Of a stretch of 64,000 bases of DNA, positions 1 through 64,000 are shown piece by piece. The DNA is taken from NCBI RefSeq assembly GCF_039654945.1, contig NW_027361870.1, forward strand, positions 26,226,001-26,290,000. The letters are read 5' to 3'. Origin of the DNA: Dendrobates tinctorius (taxonomy: Eukaryota). The notes beneath the pieces were generated by a model. That model was not told where the DNA came from and ran no database searches. It saw only the letters and a list, made by a program, of their open reading frames with translations. The position numbers were made by a program, and so were the translations under genes. Every line of letters starts with the position of its first letter. Position 1 is the first letter of the stretch.

Positions 1-353
1 TGTTTTGTTTTTTCTTAATAACTATTTATTCTACAAATGGTGATTTTTATTACTGACCGGTATTTTGAGCGGAGCTTCAGCTGACTTACCGAACTTTGGC
101 GTGGAAACAGCGTTGTGCCTGAGAGTTGCACATCCTCATAAGGTGGAGAAAAACAGTGTAGGGAAACAGACAGGACCAAACCATAGGGTGATACCTTTAT
201 AAAAAGATAAAATAGATCCCAGTAATGTGCTCACCTGAGTGAGTTGTGGAGGCACAGCTCCTTTGAAAGCTCAATAATGGTTGTTGCTGCCCCGTGGCGG
301 GGGGAAGAACTCTACTAGGCTGCTTGAAGGAAAAACAGATCACGGCTTGAACT

Positions 354-585
354 GCGCTAACCCAAATAAAGGTCCTTTGACCAATATTATAAAGAAGTGG
401 TTTTTATTCCACAATGGGTTTCCACGCCTGACTGGTGTCTTTCTGAAGTCTAAAAAACAACTGTGCCAACTGGTATAGTTGGTTTTTGCACTTGAGAAAG
501 ACGACAGTTCGGCGTTGAAACGCGTTGTAGAATAAAAACCACTTCCTCACATTATTAGATCAAGGATCTTCCTTTCAGTTAGCGC
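354..585. repeat. Imperfect foldback, probably derived from a Penelope-like element terminus
   Basis: GAAGTGGTTTTTATTC (394) pairs with GAATAAAAACCACTTC (ends 545). Outer arms GCGCTAAC.../...GTTAGCGC. The right arm has TTGAGAAAG..GAAACGCGTTG, resembling degenerate hammerhead-like PLE termini. Confidence 0.45.
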
Positions 586-2473
586 ATACTCATAAGGAGA
601 GCATACTGCCTTACGCCTTTGAAGGTTTTGCCGTTACAAATCTTTTCATACAGAAATCTGCGCCTTGTATTTTTCTTTCATTGGGTTTTGAACTCATCAT
701 CTGTCAGGAAAAGGCTGGAAGTCTCCCTTACACATTAGATGGACGGTCACGGCCAGACCTGCTGTAATTGGCAGGTTCAGCCAAATGTCACATAATGTGT
801 TTAGAGACTTGAAAGATGCGAGATGAAGTTTCCTACTGCTAGAAAACCTGAGTGATACCAACAAAAGCGTCTTCCTAATTAGATAAACCATTGTTTCAGC
901 TCTCTATGAGGAAGACGATCAGACAATTATTTTGCGGTAAATGTGCTTTGTTGTTGAGAATAGACACAAATCATCTTATTGTGGCACATACAGTCCCGCT
1001 GGGTGGTGGGCTTCATGGGCCCACTTGTATTCTGAATGAATATGAAAAGATAGCATCCTATAGACAGGACTTTACGACAAAATCAAGACAAATTACTTGA
1101 ACATTCTGTAATTATTATCTCTAAATTGCCTCTTTGTTCCTTTTTTCACTTTTTAGCGAAGTAAAAGAAAAACACCAAAGCTTTTCATCATGTCGTCTTA
1201 GGAAAATAGAAGCAACATTGATCTTTTGTGAGTTCCTCTCTACAGGAGCGTAACTGCGCCTCTAGTTTCCTGTGGGTCATTAAAGTTCACACTACCGTAC
1301 ACAGCGACGTGTAACATAAGTTATGCAGCATCCCTGCTGAAAAATAAGAAACCCTACACCAGGAGCGGGGGACACATCCTAACACTGTGCCGCTTTAATA
1401 TGTAATGTTATCCACAGATTAATACATTCAATGTTTCCTCCGCACAGCAGTACCGCTTCGCTGCGCTGATGGATTGGCACAAATCTCAGCAGTCTAAGAT
1501 TTTCTTTAAATTAGGATTAAAGAAAGCTCAAAATTGCTTTAAATAGAAATGTGACATTTTATAAGAAGCAATCTAAAAAGTTTAAAGAATTTGTCAGAAT
1601 CAAAAATAATTAATACCCCCGGCCCCCAGCAAGGAGATTATGTTTCTTCCTAAAAAAATATATATATACAGCTATCGCTATAGAAGCATCCAATAATATT
1701 ACTTATTATTTTTAATTTCTTCTGCTACTTCATAATAGTATTTCATTGATCTTACTTACAGCATATAAAGTCTGACATTTACCAGAAAAGTATCCCTGAT
1801 TCTTATATTTTCAGTCCTAATGATGTCCATGAAAAAAACTGATCTCATATAGACAGCTCTCGGGCTAATGCTAAAGCTAATGCTTTTTTTTTACATGGAT
1901 CAAATGTTTGAGTGAAGAGAAATTGCAGCATTCACTATTCTCTTCCATATTTTAGAAGGGACTCGCCTATTAAAGTCTACAGTGTGTAAAAAAAATTTAG
2001 ATCCCATAGAGATCAATAATATAGTAAAATAAAAAAAAATGAGCCGGAGCACAAGTTGGTATACGTGCAACGTATAAGAGCATGTTCACACTGTGACCAT
2101 TTAATAGTAAAAACCTAAAATAGAAACAAAATGAGCCTATACCCTGTTGTAAGTAAGTAAATAGCTCATTTCTTTGGTTTTGCTGTAGTTTCTTCCATTT
2201 TGTACAAACCGAGGTGTGGCCCCCTTTTTTGAGCTAGGCATTTCATTCATATAGCTTCCATGGCCAGGTGTCTGAACATTTGGACCCTGATCCTGCTCTG
2301 ACTTATCTGCATTTAGGTTGTCAGACACAAGGTGAGGTTTTAATACTAGAGGATAGGACCATCCCGATTGTGGTACACCTTGTTGCGGTGGGAAGCTTTT
2401 ACGCTTTTTTGATCAAAAACAGTGTTTACTAAGTACCCTATGTTATTTATATGCACTTTTACAATTTACTTAA

Positions 2474-2837
2474 GCCCCCTTCACACATAGCGAGATTGCT
2501 GGCGATATTGCTAAAGCGTCACCGATTTTGTGACGCAACAGCGATATCGCTAGCGATCTCGCTACATGTGACACTTACCTCCGACCCGGCCCCCCGCCAG
2601 ATATCGCTGATCGCGCGAGATCGTCCTGGTCCATTTCTCGTCATCGGCTTCCTGCTGGCGCCGACAAGCGGCTCATGGAGGCGGGAGAAAGTTATCATCA
2701 GAGCTGCCGTCTGACAGGTAAGAGCGACCGCCGACCGCTGCTATGTCGCTGGTGAGATCTGCCTGTTTGGCAGCTCACTAGCGACCATTTAGCAATGCAC
2801 CAGCGATCGCTGGTGCATCGCTAAATGTAACGGTACC
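2474..2837. mobile_element. PIF/Harbinger-type MITE, family A (AGCGAT/ATCGCT subterminal motifs)
   Basis: TAA|GCCCCCTTCACACATAGCG...CGCTAAATGTAACGGTACC|TTA. Related copies at 5846, 12161 and 43291. Confidence 0.75.
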
Positions 2838-3112
2838 TTAACATACGTACAGCAGGGTATATGCTCATTTTGTTTCTATCTTAGGTTTAGATAAGCCATA
2901 TAATAAAGTGATTTCCATGAATAGAATGCCTATATTAACATAGGAAACTGCATTTGCTGTTGATATATAAAAACGATTTGCCATATGGATGACAATACAG
3001 ACTAAAAATTGTCTGTCTTTCTGGATGAAACTAAGAAGATTTTTATACATTCATGTGAATTTAGCTTGGACCGGTGGTCCACATGTAAAAAAAATTGGAA
3101 CATGCACTGCTC

Positions 3113-5380
3113 TTACGGCCGGGGCAAAGGTATGCACCTGCCTAGGGTGCTACCTCTTGCCCACACGAGGGAGGCGCACTTTGAAAACAAATGCTGACCG
3201 CCTGCGGCCGCCTGGCACTTTACTCCTATCCTCTGGATAGGGGGCTGTTTGAGGTATATATTGGTGGCGCATACCGTATAGTCGGCTGTGGTGACCATCA
3301 TACTGTGTAGGGGAACAGTGTGAGGAGTGGTTACAGTTTGAAGAGGGCAGCATGGTGAGCACTGTGAGGACATAGTGTGAAGAGGGGGCACAGAATAGAT
3401 ATGGAGAGGGGACAGCGTGACATGGAGGCACATTATGGAGAGGGGTTAACTTAGCGGGGGGACAGTGTGGAGATAAAGAAAATTAGGAGACTGGAACGGT
3501 AAAGGCCGTGGTTCATAATGGCAGATGGTGTGGCGGTTCTAGCTGATAATGGTAGACAGTGTGGAGGACATATACCATAGAAGACTTATTTAGGTCATAG
3601 TATGAACAGATATTTTTATTCAGAGTGCATTTTAATAACATTTATTTTTAAGAGCTGTGTGGGGATGTGCTACAAAAGACTGGAGAAGAGGAAGGACTGT
3701 AGAGACTAGCTGTGGATGTGAGAAGTCATCATGGCATCTAGACAAAATGTCGATGAAAAGAAAGAAATAACTCCAGAAAAGATGTCATCTATACATTACC
3801 TGGATATAAATGTTTATTTATGATACTAATTCTTATCAGCATTGTGGTTCCTGTGTGGTCCGCAGTCTGGTGATGGTTGGTAATAACAACTCCCAGCATC
3901 TCTTTACCATTGTTAAGGACATACTGGGAGTTGTAAGGTTGTAAGTTCATGTGATACAATTGTTTATGGGGCTGACTTGATATGCTAATTGATAGTTGTA
4001 CTAAGCTTGGTTTTTGTATTCAAGTAGTTTTGGTTCTGGTAATGTATTCATGTAATTATGGTGGTTCTGGTGATGTATTCATGTACTGATGGAGGTTCTG
4101 GTGATGTATTAATTTACTTATGGTGGTTGTGGTGATGTAGTCATGTACTGATGGTGGGTCTGTTGATGTATTCATGTAGTAATGGTAGATCTACTGATGA
4201 ATTCATGTACTAATGGTGGGTCTACTGATGTATTTCTGTACTTATAGTGGTTCTGGTGATGTATTTATTTACTGATGTTGTTTCTGGTGCCATATTCATG
4301 TACTATTGATGGCTTTGGTGCTTTAATTATGTACTAATGTTGATTTTGTCTTCATATTCATGTACTGATGTTGGTTTTGGTAATGAACATATTGACAGAA
4401 TCATCATCCCCACATGAATACAATGTAACGGGAGTGGTGAAACCACTATGCCGTGGATCGAGGAGAGCGTATAGGGATATAACTAGGTGAACACCTGACT
4501 CTTCACTAGAGCCCCTGATGGTGGTGTTAAACTTGGCTCCAGGTGGACACCAAGTGTTACATAGGATGGACCTCGGACACAAGCAGCTGACTCTCCAAAG
4601 GGCAGGAAGTTGGAATGGCCCAGAAGGAAAGTTCAGTTGGTACAGGTAGGCACAGCAGGAACACAAGAATGGCAGGTGCTGGTTGGGATGGCTGGGATAC
4701 AGACATAGACTAGCAGATGCAGACAGGTATGACTGGTATACAAGCAGGCACTGGAAAGTGAAGGCTGGTACGCTGGTCTACAGGCAGGAACTAACAGGTG
4801 CAGGTTGCTATGCAGGCATTCACTGGCAGATGAAGGCAGGTACAGCTGGCATACAGGGAGGCACTAGCAGGTGCAGGCTGGTGTGGCTCTTAAACAGGCA
4901 GGCACTGGCAAATGAAGGCTGGTGCTGGCAGGCATGGCTGATATACAGGCAGACAGCTGCTGGCAGGCACAGCTGGAAAACAGTAGCACACAGAAGTACG
5001 GGAAGACAGGTACAGGCACTAGAAAACATGCAAAATGGCAGAGTGAACACATTGCTTAGACCCTCCCATAAGGTGGTTGTACCTTAAATAATAAGTGTCT
5101 CCCAGCCATTGTCTGGAGACACTTTAGGATGGCATGCGCTATCCCTTTAAGAAGGAGAGAGTGCACGCACATTCTAAGCACATTGCCCAGAGATCTGCAA
5201 GAAGTGTGCAGACCCTGGGCAGCAGCAGGAGGGGGAAGTGCGAGATGAGGGTCGCGGTGTTGAGTGAGTTAGCGTTCCTGCCAGGGGAGGAAGGAAGCTA
5301 TCACTACATGAATTTATCACAAGAACGGTAATACATCACCAGAACCACCATCTGTACATGAATACATCACCAGAACCATC
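3113..5380. mobile_element. Degenerate non-autonomous DNA element with a ~30-bp minisatellite (ends uncertain)
   Basis: The minisatellite GTGGTTCTGGTGATGTATTCATGTACTGAT runs 4020-4390, with reverse-complement units at 5330-5380. Segment 3700-3820 resembles 55830-55940 inside the hAT element at 54549. Confidence 0.4.
4424..5308. mobile_element. Probable old solo LTR
   Basis: TGTAACG...CACTACA termini. It interrupts the 30-bp minisatellite and carries internal CAGGCA-rich short repeats. No clean TSD. Confidence 0.45.
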
Positions 5381-5845
5381 GGTTTTGTGCAAGCTGTATT
5401 TGTCGCATGACAGACGCAAAACCCATCAGACGTGTCCCTTTATCTATCATGTGGGTCTGTTTATTTGCCGTTAGAGTATCTGCCAAATGCTGGATACCTT
5501 AATTGAAACCAAATGACCCTGATTATAGTTATGCTTTATTAGTTTCCATACCTATCCTTGGGTTCTACATTTAAAATATAGGACGTCAGGGATGAATATC
5601 ACATTTTTTTTACCCTGTATTGCGTAACTGGGTAGCAAAAAATGATTGATTCTGTATCTAACTTTGAAATTGCACTCCGTGTTTAGCCACATCCCTAAAG
5701 TAATAATTCTAGTGGAAGTGGTCATCAAAGCCATCTAACCCATCAAAGTGGGAGGGGGGAGGTACAGGAGTCCTGTTAATTTAGTCTCTGACAAATTCCT
5801 TTGCTTTGCAGTGTGAGGGGGGTGTGATTGGTTCATCTGCCTGAA

Positions 5846-6239
5846 GGGCCTGTCGCACTAAGCGATATCGCTAGCAATATCACTATAACTTGTGACGTTA
5901 TAGCGATATTGCTAGCGATATCGCTATGTCTGATACTTACCTACAACCCGCTCCCCCGCTGGTTATCGCTGATCGCGCGAGATCAGGCTGGACTGTTTCT
6001 CGTCGTCAGCTTCTTGCGGCGCTTCCTGCTGTGAGGACGAGCGACGCGTGGAGCCGGGCGGGAGGACGCAGGATCGCCTGGTGTGACAGGTAAGTAGCGA
6101 CCCCCGTCCCCAGCGATGTCGCTAGTGAGATCTGCCTGTGTGGCAGCTCACTAGCGACCACTTAGCGATGTACCAGCGATCCTGACCGCATCATATCGCT
6201 GGTCGGGATCGTTGGTACATCGCTAAGTGTGACAGTACC
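5846..6239. mobile_element. PIF/Harbinger-type MITE, family A
   Basis: GGGCCTGTCGCACTAAGCG...CGCTAAGTGTGACAGTACC|TTA. Near-identical to 43291-43684. Confidence 0.8.
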
Positions 6240-6673
6240 TTAAGGCAGCAAAATACTTTGGCCCAGCCCTGACTAATCTCATCAATTTTTCAGATAGAAC
6301 TCCATTAAACTCAATGGGTGAATAAACACGAATGCCATAAAAACATCAACCACATAGTTTCAGTTTTTAATGCATTCACTGCAATTAATAACAAAAGAAA
6401 CTGTGTTTGATCTTGTATTTGTTTTTTTTTTATTTTTGATGCATGAATTGGATTCACATACAGATGAGAAAATTGGACATACAGATGACAAAAAAAACAC
6501 TAAAAAGATGAAAAATCATCTATTTGCCTCTGGATGAAAAATGTACATTTATTTTTGATGCATGAATCGGATTCACATACAGATGAAATTAAAAAAAAAG
6601 TTAAAAAATGAAAAATCATCTGTTTGGATGAAAAATGTATGATTTTTCATTTCTTTGTCAGAACTCAGCCTGA

Positions 6674-6868
6674 GGCCGGGGTCACACTTGCAAGAAACTC
6701 GCACGAGTCTCGCGTTTCAATACCCGGCAGTGCCGCCGGTACTCGGGACCGGAGTGTGCAGCTGCATGTATTTCTATGCAGCTGAGCGCTCCGGTCCGAG
6801 TGCCGGCGGCAGTGTCGGGTATTGAGACGCGAGACTCGTGCGAGTTTCTCTCACATGTGACCCCGGCC
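6674..6868. mobile_element. PIF/Harbinger-type MITE, family B (palindromic, CTCG/CGAG motifs)
   Basis: TIR GGCCGGGGTCACA...TGTGACCCCGGCC. Related to 13294-13472. Confidence 0.75.
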
Positions 6869-6930
6869 AAATACAGATACCTTATATCTACTTCAGATGA
6901 CAATTAAAAGAAATTAATGATTTTAGATAA

Positions 6931-8240
6931 GGCTGGTTTCACATTTGCGTTTTTTTTCGCGGTAATTTAGCGCTAAATAGCGCATGCGTTTTTTTTTCCT
7001 ATACTTTGCATGGGATGCGCTTATGTGCGCATACACATGCGTTTGTACGCGTTTTACCGCGCATGCGTTTTTTTGCAGTATGCGCTCGGGCGCACAAAAT
7101 GCAACTTGTTGCATTTTTTGTGCGTCCGATTTGCCTCAAAAAAACGCATGCGCGCGCAATGCGTTTTTTTACAGCAAGACACCCATTATAAGTCTATGGT
7201 GAGCATATGTGCGCATTGGCATGCTTATGTATGCGTTTTTTTGCACATGCGTTTTTTTTTTTACCATTAGTTTAGACAATGGAATTTAGGGGTTTGTGTA
7301 AAGTTAGGGNNNNNNNNNNNNNNNNNNNNNNNNNNNNNNNNNNNNNNNNNNNNNNNNNNNNNNNNNNNNNNNNNNNNNNNNNNNNNNNNNNNNNNNNNNN
7401 NNNNNNNNNNNNNNNNNNNNNNNNNNNNNNNNNNNNNNNNNNNNNNNNNNNNNNNNNNNNNNNNNNNNNNNNNNNNNNNNNNNNNNNNNNNNNNNNNNNN
7501 NNNNNNNNNNNNNNNNNNNNNNNNNNNNNNNNNNNNNNNNNNNNNNNNNNNNNNNNNNNNNNNNNNNNNNNNNNNNNNNNNNNNNNNNNNNNNNNNNNNN
7601 NNNNNNNNNNNNNNNNNNNNNNNNNNNNNNNNNNNNNNNNNNNNNNNNNNNNNNNNNNNNNNNNNNNNNNNNNNNNNNNNNNNNNNNNNNNNNNNNNNNN
7701 NNNNNNNNNANNNNNNNNNNNNNNNNNNNNNNNNNNNNNNNNNNNNNNNNNNNNNNNNNNNNNNNNNNNNNNNNNNNNNNNNNNNNNNNNNNNNNNNNNN
7801 NNNNNNNNNNNNNNNNNNNNNNNNNNNNNNNNNNNNNNNNNNNNNNNNNNNNNNNNNNNNNNNNNNNNNNNNNNNNNNNNNNNNNNNNNNNNNNNNNNNN
7901 NNNNNNNNNNAGGGTTAAGTATGGTTTGGTTAAGGGTTAGAGTCAGGGTTAGGGTTAAGTATGGTTTGGTTAAGGGTTAGGGTCAGGGTTAGGGTTAGGG
8001 TCAGGGTTAGGGTTAGTAAAGTCATGGTTTGGGTTAGTGTGAGGGGCCACCTAATGTTGGAAAAAAACGCAAACGCGGTAAAAACGCACTAAAAACGCAT
8101 AAAAACGCTGCGTTTTTTTCATGCATGCTCATAAAAATGCTTGAAAAAAACGCAGCAGTTGTATGCTTTTGTATGCATTTTTCAATGCGTTTTTTTGCGG
8201 GAAAAACGCGCTGCAAAAAAAAGCAAGTGTGAAACAGGCC
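6931..8240. mobile_element. PIF/Harbinger-type MITE, family C (ACGCAT/ATGCGT motifs) with an internal telomere-like array
   Basis: TAA|GGCTGGTTTCACATTTGC...GCAAGTGTGAAACAGGCC|TAA (3-bp TAA TSD). Encloses an N-gap at 7310-7910. Confidence 0.85.
7286..8040 (+). repeat. Interstitial telomere-like (GGGTTA/GGGTCA variant) array, partly unsequenced
   Basis: TTAGGG and TCAGGG units on both sides of the N-run. Confidence 0.8.
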
Positions 8241-9699
8241 TAAGCGGCTAATTCTGAGAAGCGGGGTTGAAAGGCACCATTATCAGCATATGATAAAAGC
8301 TTTTGAGTGCTGCCGATATATTATGACACAGTGTCAGGTTTCCAATAGAGACTATGGTACAAAATCCTTTTAAGATCTTACTTCTCTAATTTGAATAATT
8401 AATAATTTTCCATACATAAAACTAATATTGTGTTTGTTCACTCTTGAAATTTTCACCTATTATTGCGCGGTCAAGTGTTCCTTTAAAACATGAGAAAATC
8501 ATTAAAATATCATGTATCCATGGAGAAAGCATAAGGCAACAATACTAAAGCCGTGTTTATAATGTGAATATCGGGACGAAAAACGGCAACAAAAAATTCT
8601 GAGTCAAAATAACTTTCTTTCACTCTATTACCAACTCTAGAGGCAAAAGAAAACTTGCAGCTAATTATGCTAAGTAAAATGTCAAAATAATAAGAAACGT
8701 CGATATGAAGCACATTTAAGCCGACCTTGGCACAGTCCTAATTGCTGCTTCCATTTAATACACCTGTCTACTCTGAGCAGAGTAAAAAGTAAAATATTAC
8801 CATATTGTTTTGTGACTTACAGGTACGTGAATCTCATTTTCCTTCCAAGTCAGCCCATAATTAGAGACGCATTGGCCTCTGCTTTATTACCAAACTCTCT
8901 TGGCCTTGGTGACTTTTTAGTTGGATGAATATTAATTAATGTAACAGACTTCAACATAATTGGAAGACATAATAACACAGTGTAGAAGCCTTGACTTCAG
9001 ACAGCTGCTTTCCGTCATCCCTACAGTGCAGATGATTTCAACATTATAACCCTAATTAACCATTCCTGGCTGACATTATGATATCACACTGACCTTTGGA
9101 GCATTGATCCTATGGATATAACTCAACTGTGAGCTTTGCCAGGTACGTCAGTCTCCAACCAAAAACTAGGTACTGGCAGGACATGTAACCTCCCTGACAC
9201 CTCTTTATCTATTATCCTCCATTTGTACATGGTTATACATCCTATGCTAATGTCCAGAGGAATTTAGTCAATACGGTCTGGCTGGTCTATATGAGCCTTA
9301 TTTAAAGGGAATATCCAGTGAAATCCATAGTTTCCAATGTGAATTTACCTCTACTTTTTGATCCGTGTTTTATTAAAGAATAAAAAGTAATAAAATATAA
9401 AAATAGCAACAATGCCCTGCTTTAACATATAGATTTAGCATTTTTTCTGAATCTCTTCCAGACTGTTTCCTGGAAATGCTGGTGGACTACTGCCAACCTT
9501 TCAGCAGTTCTGCAACTCTCTGCTATAAGCTGAAGTTTATAAATATTGCATGTGACAAGAATGCTGCTGCAAAGGATACATTCAGTTGCCTCTCCTGTGT
9601 ATACCGTGGACCTACATCTGAAGGTCTTCAGAATTTTGCTCACAATTTTGAATGCTATATGTAATTGATAGAAATGATATGACAACACTTCCATAGGAA

Positions 9700-11504
9700 A
9701 CTAGGAAACATGGGTGCATCTTATAGTCCGGATGTACTGGCTTTTGCTGTGGTACGGAGGTGGGGGAGCAGTTTCCGCAGAGCACCGGGTCACAGAGGCA
9801 GGAGCTGGTGACTTCGGCTAACTCCTGTGCCCGCTGCTAAAGAGAAATTAATATTCACTGCATTCCACGCCCATGGGCGTGGAGGGCAATGAATATTCAT
9901 TTATTTTTGGCATCCTGGTATGATTGGCCCCATCCCGTTCCTGGCATGATTGGTCCCATCCTTATTCTGGTATGATTGGCCCCATCCCAATCCTGGTATG
10001 CATGGTCCCATCAGAAAACATTAAGAAAAACAAATCATTACACTTACCTTCCTCCGCTCCCTCGCAGTGTCCTGCTCCGGTGCCAGCAGCTGCTTAGTAC
10101 TTTTAAGCAGCGCATGGCAGGGATGCCATGCGCTGCTCACAAGCAGAGCACAGCTGCCAGAATACTCATCGGGACAGTTCATTGCAGAGAGCAGTAAGTA
10201 TTCATTGCTCTAAAGTAGCGCGCAGTGTCAGCCACTGGCTTCTTGCTGCTGCCGGCGGTTGCATGTGCCAATACTTAAGAGAAATGAATACTCATGAATA
10301 TTCATTTCTCTTAAGTAGCGGCACACGTGACCGCTGGCAGCAGCAGGAAGGCACCAGCTGACACTGCTGTGAGAGGAGCCAGGGCCGTAGTCGTGGCTGA
10401 CATAGATTGCTCAACCATGCCCTGGTCTCCCGCCACATGCATACAATGTCCCCTTTGCAACGTACCTTCCTTAATGCCTTCTGAACCATCAAGGACCTCT
10501 CTGATTTGCTGTGGGTTCACTCCTGACGGTTTCACACAAAGTGAGACATAGTCCAGTTCCAACTTGTAACAAACAACTTTACTTGAATCAGTTCTCAGTA
10601 CATCCAGCTTAGTTACAGCAACTTCACAGGGAACATCACAGTACACATCCTTGTCTATTCCTATGCTGTGCAGGACACTGCAAGGGAGCTGAGGAAGGAA
10701 TGTGTGATGGTTTGTTTTTTTAATCTTTTTTTAATCTTTTCTGACACGACCATGCATACCAGGATGGGGGTGGGGTTGATCATACCAGTATAAGGATGGG
10801 GCCATGCATACCAAGACCGTGATGGGGTCAATCATACCAGGATAAGGATGGGACCATGCATACCAGGATCAGGATGGGGCCATTCATGCTTGGACGAGAT
10901 GGGGACCCTGCATACTAGTATAGGGATGATGGCGATCATTCCTGCCAGGATAAGGATGAGGGGGACCATTCTTACCAGGATAGGGATAAGGAGGCATGCA
11001 TACCAGGATGGGGATGAGGGGCCATGCATACCAGGATAGGGATGATGGAGCTATGCATACCAGGATAGGGATGAGGGAGCCATGCATACCAGGATAGGGA
11101 TGATGGAGGCATGCATACCAGGATAGGGATGAGGGAGCCATGCATACCAGGATAGGGATGATGGAGCCATGCATACCAGGATAGGGATGAAGGAGCCATG
11201 CATACCAGGATAGGGATGAGGGGCCATGCATACCAGGATAGGGATGAGGGAGCCATGCATACCAGGATAGGGATGACGGAGCCATGCATACCAGGATAGG
11301 GATGACGGAGCCATGCATACCAGGATAGGGATGAGGGGCCATGTGTATCAGGATGGGGATGAAGGGACCATATTTACCAGGATAGGGGATATTAAGTACA
11401 GAATTGACCACATTTTTTGCTTCAGTCTTTTTTTTCCTAATTTCCTCCTCTAAAACCTAGGTGTGTCTTATGGTCCGGTGAGTCTCATAGTCCGAAAAAT
11501 ACGG
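9700..11504. mobile_element. Non-autonomous Tc2/pogo-like DNA element (left end truncated) with internal inverted arms
   Basis: The right end reads, in reverse complement, CCGTATTTTTCGGACTATGAGACTCACCGGACCATAAGAC. A related TCTTATAGTCCG motif is at ~9720. Inverted internal arms at 10045-10095 and 10340-10700. Confidence 0.6.
10750..11390. repeat. 29-bp minisatellite (CCATGCATACCAGGATAGGGATGAKGGAG)n
   Basis: Head-to-tail units of 28-29 bp. Reverse-complement units at 9910-10010. Confidence 0.9.
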
Positions 11505-11539
11505 TGTCATTGTCAGGGTATGTAGCGATCGTCAGTAAA

Positions 11540-11880
11540 ATTGGTAGACAGGATTTATGATTAAATCATCCCAAACAATTGATTAGAAAACCCTTTATTG
11601 TTACCTGAGCTACGGAATATAGTCCCCAATATCCTGATATTGTCAAGATTTTACAGAAATACCTATTTTAAACAAAGACAAAATCCAATATCCGATTTGT
11701 AATTAAAAAATCACCCACTCTAGGAAATATTATATCACCTAGTTTTTTCAGGGACCATCTCCTTCTATACAACCCACTTGGCTTTCCTATAAGGGGTTTT
11801 TTTAAGTGCAGGCATTCATCATTTAATGCCTGTGAACATGCAGATTACAATAAACGTATTTTCACCTTGATCATTACTGA
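11540..11880 (+). mobile_element. Penelope-like retroelement fragment (linker between RT and GIY-YIG)
   Basis: Piecewise translation: TEYSPQYPDIVKILQKYL...KKSPTLGNIISPSFF...KGFFKC...ACEH, typical of amphibian PLE ORFs. Confidence 0.5.
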
Positions 11881-12160
11881 CACCAGTTTTCCATCTGCAG
11901 GTCTCTATCCCTGCAGTTATCTTTATTATCAAAGCCTGAAATGAAGATGGGGAGTAGACAACACAACGTAGTACTAAGGCAGCAAGGCAGGAATCAAATC
12001 ATAGTCGGACAGAGCATGGGCCAAGACAGGTGAATTTTGATTGCAAATGGTAGACTAGGAAAAGTCAGGTCACGAATGAGAAAGGTGAATAATGCAACTG
12101 AGTAATAGGAATGTCAAATATAACACCCTTATCAGAAAGCATCTTATTTTTCAGGCATAA

Positions 12161-12443
12161 GGCCCTTTTACATTTAGCGATGCACCAGCGATGCAGCGCA
12201 TGATACTTACCTTTCACACACAGCGATCCTAACGTCCTCCCGTCCGCCTCCAGCGTCGCTCGTCTCACACAGCAGGAAGCCCAGCAGGAAGCAGACGACG
12301 AGAAATGGAGCCGCCCGATCAGCGATGGACAGCGGGGGAGGCGGTCGGAGGTAAGTATCACACATAGCGATATCGCTGCTGCGTCACAAAATCAGTGACG
12401 TTTTAGCGATATTGCTAGCGATATCGCTATGTGTAAAACACCC
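12161..12443. mobile_element. PIF/Harbinger-type MITE, family A, shorter copy in opposite orientation
   Basis: TAA|GGCCCTTTTACATTTAGCGATGCACCAGCG...CGCTATGTGTAAAACACCC; reverse-complement homology to 2474-2837. Confidence 0.75.
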
Positions 12444-12764
12444 TATAGTGTAATGGGGAGGGTCGACTGTGATTATCACAATTGGAGCATTAGTAGACCA
12501 GCACAATGCAAGACAACAGAGGCAACTAAAAGGAGAAAGCTAAGCACAGGAGGAGGTAGAATGGCATAGACTGACACGCATTCGATGATATTTGGATTAT
12601 TATAGGGTATCTATCTACACTTTTATAAAATGTTTGATATTTTATAGCCAAAATAATAAATAATTAGAAATTCAATAATATAGTCTAGTATCATACTATG
12701 ACACAAGTTATTGTCAAAAATGTTGATCCATCTGGGGTGCAGGTCCTGGGATCACTGAAATTAA

Positions 12765-13022
12765 AGGGGTTATCCAGTCATAACATATTCATGACCTATA
12801 GTATCAATAGAATAGGACATCAATGCAAGATTGATGGTTGGTCAGATACCCTGCAGCCCTACCAATCCGCTGTTATTTGCAAAGCACTACACATCCGATG
12901 GCCGTTGGAGCAAAAAACAGCTGATCGGTGAGGGTGGCAGGTGTTAAATCTCCAACGATCTAATATTGATGACCTATCTTAGTGATAGATAATAAATAAC
13001 ATGCTGTGACCAGACAAACCGT
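12765..13022. mobile_element. Kolobok/T2-type MITE
   Basis: TTAA|AGGGGTTATCCAGTCA...GTGACCAGACAAACCGT|TTAG, with degenerate inverted arms. Confidence 0.6.
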
Positions 13023-13293
13023 TTAGGAGACACTCCTCAGATCATTAGCAAAGTGATGTAGAGGCCAATGGAAAGTCTATAAATTGGGGCCCAGGAACCT
13101 ACGACTACACCTTTACATCAACATAAAGTTGCACTCTGTAGCATGTATACATGAAATATATGAAGTATGAATTGCATTACTGCTCTAGATAATAAGAAAA
13201 ACTGGAGATTCGTAGCACATAGTTTGGCCAATTCATGCATGCCCAACAGCCGAGACGATCTCCGGTTGCTCTGGTTGGTGGAAACCTGTCTAA

Positions 13294-13472
13294 GGTCGGG
13301 ATCACACTACCGTGTGTGATGCGAGAAACTCACACAAGTCTCTCACATCAACACCCGGTGCTGCATCCTGCACTCAGGACTGGAGCTGTGGCTGCATGTA
13401 TTTGCCGCCGGGTGTTGATGTGAGAGACTCGTGCGAGTTTCTCGCATCACACAAGGTAGTGTGATCCCGGCC
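13294..13472. mobile_element. PIF/Harbinger-type MITE, family B
   Basis: TAA|GGTCGGGATCACACTACC...GGTAGTGTGATCCCGGCC|TAA. Confidence 0.85.
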
Positions 13473-15399
13473 TAATGCGAATCCTCTCCTAGGCTGAAGC
13501 CTTCATTTATGGGTAGATAGGTCCCTACGAACCCATAAATTGTTGTCGCTACTGTACTTTCTGCCTGGAAGTGACAATCAGTCTTTTGTTATTTACATCA
13601 ACACAAGCAAAGAAGTGGGAAACGGAAGGAAGATGCAAGTCTTAATAACAAATCAGATATATACGGATTTCAGGCTCCATATAAAAGTGAGAGAAAAAGT
13701 ATTAATAATACAACTCAGTCTTTTATATTTCCATTTTTTTTATTTCAGGGGGAAATCCTTTCTATCTGCAGGCCATGAAGAAAATGTATGAAAAGTTTGT
13801 AAAGTAGACAAAAAAACACAGATCAAAATTTTTATGTCCTGCTCTTAACCTCGTATCACATTCCTTCCATTTTGGTTTAACTTTTGTCATTTTCAGCACT
13901 TTGAATCCCCTACTGCACTCTCATTTTCTTGATTGTGCAGCTCTTGCCTTTTCACGATGGCTTCTTATAAGAGCTTTATGGCTTGAAGATGGTCGTAACA
14001 GCCTCCCTCGGAGATGCTTTATGATCATTATAATCAAGACTTCATCTCTACGTGTTAATGTGGAAGGCATGCATTGATTACATAACAAAACTACTTCTGA
14101 CTACTTATGTTGTGAGAGATTGCACTCTTCATTCTATCCATTAGATCCACTGAGAAGATCTGGATATCTCCCTCCTTCCTTTGTCCTAATATCACTATTA
14201 CAGTCATCAATCTTCCTTGCTATTATCTCGCCTATCTATGACTGGTGAAGTTATATGTTGGAAAAAACGATGCCATTTTTCTTTCACTTTATATGTGCAA
14301 GGCTTTGTTTAATGGAAATGCATTGCCAGAAAATGACATATTGCTTACATCATGTTTTAATATTTAGTATATGTTTGAAAAACTCGCTTTGTTTTTGAAG
14401 TTACTTTCTATATTTGAAAATAATCCTGAAATTGTCTCAGTAGTCACTTTCCACCTTGGCTACTAATCCTACTAATAGAATGACATTTCATGAGCTGTAC
14501 ACATGGTTTTCAGTAGTCTCATTATCATTACAGACAATACTACAATGATAAAACTTCTACAGTCATATGTAAAAGTTTGGGCACCCCTATTAATGTTAAC
14601 CTTTTTTCTTTATAACAATTTTGGTTTTTGCAACAGGTATTTCAGTTTCATATACAGTGGGGAAAAAAAGTATTTAGTCAGTCAGCAATAGTGCAAGTTC
14701 CACCACTTAAAAAGATGAGAGGCGTCTGTAATTTACATCATAGGTAGACCTCAACTATGGGAGACAAACTGAGAAAAAAAAATCCAGAAAATCACATTGT
14801 GTGTTTTTTTTTCATTTTATTTGCATATTATGGTGGAAAATAAGTATTTGGTCAGAAACAAAATTTCATCTCAATACTTTGTGATATATCCTTTGTTGGC
14901 AATGACAGAGGTCAAACGTTTTCTGTAAGTCTTCACAAGGTTGCCACACACTGTTGTTGGTATGTTGGCCCATTCCTCCATGCAGATCTCCTCTAGAGCA
15001 GTGATGTTTTTGGCTTTTCGCTTGGCAACACGGACTTTCAACTCCCTCCAAAGGTTTTCTATAGGGTTGAGATCTGGAGACTGGCTAGGCCACTCCAGGA
15101 CCTTGAAATGCTTCTTACGAAGCCACTCCTTCGTTGCCCTGGCGGTGTGCTTTGGATCATTGTCATGTTGAAAGACCCAGCCACGTTTCATCTTCAATGC
15201 CCTTGCTGATGGAAGGAGGTTTGCACTCAAAATCTCACGATTAGAGTTGAGCGATACCGTCCGATACTTCAAAGTATCAGATCGGAATGGATCGGCCGAT
15301 CTTAAAAAAAAGTATCGGTATCGCCGATTCCGATACCGGAAGTCCCATTCAAGTCTATGGGACTTCCGGTATCGGAATAAGAAAAATCCTGTTTTTCCC

Positions 15400-15640
15400 T
15401 TGTACAGCCTCTCTGGGGTCTGTACGGGCCTTTCGGGGGGCTGTGCCGGCCTGCCAGGGGGTCTGTGCAGGCTCCGGTGGTCTGTGCCGGCCTGCCGGGG
15501 GGCTGTGCAGGCTCCGGTGGGCTGTGCCGGCCTGCCGGGGGGCTGTGCCGGCCTGCCGGGGGGCTGTGCAGGCCTGCCGGGGGGCTGTGCCGGCCTGCCG
15601 GGGGGCTGTGCAGGCTTCGGGGGTCTGTGCAGGCATCGTC
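15400..15640. repeat. GC-rich 21-bp minisatellite (GGGGGGCTGTGCCGGCCTGCC)n
   Basis: Tandem units; reverse-complement array at ~18980-19160. Confidence 0.85.
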
Positions 15641-15769
15641 CGATGGGACTACAAGTCCCATCGGGCGATGCCTGCTACCATGACAGTGATTGACACATTA
15701 GCCAATGATGGGACAGTAGTAGTCCCATCATCCGGCTAATGTGTTGAATGTAAAAAAAAAAAAAAAAAA

Positions 15770-16430
15770 TTACATGCTACATACATGCTACATACATACA
15801 ACATGCATACTACATACATGCTACATTCATACTACATACTACATACATGCTACATTCATACTACATATATACTACATGCAACATACATACTACATATATA
15901 CTACATGCATGCAACATGCATACTACATATATACTACATGCAACATACATACTACATATATACTACATGCATGCAACATGCATACTACATATATACTACA
16001 TGCTACATACATACTACATATATACTACATACATACTGCATGCTACATACATACTACATGCCACATACATACCACATACATACTACATACATACTACATA
16101 TATACTACATATATACTACATGCTACATACATACTACATATATGCTACATACATACTACATACATACTACATGCTACATACATACTACATATATACTACA
16201 TACATACTACATACATACTACATGCATGCTACATACATACTACATGCTACATACATACCACATACATACTACATACATACTACATGCTACATACATACTA
16301 CATATATACTACATGCATGCTACATACATACTGCATGCTACATGCATGCTACATACATACTACATACGTGCTACATACATACCACATATATACTACATAC
16401 ATACTACATACAATACATTCATACAATACA
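15770..16430. repeat. (TACA/TAC/TGC)-mosaic simple satellite
   Basis: TACATACATACTACATGC mosaic; mirror arrays at 17080-17200 and 18423-18830. Confidence 0.9.
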
Positions 16431-17201
16431 TACATAGACATACAGTACATATAACATAGAGTAACATACTTACCAATACTTGTCACATTGTTCCCCGAAG
16501 CCATTGTCTTTTACGGAATAAATATTAACATAACAAACCACAAAAATACTCACCCACGATCCGAAGCAGTCCACGAGTGTGTCCCACGACGATCTTGGGT
16601 AGAGAACTGCAGCATCAGCTGTTGCTGCCGTTCTCTACAGGCTGCAGGAATCCAATGACGGAAGGTAGGTATCCTTCCGCACTGTATTCCTCCGCCACTT
16701 AAAAAAAAAAAGTCCCTAGTCTCACTTTATGCCATTGCTGCGTGGGAAATTCCCACACAGCAATGGCATAAAGTGAGACTAGGGACTTTTTTTTTTTTAA
16801 GTGGCGGAGGAATACAGTGCGGAAGGATACCTACCTTCCGTCATTGGATTCCTGCAGCCCGTAGAGAACGGCAGCAACAGCTGATGCTGCAGTTCTCTAC
16901 CCAAGATCGTCGTGGGACACACTCATGTACTGCTTCGGATCGTGGGTGAGTATTTTTGTGGTTTGTTATGTTAATATTTATTCCGTAAAAGACAATGGCT
17001 TCGGGGAACAATGTGACAAGTATTGGTAAGTATGTTACTCTATGTTATATGTACTGTATGTCTATGTATGTATTGTATGAATGTATTGTATGTAGTATGT
17101 ATGTAGTATATATGTGGTATGTATGTAGCATGTAGTATGTATGTAGTATGTATGTAGCATGCATGTAGCATGCAGTATGTATGTAGCATGCATGTAGTAT
17201 A

Positions 17202-18422
17202 CACTCACTGGCCACTTTATTAGGTACACCATGCTAGTAAGGGGTTGGACCCCCTTTTGCCTTCAGAACTGCCTCAATTCTTCGTGGCAGAGATTCAACA
17301 AGGTGCTGGAAGCATTCCTCAGAGATTTTGGACCATATTGACATGATGGCATCACACAGTTGGCGCAGATTTGTCGGCTGCACATCCCTGATGCGAATCT
17401 CCCGTTCTACCTCATCCCAAAGATGCTCTATTGGATTGAGATCTGGTGACTGAGGAGGCCATTTGAGTACAGTGAACTCATTGTCATGTTCAAGAAACCT
17501 ATCTGAGATGATTCGAGCTTTATGACATGGCGCATTATCCTGCTGAAAGTAGCCATCAGATGTTGGGTACATTGTGGTCATAAAGGGATGGACATGGTCA
17601 GCAACAATACTCAGGTAGGCTGTGGCGTTGCAACGATGCTCAATTGGTACCAAGGGGCCCAAAGAGTGCCAAGAAAAAATTCCCCACACCATGACACCAC
17701 CACCACCAGCCTGAACCGTTGATACAAGGCAGGATGGATCCATGCTTTCATGTTGTTTACGCCAAATTCTGACCCTACCATCCGAATGTCGCAGCAGAAA
17801 TCGAGACTCATCAGACCAGGCAACGTTTTTCCAATCTTCTACTGTCCAATTTCGATGAGCTTGTGCAAATTGTAGCCTCAGTTTCCTGTTCTTAGCTGAG
17901 AGGAGTGGTACCCAGTGTGGTCTTCTGCTGCTGTAGCCCATCTGCCTCAAAGTTCGACGCACTGTGCGTTCAGAGATGCTCTTCTGCCTACCTTGGTTGT
18001 AACGGGTGGCAATTTGAGTCACTGTTGCCTTTCTATCAGCTCGAACCAGTCTGCCCATTCTCCTCTGACCTCTGGCATCAACAAGGCATTTCCGGCCACA
18101 GAACTGCCGCTCACTGGTTTTTTTTTCTTTTTCGGACCATTCTCTGTAAACCCTAGAGATGGTTGTGCGTGAAAATCCCAGTAGATCAGCAGTTTCTGAA
18201 ATTCTCAGACCAGCCCTTCTGGCACCAACAATCATGCCACGTTCAAAGGCACTCAAATCACCTTTCTTCCCCATACTGATGCTCGGTTTGAACTGCAGGA
18301 GATTGTCTTGACCATGTCTACATGCCTAAATGCACTGAGTTGCCGCCATGTGATTGGCTGATTAGAAATTAAGTCTTAACACACAGTTGGACAGGTGTAC
18401 CTAATAAAGTGGCCAGTGAGTG
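17202..18422 (-). mobile_element. Full-length Tc1/mariner element D, DD36E (Incomer-type)
   Basis: TA|CACTCACTGGCCACTTTATTAGGTACACC...GGTGTACCTAATAAAGTGGCCAGTGAGTG|TA. 1221 bp with a 29-bp perfect TIR. Confidence 0.95.
17234..18274 (-). CDS. Intact Tc1-family transposase, DD36E, 346 aa
   Basis: Uninterrupted ORF with an HTH N-terminus, [16 protein letters not shown] and [11 protein letters not shown]. There are 36 residues between the second D and the E. Confidence 0.95.
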
Positions 18423-20684
18423 TATATGTAGTATGTATGTAGTATGTATGTAGCATGTAGTATGTATGTAGCATGCATGTAGTATGTATGTAGTATGTAT
18501 GTAGTATATATGTAGTATGTATGTAGCATGTAGTATGTATGTAGCATGCATGTAGTATATATGTAGTATGTATGTAGCATGTAGTATGTATGTAGCATGC
18601 ATGTAGTATATATGTAGTATGTATGTATGTAGTATGTAAGTAGTATATATGTAGCATGTAGTATGTATGTAGCATGCATGTAGTATATATGTGTTATGTA
18701 TGTGGTATGTATGTATATATGTGGTATGTATGTAGTATGTATGTAGTATGTATGTAGTATGTATGTGGTATGTATGTAGTATGTATGTAGCATGTAGTAT
18801 GTATGTAGCATGCATGTAGTATGTATGTAGTATTTTTTTTTTTTTTTTTTTTTTTAACATTTAACACATTAGCCGGATGATGGGACTACTACTGTCCCAT
18901 CATTGGCTAATGTGTCAATCACTGTCATGGTAGCAGGCATCGCCAGATGGGACTTGTAGTCCCATCGGACGATGCTTGCACAGACCCCCGGACATCAGCA
19001 CAGCCCCCCGGCAGGCCGGCACAGCCCCCCGGCAGGCCGGTACAGACCCCCACAGGGTGCACAGACCACCGGCAGGCCGGCACAGCCCCCCGGCAGGCCG
19101 GTACAGACCCCGGGCAGTCCACACAGCCCCCCGGCAGGCCGGCAGAGACCCCCGGAAGGCCCGAAATGACGGCGCATCATGATGCGCACACACCGCGCAT
19201 CATGATGACGTCAGGCTGTCAATCAACTTTGAACTTCCGATTCCGATGCCGACTTCCGATATTGAAAAAATATCGGAAGTCGGTATCGGAATTCCGATAC
19301 AGCAAGTATCGGCCGATACCTGATACTTGCGGTATCGGAATGCTCAACACTACTCACGATACATGGCCCCATTCATTCTTTCATGTACCCGGATCAGTCG
19401 TCCTGGCCCCTTTGCAGAGAAACAGCCCCAAAGCATGATGTTTCCACCACCATGCTTTACAGTAGGTATGGTGTTTGATGGATGCAACTCAGTATTCTTT
19501 TTCCTCCAAACACGACAAGTTGTGTTTCTACCAAACAGTTCCAGTTTGGTTTCATCAGACCATAGGACATTCTCCCAAAACTCCTCTGGATCATCCAAAT
19601 GCTCTCTAGCAAACTTCAGACGGGCCCGGACATGTACAGGCTTAAGCAGTGGGACACGTCTGGCACTGCAGGATCTGAGTCCATGGTGGCGTAGTGTGTT
19701 ACTTATGGTAGACCTTGTTACCTTGGTCCCAGCTCTCTGCAGTTCATTCACTAGGTCCCCCCGCGTGGTTCTGGGATTTTTGCTCACCGTTCTTGTGATC
19801 ATTCTGACCCCACGGGGTGGGATTTTGCGTGGAGCACCAGATCGAGGGAGATTATCAGTGGTCTTGTATGTCTTCCATTTTCTAATTATTGCTCCCACAG
19901 TTGATTTCTTCACTCCAAGCTGGTTGGCTATTGCAGATTCAGTCTTCCCAGCCTGGTGCAGGGCTACAATTTTGTTTCTGGTGTCCTTTGACAGCTCTTT
20001 GGTCTTCACCATAGTGGAGTTTGGAGTCAGACTGTTTGAGGGTGTGCACAGGTGTCTTTTTATACTGATAACAAGTTTAAACAGGTGCCATTACTACAGG
20101 TAATGAGTGGAGGAAAGAGGAGACTCTTAAAGAAGAAGTTACAGGTCTGTGAGAGCCAGAAATCTTGATTGCTTGTTTCTGACCAAATACTTATTTTCCA
20201 CCATAATATGCAAATAAAATGAAAAAAAAACAGACAATGTGATTTTATGGATTTTTTTTTCTCAGTTTGTCTCCCATAGTTGAGGTCTACCTATGATGTA
20301 AATTACAGACGCTTCTCATCTTTTTAAGTGGTGGAACTTGCACTATTGCTGACTGACTAAATACTTTTTTTCCCCACTGTATCTAATAATTGATGGACTC
20401 AGTTATATTTCTGGATTCAAATGAGGTTTATTGTACTAACAGAAAATGTGCAATCTGCATTTAAACAAAATTTGACCCGTTCAAAAGTATGGGCACCCTT
20501 ATCATTTTCTTGATTTGAACACTCCTAACTACTTTTTACTGACTTCCTGAAGCACTAAATTGGTTTTGTAACCTCATTGAGCTTTGAACTTCATAGCCAG
20601 GTGTATCAAATCATGAGAAAAGGTATTTAAAGTGGCCACTTGCAAGTAGTTCTCCTATTTGATTCTCCTATGAAGAGTGGCATC

Positions 20685-21190
20685 ATGGGCTCCTCAAAAC
20701 AACTCTCAAATGATCTGAAAACAAAGATTATTCAACATAGCTTTTCAGGGGAAGGATACAAAAAGTTGTCTCAGAGATTTAACCAGTCAGTTTCCACTGT
20801 GAGGAACATAGTAAGGAAATGGAAGAACACAGGTACAGTTCTTGTTAAGCCCAGAAGTGGCAGGCCAAGAAAAATATCAGAAAGGCAGAGAAGAAGAATG
20901 GTGAGAACAGTCAAGGACAATCCACAGACCACCTCCAAAGACCTGCAGCATCATCTTGCTGCAGATAGTGTCACTGTGCATCGGTCAACAATACAGCGCA
21001 CTTTGCACAAGGAGAAGCTGTATGGGAGAGTGATGCGAAAGAAGCCGTTTCTGCAAGCACGCCACAAACAGAGTCGCCTGAGGTATGCAAAAGCACATTT
21101 GGACAAGCCAGTTACATTTTGGAAGAAGGTCCTGTGGACTGATGAAACAAAGATTGAGTTGTTTGGTCATACAAAAAGGCGTTATGCATG
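20685..21190 (+). pseudogene. Tc1 transposase 5' half (element A, left arm)
   Basis: MGSSKQLSNDLKTK...GRPRKIS...WTDETKIELFGHTKRRYA, ending at the inversion junction. Confidence 0.9.
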
Positions 21191-21504
21191 CGCTGTATTG
21201 TTGACCGATGCACAGTGACACCATCTGCAGCAAGATAATGCTGCAGGTCTTTGGAGGTGGTCTGTGGATTGTCCTTGACTGTTCTCACCATTCTTCTTCT
21301 CTGCCTTTCTGATATTTTTCTTGGCCTGCCACTTCTGGGCTTAACAAGAACTGTACCTGTGTTCTTCCATTTCCTTACTATGTTCCTCACAGTGGAAACT
21401 GACTGGTTAAATCTCTGAGACAACTTTTTGTATCCTTCCCCTGAAAAGCTATGTTGAATAATCTTTGTTTTCAGATCATTTGAGAGTTGTTTTGAGGAGC
21501 CCAT
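21188..21504 (-). pseudogene. Tc1 transposase 5' part, inverted copy (element A, right arm)
   Basis: Same N-terminus MGSSKQLS...HRSTIQR on the minus strand, with only a few substitutions versus the left arm. Confidence 0.9.
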
Positions 21505-22257
21505 GATGCCACTCTTCATAGGAGAATCAAATAGGAGAACTACTTGCAAGTGGCCACTTTAAATACCTTTTCTCATGATTTGATACACCTGGCTATGAAG
21601 TTCAAAGCTCAATGAGGTTACAAAACCAATTTAGTGCTTCAGGAAGTCAGTAAAAAGTAGTTAGGAGTGTTCAAATCAAGAAAATGATAAGGGTGCCCAT
21701 ACTTTTGCACCGGTCAAATTTTGTTTACATGCAGATTGCACATTTTCTGTTAGTACAATAAACCTCATTTGAATCCAGAAATATAACGGAGTCCATCAGT
21801 TATTAGATATATGAAACTGAAATACCTGTTGCAAAAACCAAAATTGTTATAAAGAAAAAAGGTTAACATTAATAGGGGTGCCCAAACTTTTACATATGAC
21901 TGTATATACAGTGCATAGCACAGTATGTACAATTCACAGCTCACCTTCTCCTCCTCCCTCTCACAATCGGCTCTCTTCATCTGTGTACAAATGTTTCCTG
22001 ATTTTGAGGACCGTCCACGTGAGGGTCAGCACCAAATTTGTAAGTTTGCTCATTTCTTAAAAATCATATTAATCCACAAATTAACACGTTTTTCCCATTA
22101 GCCCCTAAAATAATATTATGTGTAGGTTTTTCTCATTCTGTGTAATCTATCTTATATTTAAATGACACCTTACTAGGCCACATGACTATGTTAAATTTAT
22201 GTTAAAATGTTTGACAAATTGGGCAATGTCCTAATAAATTATTGTGTGACATTGCAG

Positions 22258-23040
22258 TGGAAGATGTCATGAGACGCTGGCTCAGCATCCGCGACCAATA
22301 CAGCCAGGAACGTCAGCAGCGGACCAGGAGTGGGGATGCAGCATCGACCAAGAGGAAATATATATATTATGACCGGCTGTCATTTCTGGCTCGCATTCTG
22401 AATCTCAGACCGTAAGTACATGCATCACACCACATTACACATATGCTGTTTAGGGTCATATCTACATTTTTTCTTTACATTTCAAAACAGAACTCAGTGA
22501 AACCTCACTGAGAGGGAGACAGGCCACTATCGATCCAGGCGGGGGAGGTGAAGAGGTGGCTAGCCCATCTTCTGAGCCTTCCAGCTGCATCCCCCAAGCT
22601 CCACCAGTTCCAGCAGTGACATCATGCAGCCTGGAGGACCAGGGAAACAGCAGCAGCCCTATTGTGCCTCTTGAGGCCTCATTCCACCCTGCCGTCATAC
22701 CCCGCCATGGCCGACGAAGGAGAGACATCCCTGATCTGACACAAGGAGGCATGTTGACACGGCAGTGTTAAATTACCTGTCCAGGGTTGCCTAGCATGAG
22801 GGTGAGGAGGCATATTCCCGCAGCCTGGCCCGGTACCTCTCTCCCCTACCCCGGGAGGTGAGACTACGTGTGCGAGGATCCATTCAGATCCTCATTGATG
22901 CCTGCACACACCCCCAATACCCCATATGAGGTATTTGAGTTTTTGGAGCGGTGGCAGCTGTGACCCTGTAACCTGCTCCGAGTTTCCCCCAACCGAGAAG
23001 TGCAGGCACAATCTGGATCTGAGCCACCTCCTCCACGGGT
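22258..23040 (+). pseudogene. Harbinger accessory MADF/Myb-like + BESS-like gene remnant
   Basis: Exon 22258-22411 (AG/GT bounded) reads EDVMRRWLSIRDQYSQER...KRKYIYYDRLSFL. The next exon from 22491 has stops/frameshifts and a BESS-like EEAYSRSLARYLSPLPREVRLRVRGSIQILIDACT. Confidence 0.75.
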
Positions 23041-23133
23041 AATTGTAATTTTTTTATTTTTTTTTGCTAACGCAAATTTCTGTATTTTGATACAGGAAAG
23101 ATGTATATTTTTTTACCGTGTTAGCCAGTAGAT

Positions 23134-23365
23134 AGAAGAATATTTAGAATTGAGAGTCCTCAGTGGTTGATACCTTTTAATGGCTAACTGAAAAGATGGT
23201 AACACATTGCAAGCTTTCGAGACTACTCAGGTCTCTTCATCAGGCTAGACTAATACAACATCTGAAGAATCACATATTTATACACAAAACAGCACAGAAA
23301 TAACGCAATAGATAAGACATTAAAAAGTATCAACTACTGAGGGCTCTCAGTTCTAAATATTCTTG
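23134..23365 (-). mobile_element. Small Penelope-type foldback insert with a hammerhead-like core
   Basis: ~48-bp inverted ends (AAGAATATTTAGAATTGAGAGTCCTCAGTGGTTGATACCTTTTAATG and its complement). The minus strand reads CTGATGA-AGAGAC-loop-GTCTC-GAAA-GCTT. Confidence 0.65.
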
Positions 23366-23628
23366 TATTTTGATAAGTATTTGGTTTCACAAATGTGCCA
23401 AAAAACGTTTGCCCAAATTTGTATGGGCACAAAAGCCATATGAGTTTAATATGGTTTTATGATTACAAAGTTAAATTTTGGCTGGATAAAAAGTTCAAAA
23501 TTGCAGCGCTTGGTCTCATTGAATTCATACCTTGTGCATCCAAATATTCAAATATTTGACATAATATAAATGAAAACACACACAAAAACAAGAACAAACT
23601 GGCTTTTATGTAAACCAACAATTGAGAA

Positions 23629-25433
23629 TTACAACATAGATATAGCATGCTCTTGCAAGGGATTAGCACCCTGAGGTGTTACAAAATAATTAGTGAACAC
23701 ATCATGCACTTTGAGTCCAGAGAGGGGACGACAGGGAGGGATCACATGTGGTCTAGGCCTACCCACATTGCCACACACAACTTCAACACCATCAGATGAG
23801 GAGCAATCATGTATTCGGGTGAAGTTATGTAGGATCACACATGCTTTATTGACCTCATTAACATTAGCTTCACTCAGCTGAATGGCTGACTGGAGGACCT
23901 GTCATTTGGCACAAAGAATGCCAAAGGCGCACTCCACCAGTCGTCGTGTGCATGATAGGCGCAAGTTAAAGGTTCTGCACCGGGGGTCCAGGTTTCTACA
24001 GGGATATGGCCTCATTACATGACGGGTCAATTGAAAGGCCTCATCTGCAACAAGGACATAAGGCACAGATTCATGATTGGAGCCTGGAAGCTGACGTGGT
24101 GGTGGTAGGTCCATCTGGTTATTGCGCAGCCGCCGACCCATAATGGAAGAATTGAAGACTCTAGAGTCTCCAGTTCTTCCATAGGCCCCAATATCTACAA
24201 TTATAAACTTGTAGTGACTGTCAACCAGGGCCAACAACACAACAGAAAAATATTGTTTATAATTATAGAATTGGGACCCTGAGTTTGGCGGCTTACGCAC
24301 ACGGATGTGCTTCCCACCCAGGGCCCCAATACAATTGGGAAAGTTGCAGTGCTCCTCAAATCCCTTGGAAATCCGCATCCAGTCTTCCATCACGGGCTCA
24401 GGAATGACCACTTGATGAAGTCGTGACCATATTTCAGAACAGGTAGACCGGACTATGCCTGATACTGTGCATTTCCCAATCAAAAATTCATTATGTAGTG
24501 CCTAGTGATGAGCGAGTATACTCGTTACTTGGGTTTCCCCGAGCATGCTCGGGTGTCCTCCAAGTATTTTGGCGTGCTCTGAGATTTAGTTTGTGTCGAA
24601 GTAGCTGCATGATTTATGGCTACTAGACAGGCTGAATACATGTGAGGAATGCTTGTTTGTTAGGGAATCCCCACATGTATTCAGGCTGTCCAGTAGCCAT
24701 AAATCATGCAGCTGTGTCGACACAGATTAAATCTCCGAGCACGCCCAAATACTCGGAGGGCACCCGAGCAACGAGTATACTCGCTCATCACTAGTAGTGC
24801 CGCATATGACAGACCAGTTGTGAGGAAGCTAAAAGAAAAGAATAAAAAAATTAACAAACATGTTCAAGCTTTGACAGAAATCATTTTCGAAAACTTACAG
24901 TGTGTAACTAACAAGCCATGCAATAACAACATTAAAAGAGGTCCAATGGCTGTGATTTTCATAACAAATACATATTATTATTAATGCGAGTTTATATTTT
25001 AGATATATTAAGAATAAAACAACCTAAATTTGAAACAAGAACAATATACTACATTTAAAACATCATCAACATAGAGTATGAGGAGGAGGAATACATACCA
25101 TAACGTAAGGAGAAGGCGCTCCTCAGCAGAAATACATTTCCGCATCCTGGTGTCCTGAAAGGTGATCCCAGGGCGCACTGTCTCCAACAAAATATCAAAG
25201 GTGGCAAGGCTCATGCGACAATATTGGTAAAACTTGTCAGGATGGGTCCGCAGAGATGCATAGAAACGGTGGAAATGGCCTTTAGTGAGGCGTTGCTTCA
25301 AAAGCGAATAGACCCACGTTCGTCTCCTCCTCCTCGGATCCACAATCACTGGGTATGGCTGCCCAAATCGGCGGGAAAAAACCCAGCTGTATAGCACCCG
25401 CTCAGTTGGGGAGAACCGAAGTCTGTCTGACAT
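23629..25433 (-). pseudogene. PIF/Harbinger (HARBI1-like) DDE transposase pseudogene, 2 exons
   Basis: Exon 1 25433-25099 (MSDRL...RMRKCISAEERLLLTL), GT-AG intron, exon 2 from 24828. Motifs FPNCIGALGGKHIRV (catalytic D changed to G), YNYKQYFSVVL, ADEAF, VECAFGIL. Stop at 23902; MITE inserted at 24503. Confidence 0.9.
24503..24793. mobile_element. hAT-type MITE inserted in the Harbinger transposase
   Basis: TIR TAGTGATGAGCGAGTATACTCG; perfect 8-bp TSD GTAGTGCC (24495-24502 and 24794-24801). Confidence 0.92.
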
Positions 25434-25523
25434 TTTGCACACAAACCACAAATACACCAACACAAGCACAGTAACAAAATAGCCATATTGGAGGCTGCCA
25501 CCTGTTGCAGAGGCAATAAATAG

Positions 25524-25809
25524 GTCCGGTCCGATGGGCGAGGCTTATTCAACTGCTCCCCCCCTCCCTGTCTTGCTCTACACAAGAAGAAATGCGTAGA
25601 GCAAGACAGGGAGGGGGGGAGCAGTTGAATAAGCCCCACCCAGCGGACCGGACAGCGGCAGTTTACATACATCTGAACCGATATATAAAAGGTATTTATG
25701 CACGAAAGGTGCGAGGTCAGGGGGAAGCAAAAGTACTAAGAGAATCCTTATGTGACACACAATTGAATGATATTATATGATATCTCAAAAAAGGAGTGAC
25801 AGATTCCCT
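25524..25809. mobile_element. Partial Kolobok/T2-type MITE with a central hairpin
   Basis: Hairpin 25524-25653 (~55-bp arms). Right end GGAGTGACAGATTCCCT|TTAA. Left end not found. Confidence 0.5.
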
Positions 25810-26379
25810 TTAACGCCCACGGATACACATCAAAACAGCGGCCGCTAAGGTGCCTTATTCCCTCAACTCCGTTTTAGTAAGGGTATGGCGCCCCCAGAGT
25901 CTGAAAATCTCCATTATTTTGGCTACACATGCCAGAGGAGAAAGAAATTAGGTCCCCAAGCCACCCCCCCGGTCCTCCGTCCGCCATCCCCGGGGCCCCC
26001 CTGCTCCGTCGCCCGGGCCTTACCATCCTCTTCCTGAAATAAAAATGGTGTAGTGCACCCGCTGAGATCTGCCGGACGGCGCCCACCAACAGATATGAAT
26101 TTTCCTATTGGTTCTTCACTTGATCACTGTGGTAGACCCTATCACAGTGATCAAAAGCCAACAATTAGTAAATCATCCCCCCGCATCATCCCCTTGGTCA
26201 GATTAATTTCTTTTTATTTAATAATTTTTTTTTCTTTCATTATTTGCTGTGATGGTTAGGGTTTGGCTCAGGGTTACGGTTGGGCTCAGGATTGGGCTTA
26301 GGGTTAGGGTTGAGCTTAGGGTTTGGGATTTTTAAAAAATAAATAAATAAATAAATAAAAATTGATGACGATAAACAAC

Positions 26380-26654
26380 TAGTGTTGAGCACAAAGGCTG
26401 GCTACTTGAGTTTGCATCAGGTGCTGCTTGGATATGCACAGGTGCTCAAGTGACATGCTCAAGTCCTCGCCCTGCATGTTTTGCGGATATTAGACAAGCC
26501 AAAAAAGACATGCAATGATTGCCTGCCATACAAGGGCAATCCACGGATATTTTTTGGCTGTCTAACAGCCTCAAAACATGCGGGGCAGGGCCTTGAGCAT
26601 GTCACTCGAGCACCTGATACAAACTCGACCAGTGAGCACTTGCGCTCAATACTA
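26380..26654. mobile_element. hAT-type MITE
   Basis: TAGTGTTGAGC...GCTCAATACTA termini and degenerate inverted arms. TSD not clean. Confidence 0.65.
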
Positions 26655-27589
26655 ATGACGACATAGTCAATATGATGACCTATCGCTATCAAATTCTGTG
26701 CAGTACCTTTGGGTTCAAAAATTGGGGCTACAGCATCATTTTAGAGGTAAAATTTAATTTAATTTTTTTTTTCATTCCACTTTGCTTTAATTCCTGTGCA
26801 GCACGTGAAGAGTTAACATTTTTGAAGTATTTGAGAGGTGCAGTTTTAAAAATGGTATCACTTTTGAGGAGTTTTCAATATATAGGCCCCTCAAAGTCCA
26901 TTGAAATCTGAATAGGTCCCCTAAAATACAGCAAGGTAGAAAAAATCCAGCATCTTTGGCAATAGAAAAGGTATTAAAACATGACTTTAAATGTCGACAT
27001 TTAAATATTGTAAGAGCAAAAAAAAAAACAATCTTACAAAATAAAAATAAGGAGAAAGGAGGCGGAAGGCACAGGTCTACGCGTTTTGAGCTCAGACGCT
27101 CTTTAGTCCTGACAATGTGTGTGTTCGGGGGCAAAAGATTTATGGGAGGCAATAAATGGGAGGGACCAATGAGACTCTAGGTATAATTAGACACAGGCCA
27201 TAAATTCAGTTCTCACTCATGGGTAAATACACACAGTTTAAATAGACATAGGAAAACAACACTCTCGTTGCTGTTGTGCCCCCAAGTCTTGTGTGGGAAT
27301 AAAGTGGTGACAACTTCTATTCCTCGGTGTCTGTCGCAGGACCATTAGTATCCATACAACCTCGGGGACCGGACCCCGGCCATGCACTTAGAACTTGAGG
27401 AAGGGCTCTGCTCTAACCCTAATCCTTAGTTCTTCTTCTCCTTACGTTCCGTACAAAACTATCTTTCTTATGGAGAATTAGGCTTTCTGAATGTCTCTTT
27501 CCTGTGCCAGCAGACCCAGGTCACTGAGGTCTGCTGCAGCACTTCCTTCAATCCATCCCACTCAGGGGATCTTCTCTCACAGAGTGACC

Positions 27590-30500
27590 TGTTATGATTG
27601 AGTCACCGTAGGAGGCAAAAACAGAAATGCTAGCTAAGTCCAGAAAACCAGAGAAGTTGGCAACTATCAGATTGCAGACCCCTGAACCTATCAACACAAC
27701 TAGCAGTAGCCGTGGGGGGTTCCTACGATGACCTAGACCCCTCGATCACAGCCGGAGAGATACATAGGCCTAAAGAAGGAAAGGGGAAATCTAACTGCCC
27801 CAGAGCAGACCCTAAAGCAATAGGCAGCCCCCCACATATAATGACGGTGAAGCAAGATGAAAACACTTACACAGACAGAAAGACAGGCTGAGCAAAGACG
27901 GGGCCCAAAAACTACCTAGATAGGAACGGATAGGAAGGCTGCTGTCTGCAATCTGCCAAAACCCTATCAGAGACAAAAGCCAACAAGCTGATATAAAAAT
28001 GGCCCTGAAGCAACTAAGCTTCAAAAACTAAATCAGCACTCAGGTACTTTCAGAAGACAGAGCTCACGGAACACTGCACACTCCAGCAGGGAGTGGCAGA
28101 ATCCAAAAAGCAAGAAAAACAAAAACAAATATTAAATGCAAAAAGGCAAAACAGAAAACTTAGCTTTAGGAGAGCAGGAATCAGACTGGTGTCCAAGAGT
28201 CCACAGAGAAATCACCCGCAGGGCAGAAAGGGCGTAGGCTGCCTTAAATACAGTCAGAGACTCCACTCAGCCAATCGTCTTCATTAGTCCCAGGTGCCTG
28301 ATAATCAGGCTCACTACCTTCCTTCACTAGAATAGGGAGTTCACCAGGCCTCAGTGACGGAGGGGAAAATGAACTCACAACAGTACCCCCCCCTTGAGGA
28401 GGGGTCACCGAACCCTCAACAACGCTACCAGGGCGATCAGGGTGAGCCCGATGAAAGGCACGCACCAATCTTTTGGGCATGAATATCAGAGGCAGAGACC
28501 CAGGAATTATCCTCCTGACCATAACCCTTCCACTTAACCAAATACTGGAGTCTCCGTCTAGCCAGACGGGAATCCAGAATTTTCTCTACCTCATATTCCA
28601 AGTTACCTTCAACCAATACAGGGTCCGGAGGTGCCACCTCAGGCACAACTGGCTCAACAAACCTCTTCAACAAGGACTTATGGAACACATTATGGATCTT
28701 AAATGTGACAGGAAGAGCCAAACGAAAAGAGACCGGATTAATAATCTCCAAAATCTTGTAAGGTCCAATAAATCTAGGCTTAAACTTAGGAGAAGCCACC
28801 TTCATAGCAATATTCTTTGATGATAGCCACACCATATCACCAATCTTAAACTGGGGACCAATGGTCCTATGTCGATTGGAAAACCACTGGGCCTTTTCCT
28901 GGGAGAGAGATAACTTATCCACCACTTGGTCCCAGATCTGGTGCATTCTCTCCACCACAGTGTCAACACCTGGGCAGGCAGAGGGCTCCACCTGCCCTGA
29001 CGAAAATCGAGGATGAAACCCAAAGTTACAAAAAAAAGGTGACATCAAAGTGGCAGAACTAGCTCTATTATTTAAAGCAAATTTGGCCAAGGGCAAAAAT
29101 GAAACCCAATCATCCTGATCAGCGGAAATAAAACATCTCAAATACGACTCCAAGGTCTGGTTTGTTCTCTCTGTCTGCCCATTGGTCTGAGGGTGAAAAG
29201 CAGAGGAGAAGGACAACTGAATTCCCAACTTGGAACAGAACGTCCTCCAAAATTTAGACACAAATTGAACTACTCTGTCAGATACAATGTTCTCAGGAAT
29301 CCCGTGCAAGCGAACCACCTGTTGCAAAAACAGGGGCACCAACTCAGAGGAAGATGGCAACTTAGGGAGTGGTACAAGATGAACCATCTTAGAGAACCTA
29401 TCACAAATCACCCAAATAACAGTCATTCTTTGAGAGACCGGCATATCAGAGATTAAATCTATTGAAATATGGGTCCATGGCCTCCTGGGGACCGGCAAAG
29501 GCATCAACAACCCACTAGAGCGAGAACAAGATTTAGACCGGGAGCAAGTCCCACAGGACTGCACAAAATTCCTGACATCATGAGACAAGGTGGGCCACCA
29601 AAAAGAGCGACTCACCAGATCTCTAGTACCAAAAATACCCGGATGACCAGCCAATGCAGAGCAATGAACTTCAGACATCACTCTCTTCTTCCACTGGTCA
29701 GGAACATACAACTTTCCACTGGGGCAATGCTCAGGTTTGTCCTCCTGGAACTCTTGCAGAGCAAGTCTCAAATCGGGCGAGATGGCAGAAAGAACTACCC
29801 CTTCGCCTAAGATGGTAGCAGGCTTGGTCACCACAGGAGAATCAGCAAAGAAACTCCTAGAGAGGGCGTCTGCCTTGACATTCTTAGTTCCAGGAAGGAA
29901 AGAGACCACAAAATCAAAACGTGTAAAAAACAAGGCCCACCTAGCCTGTCTAGGGTTCAAGCGTTTAGCCGACTCTAGGTAAATCAAATTTTTGTGGTCA
30001 GTGAGGACCACAACTTGATGTTTGGCTCCCTCCAACCAATGTCTCCACTCCTCAAATGCCCATTTCATGGCCAACAGTTCCCGATTCCCCACATCATAGT
30101 TACGATCAGATGAAGAGAACTTTCGGGAAAAGAAAGCACAGGTATTCATTTTAGATGTTACCGGATCCTTTTGGGACAACACTGCTCCTGCACCAATCTC
30201 AGAAGCATCCACCTCTACCTGAAACGGGAGTGAGACATCAGGTTGCCGCAGAACCGGGGCGGAGGTAAATCTACGCTTCAGCTCCTGAAAGGAAGCAACC
30301 GCCTCCGGAGACCAATTCAACACATCCGCACCCTTCCTGGTCAGGTCAGTCAATGGTTTGGCAATAATAGAAAATTTTGCTATAAATTTCCGATAAAAAT
30401 TAGCAAAACCCAAAAACTTCTGGAGGGCCTTCAAAGAAGTGGGCTGAACCCAATCATAAATGGCCTGTACCTTGGCCGGGTCCATTTCAATAGTTGACGG

Positions 30501-33500
30501 ATACAAAATAAATCCCAAAAAAGAAATCCTCTGTACTCCAAAAAGGCATTTTGATCCTTTGACATACAGAGAATTCTCTCTCAAGATCCGGAACACAGTC
30601 CGAATATGTTCCACATGAGCATCCCAATCCTTGGAGAAGATCAAAATATCGTCCAGATAGATAATCAAAAATTTATCGACAAAGTCTCGGAAAATATCGT
30701 TCATGAAGCACTGGAAGACAGAAGGGGCATTAGTGAGCCCAAAAGGCATCACCAGGTACTCAAAATGTCCCTCCGGAGTATTAAACGCCGTCTTCCATTC
30801 ATCCCCCTGCTTAATGCAGATAAGGTTATACGCTCCCCTGAGGTCAAGCTTGGTAAACCAGCAAGCGCCTCTGACTCTAGAGAATAGATCCGAAATCAGG
30901 GGTAACGGATACTGATATTTAATAGTAATTTTATTGAGGGCACGATAATCAATACACGGCCTTAAAGAACCATCCTTCTTGGCCACAAAAAAAAAACCGG
31001 CACCTAAGGGTGAAGAGGATGGTCTAATATGACCCTTCTCCAACGCCTCCTTAATATAGGACCGCATAGCCTCGTGCTCGGGTACAGATAAATTGAAGAG
31101 CCGACCCTTAGGAAATTTACACCCTGGGCTTAGTTCAATTGCACAGTCATAACTCCTATGAGGAGGCAAGGAGGCAGACTCATTCTCACTAAATACATCA
31201 TAGAAGTCCGCCAAATAGTCAGGAACCTCATGCGACTGAGGAGAGGTGGAAAAAACCGGAGCCTCACTAAAGGTACACCGGCAACCCCAACTCACCACAG
31301 ACACAGACTTCCAATCCAAAACTGGATTATGAATCTGCAACCAGGGAAATCCCAGAACAACGGCATCATGCAGACCATGCAACACCAAAAATCTGCAATT
31401 TTCTTGGTGGTCTGGGGCGACCCGCATGACCAACTGGGTCCAAAACTGAGGTTTATTTTTAGCCAGAGGGGTAGCATCAGTCCCCCTCAAAGGGATAGGC
31501 GTCTGCAGAGGTGTCAACGGAAATCCACAACGTTTAGCAAAATCCAAGTCCATTAGGTTTAGCGCTGCTCCCGAATCCACAAAAGCCTTGGCGGAAAATG
31601 TGGACAGGGAACAGATCAGAGTAATCACCAAAAGAAACTTAGGCTGAACCCCACGAACAGAAAACGTGTGTGCAAAGCGTTTCTCACATTTAGGACAAAC
31701 AGAAATAATATGTGAGGCATCTCCACAGAAAAAACACAGCTTATTGCGCCTTCTGAATTCCTGACGTTGCGCCTTAGACAAAACTCTATCACATTGCATA
31801 GGTTCAGACGTCTGTTCAACCGGTGGCAACACCTCTTGTGTAATCCTGCGTTCACGTAAACGCCAATCAACCTGAATGGCTAAAGACATAGAATCGTCCA
31901 GACCAGAGGGAACAGGAAATCCCACCATAGTATCTTTTACGGCTTCTGACAAACCCTTCCGAAAGAGAGCAGCCAAGGCACTATCATTCCAGGTAGTAAG
32001 GACCGCCCACTTTCGGAACTTTTGACAGTACAACTCTGCAGATTCTCGACCCTGGTTCAATGCTAACAGGGTCTTTTCAGCCTGATCAATAGCATTAGGT
32101 TCGTCGTACAGCAACCCCAAGGCTTGAAAAAATGCGTTCACATTAGTCAGAATAGGGTCATCTGGTTTCAAAGAAAACGCCCAATCCTGGGGATCGCCGC
32201 GCAGCAAAGAGATGACAATTTTAACCTGCTGCGCGGGGCTCCCTGACGAGTTAGGCTTCAAAGCAAAAAATAATTTACAATTATTTTTGAAACTCAAAAA
32301 TTTAGATCGATCCCCAAAAATTACATCAGGTGTGGGGATCTTTGGTTCAACAGCATGTGAACGAGCAAGATAGGCGGAAATTCCTCGCACTTCAGCAGCG
32401 AGCTGCTCCACACGATCAGACACTTGCTTTATCTCCATTGAGAGAAAAAAAAAAAAAAAATTCCCCCTACGGCCTCAGAGATATAGAGGAAAGAATATAC
32501 ACACACCTTTTTTTTTTTAAACACAATTCTTTCCTGCTATTGAGTACCCCAGGATCTGCGGTTTGGCGGGTGATTCTGTTATGATTGAGTCATAAAACAG
32601 AAATGCTAGCTAAGTCCAGAAAACCAGAGAAGTTGGCAACTATCAGATTGCAGACCCCTGAACCTATCAACACAACTAGCAGTAGCCGTGGAGAATTAGG
32701 CTTTCTGAATGTCTCTTTCCTGTGCCAGCAGACCCAGGTCACTGAGGTCTGCTGCAGCACTTCCTTCAATCCATCCCACTCAGGGGATCTTCTCTCACAG
32801 AGTGACCTGTTATGATTGAGTCACCGTAGGAGGCAAAAACAGAAATGCTAGCTAAGTCCAGAAAACCAGAGAAGTTGGCAACTATCAGATTGCAGACCCC
32901 TGAACCTATCAACACAACTAGCAGTAGCCGTGGGGGGTTCCTACGATGACCTAGACCCCTCGATCACAGCCGGAGAGATACATAGGCCTAAAGAAGGAAA
33001 GGGGAAATCTAACTGCCCCAGAGCAGACCCTAAAGCAATAGGCAGCCCCCCACATATAATGACGGTGAAGCAAGATGAAAACACTTACACAGACAGAAAG
33101 ACAGGCTGAGCAAAGACGGGGCCCAAAAACTACCTAGATAGGAACGGATAGGAAGGCTGCTGTCTGCAATCTGCCAAAACCCTATCAGAGACAAAAGCCA
33201 ACAAGCTGATATAAAAATGGCCCTGAAGCAACTAAGCTTCAAAAACTAAATCAGCACTCAGGTACTTTCAGAAGACAGAGCTCACGGAACACTGCACACT
33301 CCAGCAGGGAGTGGCAGAATCCAAAAAGCAAGAAAAACAAAAACAAATATTAAATGTAAAAAGGCAAAACAGAAAACTTAGCTTTAGGAGAGCAGGAATC
33401 AGACTGGTGTCCAAGAGTCCACAGAGAAATCACCCGCAGGGCAGAAAGGACGTAGGCTGCCTTAAATCCAGTCAGAGACTCCACTCAGCCAATCGTCTTC

Positions 33501-33600
33501 ATTAGTCCCAGGTGCCTGATAATCAGGCTCACTACCTTCCTTCACTAGAATAGGGAGTTCACCAGGCCTCAGTGACGGAGGGGAAAATGAACTCACAACA
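27590..33600 (-). mobile_element. Gypsy/chromovirus LTR retrotransposon, near full length and young
   Basis: LTRs at 27590-28382 and 32808-33600 (793 bp, TG...CA, 3 differences seen). PPT next to 28383. GTGACC on both outer flanks. Extra partial LTR at 32577-32691. Confidence 0.95.
28437..32438 (-). CDS. Gag-Pol polyprotein, single ORF of 1333 aa (Gag, Zn knuckle, PR, RT, RH, IN, chromodomain)
   Basis: CFFCGDASHIISVC, FVDSGA, YLDD, VDASEIG, HHCC, SDR/ERTN and EYEVEKILDSR...YLVKWKGY. Probable frameshift in the last ~15 codons and some non-conservative substitutions. Confidence 0.93.
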   Translation of the reverse strand: MEIKQVSDRVEQLAAEVRGISAYLARSHAVEPKIPTPDVIFGDRSKFLSFKNNCKLFFALKPNSSGSPAQQVKIVISLLRGDPQDWAFSLKPDDPILTNVNAFFQALGLLYDEPNAIDQAEKTLLALNQGRESAELYCQKFRKWAVLTTWNDSALAALFRKGLSEAVKDTMVGFPVPSGLDDSMSLAIQVDWRLRERRITQEVLPPVEQTSEPMQCDRVLSKAQRQEFRRRNKLCFFCGDASHIISVCPKCEKRFAHTFSVRGVQPKFLLVITLICSLSTFSAKAFVDSGAALNLMDLDFAKRCGFPLTPLQTPIPLRGTDATPLAKNKPQFWTQLVMRVAPDHQENCRFLVLHGLHDAVVLGFPWLQIHNPVLDWKSVSVVSWGCRCTFSEAPVFSTSPQSHEVPDYLADFYDVFSENESASLPPHRSYDCAIELSPGCKFPKGRLFNLSVPEHEAMRSYIKEALEKGHIRPSSSPLGAGFFFVAKKDGSLRPCIDYRALNKITIKYQYPLPLISDLFSRVRGACWFTKLDLRGAYNLICIKQGDEWKTAFNTPEGHFEYLVMPFGLTNAPSVFQCFMNDIFRDFVDKFLIIYLDDILIFSKDWDAHVEHIRTVFRILRENSLYVKGSKCLFGVQRISFLGFILYPSTIEMDPAKVQAIYDWVQPTSLKALQKFLGFANFYRKFIAKFSIIAKPLTDLTRKGADVLNWSPEAVASFQELKRRFTSAPVLRQPDVSLPFQVEVDASEIGAGAVLSQKDPVTSKMNTCAFFSRKFSSSDRNYDVGNRELLAMKWAFEEWRHWLEGAKHQVVVLTDHKNLIYLESAKRLNPRQARWALFFTRFDFVVSFLPGTKNVKADALSRSFFADSPVVTKPATILGEGVVLSAISPDLRLALQEFQEDKPEHCPSGKLYVPDQWKKRVMSEVHCSALAGHPGIFGTRDLVSRSFWWPTLSHDVRNFVQSCGTCSRSKSCSRSSGLLMPLPVPRRPWTHISIDLISDMPVSQRMTVIWVICDRFSKMVHLVPLPKLPSSSELVPLFLQQVVRLHGIPENIVSDRVVQFVSKFWRTFCSKLGIQLSFSSAFHPQTNGQTERTNQTLESYLRCFISADQDDWVSFLPLAKFALNNRASSATLMSPFFCNFGFHPRFSSGQVEPSACPGVDTVVERMHQIWDQVVDKLSLSQEKAQWFSNRHRTIGPQFKIGDMVWLSSKNIAMKVASPKFKPRFIGPYKILEIINPVSFRLALPVTFKIHNVFHKSLLKRFVEPVVPEVAPPDPVLVEGNLEYEVEKILDSRLARRRLQYLVKWKGYGQEDNSWVSASDIHAQKIGACLSSGSP

Positions 33601-34716
33601 GTGACCTAATCTGACTGACCCAGTCCTAATGAGCTCCCGCTCTCTTGTGCAGACTAAGCTCCACCCACCTCCCAGCACTCTTCGTGTTCCAAGCAGGGAA
33701 AGGTGCTTTGCTACACTACTATGTTGTGTGGGATGCAGGTGTTGGAGTGTGGTCAGGTGTCTCCACCTTACCTGAATGGTGGGGTACCACACCTCAGGAG
33801 GAGGTGCAGTACCTCTGTGGCGACTGAACCCTCAGGGGCGCCACACAAGTATAATAAATCAATTTTATAATTTAAGCCTTTTGGGTATCTGGTATCTAGC
33901 TTCAAAATCCAATGTGCTTCACACTTCAAATGCACCTTCTTCCAATAACCCCCTCTAGAAGGTCAATTAATCTTCTCAATGCTGATTATTGCCAAAGAAG
34001 TGGTATCACCTTGATGTCTATCTAGGAAGGGTCTGGAGATGCCTGACATTGAGGGTTTATTAAATGGATTGTATATGGCATGGTGTATATGTTCTGCTAA
34101 TCTGATTTTCAGTCTACGTTTATTAGAACTTACACACGTGGTCAAAATTGTTGGTACCCCTCGTTTAATGACAGAAAAGCCCACAATGGTCACAGAAATA
34201 ACCTGAATCTGACAAAACTAATAATAAATCAAAAACTATGAAAATGAACAAATGAAAGTCAGACATTGCTTTTCAACCATGCTTCCACAGAATTTAGAAA
34301 AAATAAATAAAACTCATGAAATAGGCCTGGACAGAAATGATGGTGCCTCTGAAAATAATGTGACAAAAGGGACATGTTAAATCAAGGTGTGTCCACTAAT
34401 TGGCATCACAGGTGTCTACAATCTTGGAATCAGTAAGTGGGCCTGTATAGAGGGCTATAGATACTCACTGTGCTGTTTGGTGACATGGTGTGTATGACAC
34501 TCAACATGGACCAGAGGAAGCAAAGGAAAGAGTTGTCTCAGGAGATTAGAAAGAAAATTATAGACAAACATGTTAAAGGTAAAAGTTATAAAACCAGCTC
34601 CAAGCAGCTTGATGCTCCTGTGCACTGGCGTAACTACCGGGGTAGCAGCCGAATCGGTTGCTTTGGGGCCCGGCCCATATAGGGGCCCAGGTCCCCGGCT
34701 CCGATCGGCGCTACCC

Positions 34717-36778
34717 CAGGGGCGGACCTACCGCCCGTGCACGGGGGCCCCAGGGGAGATGGGGCCCCTCCAGCATCGCATGGCTAATTATTCAAATTAG
34801 CCATGTGGAGCGCCAGGCACAAGGAGGAGAGGAGCCAGCCCTGAGGTGAGATGATATCAGCGTCAGTCACGCTGTGCTGCGCTGCTGCTGTGGGGGAGGA
34901 GAGGAGGAGACAGACTGTCTCACTCACTGTGCCTGTGGCGCCGGGCGGACGGTGGCTGCAGCCGNNNNNNNNNNNNNNNNNNNNNNNNNNNNNNNNNNNN
35001 NNNNNNNNNNNNNNNNNNNNNNNNNNNNNNNNNNNNNNNNNNNNNNNNNNNNNNNNNNNNNNNNNNNNNNNNNNNNNNNNNNNNNNNNNNNNNNNNNNNN
35101 NNNNNNNNNNNNNNNNNNNNNNNNNNNNNNNNNNNNNNNNNNNNNNNNNNNNNNNNNNNNNNNNNNNNNNNAGGAGATGTGGACATGAGAAGACTGTGAT
35201 GAGGAGAGAAGGTCATGATGCCCGGGGTAATGGGAGAAGGCCATGAGGGGTAATGGGAGAAGGCCATGGGGGGTGATGGAAAGAAGGCATTGATGGGGAG
35301 AAGGCAATGATGGGAGTGATGGAGAGAAGGGAGTGATGGGGAGAAGGCAATGATGGGAGTGATGGGGTGATGGAGCAGGCAATGATGGGGAGAAGGCAAT
35401 GATGGGAGTGATGGGGTGATGGAGCAGGCAATGATGGGGTGATGGAGCAGGCAATGATGGAAGTGATGGGGAGAAGGCAATGATAGGAGTGATGGGGTGA
35501 TGGAGCAGGCAATGATGGGAGTAGGCAATGATGGGAGTGATGGGGAGAAGGCAGTGATGGGGTGATGGAGAAGGCAATGATGGGAATGATGGGGGGAAGG
35601 CAATGATGGGAGTGATGGGGTGATGGAGCAGGCAATATTGGGGGTGATGGGAAGAAGGCATTGATGGGATGATGGAGAAGGCAATGATGGGAGTGATGGG
35701 GAGAAGGCAATGATGGGGGTGATGGAGAGAAGGCAATGATGGGGTGATGGAGAGGGCAATGATGGGGTGGTGGGGGAAAAAGAAATTATGATGGGGTGGT
35801 GGGGGAGAATGCACTGGTGGTGGTGGAAAGGGCAATAATGATGGGTGGTGGAGGAGGAGGAAATGATGGATGTGGTGGAATGGGCAATGATGGGAGTGGT
35901 GGGGGAGAAAGCAAAGATAGTGGTGGGGGAGAAGAAAATGATGGAGGTGGTGAAGAGGGCAATGATGGGATGGGGGAGATGACAATAATGGGATGCGAGG
36001 GGAGGAGGACAATGAGGGGTGTGGGGGATTGGGATGTTAGGAAGGGGGACTTATAATGGCCTTAGGAACAGGGGGAGGTGGAGGAAGACGGTATCGCTTA
36101 TTATGTCTAACACAGTCCCTTAGTATATAGTGTACTCACTATGTCTGACACAGTCCCTTAGTATATAGTGGACTCACTAATTCTGTATAACACCACCCTT
36201 AGTTACATAGTTTCCTATTTTATTATGTATAACACGTCCCTTGTTATTTACCATCCTCTCTAGTTATATATGGTACCGTTCCTTATTATATAGCTTCCTC
36301 TGCTGTTATGTATAGTGCTGTCTCTTACATAGTGTATTCTTGTTAATTTTGTTATTTACAGTGCCCTCTTTTATTACATAGTCCCCTCTCTTGTTAGATA
36401 TAAAATGACTGCTGATGGAGCAGCCGGTGACCAAACTACCAGTCCATCAGCTCCTCCATTAGAAAGGAAGCTTTCCCATGCTCCATCAGCCATCATTGCA
36501 TTATACAGCTAACAAGACAGGACGGTATGTAATACAAAACAGGGCTCTATATAATTCAATATGTAAGGGACGGTACTGTACATAAGAGAGGGCACTGTGT
36601 AAGGGACAGCAATATACATAATAAAGGAGACTATGTAATATATATACATGTATGTGTGTGGCTATATAATATCTATATATATATATATATATATATATAT
36701 AGCTTTGACGCCATAAAAAGAGGGGGGCCCAGACACATTTCTTGCACAGGGGCCCCAAGCTGTCAGTGTCCGCCCCTG
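34717..36778. mobile_element. Second non-autonomous hAT-type element nested in the first
   Basis: CAGGGGCGGAC...GTCCGCCCCTG; TSD CGCTACCC/TGCTACCC. Contains an N-gap at 34965-35171. Confidence 0.8.
35173..36050. repeat. Purine-rich minisatellite (GATGGG/GAGAAGGCAATGATGGGAGT mosaic)
   Basis: Tandem degenerate units. Confidence 0.85.
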
Positions 36779-37397
36779 TGCTACCCGGTAGTGCAATTTA
36801 ATTAAGTACATTACTGCGGCGCCCCGGCGGGTGCTGTGGGTGGCCAACGCTGTCTTGGGGGCCCACCGGCCCGGTGCGTGTAGTGTAGGGGATCCGGGAC
36901 CCCGGCGGAAAAAAATGTACACTATGATTTTGCAGCCTATGCTGCATTTCTGTGCCTGCTGTGCGGAGCGAAGCACATATTGGGCCCGCCTCCCTGCCTG
37001 CAGCCAGTCACAGAGTGTATTGCTTCAGACTAGTTCAGTCCGCCCCTTCCCTGAGCCCTCCCTGTCTATTAGCTCTCTGCCGTTTAAAAGTTTGCTATGG
37101 GGCCCAATCAGTTCTAGTTACGCCCCTGCACCTGTGACAACAGTTGTACATTTTTTCAGAAATATAAGCTCCATGGGACTGTAGCCAACTTCCCTGGACG
37201 TGGCTGCAGGAGGAAAATTGATGTCAAATCAAAGAGACGGATAATACGAATGGTAACAAAAGACCCCAGAAAAACTTCTAAAACGATTAAAGGTGAACTT
37301 TAAGCTCAAGGAACATCAGTGTCAGATCGCACCATCCGTCGTTGTATGAGTCAAAGTGGACTTCATGGGAGATGACCAAGGAGGACACCATTGTTGA

Positions 37398-37838
<441 letters not shown>

Positions 37839-40589
37839 TGAGCCCTGACATAAATCCTATTGAGCATCTTTGGAAAGAGCTGAAACATGCCGTCTGGAAA
37901 AGGCAACCTTCAAACACGAGACAACTGGAGCAGTTTGCTCTTGAGGAATGGGCCAAAATACCTGTCGAGAGGTGCAGAAGTCTCATTGACAGTTACAGGA
38001 ATCGTTTGATTGCAGTGATTGCCTCAAAAGGTTGTGCAACAAAATATTAAGTCAAAGGTACAATCATTTCTGTCCAGGCCTATTTCATGAGTTTTATTTT
38101 TTTTTAATTCTCTGGAAGCATGGTTGAAAAGCAATGTTTGACTTTCATTTGTTCATTTTCATAGAGTTTTGATTTATTATTACTTTTGTCAGATTTAAGT
38201 TATTTTATTTCTGTCACCATTGTGGGTTTTCTGTCATTAAAAGATTGGTACAAACAATTTTGACCACATGTGTACGTATTGTTTAGCACAGATTTTACAC
38301 TCGGCCAAATAGACAATGTGTAGTATTGCAATTTAAAAAAAGAATTTATGTGATGTTGTGCAGAATTATAAGATGTAAAACATGATATTTTACACATATA
38401 TTTGCACCAAATGCATTTAGAGAGGTCATATCTAAAATTACCCTTGATGGTCAGTTAGTCATTTTGGATAGAAGGAGGTTCACAAAAAAAAGACTAGGAG
38501 AGAGTGTGTAGCCTAGAGATTTAGCACATCAGGCAGAGGGTCTAACACCAGGTAAGAGTATATTGGCCAATTAAACGACTTGAAAAAGATTAGGAAGATT
38601 TTTATTGAAAATGGAAATTATAGCATGGTAATTTGTGCTATATGAAGCAACAAATGTGACAGCCAGTTGTTTAACAGGTCATATCGCGGTTTGAATGTGG
38701 TTATATTCTGAGCCTGTGTGTAACCTCTCAAGAACAAATCTATTTTTAATGGTTGCACATTCCTCTCTGAAGGAGAGATCGTCAGAGCAAGCACCGCAAG
38801 CCCTGACGAACTTTCCCACCGGGATTTTTTTTTAAATCACATGTTGTGGGTGGCAACTCGTAGCGTGTAAAACTGAATTCCCACCTGTCAGTTTTCTATA
38901 AAGGCTGGCACTCATAGAATTGTTAATAGGATTGCCAGTTAAGAGAACATCCAGAAAAGTCGTATACAAACTAGAGAAACCAGTAAACTGCACATTTAAA
39001 GTATTATTATTCAAATTGGAAAGAAAATCCAAACAATTAGTTTTGTTTCCCTGGTTACACCAAATGAACAGGAGATCGTCAATATATGTGTCATACCAAA
39101 TGAAGTTGGAATGAAATTGGTCGGTAGATATAATACTGTTTCCTCCCATCATGCCATGTAAAGATTGTCCGGCGATGGTGAGAAGCTGCCCCCAGTGGAC
39201 AACCTAGTATTTGAAGATAAAACTCATTCTTAAATTAAAAGAAATTATTAGAAAGCAGAGAAAGAACAACTTATAAAACAAAATCAATAAACAATAATGA
39301 ATAATCACTGTACTTATGGAGATGGTAAGATACAGCATCCAAAGCTTTTTGTGGGATACTGGAGTACAGAGCTACAACGTCACTAGTTACCCAATTGTAC
39401 GTAGGACACCACTGTAGTTGGGCCATAATTGTTAACAAATGTTTTGTGCCCTTAATGTGACTCATTGTGGCTAGCTCGAGAGGTTGTAGCAGGTTATCCA
39501 GCCAACGGGAAAGACTTTCACTAAGGGATTGTATCCCTGCAACAATAGGTCATAGAGGAGGTGGGAATGCTGTTTGTGCGTCTTGAGCAGGGCATGGAAG
39601 ACCGTACACACCGGAGCTTCAACCAACAAGTATTCCTTTTCTTTGGTAAACAAAAAACCTTTGGAGACACCTTCTAGCAACAAACGTGACATATCAACTG
39701 GAACTTGGCAAGTGGGATCAGTCCTGATTTTACAATATGTAGACACGTCAGAAAGGAGTTCCATAACCATTTTATGGTAAAGCATTTTGTCCAGGATGAC
39801 AATGGGCCCACCTTTATCTGACAGTCGAATAATTATATTGGGATAATTGTGAAGTTGAGTGGTAGCCCGTTTTTGCTCAATAGTGATGTTCTGTGTATGA
39901 TCCCTTTTGGTAGCAAACAACCTTGTCAGATCTCTCTCCATAACATGTTGGAAAACTCTTGATTGTACAGGACAGAACCGTGGATATGGAATTCTAAAAG
40001 AAGGGGGTTTTTTTACACTTTTCTGAAACATTGTCCAAGATGAGATCAGTCAAAGTAGAGATAGCACATTGTTCTTTGAAATTAAAAGTAGAATCGTGAA
40101 TGATAGAATCATTAGTGACCATATCAGTGGTAACTGAGCCATCGGTATGGATTAAAGCTTTTGTCTGAAAAAATGTCATTCAACAGTGAGCAGTCTCATA
40201 AATTTATTAATCTCCAGAAGTGTGTTGATCAGCCTCCTTTGTAGGGACAAAACTCAAGCCCTTAGCAAGAACATTTGCTTGATCAGCAGAAATGATGGTC
40301 GCAGACATATTTAAAATGGTGAATTTATCCACACCAGAAGAAAGGTATAAATCAGATTCTAATGTTTATTGCTTCCTGTCTGATATGCATGGGGTCTTCT
40401 TGTGTTTCTTGACTGCTCTATGTCCTAGTCGTTTTTTGGATGAGATTGTTGATAGTAATTGGACGAAGCAGAGTTATGCGATTTTTTTTTTTTTTTGTTA
40501 TTACTTGACGGTTGGTCCATCTAAGACCCACTGGTATCCATTTTGCCAGAAACACAATCAAAAGAGTCCAGTTCAGACGAACTAAAGCT

Positions 40590-41833
40590 CTTTGTACACT
40601 GCCCCTATTGGTCAAACAATCAGTAGATTTGGTTTCCAGTACCATCTCTATGCTGATGACACCCAATTATATGCTTCTTCTCCTGATATCACACCTGCCT
40701 TTTTAGAAAACACCAGCGATTGCCTATACACTGTGTCTAACATCATGTCCTCACTATATCTGAAACTGAACCTGTCAAAGACTGAACTCCTTGTGTTTCC
40801 TCCCGCTACTAACCTACCTATGCCCGACATTGCCATTACTCCCAAGCAACATGCCCGCTGTCTTGGGGTCATACTTGACTCTGAACTCTCATTCGCCCCC
40901 CACATCCGATCACTGGCTCGCTCTTGTTATCTGCATCTCAAAAACATTTCTAGAATTCTACCTTTTCTTACTTTTGATTCCGCAAAAACTCTTACTGTTT
41001 CTCTTATTCATTCTCGTCTAGACGATTGTAACTCTCTTCTAATCGGTCTCCATCTTACCAAACTCTCCCCCCTCCAATCTGTCTTGAATGCTGCAGCCAG
41101 GATCATATTCCTCTCCATTCGTTACACCGACGCCTCTACCTTGTGCCAGTCATTACACTCGCTACCCATCCACTCCAGCATCCAGTACAAACTTATTACC
41201 CTCACCACAATTCTCTCCATGGCTCAGCACCACCCTACATCTCCTCCCTCGTTTCAGTCTACCATGCTACCCATGCCCTCCATTCTGCTGATGACCTGAG
41301 GTTAGCATCCTCAATAATCAGAACCTCCCACTCCCGTCTCCAAGACTATACACGTGCTGCGCCAATTCTTTGGAATGCACTTCCCAGGTCAATACGATTA
41401 GTCCCCAATCCCTACAATTTTAAGCATGCCCTGAAAACGCATTTATTCAGACTGGCCTATCGCCTCAACGCATTAACCTAATCTATCCCTGTGTGGCACA
41501 GCCAAAAGTTTTACCATAACCAGGTTCCCCGCATCATGTTCCCACATGCTTTATGCATCTATTAGCCCTCTGTGTCTGTACTGTTACACACTTAACATTA
41601 TGGCTGGTCCAAACAATCAGGGCAATTGTTACCACCCACCTTTCTTGTCTCCCCTTTTTCCTTATAGAATGTAAGCTTGCGAGCAGGGCCCTCATTCCTC
41701 TTGGTATTTGTTATGATCTATGTGGTTATTGTTATGCTGTAATGTATATTGTCTGTACAAGTCCCCTCTGAAATGTAAAGTACTGCGGAATGTCTGCGCT
41801 ATAGAAATAAAATTTATTATTATTATTTATTAT
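40590..41833 (+). mobile_element. L2-clade LINE, 5'-truncated
   Basis: [41 protein letters not shown]; 3' end AATAAA followed by (ATT)n. Confidence 0.9.
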
Positions 41834-42230
41834 GATGTGAGGTTAAAAAGGGCGCTGTCTCCCGTTGTGGTAATTCATTTTAAGAATAGATTTAGGCGTG
41901 TTTTAGGAGTGTTTTCTGTTCTAACGCCAAGTGTAAACAGAGACATTTTTGTAATCCTTCAAATCTCTACTGAACTTATATCTTCATGTTCATTTAGAGT
42001 TTTTTGTAATTTATCCTTTAAGTTGGAAAACTCGCTATCCGTAGCGAATTTATTGACCAATTCCTGCACATGTTTTTTTTGCTCTCACAAATTACAATAT
42101 TTTATGTTTTAATACCTTTTCTATTGCTTTGTATGCTGGATTTTTTTTCTCTCTTGTTGTTTCCCTGCCCAGAAGTCGGTCTGGAGTCCATGCACTGCAT
42201 CTTCATTGAGGTACATTTTTTCCACACTAA

Positions 42231-42696
42231 GGCTGGTTTCACATTAGCGCTTTTTAAGCGCACGCACGGCCGGGGGTAGCTCCGCCCCCGAGCCGGCTCT
42301 CTGCCCGGCGTGCCCGCCCCTTGCTTGTAGCGCCGCCTCCTAGCGGACAGCGGCGCCTGCGATCGGCGCACCCTATCTTTAGCATAGGGTGCGCAGATCG
42401 TGCGCAGGCCGTGCGCTAGTTGCGCTTTGACCTGCGCTGCGCACTTTTGACGGTGCGCCGTGCGCGCCAAAATCCGTCAAAAGTGCGCAGCGCAGGTCAA
42501 AGCGCAACTAGCGCACGGCCTGCGCACGATCTGCGCACCCTATGCTAAAGATAGGGTGCGCCGATCGCAGGCGCCGCTGTCCGCTAGGAGGCGGCGCTAC
42601 AAGCAAGGGGCGGGCACGCCGGGCAGAGAGCCGGCTCGGGGGCGGAGCTACCCCCGGCCGTGCGTGCGCTTAAAAAGCGCTAATGTGAAACCACCC
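42231..42696. mobile_element. PIF/Harbinger-type MITE, family D, almost perfect palindrome
   Basis: TAA|GGCTGGTTTCACATTAGCGC...GCGCTAATGTGAAACCACCC|TTA. Arms ~220 bp, loop ~20 nt. Confidence 0.9.
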
Positions 42697-43290
42697 TTAG
42701 TGAGCCGATTTCCCTTCCCCCCTCCCCCACTCCTTTTTGGTATCCCTAAAGAAACAGGTTGTGTAAATTTGTTGAAAAAAATTGAAATTGGTACTAAACT
42801 TTTAGACTCTCTAACATCCTAACAAAATAAAATCACATTTGAAAAATGATGTAAATGTAAAGTATATGTGAGGGAAATATTATTTATTATTTTTTTTGTC
42901 CGGCATGACTAGCACAGAAGAACTTAAGGATACAGTATATATGGTAGATTGAAATTTTGAAAATTTAGGGTTTTTTTTTTCACAATTTTCACCAAAATTG
43001 TGATATTTTCGCAAATAAACGCAAGATATATGTATACAAAAAAAATTATGCCACTATTATGAAATACAATATGTCACAAAAAAACTGGGATCCTTTGAAG
43101 CGTTCCAAAATTATTACCTTATAAAGTTACACTGGTCAGATTTCTAAAATTTGACCTGGTCATTAAGGTCAAACTTTGCTTGTTCGCTAAAGGGTTAAAA
43201 CATTTCTTTTAAAGATATAATACTCAACCTATCTTATCCTCATCGCATTTGTGCCAGCGTCCAACTGTCCAGGTCCCATGCCAGTCTTAA

Positions 43291-43684
43291 GGGCATGTCA
43301 CACTAAGAGATATCGCTAGCAATATCGCTATGACTAGTGACGTTATAGCGATATTGCTAGCGATATCTCTGTGTCTGATACTTACCAGCGACCGGCTCCC
43401 CCGCTGGTTATCGCTGATCGCGCGAGAACGTTCAGGACTGTTTCTCGTCGTCAGCTTCCTGCGGCGCTTCCTGCTGTGAGGACGAGCGACGCGTGGAGCC
43501 GGGCGGGAGGACGCAGGATCGCCTAGTGTGACAGGTAAGTAGCGACCCCCGTCCCCAGCGATGTCGTTAGTGAGATCTGCCTATGTGGCAGCTCACTAGC
43601 GACCACTTAGCGATGTACCAGCGATCCTGACCGCGTCATATCGCTGGTCGGGATCGCTGGTACATCGCTAAGTGTGACAGTACC
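43291..43684. mobile_element. PIF/Harbinger-type MITE, family A
   Basis: TAA|GGGCATGTCACACTAAG...CGCTAAGTGTGACAGTACC; near-identical to 5846-6239. Confidence 0.8.
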
Positions 43685-44562
43685 TTTAGTGTTTGGCCAA
43701 TCAAAATGTGTCAGTTTTGACATTGATTGAGAGTGACTGACAGTGGTCACATGTCAATTTTGACGAAGCAAGGAGTAAAGCTTGTCTTTCTACTTCCTGT
43801 TCTCTTCATGACCAAAATGTAACCTCTGCAGCTAATAATTTACAGTGATCAATAAGGAAGTTATATTTTTTTATAGAGTATTTTTTTCATACATTAATAG
43901 TTTATGTGAATATCAGAAATGTTGTAATTTATCTTGTTAGAAAAATAAACTTCTATTTCCTTCAGGACAGATTATTCATTCTCAAAATATTCAGTTCACA
44001 GGTAAAATGTGTCTTATGTGTCCTATACCACTACTGAGATAGAAGATGACAGTTGGTGCTCATAAGATTATATGGAGATAACTGTTGTTTCAAAAGAACT
44101 TTCAGTAGAATGTCTGTGTTCCGCTAGCTCCTCCCTCTTCTCCATAAACTTTTAAAATCACCAACTGCAATCTCTTAGGCCTCTTTCACACATCAGGTTT
44201 TCGCCGTCATGCGTGATCCGGCGCTTTTGACAGAAACCGGATCCGGCGAAATGCAATGCCGGATCCGGTTTCCCCCTCATTGACTTGCATTTGCGCCGGA
44301 TCGCGCCGGATGGCCATGCGTTTCATCCAGTTTTCGCCGGATCCGGCAATGTGTCGCGATCCGGCGTCTGGAAAAAACGGCTACTGTAACGTTTTTTGTC
44401 TCCGGCGAAAAAGCCGGACCCGCCGGATCCGGCGCGTCCGGCTTTTTCACACAATGAAAGCCTATGAGCGCCGCAATGCGCCTGATCCGGCGAAAGCCGG
44501 ATCCGGTGGCCGGATCCGTTTTTTTTGGTCTGAGCATGCTCAGTAGCTCTGCCCACAAGACA

Positions 44563-44571
44563 TATATAAAA
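44563..44571 (+). promoter_or_regulatory. Candidate TATA box of the MADF gene
   Basis: TATATAAAA ~35-40 bp upstream of ATG 44604, just inside the subterminal repeats. Confidence 0.5.
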
Positions 44572-44603
44572 GCAAGACAGTGGGACCCACAGCCACACCC
44601 AAC

Positions 44604-47195
44604 ATGCCACCCAAGAAAGCAACCAAGCGCAGCAGGAGAAGGCAGGAGACCACTGCAGCACCATCAGCACCACCACCACCCCAAATGGAGCAGCAAATGG
44701 AACATGCTGAGGAGGGGAGTCCAGCAGCAGATGAGAGACGGTAATTATCAAATCCCCCATTCCTCGAAACTAGGGCCATGGAATATCAAGATATTCATTG
44801 GCCCTTTGTTTCTCTTTATTCAACAGCCGCCCAAGAGATGCAGCAGCAGCAGCAGCAGAAATGGCATCACTGGCAGCAGCAACAGCAGCAGCAATACCCA
44901 CAGCCATGGAGTCTGGTCATCAACAGGACAGCACATCTTCTTCTGGGAGCCCTCCCTCGCATCGTCAGCGTTTGACGGTAAGTTTTTATTTCCAAAATCC
45001 ATCATCTCTGTAATATATGTCTATTCATTGCCTTTTATTTCAAAACATGAATCACAAGATGAAGAGGAGCTCCCAGAAGAAGAAGGAAGGGGTGGACAGA
45101 CACCTGGAGTGGGCTCACAATTGGTAAGTTTTTTGCATCAAACGCAGAAACACAACATCACACTACACACAACACATAGAAAACAATGTTCTGCAGACCA
45201 CACATAGCAAAAAAATGCCTACATCCAAAGACATAACATTTTTTGTTTTATTCTCTAGTCTTCCCAATCTGGTGCTCGGCCAAGAGGTCCTCGCAGTGCC
45301 TCCCAGGGTCGTCGGCGACAGCAACGCGGCGGTCACCAGCGTGTAAGTATAAATATTTTTGCTTTGTTTTTTTGCACTTTTTATTTCATTTCTTTTGTGG
45401 AGGCTAATTATGTTATTTTTGTCTTTTTCTTTAACAACCTTCACAGCGTGCTCCCGACTCTGACGGTGAGGTTGGAGGACTCGATGTGGACCACCTCATC
45501 GATCTCGTCAGAGAAAGGGAGCCGCTCTGGAATATGGCTGACCGCCGCCACGCTGACCTTATCGTTACCCGACGACTCTGGGAGGAAATCTGTTCGCTCC
45601 TTGTGGGCCGCTGGGAGGCCCTCGATGTTCGGGCCCAGATTAAAGAGCGTAAGTATATACAGTACCGGTTGCTTGATGTAAACCAGTGTTTCCCGAACTC
45701 CAGTCCTCGTGGTCCCCACGGATCATGTGTTCAGGATTTCTATTTACTATGGAAATCCTGAAAACATGACCCCTGGGGACCATGAGGACTGGAGTTTGTG
45801 AAACACTGATGTTGTATACTAACCACTCCTTTCTCGTTTCAGGGAACAGAATTGTGAATCGGTGGCGGTCTGTGAGGGATCGTTTCAAGAAGGAGTTCAA
45901 TAAAGAGATGCGGGCCCCGGGTGGATCTGGAGGACGCAGGAGCAAGTACAAGTACGCACAAGCCCTGTCGTTCCTCCGGGAAACAATGGTCACTAGAAGG
46001 TAAATATTACACACCACATGTGAAAAAAAATGTTAGATGTAACTTTTTTTTTTCAGCCAGGGCCATACCATGTCAGTATTTTAATTGTTTTTTTTTCTCT
46101 TTATTCCACAGCACGGTGAGCAGCACTCGGGAGCCTGCACGATTGGACCCTTCTGAGGCGATCCCTGAGGAGACCGGCACCGAGGGACACTTCGACCGCC
46201 CCGGTACATCTGCACCTTCCCAGCCTTCCCACACATTCGACCCATCTGTCCCATCCACCAGCACAGGAGCATCGTGGCCGCCTACATTACATGAAGCTGC
46301 TGGTGAGGAGATCGCTTTCCCTTTACCCCACCCTTCTGCCCCTGCCACCTCTAGTACACCTGCGGGTACTGGGCGACAGCGGCAGAGGGGTCAGGAAAAG
46401 AGTTATGCGCAAGAGTTCTTGCATCTGAATGCATCTTTCCAGAACTGTCTAAAAGTCTTGTCAGAGCAAATCTCCGCAGGCTTTCAGCAGATCAACTCCA
46501 GCATTCTGGAGGTGAAGACACTTCTGCAAACCATGCATTCAGAAGCAAGATCTTCGCCAAACCACACCTTTTTCTGGTCTGTTGTGGAGCGCATGGCAAC
46601 ACTATCTCCTACCCAGCAGATGCATGTAATGCATTCGTGCCACGGTGCTCTACAGCAGGTTACCTCCCAACCTCCACCTCCCACCACTGTAGTTCCTCCA
46701 CCTGCACCCCCTCCAGCCACTTTCCATCCTCCCCCTCCTATTACATCTGCACCCCCTCCAGCCACTTTCCATCCTCCCCCTCCTATTACATCTGCACCCC
46801 CTCCAGCCACTTCCCATCCTCCCCCTCCTATTACATACCAGCAACCTCACCAGTACCAGCAACCTCCCCAGTACCAGACATCTCCCCACTTCCAGCAACC
46901 TGCCCCGTACCAAACTCCTTCCCCGTACCAAACTCCTTCCCCGTACCAAACTCCTTCCCCATACAACTTTCCATCAACATCATCTGCTCCTACAGTCCCT
47001 GCCCAACCCTCCACTCCACCGCCCACCACCTCTTCTGCCTCCCACATGTCCACCCATTCTGTAGCTTTTTCCACACCTTCACCTCTAACTGTTCCTTCCC
47101 CACCACGATCCCAGTCCTCTCTCCACACACCCAGTGTCAAAGTGTCCCGCAGCCCCTCCAGCAGTATTTCCACCCCACACTACACAGATTTGTAA
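44604..47195 (+). CDS. Harbinger Myb/SANT-like (MADF) accessory protein, 7 exons, ~629 aa (604 aa if exon 3 is skipped)
   Basis: Exons 44604-44740, 44827-44977, 45049-45123, 45259-45342, 45447-45648, 45843-45999, 46112-47195. Phases are consistent with no stops. All introns are GT-AG except the exon-3 acceptor (AT). MADF: LIDLVREREPLWNMADRRHAD...LWEEI...RWRSVRDRF...YKYAQALSFL. Basic N-terminus, Pro-rich tail, AATAAA at ~47208. Confidence 0.85.
45684..45808. mobile_element. Tiny palindromic hAT-like MITE in intron 5 of the MADF gene
   Basis: CAGTGTTTCCCGAACTCCAGTCCTC...GAGGACTGGAGTTTGTGAAACACTG. Confidence 0.7.
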
Positions 47196-47698
47196 TGTGT
47201 GTTTTTTAATAAATATGCCCATTGGGTTTAAAACCTTTATTAAAAAAGTTTTTTGCACTTTAAAAACATTTTACAAAAAAAAAAAAAAATTTTAAATAAA
47301 AGTTAAATTATCGTTTCACAATGGTTGTCTGTCATTTCTTTCTGCGGCGAACTATGTTTAAAAAAAAGGTTAAATACAGGGTATTTCAAAGGTAAAAAGG
47401 TATTCAAAACCAGGTATATAACTGTGGGTAAATTTTAGCTTTTTGCCACAGTTGTGTTCCTGGTTGTGTTTGAAGCAAAGTATTTCACCTAAAAAGTTGT
47501 GTTTATTGTTGGTGATTTCCTAACAATGTACACAACTTTTGTTAAAAGGTGAAATACTTTGCATAAAACACAACCAGGTACACACCTGTGGCCTAAAGGT
47601 AAAAATAGTAAGACCATGACAAGATAGCCAACTTTGGTTGGCAAAGGTATATACTGTTGGTCCAGAAGGTACACAAGTTTGGTTAGGGCACAAATCTT

Positions 47699-47824
47699 TC
47701 ACACTCTGTCATCCTGCCAGTGTACTCTGCCTTGAGGTGACATAAAGTATAGTGCAAAATTGTCCCTCATTACTGAAACCGTCACAGAACTTCTAGTGGT
47801 AATATTTCCAATGACAACATCCAT
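47699..47824 (-). pseudogene. Residual Harbinger transposase mini-ORF (41 aa)
   Basis: MDVVIGNITTRSSVTVSVMRDNFALYFMSPQGRVHWQDDRV*. The second half matches the Harbinger transposase C-terminal motif (compare HDVFTNYFVTPQGANPLQ at ~23650-23705). Confidence 0.75.
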
Positions 47825-48302
47825 CTTCGCCAGTAACTTGCTCTTCTCTCCAACCTGCACTTTCTTCTCTACAACCTGTCAAAGAAGGGCTGTAGGAACA
47901 TGCTATATATAGTTTTCCAGTAGCTAATCCCATTCGGAAGGCCACAAGGGTCAATTTTAAAAACCGGATCCGGCGTAATCCGTCGAAAAACGGATAGAAA
48001 AACGGATGAACTGGATGAGACGGATCCGGTTTTGTCTGTCAAGAACAAGACGGATCCGGCAGAAAACCGGATCCGGCACATCAGGTTTTACAAAACATTT
48101 GCCGGATCCGGCATTCCGGCACGACGTCGGATCGCGCCTGACGCCGAAAACCTGATGTGTGAAAGTAGCCTTATCTAGGTAATGGAAAAATCTGTCTTCA
48201 CTGAACACAGATTTTACCCAGTGATTGTGAATGAAAGATAAATCCCATTAGAAAAAAAAATTCTCTGATAAGATATATTATAAAGTTTCTTATTTTCATA
48301 TA

Positions 48303-48860
48303 TAACATAGTAACATAGTTTTGAAGGCTGAAGGAAGACCTTATGTCCATCTAGTTCAGCCTGTTTCTAGTGCAGCTGTTCTGCATTGTTTATCCTGGGG
48401 AAGGCAAAAAACCCACAGAGTAGAAGCCAATTTTCTCCATAGGGAAAATTCCTTCCCCTAAGCTGGGTCAACCATCTACCTATAATATTATGTTATTCGT
48501 AACCTTCTATACTGTTACTCACAAGAAAAGCATCCATTCCTTTCTTAAATTCATTCAGTGAGTTGGCCATCACCACTTCCTCAGGAAGAGAACTCCAGAG
48601 CCTCACTGCTCTTACCATGAAGAACCCTCTTCTATGGTGGTGCAGAAATTGTCTTTCCTCCAAACGAAGAGAATGCCCCCTTGTTCTTGTCACAGTCCTT
48701 GGTACAAACAGTTCATTGGAGAGATCTCTGTATTGCCCTCTGATATACTTGTACATATATATTAAGTCACCCCTACTGTAAGTCTTCTCTTTTCTAGAGT
48801 AAATAGACCTAATTTTGATAACCTTTCTGGGTATTGTAGTGAACCAACTCCATTTATCAT
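48303..48860 (-). mobile_element. CR1-clade LINE 3' end
   Basis: MYKYIRG...RTRGHSLRLEE...FFMVRAVRLWSSLPEEVV; 3' tail (ACTATGTT)n. Confidence 0.88.
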
Positions 48861-51507
48861 TTTAGATAAAATGAATATGTACTATTCATTTATGAAATAA
48901 AAGTTAAAATGACGGATACACTTTAAAGTAGATCTTCAATTTTTAGAACATCAAAACACTGCTATGATCTTAATAAATGTAATCCCTATTTATGCCAATA
49001 ATGTACAGCTATAATTTTCAGGTATAATCATCTCTGCCATATATACCGTATTATAATACAATAGGGAACAGACTGTATTAGTTACATACACCCTCACGCA
49101 GGGATTATTATTATTATTTATTTATATAGCGCCATTGAGTCCATGGTGCTGTACATGAGAGGGGGTTACATACAAATTACAGATATCACTTACAGTAAAC
49201 AAACTAACAATTACAGACTGGTATAGAGGGGAGAGAGGACCCTGCCCTTTCGGGCTTACATTCTACAGGATGGTGTGGAAGGAGACAGTAGGTTGGGGGG
49301 TTGCAGCAGCTCCAGTGATGGTGAGGCGGTGGCGGGGATCATTGCAGGCTGTAGGCTTTCCTGAAGAGATGGCTTTTCAGGTTCCGTCAGAAGGATCCGA
49401 GAGTGGTTGATAGCCGGACGTGTTGGGGCAAAGAATTCCAGAGGATGGGGGCTATTCAGGAGAAGTCTTGGAGGCGGTTGGGTGAGGAGCGAATAAGTGT
49501 GGAGAAGAGAAGGAGGTCTTGGAATGACCGGAGATTACGCGAGGGAAGGAATCGGGAGATTAGTTCATAGACATATGGAGGAGACAGGTTATAGATGGCC
49601 TTGTAGGTCAGTATTAGTAATTTGAATTGGATACACTAAGGGAGTGGGAGCCAGTGTAGAGATTTCCAGAGGGGAGAAGTGGAGGAGTAGCGAGGAGAGA
49701 GATGAATTAGTCAGGCAGCAGAGATAAGGATGGACTGGAGAGGTGCGAGGGTGTTAGCAGGGAGACCACAGAAAAGGATGTTGCAGTAGTCAAGACGGGA
49801 GATGATGAGGGCATGCACAAGCATTTTAGTAGAGTGAGGGTTGATGAAGGGACGGATTCTGGAAATATTTTTGAGCTGGAGGCGGCAGGAAGTGGAGAGA
49901 GCTTGGATGTGCAGTTTGAAGGACAAGGCAGAGTCAAGGGTTACTCCAAAGCAGCGGACCTCTTGTACGGGGGAAAGCGTGATGTCGTCAATTGTTATAG
50001 ATAGGTCAGGAAGATCTGTGAAATGGGGGAAAGATGATCAGTTCAGATTTGTCCACATTCAGTTTGAGGAAGCGGGAGAAGAAGGAGGATATGGCTGATA
50101 GACACTCCGGGATTTTGGAGAGCAGAGCGGTGACGTCTGGGCCAGAGAGGTAGATCTGGGTATCATCGGCATAAAGGTGGTACTGGAGTCCGTGGGACTT
50201 TATGAGTTGCCCCAGGCCAAGTGTATAGATTGAGAAGAGTAGGGGTCCTAGAACAGAGCCTTGGGGGACTCCAACAGAAAGAGGGTGGGATGAGGAGGTA
50301 GTGTGGGAGTGGGAGACGCTGAATGTGCGGTTGGAGAGGTATGAGGAGATCCAGGATAGGGCAAGGTCTTTAATGCCAAAGGAAGAGAGGATCTGTATTA
50401 GGAGGCAGTGGTCAACTGTGTCGAAGGCAGAGGACAGGTCTAGAAGGAGGAGTATAGAGTATTGTCCGTTTGCTTTGGCTGTAAGTAGGTCGTTAGTAAT
50501 TTTGGTCAGGGCTATCTCAGTGGAGTTGTGGTACCGGCAGGCACACGGGATGCAGTGACAAGACGCGAGACGACTTTATGCTTTTGGTAATAACTTTTTA
50601 TAAGTATGGATCAGGTGACTAGTCTAAGCAACCAAACAGGTAACAGGGATTGTCCTCGCTGGGACTCAACACAAGGAAACACAGATATATAGGAACACGA
50701 CTACCCCGGCAAAGGTCGGTCACTATAGGGCCGCAGTATGGCCGACTACGGGTCCTTAGCTATATAATGTCACTTATCCGTCCTGACGTCCTCGGCGTCC
50801 TGGGTGAAGGTTCTTCGGCGTAGCAGCCGCTGGGCCCAGCTGCTGAAGAACTGGCGCAGTCTTCGAGCGTTCCGACACTCAGGCGAAGCAGGGGCACAAC
50901 AGGCCCCGGAAGAGTTCCTGGACGGATGGGCCGCAATCCCCGGACGGGGGTAAGCGGTCGCGAAGCGAGGTGGTGACTGGCAAGCCACCGGCGCAGCCAG
51001 CAACTGTAACAGGGGGTCCGCAGCGGGCAACGGCCCAACACTTGCCATGGACTGGAGCAGGGAACTAGTGGTTGCCGTCTGCAATGAACTGGCCACAGCC
51101 GCGGTCGGAAGCGGGGTGGCTGCGGGCGGCGTGGGGTAGGCCGCAGCCGCGGGCTGGAGGGAGGTGGTAACGGCCGCAGGTGACCGTGGGCAGGCCGCAG
51201 CCACGGGCTGGAGTGTGGCGGCAATGGCAGCAGGTATCCACGGGCAGGCCGCGGGTTGAGGTGGAGCAGCGGTTCTCTGACTGCCGACTCGGCGCCGTCC
51301 CTCTGCCGTCCAGTGTAAGTGTCCCTCTTAATTCTGGCCTCCTCTCTGGCCTCTGTACGTCGCACTGGCTCTCACACACTCCCACAGTCTCCTGCTCCTT
51401 CTTCCCCGTTCTGCTGACTCACTGCGACTCGCGTTCTCCTCCCTTTTTATATCAGCTCCTCCCCCAGCCCATTTGTCAGTCTCAGCGGTCCGGCCCTGAA
51501 CTCTGTC

Positions 51508-54397
51508 TGTTAGGGACGGCGGAACGCACTAAATATAAAATAATAGAAAGTGCGTTCGCCGCCCGGGGTCCACCGTGCAGAGGTGTTAAACTGCTGCTAT
51601 ATAATGGCAGATGCACAATATGGCTGTATATCGCACATGGGATGAACGTCACCCGGTGTGCACTGGGCGTACTCTGTTATATTCACAGAGTCGCCTTAAG
51701 GCATAAAAATAAATGCTGAGCCTGTTGACCTCACAGGTCTCAGCGGTGTGCACGCACAGTATATGGTCACAGGACTCGGGCCCAAGACACAGGGTTGGTG
51801 TCCGTCTAGACCTACCGTGCGTGCGGCGTCGCTACTGCAGACGCCCACAAGTACTGCTGACCGCAGCATGGCAACTGACTCAGCCACTATACGACAATGC
51901 CCAGGAGGGGCGCACTGTCGGACGCTAGCTCTGTGGAGATGAGCACTGTGGCTTGTAGCATGCCACTGACTGGCGCTGACTCTAAGGCTAAGTCCCTGTC
52001 CACACACGTAATATCAGAGGGAGGGGATCTTAATGAGTCATTCGCAGGTTCATGCATCCATCATCATTCACACAGTAGCAATTAGAGACTACACTAGCGC
52101 ATGGCCGAGCGGCCATGCAGACCTTTTATAGACGTGCGGGATCTTCCAGATCTCTGGGATGGACCAATCAGACCAGGAGAAGGACCTGAGCACGTGACTC
52201 CCGATCTCTAATGGGAGATCGTCTCGTCAGCATGCCCAGTAGCGTGACAAGAGGACTTAGCCACTGGGGTGGCTTGCTGCAGGGCACCCTGCGCTGCTAT
52301 TGCTGACCCAGAGGTGGCAGCAACAACCAGTCCTATAGAGCTGGTCTGAGCAGAGTGCCTGCGACGCCGAGATTGCTGTGCAGGCTCCTGAGCCGTCGGA
52401 GAAGAATGGGAGACCGCAGGATGCAAGGCTCTGGATTTCCGCTGTGCAGCTGCAGGAAACCGACACCTAACATTACCCCCCTCCTAGGGCCCCCTCCCCT
52501 CTGAGCCTCGGCACGCTCAAAAGCCGCGATCAGGAGCGGGGCGTGGATGTTCTCCACTGGCTCCCAGGTCCGGGCCTCCAGACCATGACCCTTCCAGTCA
52601 ACCAAATAAAAATTTTTGCCACGCACAATCCTGCGTCCCACAATGGCGTTGACCTCAAACTTATCCAAGGACAAGTCTGATGTCCCGGCAGATGACTCGG
52701 AAAACCGAGCCATGTGAACAGGCTTGAGAAGGGACACATGGAAGACGTCAGAGATGGCCAAGTGTGGTGGAAGAGCCAGACGGTAGACCACTGAGCTCAT
52801 GCGCTCGAGGACCTTGAAGGGACCAATGTATCGCAGAGCGAACTTGGAGAACTCGGCCCGCAGCTTGATATTACGCGCAGAGAGCCACACCAAGTCACCA
52901 GGGGCAAAAGTTGGAGCGGGACGCCAATGTGTGTCGGCTGACACTCTCATTCTCTCTTTAGAGGCTCGAATAGCATCCTGGGTGCGATTCCAAATGTCGT
53001 GAGCCTCCACTGCCCAGTCTGCCACCCTGGAATCAGTGGAAGACACTGGCATCGGAACAGGGACACGCGGATGCTGGCCGTAATTGAGAAGGAACGGCGT
53101 CTGACCAGTGGAATCAGCCACTGCGTTATTCAGGGCAAATTCAGCCCACGGTAGTAAGGATGCCCAGTCATCCTGCCTGGCAGAGACAAAATGTCGCAGG
53201 TATGTGACCAGTTTGATTGGCTCTCTCAATCAACCCGTTCGTCTCAGGATGATATGAGGAGGACAAATTGAGCTCGATACTGAGTAGACTGCAGAGCTCC
53301 CTCCAAAATCGAGACGCAAACTGGGGACCTCGGTCACTGACTATTTTGTCTGGCATACCGTGCAAACGAAATACGTGCTTTATGAACAGTGTGGCGAGAC
53401 CACGAGCAGATGGCAGTCGCGCAAGTGGCACCAGATGCACCATTTTAGAGAAATGATCGGTGACCACCCAGATGACCGTGCTGCCACCAGATTTGGGCAG
53501 GCCGACCACAAAGTCCATGCCAACCATCTCCCAGGGTCTGTCTGCCACCGGCAAGGGATACAGTAACCCAGCCGGCCTCTGCCTAGAGGACCTGTTCCGA
53601 GCACAAGAGACGCATGCTTGAATGTACTCTTTAGTGTCCCGAGCCATGTGCTGCCACTAATAAGACCTTGTCAGGAGTTCTGTGGTCTGCTTAATGCCAA
53701 AGTGACCATCACTGTATATGGTCACAGGACTCGGGCCCAAGACACAGGGTCGGTGTCCGTCTAGACCTACCGTGCGTGCGGCGTCGCTACCGTGGACGCC
53801 CACAAGTGCTGCTGACCGCAGCGCGGCAACTGATTCAGCCGATATACGACAATGCCCAGGAGGGGCGCACTGTCGGGCGCTAGCTCTGTGGAGATGAGCA
53901 CTGTGGTTTGTAGCATGCCACGGACTGTCGCTGAATTTAAGGCTAAGTCCCTGTCCACACACGTAATATCAGAGGGAGGGGATCTTAATGAGTCATTCAC
54001 AGGTTCATGCATCCCTCATCATTCACACAGTAGCAATTAGAGACTACACTAGAGCATGACAGAGTGGCCATGCGGACCTTTTATAGACGTGCGGGACCTT
54101 CCAGAAGGACCTGAGCATGTGACTCCGGATCTCCAATGGGAGATCGTCTCATGAGCATGCCCAGTAGCGTGACGAGAGGACTTAGCCACTGGAGTGGCTT
54201 GCTGCAGGGCAGCCTGCGCTGCTATTGCTGACCCAGAGGTGGCAGCAACAACCAGTCCTGCAGAGCTGGTCTGAGCAGAGCACCTGCGACGCCGAGATTG
54301 CTGTGCAGGCTCCTGAGTGGTCGGAGAAGAATGGGAGACCGCAGGATGCAAGGCTCTGGATTCCCGCTGTGCAGCTGCAGGAACCCGACGCCTAACA
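51508..54397 (-). mobile_element. Internally deleted Gypsy/chromovirus
   Basis: 5-bp TSD CTGTC. Full LTR 51508-52472, PPT at 52473-52500, truncated LTR 53714-54397. Confidence 0.9.
52473..53712 (-). pseudogene. Integrase + chromodomain remnant (frameshifted)
   Basis: GHFG...CVSC, MDFVVGLP, VSDRGPQF, HPETNGLIER, FEVNAIV...YLVDWKGHG...TWEP. Confidence 0.88.
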
Positions 54398-54939
54398 CTG
54401 TCCCCCGTAAACAACCTGCCCCGGAACCTAATTGACGGTCCCCTTGTTTCCGGCCCGGAAACTTGACGGGGGCCCCTTCTCCCACAGAGTGATGGGGCTG
54501 AAACCAGATTGTAGATTGTCAAAGAGCAGGTTAGATGAGAAATGGGAGCAGGGGCGTATCTAGGGGGGGCAGCCGGGGCAGTTGCCCCGGGCGCAGTCGG
54601 CAGTGGGCGCAGTCCGGGCCGCCTAATGCAGCGGTCCGCAGTGTCCTCCCTGGCGGCTGCGTTCTGCCGCCCCCCCGGCCTGAGAGTCGGCGGTTCTCTG
54701 TGTCAGCTGTCAAGCTGACAGCTGGCGCAGAGAAGGTGCGCGTGCCGGCTCCCAGGGAACAATTGTACTGGCATCTGTATAGACGCCAGTACAATTGCAG
54801 CTCTGACCGCCGGCCAGAGCGACGTCAGCAGCGTGACATGTCATGTGATCACACTGCTGACGTCACTCCCCGGCACCCAGAGTGAACGCTCAGCCCTGGT
54901 GGTAAGTGTGCTCCAATGTGGAGCTGAAGAAACCACCGA

Positions 54940-55500
54940 AGATGGGGGGTGTTAATGTGTGGGGATGGGGTTAATGCGTGGGGGGAATTAATGAGTGGAG
55001 ATGAGGTTAATGTGGGGTGGGGGGTTAATGAGTGGGGGGGTTAATGAGTGGGGATGGGGGTTACTGTGTGGGGGGTAAAGAGTGGGGATGGGGGTTAATG
55101 TGTGGGGGGTTAATGAGTGGGGATGGGGTTAATGTGTGGGGGGTTAATGAGTGGGGATGGGGTTAATGTGTGGGGGGTTAATGAGTGGGGATGGGGGTTA
55201 TTGAGTGGGGATGGAATTAATGTGTGGGGGGGTTAATGAGTGGGGATGGGGGTTAATGTGTGGGGGATTTGGAGTGGGGGGTACATAATGTGTTGGGGGA
55301 TTTGGGAGTATGGACGGGGGGTTAATGACTGGGGATGGGGGTTATTGTTTGGGGGGGTTAATGAGTAGGGATGGGGTTAATATGTGGGGGATTTGGAGTG
55401 GGGAGTACATAATGTGTGGGGGGGATTTGGGGATGGGGGGTATTTAATGTGTGTGAGGGATTTGGAGTGGGGATGGGGGATTTAATGTGTGTGGGGAGAT
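54940..55500. repeat. G-rich minisatellite (GGGGTTAATGAGTGGGGATG mosaic)
   Basis: Tandem degenerate units with repeated G4-G7 tracts. Confidence 0.85.
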
Positions 55501-55985
55501 TTGAGGACACAGAGTATGTATGAGGAAACAGTATGGGGGTTGGGTGCAGACAGTATGGGGAGCGAAAAGGTTAATGTATGTGGACACAGTATGGGGAGTC
55601 AGGGGTATGTGTGAGCAGGCAGTATAGAGAGTGAGGGGGTAAATATATGAGGAGACAGTATTGTGAACAGAGGGATGATAGAGGAGACAGTATGAGGAAG
55701 GAGGGGAATAGTGTGAGGTGACAGTATATTGCAGATATTTGTATTTAGGGGCATTATAATGACACTTCTATCTTTAAGGGGATCGGGTGGAGATTTGCTG
55801 CAGAAGACCGGAGAAGATGGAAGTCTGCAGAGACGGCTGTGGATGAGAAAACTCATCATGGGGTTTGGACAAGAAGAAGAAAAGGAGAATGACTCCAGAG
55901 ACGACGTCATCTATAAGGTACCTGGATGTAAATGTTATTTGTGCTACTGACTTGTTCTCATGTTTTTATTTGTTAGGAACATTAA

Positions 55986-56375
55986 AGGGGTTCTCCAGGT
56001 TTGTGCTGAGTCTGCTGTCATTCTATGCGACTGCAGACTTCTGAATTCTCACAGTGCTCACTGAACGCTGTCAGGATTCTCTCGTGCCGGTAATTTACAT
56101 ACATGCGGTCACATGCTGACTAGACATGTGTGGCCTCACTCAATGAAAATGAACGGAACGAGGCCGGGCACGTCTAGTCGGAGTGTGGCCAGAAGTATAT
56201 AAATCACATACTTGTGCTGACATGACTGTACATCAGCAAGGGAGAATCCTAAAAGTGTGCAGTGCATTAGTTGTGAGAATTCAGAAGCTGCAATGTCAGG
56301 ATTCAGCTCTGCAGGTTCCAGTAGTCATCACACGGACACTTCACTCATATGCGATTTTCATACTTGACAACGAGC
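55986..56375. mobile_element. Kolobok/T2-type MITE nested in the hAT element
   Basis: TTAA|AGGGGTTCTCCAGG left end with internal inverted arms; right end degenerate. Confidence 0.55.
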
Positions 56376-56994
56376 TTCTCTTCCTGCTTTCAGTTTTTTA
56401 CTGAACATTGAGAGCATTAGGGAGAGCAGCTCGTGGGTACATGACTAAGAGTGCAAGTCGCATATGTACTTGGAGGGGGGGGGGGCGCCGAACCAAATTC
56501 TTGCCCCGGGTGCCAGGAAGCCTAGATACGCCTCTGGATGGGAGGGAAGTTCAGCGTGGACGTGCTGCTCCAGGAGTTTAGAAGCAAATGGGAGCAGCGA
56601 TATTGGGCGATAGCTGGACATAGTGGTTGGGTCGAGGGTTGGCTTTTTGAGGATAGGCGTGATTGTAGCATGTTTGAAAGCAGAAGGGAAGGTACCGGAA
56701 GTTAGTGGTGAGTTAGAGATGGGATAAGAGTGATGGGGAGGAGGTGGGATGGGGTCAAGTGCACAAGTGGTGAGGTGTGATTTGGAGAGAAGATGAGCAA
56801 GCATCCCCTTCAGTGATGTTGGATAAGGATGTTATGGGGTTTGGGCATTGCACAACTTATTGCAAACTTTAGGAGACGCTTAGCCCGTTCTTTATCTTAT
56901 AAAACCTACAAAAGACAAAATGAGAAAAACACTTATAGTAGCCATATAGTGAGAACTCCCATAAACAGGAATAAAAATTCCAAAAAGTTATAAG

Positions 56995-57138
56995 TAGAGA
57001 TGAGCCAATTTTTGTTTGATGATCGTTTCCGAACATATTCGCTCATCTCTACTCCCATTGACTCCAATGGCGTTCGGCTTCACTGCAATTACGGCGATCA
57101 TAATTCAAACCAAATATTGAAATATTTGCTCATCTCTA
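56995..57138. mobile_element. hAT-type MITE
   Basis: TAGAGATGAGC...GCTCATCTCTA; perfect TSD GTTATAAG. Confidence 0.88.
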
Positions 57139-58701
57139 GTTATAAGCCATGAGCAAATCTAGAACACTGCCCAACTAGGCCAATAGGGTTCACGCAGACA
57201 AGCACTTAAACAGGAAAAGTGGCCACTAAGTAAAATGAGAGTGTTAATTAAACTAATCCCACTCTTCCAAAAGCACGAAAAACACTTTCTAACAAGGGTC
57301 GTAACAGGATAAAGGCTGTCTGAACACAAAGTGCCGAGTGACTGAGCAAAACTATTCCATGTGTCTGAGAAACCATCTGGATTATATTTATCAGGATTTT
57401 TGTAAGAAATATTTATTAATCTATTTCCGTGAAATAAAGGCCCCCATGCAACCTGTTTTACATTAATCTGTGAAACAGATGCTGAAACTAAGAATATTTT
57501 TTTAAAGTTTGTAAAAAGATATTATTTTTTTTATTGCAAAAAGCTGCATTAGAGAGTCAGATCACAACTATGCATCCATGTAAAATGATGTGTCAGGTAA
57601 TATAGAAATTGTCTCTTCAGAGAGCAAGAGGACTAGAACTCTAGTGCCACCTATAGGAAGTAGCAATCCTAAAAGGATTATTCTACAATTCTAGTCCTCT
57701 TCCTCTCTAAAGAGATAGTTTGCATATTTCCCAGTGGAGCATTGAGGTCTAAGTCTCCCCACCTCGACATGTCAGTTATGGCCAGAAACAGAATCAACTT
57801 TGTGACATTTTTTTCCTAAATGGCACTGTTAGAAAAAGCTCCAGGAGGAATCCTGCAAAAAAAATGTCAAAATGAGGCGGATTTCATTCTGTGAGGGCAG
57901 AGTTTATTTCCTAAATGTGATGGAGGCCAAGAGGATATCCTTATGGTCTCTATTGGGCTGGTATACTATCGAATGGAGAAATCTGCTGCAATATTCCAGA
58001 TTTTCACGTAGAGTAATATTGCCAGGGGCATAACTACAATAGGCGCAGGGGTGGCAAACGCACCCGGGGCCTAAAACGTCCCTTTAACCTATATAAAAAG
58101 ACCAATGCCATTAAAGACTTGCAATAATTGGAGCTTTTGCATTGCGGCCCATGAGCTTCATGTTACGCCACTAGTATTTTTTATATATTTATTTTTATTG
58201 TGGTATAATGGGGTCGACATATACCATTTGATAGCATTCATGGTAAAATTGTCTTCACGGAGTCCTCCAACATCCACTGCAGTGTGAAAAGAGTCCAATT
58301 CAGCGTCACTGTAGAACCTTCAGCCACAGAGACGATTAACAAAAAAGTTCTGGACACCATGAAGGAATAATAAAACAAATACAATAAATAAATAAGTACA
58401 ATAAAATACTTAATAAATAAATACTAATACTGTAAATAAAATAATATAAACTAAGAAATGTATATATAATAAGGAAGTTTTTCAGAGCCCCATCTAAATG
58501 CCATGGAAGATGACCAAGTACACCTACATTCTTTTTATTGTCTATGGAACTGTAGGAAATAGCCGAGCATTGTACTCGACTTTATCCAGCAATCCCATAG
58601 CCAGTGAATGGAGCAGAGGTTCTCATGCTTGACTGCTGCTCTATTCGGCAGAGTCCTAATCCTGGGGTCCGAGAGGGGAAGTCCAAGTGATCAGTAACTT
58701 A

Positions 58702-60783
<2,082 letters not shown>

Positions 60784-60785
<2 letters not shown>

Positions 60786-62745
60786 ATAAAAATCTTGAGG
60801 AGTGGCTCCAGCGGAGAACCTTTGATCTATCTCCACTCCGAACGAAGGTCCTACCAGACGGTGGGGAGATCAGGCTTACTGGAGCCACGGTAAGAATTTT
60901 GGCAGGATCGATGAGATGAGTGGGACCCTCCTCCTTGTCGACAGACAGGAATGACCGTGAAAGAGCATTCGCCTTGATGTTCTTCTCCCCAGGTCGGAAG
61001 TGGAGTTCGAAGTCAAATCTTTCAAAAAAGAGTGACCATCTGACCTGCCGTGGGTTGAGCCTTTGGGCGGACCGAAGGTAGGCCAAATTCTTGTGATCCG
61101 TAAAAATGATGAACGGATGGAGAGCACCCTCGAGAAGATGATGCCATTCTTCGAAAGCCATTTTTATGGCCAAGAGCTCTCTATCTCCCACAGCATAATT
61201 GCTTTCAGGGGCCGAAAAAGCTTTGGAAAAGAATCCGCAGGTGAGAGTGCGACCCGAGGAAGACTTTTGCAGCAGAACTGCGCCTGCTCCCACCGCAGAC
61301 GCGTCGACTTCGAGTATGAATGGCCTACTGGCGTCCGGGCGATGAAGTACAGGAGACTTGGCGAATTCCTGCTTCAAGACCTCAAAGGCAGTCTCTGCAT
61401 CCGGAGGCCAATGGTTGGGATCTGCTCCTTTGCGGACAAGAGTGGAGATGGGTTTAGTCAAGGAAGAAAAATGAGGGATAAATTGCCTGTAATAATTGGC
61501 AAAACCCAAAAAGCGTTGAATGGCCTTAACTCCGAGAGGGCGAGGCCAATTGAGAACTGCCGAGACTTTTTCCGGATCCATCTCTAATCCCGATTTCGAG
61601 ATGATGTAGCCAAGAAAAGGCAATGAAGTCTGCTCGAAGAGGCACTTCTCCAACTTGGCAAACAGGTGGTTCTCTCTGAGACGTTGGAGGACTTGGCAAA
61701 CGTCTCGACGATGTGAAATCAAATCGGGGGAAAAGACCAAGATGTTGTCTAGGTAGACCACGACACAGGAGTAGAGGAGGTCTCGAAAGACATCATTAAC
61801 GAGTTCTTGAAATACTGCAGATGCGTTGCAGAGCCCAAAGGACATCACCAAATACTCATAGTGTCCATCTCGCGTGTTAAACGCGGTCTTCCATTCGTCC
61901 CCGGAGCGTATGCGAACCAAATTGTAGGCCCCTCGTAAATCAAGTTTAGAAAACACACGAGCCCCCTTCAGGCGATCAAAAAGCTCAGAGATGAGTGGCA
62001 GTGGATATTTATTCTTCACCGTGATCTGATTTAAGCCACGATAATCGATGCACGGACGCAGGGACCCATCTTTCTTCTTTACGAAAAAGAAGCCTGCTCC
62101 TGCATGGGACGAGGACTTTCGAATGAAGCCTCTGGCTAAATTGTCTTGGATGTATTCAGACATCGCTTGTGACTCTGCTGAGGAGAGAGGATAAATTCTA
62201 CCCCGAGGCGGGGTTGAGCCAGGAACGAGCTCAATGGGGCAATCGTAGGGACGGTGCGGAGGAAGAGTCTCTGCTTCCTTTTTGTCAAAAACATCCAAAA
62301 AATCATGGTACACCGACGGCAATCCATGGGGTACAATGGGAGGACGGTGATTACCTACGGAGCGCACCGACAGCAGACACCGAGTCCGACACGACTCCCC
62401 CCAGTGCAGGACGTTACCACTATGCCAGTCTAAAATGGGCTCATGGAGCCGCAACCAGGGAAGACCCAGCAGGATGGGATGAGAAATACCTGCTAACACG
62501 TAAAACGTAATTTTCTCCTTGTGCAGAACCCCTACCTGTAACTCCACCTCATGGGTAACTAGGGTGACTGTCTCCAACAGGGGTGGACCATCTACGGAGG
62601 CGAAAACCTGAGGTTTTTGCAAGGGCCTCACGGGGACAGAAAGTTTATTCACCTCCTCTAACCGAATAAAATTTCCGGCGGCACCCGAATCCACATAGGC
62701 CACTAGAGAAGACCGCTTACCCCCAACATGAAAGAGGACAGACAA
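60784..62745 (-). pseudogene. Gypsy (sushi-like) pol: PR, RT, RH; truncated at the start of integrase
   Basis: YVDSGA, YLDN (YLDD changed to YLDN), VDASAVG; ends WSHSSRF at the junction with Tc1 DNA. Confidence 0.9.
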
Positions 62746-62799
62746 AGTGAGAGGGAGAGAGGTATCACATACACCTAGGGAGGCCTCTCTTACCTGGCC

Positions 62800-63807
62800 T
62801 AGGCGGAGAAGTTTTCCGGACGTTCCGGACAGGTTCGGATGAGGTGGGCACCGCTACCGCAGTAGAAACACTGACCGTGAAGGCTCCTCTCCTTTCGACT
62901 CTGGTCAGAGTTTCAGGCGGTCCACCTGCATAGGTTCGGGTGCCGGAGGTGAAGGAAGACTTCTAGCTCGAGGACTGGGAGGTCTGCGGACAGAAGAAAA
63001 TGGACGAGAGGCCCTTCTCTCCCTAGCCCGCTCCTGAAACCGGAGATCAATCCGAGTGACTAAGGAGATCAGATCCTCTAGGACAGTTGGGGTATCGCGA
63101 CCAGCGAGCTCATCCTTTATGCGACTCGAAAGGCCCTGCCAAAAGGCACCCACCAAGGCTTCGTTATTCCAACCTAAGTCGGAGGAGAGGGTCCTAAATT
63201 GGATAGCATACTGACCCACAGTTAGAGTACCTTGGCACAGGTCGAACAAAGCCTCTGTGGTAGAGGCTAAACGGCCCGGTTAATCAAAAACCCGGCGGAA
63301 GGTGTCAATAAAAACGGAAAGCTGAGTGACTATCGGGTCATCACGCTCCCAGAGAGGATTGACCCAAGCCAAAGCGTCCCCCTCCAGGTGAGAAATTATG
63401 AAGGCCACTTTGGCTCGGTCTGTGGGGTACTGTTGGGGGAGCAATTCAAAATGGAGACGGCACTGGTTAATAAAACCCCAGCATAAATTGGCATCCCCGC
63501 TATACCGGGGAGGCTTGGCTAACCGCGGAGGATGGGAAGCCGCAGCCGGAGGAGCAGACGCGGCCGAGTGCAGAGCGAGCAAGCGACCGTCTACAGAAGC
63601 CATATAACTGAGGATATGCGATTGGGTGTCTCGCTGCTGAGCCAATTCCTGCTGCAAGCCAGCCAACTGGGCAGCGTTACCAGGATCAGAGGACTGAATG
63701 GTGGACAGACGCGAGTCCATAGTTTTCATAAAGGACATCATGCGCGTCTGATTGTCCCGAAGGAAAACTAATTCCTTTTGAGCGGCCGAGGCTCCAGCGG
63801 GGTCCAT
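62800..63807 (-). pseudogene. Gypsy gag (internal stop/frameshift) with Zn knuckle
   Basis: ORFs 63280-63807 and 62905-63249; CFYCGSGAHLIRTC at ~62830-62872; GGAAAAC at 62811-62817. Confidence 0.85.
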
Positions 63808-63820
63808 GGCCTGAATATGC

Positions 63821-64000
63821 TGTTACGGTTGTAACTAGTGAGAAAGAGGACAGAAAAAGGTAGCCGGAAGTGGACCCTCTGGGTCACGGTTCCAGAGGCC
63901 CCGGGGGCGAGTACCCAGGTGAAGACCACCCCCTATACAGGGAGCGTTAGGGACAAACCTCCAGGGGATAGAACCGCGACAGCCGGAACCAAAGGGGCGA
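63821..64000 (-). mobile_element. 5' LTR of the Gypsy element (runs off the window)
   Basis: TGTTACGGTTGTAACTAGTGAGAAAG... is ~95% similar by eye to the sequence starting at 59912. Confidence 0.9.

Follow-up and report, generated by a model that had tools for sequence, protein, structure and literature searches.

Does a Harbinger element that carries its own Myb-like gene and has no transposase supply a working partner protein, or is it simply a derivative on its way to decay? This question is raised by a 3993-bp element of the PIF/Harbinger type at positions 44178-48170 of a 64-kb stretch of DNA from the poison frog Dendrobates tinctorius. The whole of this stretch is called the window here, and 807 of its bases are N. 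The answer depends on four things: the ends of the element, the state of its MADF gene, the fate of the transposase, and the relatives of this copy elsewhere in the frog genome.

The element is bounded by the following features.

44175-44177: target-site duplication on the left, TTA, identical to the TTA on the right side
44178-44206, plus strand: left terminal inverted repeat (TIR) of 29 nt, within an inverted repeat that reaches 44223
44207-44530: left subterminal region with 6 palindromic CGGATCCG motifs and a CpG observed/expected ratio of 1.46 (motif counts)
47951-48141: right subterminal region with 5 CGGATCCG motifs and a CpG observed/expected ratio of 1.65 (motif counts)
48142-48170, minus strand: right TIR, which pairs with the left 29-nt repeat
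48171-48173: target-site duplication on the right, TTA, read from the sequence

An earlier reading of this DNA from the sequence alone (the sequence-only reading) had described complete TIRs and a TTA duplication, and both are borne out. The 29-nt ends differ from each other by 3 mismatches and have no further match in the 64 kb, and an inverted-repeat scan extends their pairing to 47 nt at 87%. The TTA at 44175-77 and 48171-73 agrees with the 3-bp TWA duplication of PIF/Harbinger elements at both flanks. The window has eight copies of the ten-base palindrome CCGGATCCGG, where 0.02 are expected, and all eight lie in the element at less than about 350 bp from its ends. Its 8-base core, CGGATCCG, is present in six left and five right subterminal copies and is absent elsewhere in the window. 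The TIRs, the TTA duplication, and the subterminal palindromes together mark a PIF/Harbinger element; these features are far beyond chance, and the element is real. The CGGATCCG motifs are presumed to be candidate binding sites of the MADF protein. The CpG observed/expected ratios of the two subterminal regions contrast with a ratio of 0.56 window-wide, and this retention of CpG at both ends suggests that the insertion is young.

Between these ends lies the MADF gene. Family exon borders were taken from two protein models, P0046 (full-length) and P0041 (a spliced isoform), and the spliced MADF model was searched one exon at a time, giving the following layout.

44563-44569, plus strand: TATA box (TATATAA) of the MADF gene, 41 nt ahead of the first ATG
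44604-44740, plus strand: exon 1, beginning with ATG 44604 and encoding a basic N-terminus; aligns with P0046
44827-44977, plus strand: exon 2, followed in phase 0 by a perfect GTAAGT donor; placed by homologous proteins
45047-45048, plus strand: lost acceptor of intron 2, AT in place of AG; placed by the family junction LT/ESQ in P0041 and P0046
45049-45123, plus strand: exon 3, from the family borders
45259-45342, plus strand: exon 4, basic and NLS-like, from the family borders
45436-45437, plus strand: acceptor of intron 4, AA in place of AG, from the family borders
45438-45648, plus strand: exon 5, first half of the MADF domain (PF10545 profile positions 1-50)
45684-45808: near-perfect hairpin, or palindromic MITE, of 125 nt in intron 5 (inverted-repeat scan)
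45843-45999, plus strand: exon 6, second half of the MADF domain (PF10545 profile positions 45-84)
46112-47195, plus strand: exon 7, with a linker, a conserved BESS-like region, proline-rich repeats, and the stop codon TAA at 47193-95; defined by the ORF and by relatives
47208-47213, plus strand: polyadenylation signal AATAAA, 13 nt beyond the stop codon

When the family exon borders are applied, an open frame of 629-632 codons results, ending at TAA 47193-95. The continuity of exons 2 and 3 is also backed by more distant Ranitomeya and Anomaloglossus relatives, and exon 2 holds a further in-frame ATG, at 44908, which corresponds to the N-terminus of relatives. The Pfam match to MADF_DNA_bdg (PF10545) is divided between exons 5 and 6, and the full-length paralog P0046 scores E 5.8e-11 for the same profile. 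BESS (PF02944) is seen below threshold at equivalent positions in P0046 and P0035 (E 0.1 and 0.048) and is not among the Pfam matches of exon 7 of the window. Rfam returned microRNA-like matches only for the hairpins of the element, all below threshold and of a kind generic to hairpins, and a microRNA identity was therefore dropped.

The relatives of this gene are numerous. A word search with the exon-7 ORF yields 39 proteins, all of them from poison frogs and distributed over 4 species: D. tinctorius, Ranitomeya imitator, R. variabilis, and Anomaloglossus baeobatrachus. In a cluster look-up, 18 D. tinctorius models correspond to 16 loci on 15 scaffolds. At least 14 of these 16 loci make up a close family whose exon 7 is 94-98% identical to that of the window, so that, in this protein-level comparison, the window copy belongs to a multi-locus family with close MADF paralogs on many D. 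tinctorius scaffolds. Gene neighbourhoods reveal that three of the four paralog loci inspected in this species lie within a host gene, a different one in each case; where paralogs sit in host introns, these introns differ as well. The intron-5 hairpin is common to at least four other loci, as seen in read-through models. The paralog models are mostly truncated or begin within introns, and the window locus itself is not among the annotated models retrieved. The window copy falls within a subgroup marked by NRIVNRW, and none of the five annotated members of this subgroup has a model that reaches exons 1-4. With the exon-5 ORF, the word search finds two NCBI models only and zero run-assembly contigs; scans of metagenome contigs with the MADF profile and with the TIR core likewise give zero matches.

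In the sequence-only reading the MADF gene was called intact. This holds for the exon bodies, all seven of which are open, and fails for the splice sites: every donor is GT, and only four of the six acceptors are AG, since intron 2 ends in AT and intron 4 in AA. At intron 4, an in-frame substitute AG is available at 45445-46, 9 nt past the acceptor, at the cost of three residues (PSQ). The position of the intron-2 junction is fixed by one D. tinctorius locus at which the read-through isoforms P0005 and P0042 have Q where the spliced isoform P0041 joins. With Q read through at the very point of joining, the family codon must be CAG; the codon of the window at this junction is CAT.

Several outcomes can be predicted for a transcript with this lesion. 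Retention of intron 2 leads to a stop at 45011. Splicing to the next AG (45057-58) costs ten bases and shifts the frame into a TGA at 45855-57 in exon 6, ahead of the second half of the MADF domain; for this shift, an exon 3 starting at that AG together with the strong donor was dropped as a candidate. Open frames of 622-626 codons are kept by cryptic AGs that would start the exon at 45067 or 45070, and also when the AG at 45057-58 is paired with a weak donor at 44970. Given the lost intron-2 acceptor, a frameshifted product without the MADF domain is therefore the most likely one, rather than a working helper protein, and a working MADF product from this copy appears unlikely. The locus thus provides a caution, as open exons do not by themselves equal an intact gene.

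One competitor to this interpretation is a working semi-autonomous helper, which the sequence-only reading had offered as one possibility. Cryptic in-frame splicing would then yield a MADF protein that binds the CGGATCCG arrays and recruits the transposase of another element. Such a helper would fit the exon bodies, which are open over more than 620 codons, and the three alternative GT-AG combinations that preserve the frame. It would also fit the TATA box (TATATAA, 44563) and polyadenylation signal (AATAAA, 47208), both of which are present as previously described, and the intact, CpG-rich ends, and it has a published precedent in Harbinger-1M_cIno (PMC13668399). However, the canonical acceptor of intron 2, defined by homology, is destroyed in this copy, the first AG downstream causes a frameshift, and the strong GTAAGT donor should win over the weak one.

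The pattern of amino-acid change bears on the same alternative. Between genera, the MADF domain is the best conserved part of the protein, with 61-80% identity versus 7-50% in the proline-rich tail. Among single copies, private amino-acid substitutions are spread evenly, at 2.0% both in the MADF domain and in the C-terminal conserved region, 1.9% in the linker, and 2.3% in the tail. Since the MADF domain is conserved between genera and private changes are even across regions, the lineage is constrained, yet its single copies drift. Selection on the copies is not supported, as private changes are as frequent in the MADF domain as in the disordered tail, a pattern that fits neutral decay and points to individual copies decaying neutrally. 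The window copy has six private changes, about 1% private amino-acid change, and at this age open exons would be expected without selection. Thus, chance would suffice to keep exons open at a private divergence of about 1%, and the MADF domain is not depleted of private changes; both points count against a helper, and we regard a functioning helper at this locus as improbable.

The other side of the element, downstream of the MADF gene, is where a convergent transposase gene would be expected. Three features are found there.

47433-47604: hairpin of 172 nt in the spacer between the ends of both convergent genes (inverted-repeat scan)
47699-47860, minus strand: short ORF in the expected transposase position, 41 aa from ATG 47824, with its stop at 47699-701
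47903-47912, minus strand: TATA-like box, about 80 nt ahead of this ORF, read from the sequence

A stretch of 765 bp separates the MADF stop from the right subterminal region, and no DDE remnant was found in it: within 47196-48081 there is no Pfam match of any kind, to a DDE transposase (DDE_Tnp_4 / Plant_tran) or otherwise, and no ORF longer than 61 aa. In the absence of the DDE transposase, this copy is therefore non-autonomous, a derivative rather than an autonomous member. The label "Myb-only Harbinger" is apt in this respect, given that MADF is present and DDE absent in one TIR-bounded unit.

The short ORF had been taken for the head and tail of a transposase fused in frame into 41 aa. 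The ORF itself exists, beginning at ATG 47824, but its origin from a transposase finds no support: Pfam has no match, the word search no candidate, and the Atlas no usable match, and HMMER against 1.84 billion representatives returns 4 spurious matches only, all in searches with little power for a 22-residue tail. These HMMER matches are repeat-rich proteins, including two bacterial beta-propeller repeats, in which a short motif is alike by chance, and they were rejected. On the minus strand, an acceptor-like pyrimidine tract and an AG stand directly ahead of the last 24 codons of the ORF. Perhaps only the tail is exonic, as a last exon preceded by intron sequence, in which case the in-frame fusion would be accidental. 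The TATA-like box at 47903-47912 is presumed to be the former promoter of the transposase.

The missing transposase could also have a purely local history, in which a Harbinger with its full set of two or three genes arrived at this site and then lost the transposase in place, leaving a junction present in a single copy. Internal deletion is the usual fate of DNA transposons. Even so, none of the four annotated paralog loci inspected has an annotated DDE gene within 6-10 kb, although repeat masking in the annotation could explain this absence, and the intron-5 hairpin is common to several loci, so that a deletion private to this site would be a doubtful explanation. Finally, a host gene in the making, with the MADF gene either being domesticated or regulating related MITEs as had also been proposed, merits next to no credence. 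Domestication of Myb-like genes from Harbingers has happened repeatedly, in vertebrates as well as insects (PMC9392472, PMC9710019), but here the TIRs, target-site duplication, and subterminal arrays show no damage, the gene has several copies, its private changes are uniform across domains and look neutral, one splice site is broken, and the window locus was not found among annotated models.

Together, the structural and comparative evidence makes it quite probable that the element is a non-autonomous, MADF-only PIF/Harbinger copy from a neutrally decaying multi-locus family, with a product that is probably frameshifted and MADF-less. The copy retains both ends, the CGGATCCG arrays, and the gene for the Myb-like MADF partner but has no transposase, and its mobilisation would require that another element's DDE transposase act on its ends. 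By analogy, a transposase would have to be provided in trans because a two-protein requirement has been shown for Harbinger3_DR and Ping/Pong. It belongs to a family of several loci, in which each copy would decay neutrally once inserted. Its exon bodies are still open because this copy appears young, as judged by its approximately 1% private change and its CpG-rich ends; nevertheless, its canonical intron-2 acceptor has already been lost, and its most likely output would be the frameshifted product that lacks the MADF domain. One possibility is that the NRIVNRW subgroup is spreading despite being unable to splice its own MADF gene correctly. As things stand, the locus represents an ordinary, slightly broken copy and adds one data point.

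The frog element can be placed among several known systems. Sinzelle et al. reportedly found in 2008 that the Myb-like protein of zebrafish Harbinger3_DR attaches to subterminal repeats and recruits the transposase to the ends. Harbinger3_DR and the frog element are both vertebrate Harbingers with a Myb-like partner protein and a 3 bp target-site duplication. However, Harbinger3_DR has both genes and the frog element only the MADF gene; in addition, the frog partner is of the Pfam MADF type with a BESS-like motif, unlike that of Harbinger3_DR, and its binding to CGGATCCG is a prediction. Tourist-like MITEs and other non-coding Harbingers such as mPing are likewise internal-deletion derivatives, mobilised in trans via shared ends, but they have lost both genes, whereas the frog element retains one. 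NAIF1 and the MSANTD family (PMC9392472) resemble the frog element as Harbinger-derived genes of the Myb/SANT type without a linked transposase. These domesticated genes differ from the frog gene in being present once, in having no TIRs, and in evolving under purifying selection.

The closest counterpart is found in a nematode. Harbinger-1M_cIno of Caenorhabditis inopinata is a multi-copy, MADF-only PIF/Harbinger derivative (Sato et al. 2026, Genome Biol Evol, PMC13668399), for which catalysis has been proposed to come in trans (PMC13668399). In the literature searched, no report of a MADF-only Harbinger in vertebrates was found; the frog element is a further case of the kind described in 2026 in that nematode. 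Both forms have TIRs, a TTA duplication, and a MADF gene without a DDE transposase; the nematode form is multi-copy, as the frog form may be, judging by its close paralogs at the protein level, and catalysis in trans is presumed for both. The frog element differs in its size (4 kb versus about 1.6 kb), in its vertebrate host, in the seven exons and long proline-rich C-terminus of its MADF gene, in the dead splice acceptor of this copy, and in being known here from its sequence alone. Poison frogs might even be the vertebrate counterpart of C. inopinata, with an amplified MADF-only lineage in which binding and catalysis reside on separate elements and are exchanged in trans, an idea that we consider possible but somewhat unlikely. 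If the MADF-only form has been amplified in this 6-Gb frog genome, then the split of functions would be no nematode oddity. Instead, a split across elements would be a recurrent outcome of the two-protein Harbinger design, with consequences for the self-regulation or self-exhaustion of such families.

The close MADF paralogs found at multiple D. tinctorius loci fall into two subgroups, which are told apart by the residues at the exon 5/6 border, where the MADF domain is split: NRIVNRW versus DRIVKRW. The annotated protein models P0004, P0044, P0047, P0048, and P0049 carry the first sequence, as does the MADF gene of the element; P0041 and P0046 carry the second. None of the five annotated NRIVNRW members has a model that reaches exons 1 to 4, suggesting that there may be a splice defect across the whole subgroup.

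Two hairpins lie within the element:

45684-45808, near-perfect hairpin of 125 nt, intron 5 of the MADF gene
47433-47604, hairpin of 172 nt, spacer separating the convergent gene ends

The intron 5 hairpin, whose termini are CAGTG, has a folding energy of -97.6 kcal/mol (z -17.5). Read-through gene models reveal it at at least 4 other family loci, and thus, it is older than the spread of the family. An Rfam search with this hairpin returned only microRNA-like matches, all of them below threshold. The spacer hairpin (-89.2 kcal/mol, z -15.1) holds AATAAA on the minus strand of its loop, and could be a MITE or, alternatively, a structured 3' region.

Transposable elements are abundant across the window. 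Its Tc1-type transposase ORFs (two) and Ty3/gypsy-type polyprotein ORFs, one of the latter an open frame of 1333 aa, are located at:

17234-18274
28437-32438
52333-53229
59039-59668
60784-62745

In the 2-kb stretch that flanks the element on its left (42178-44177), there are 108 CpGs, an observed/expected ratio of 1.05, compared with 0.56 for the window as a whole. This stretch may be a CpG island, or it may be one more young repeat.

In the Anomaloglossus baeobatrachus model P0010, an N-terminus of the type found in frog zinc-finger genes is joined to a Harbinger MADF protein within a single gene model; either the annotation is chimeric or host and transposon sequences are fused.
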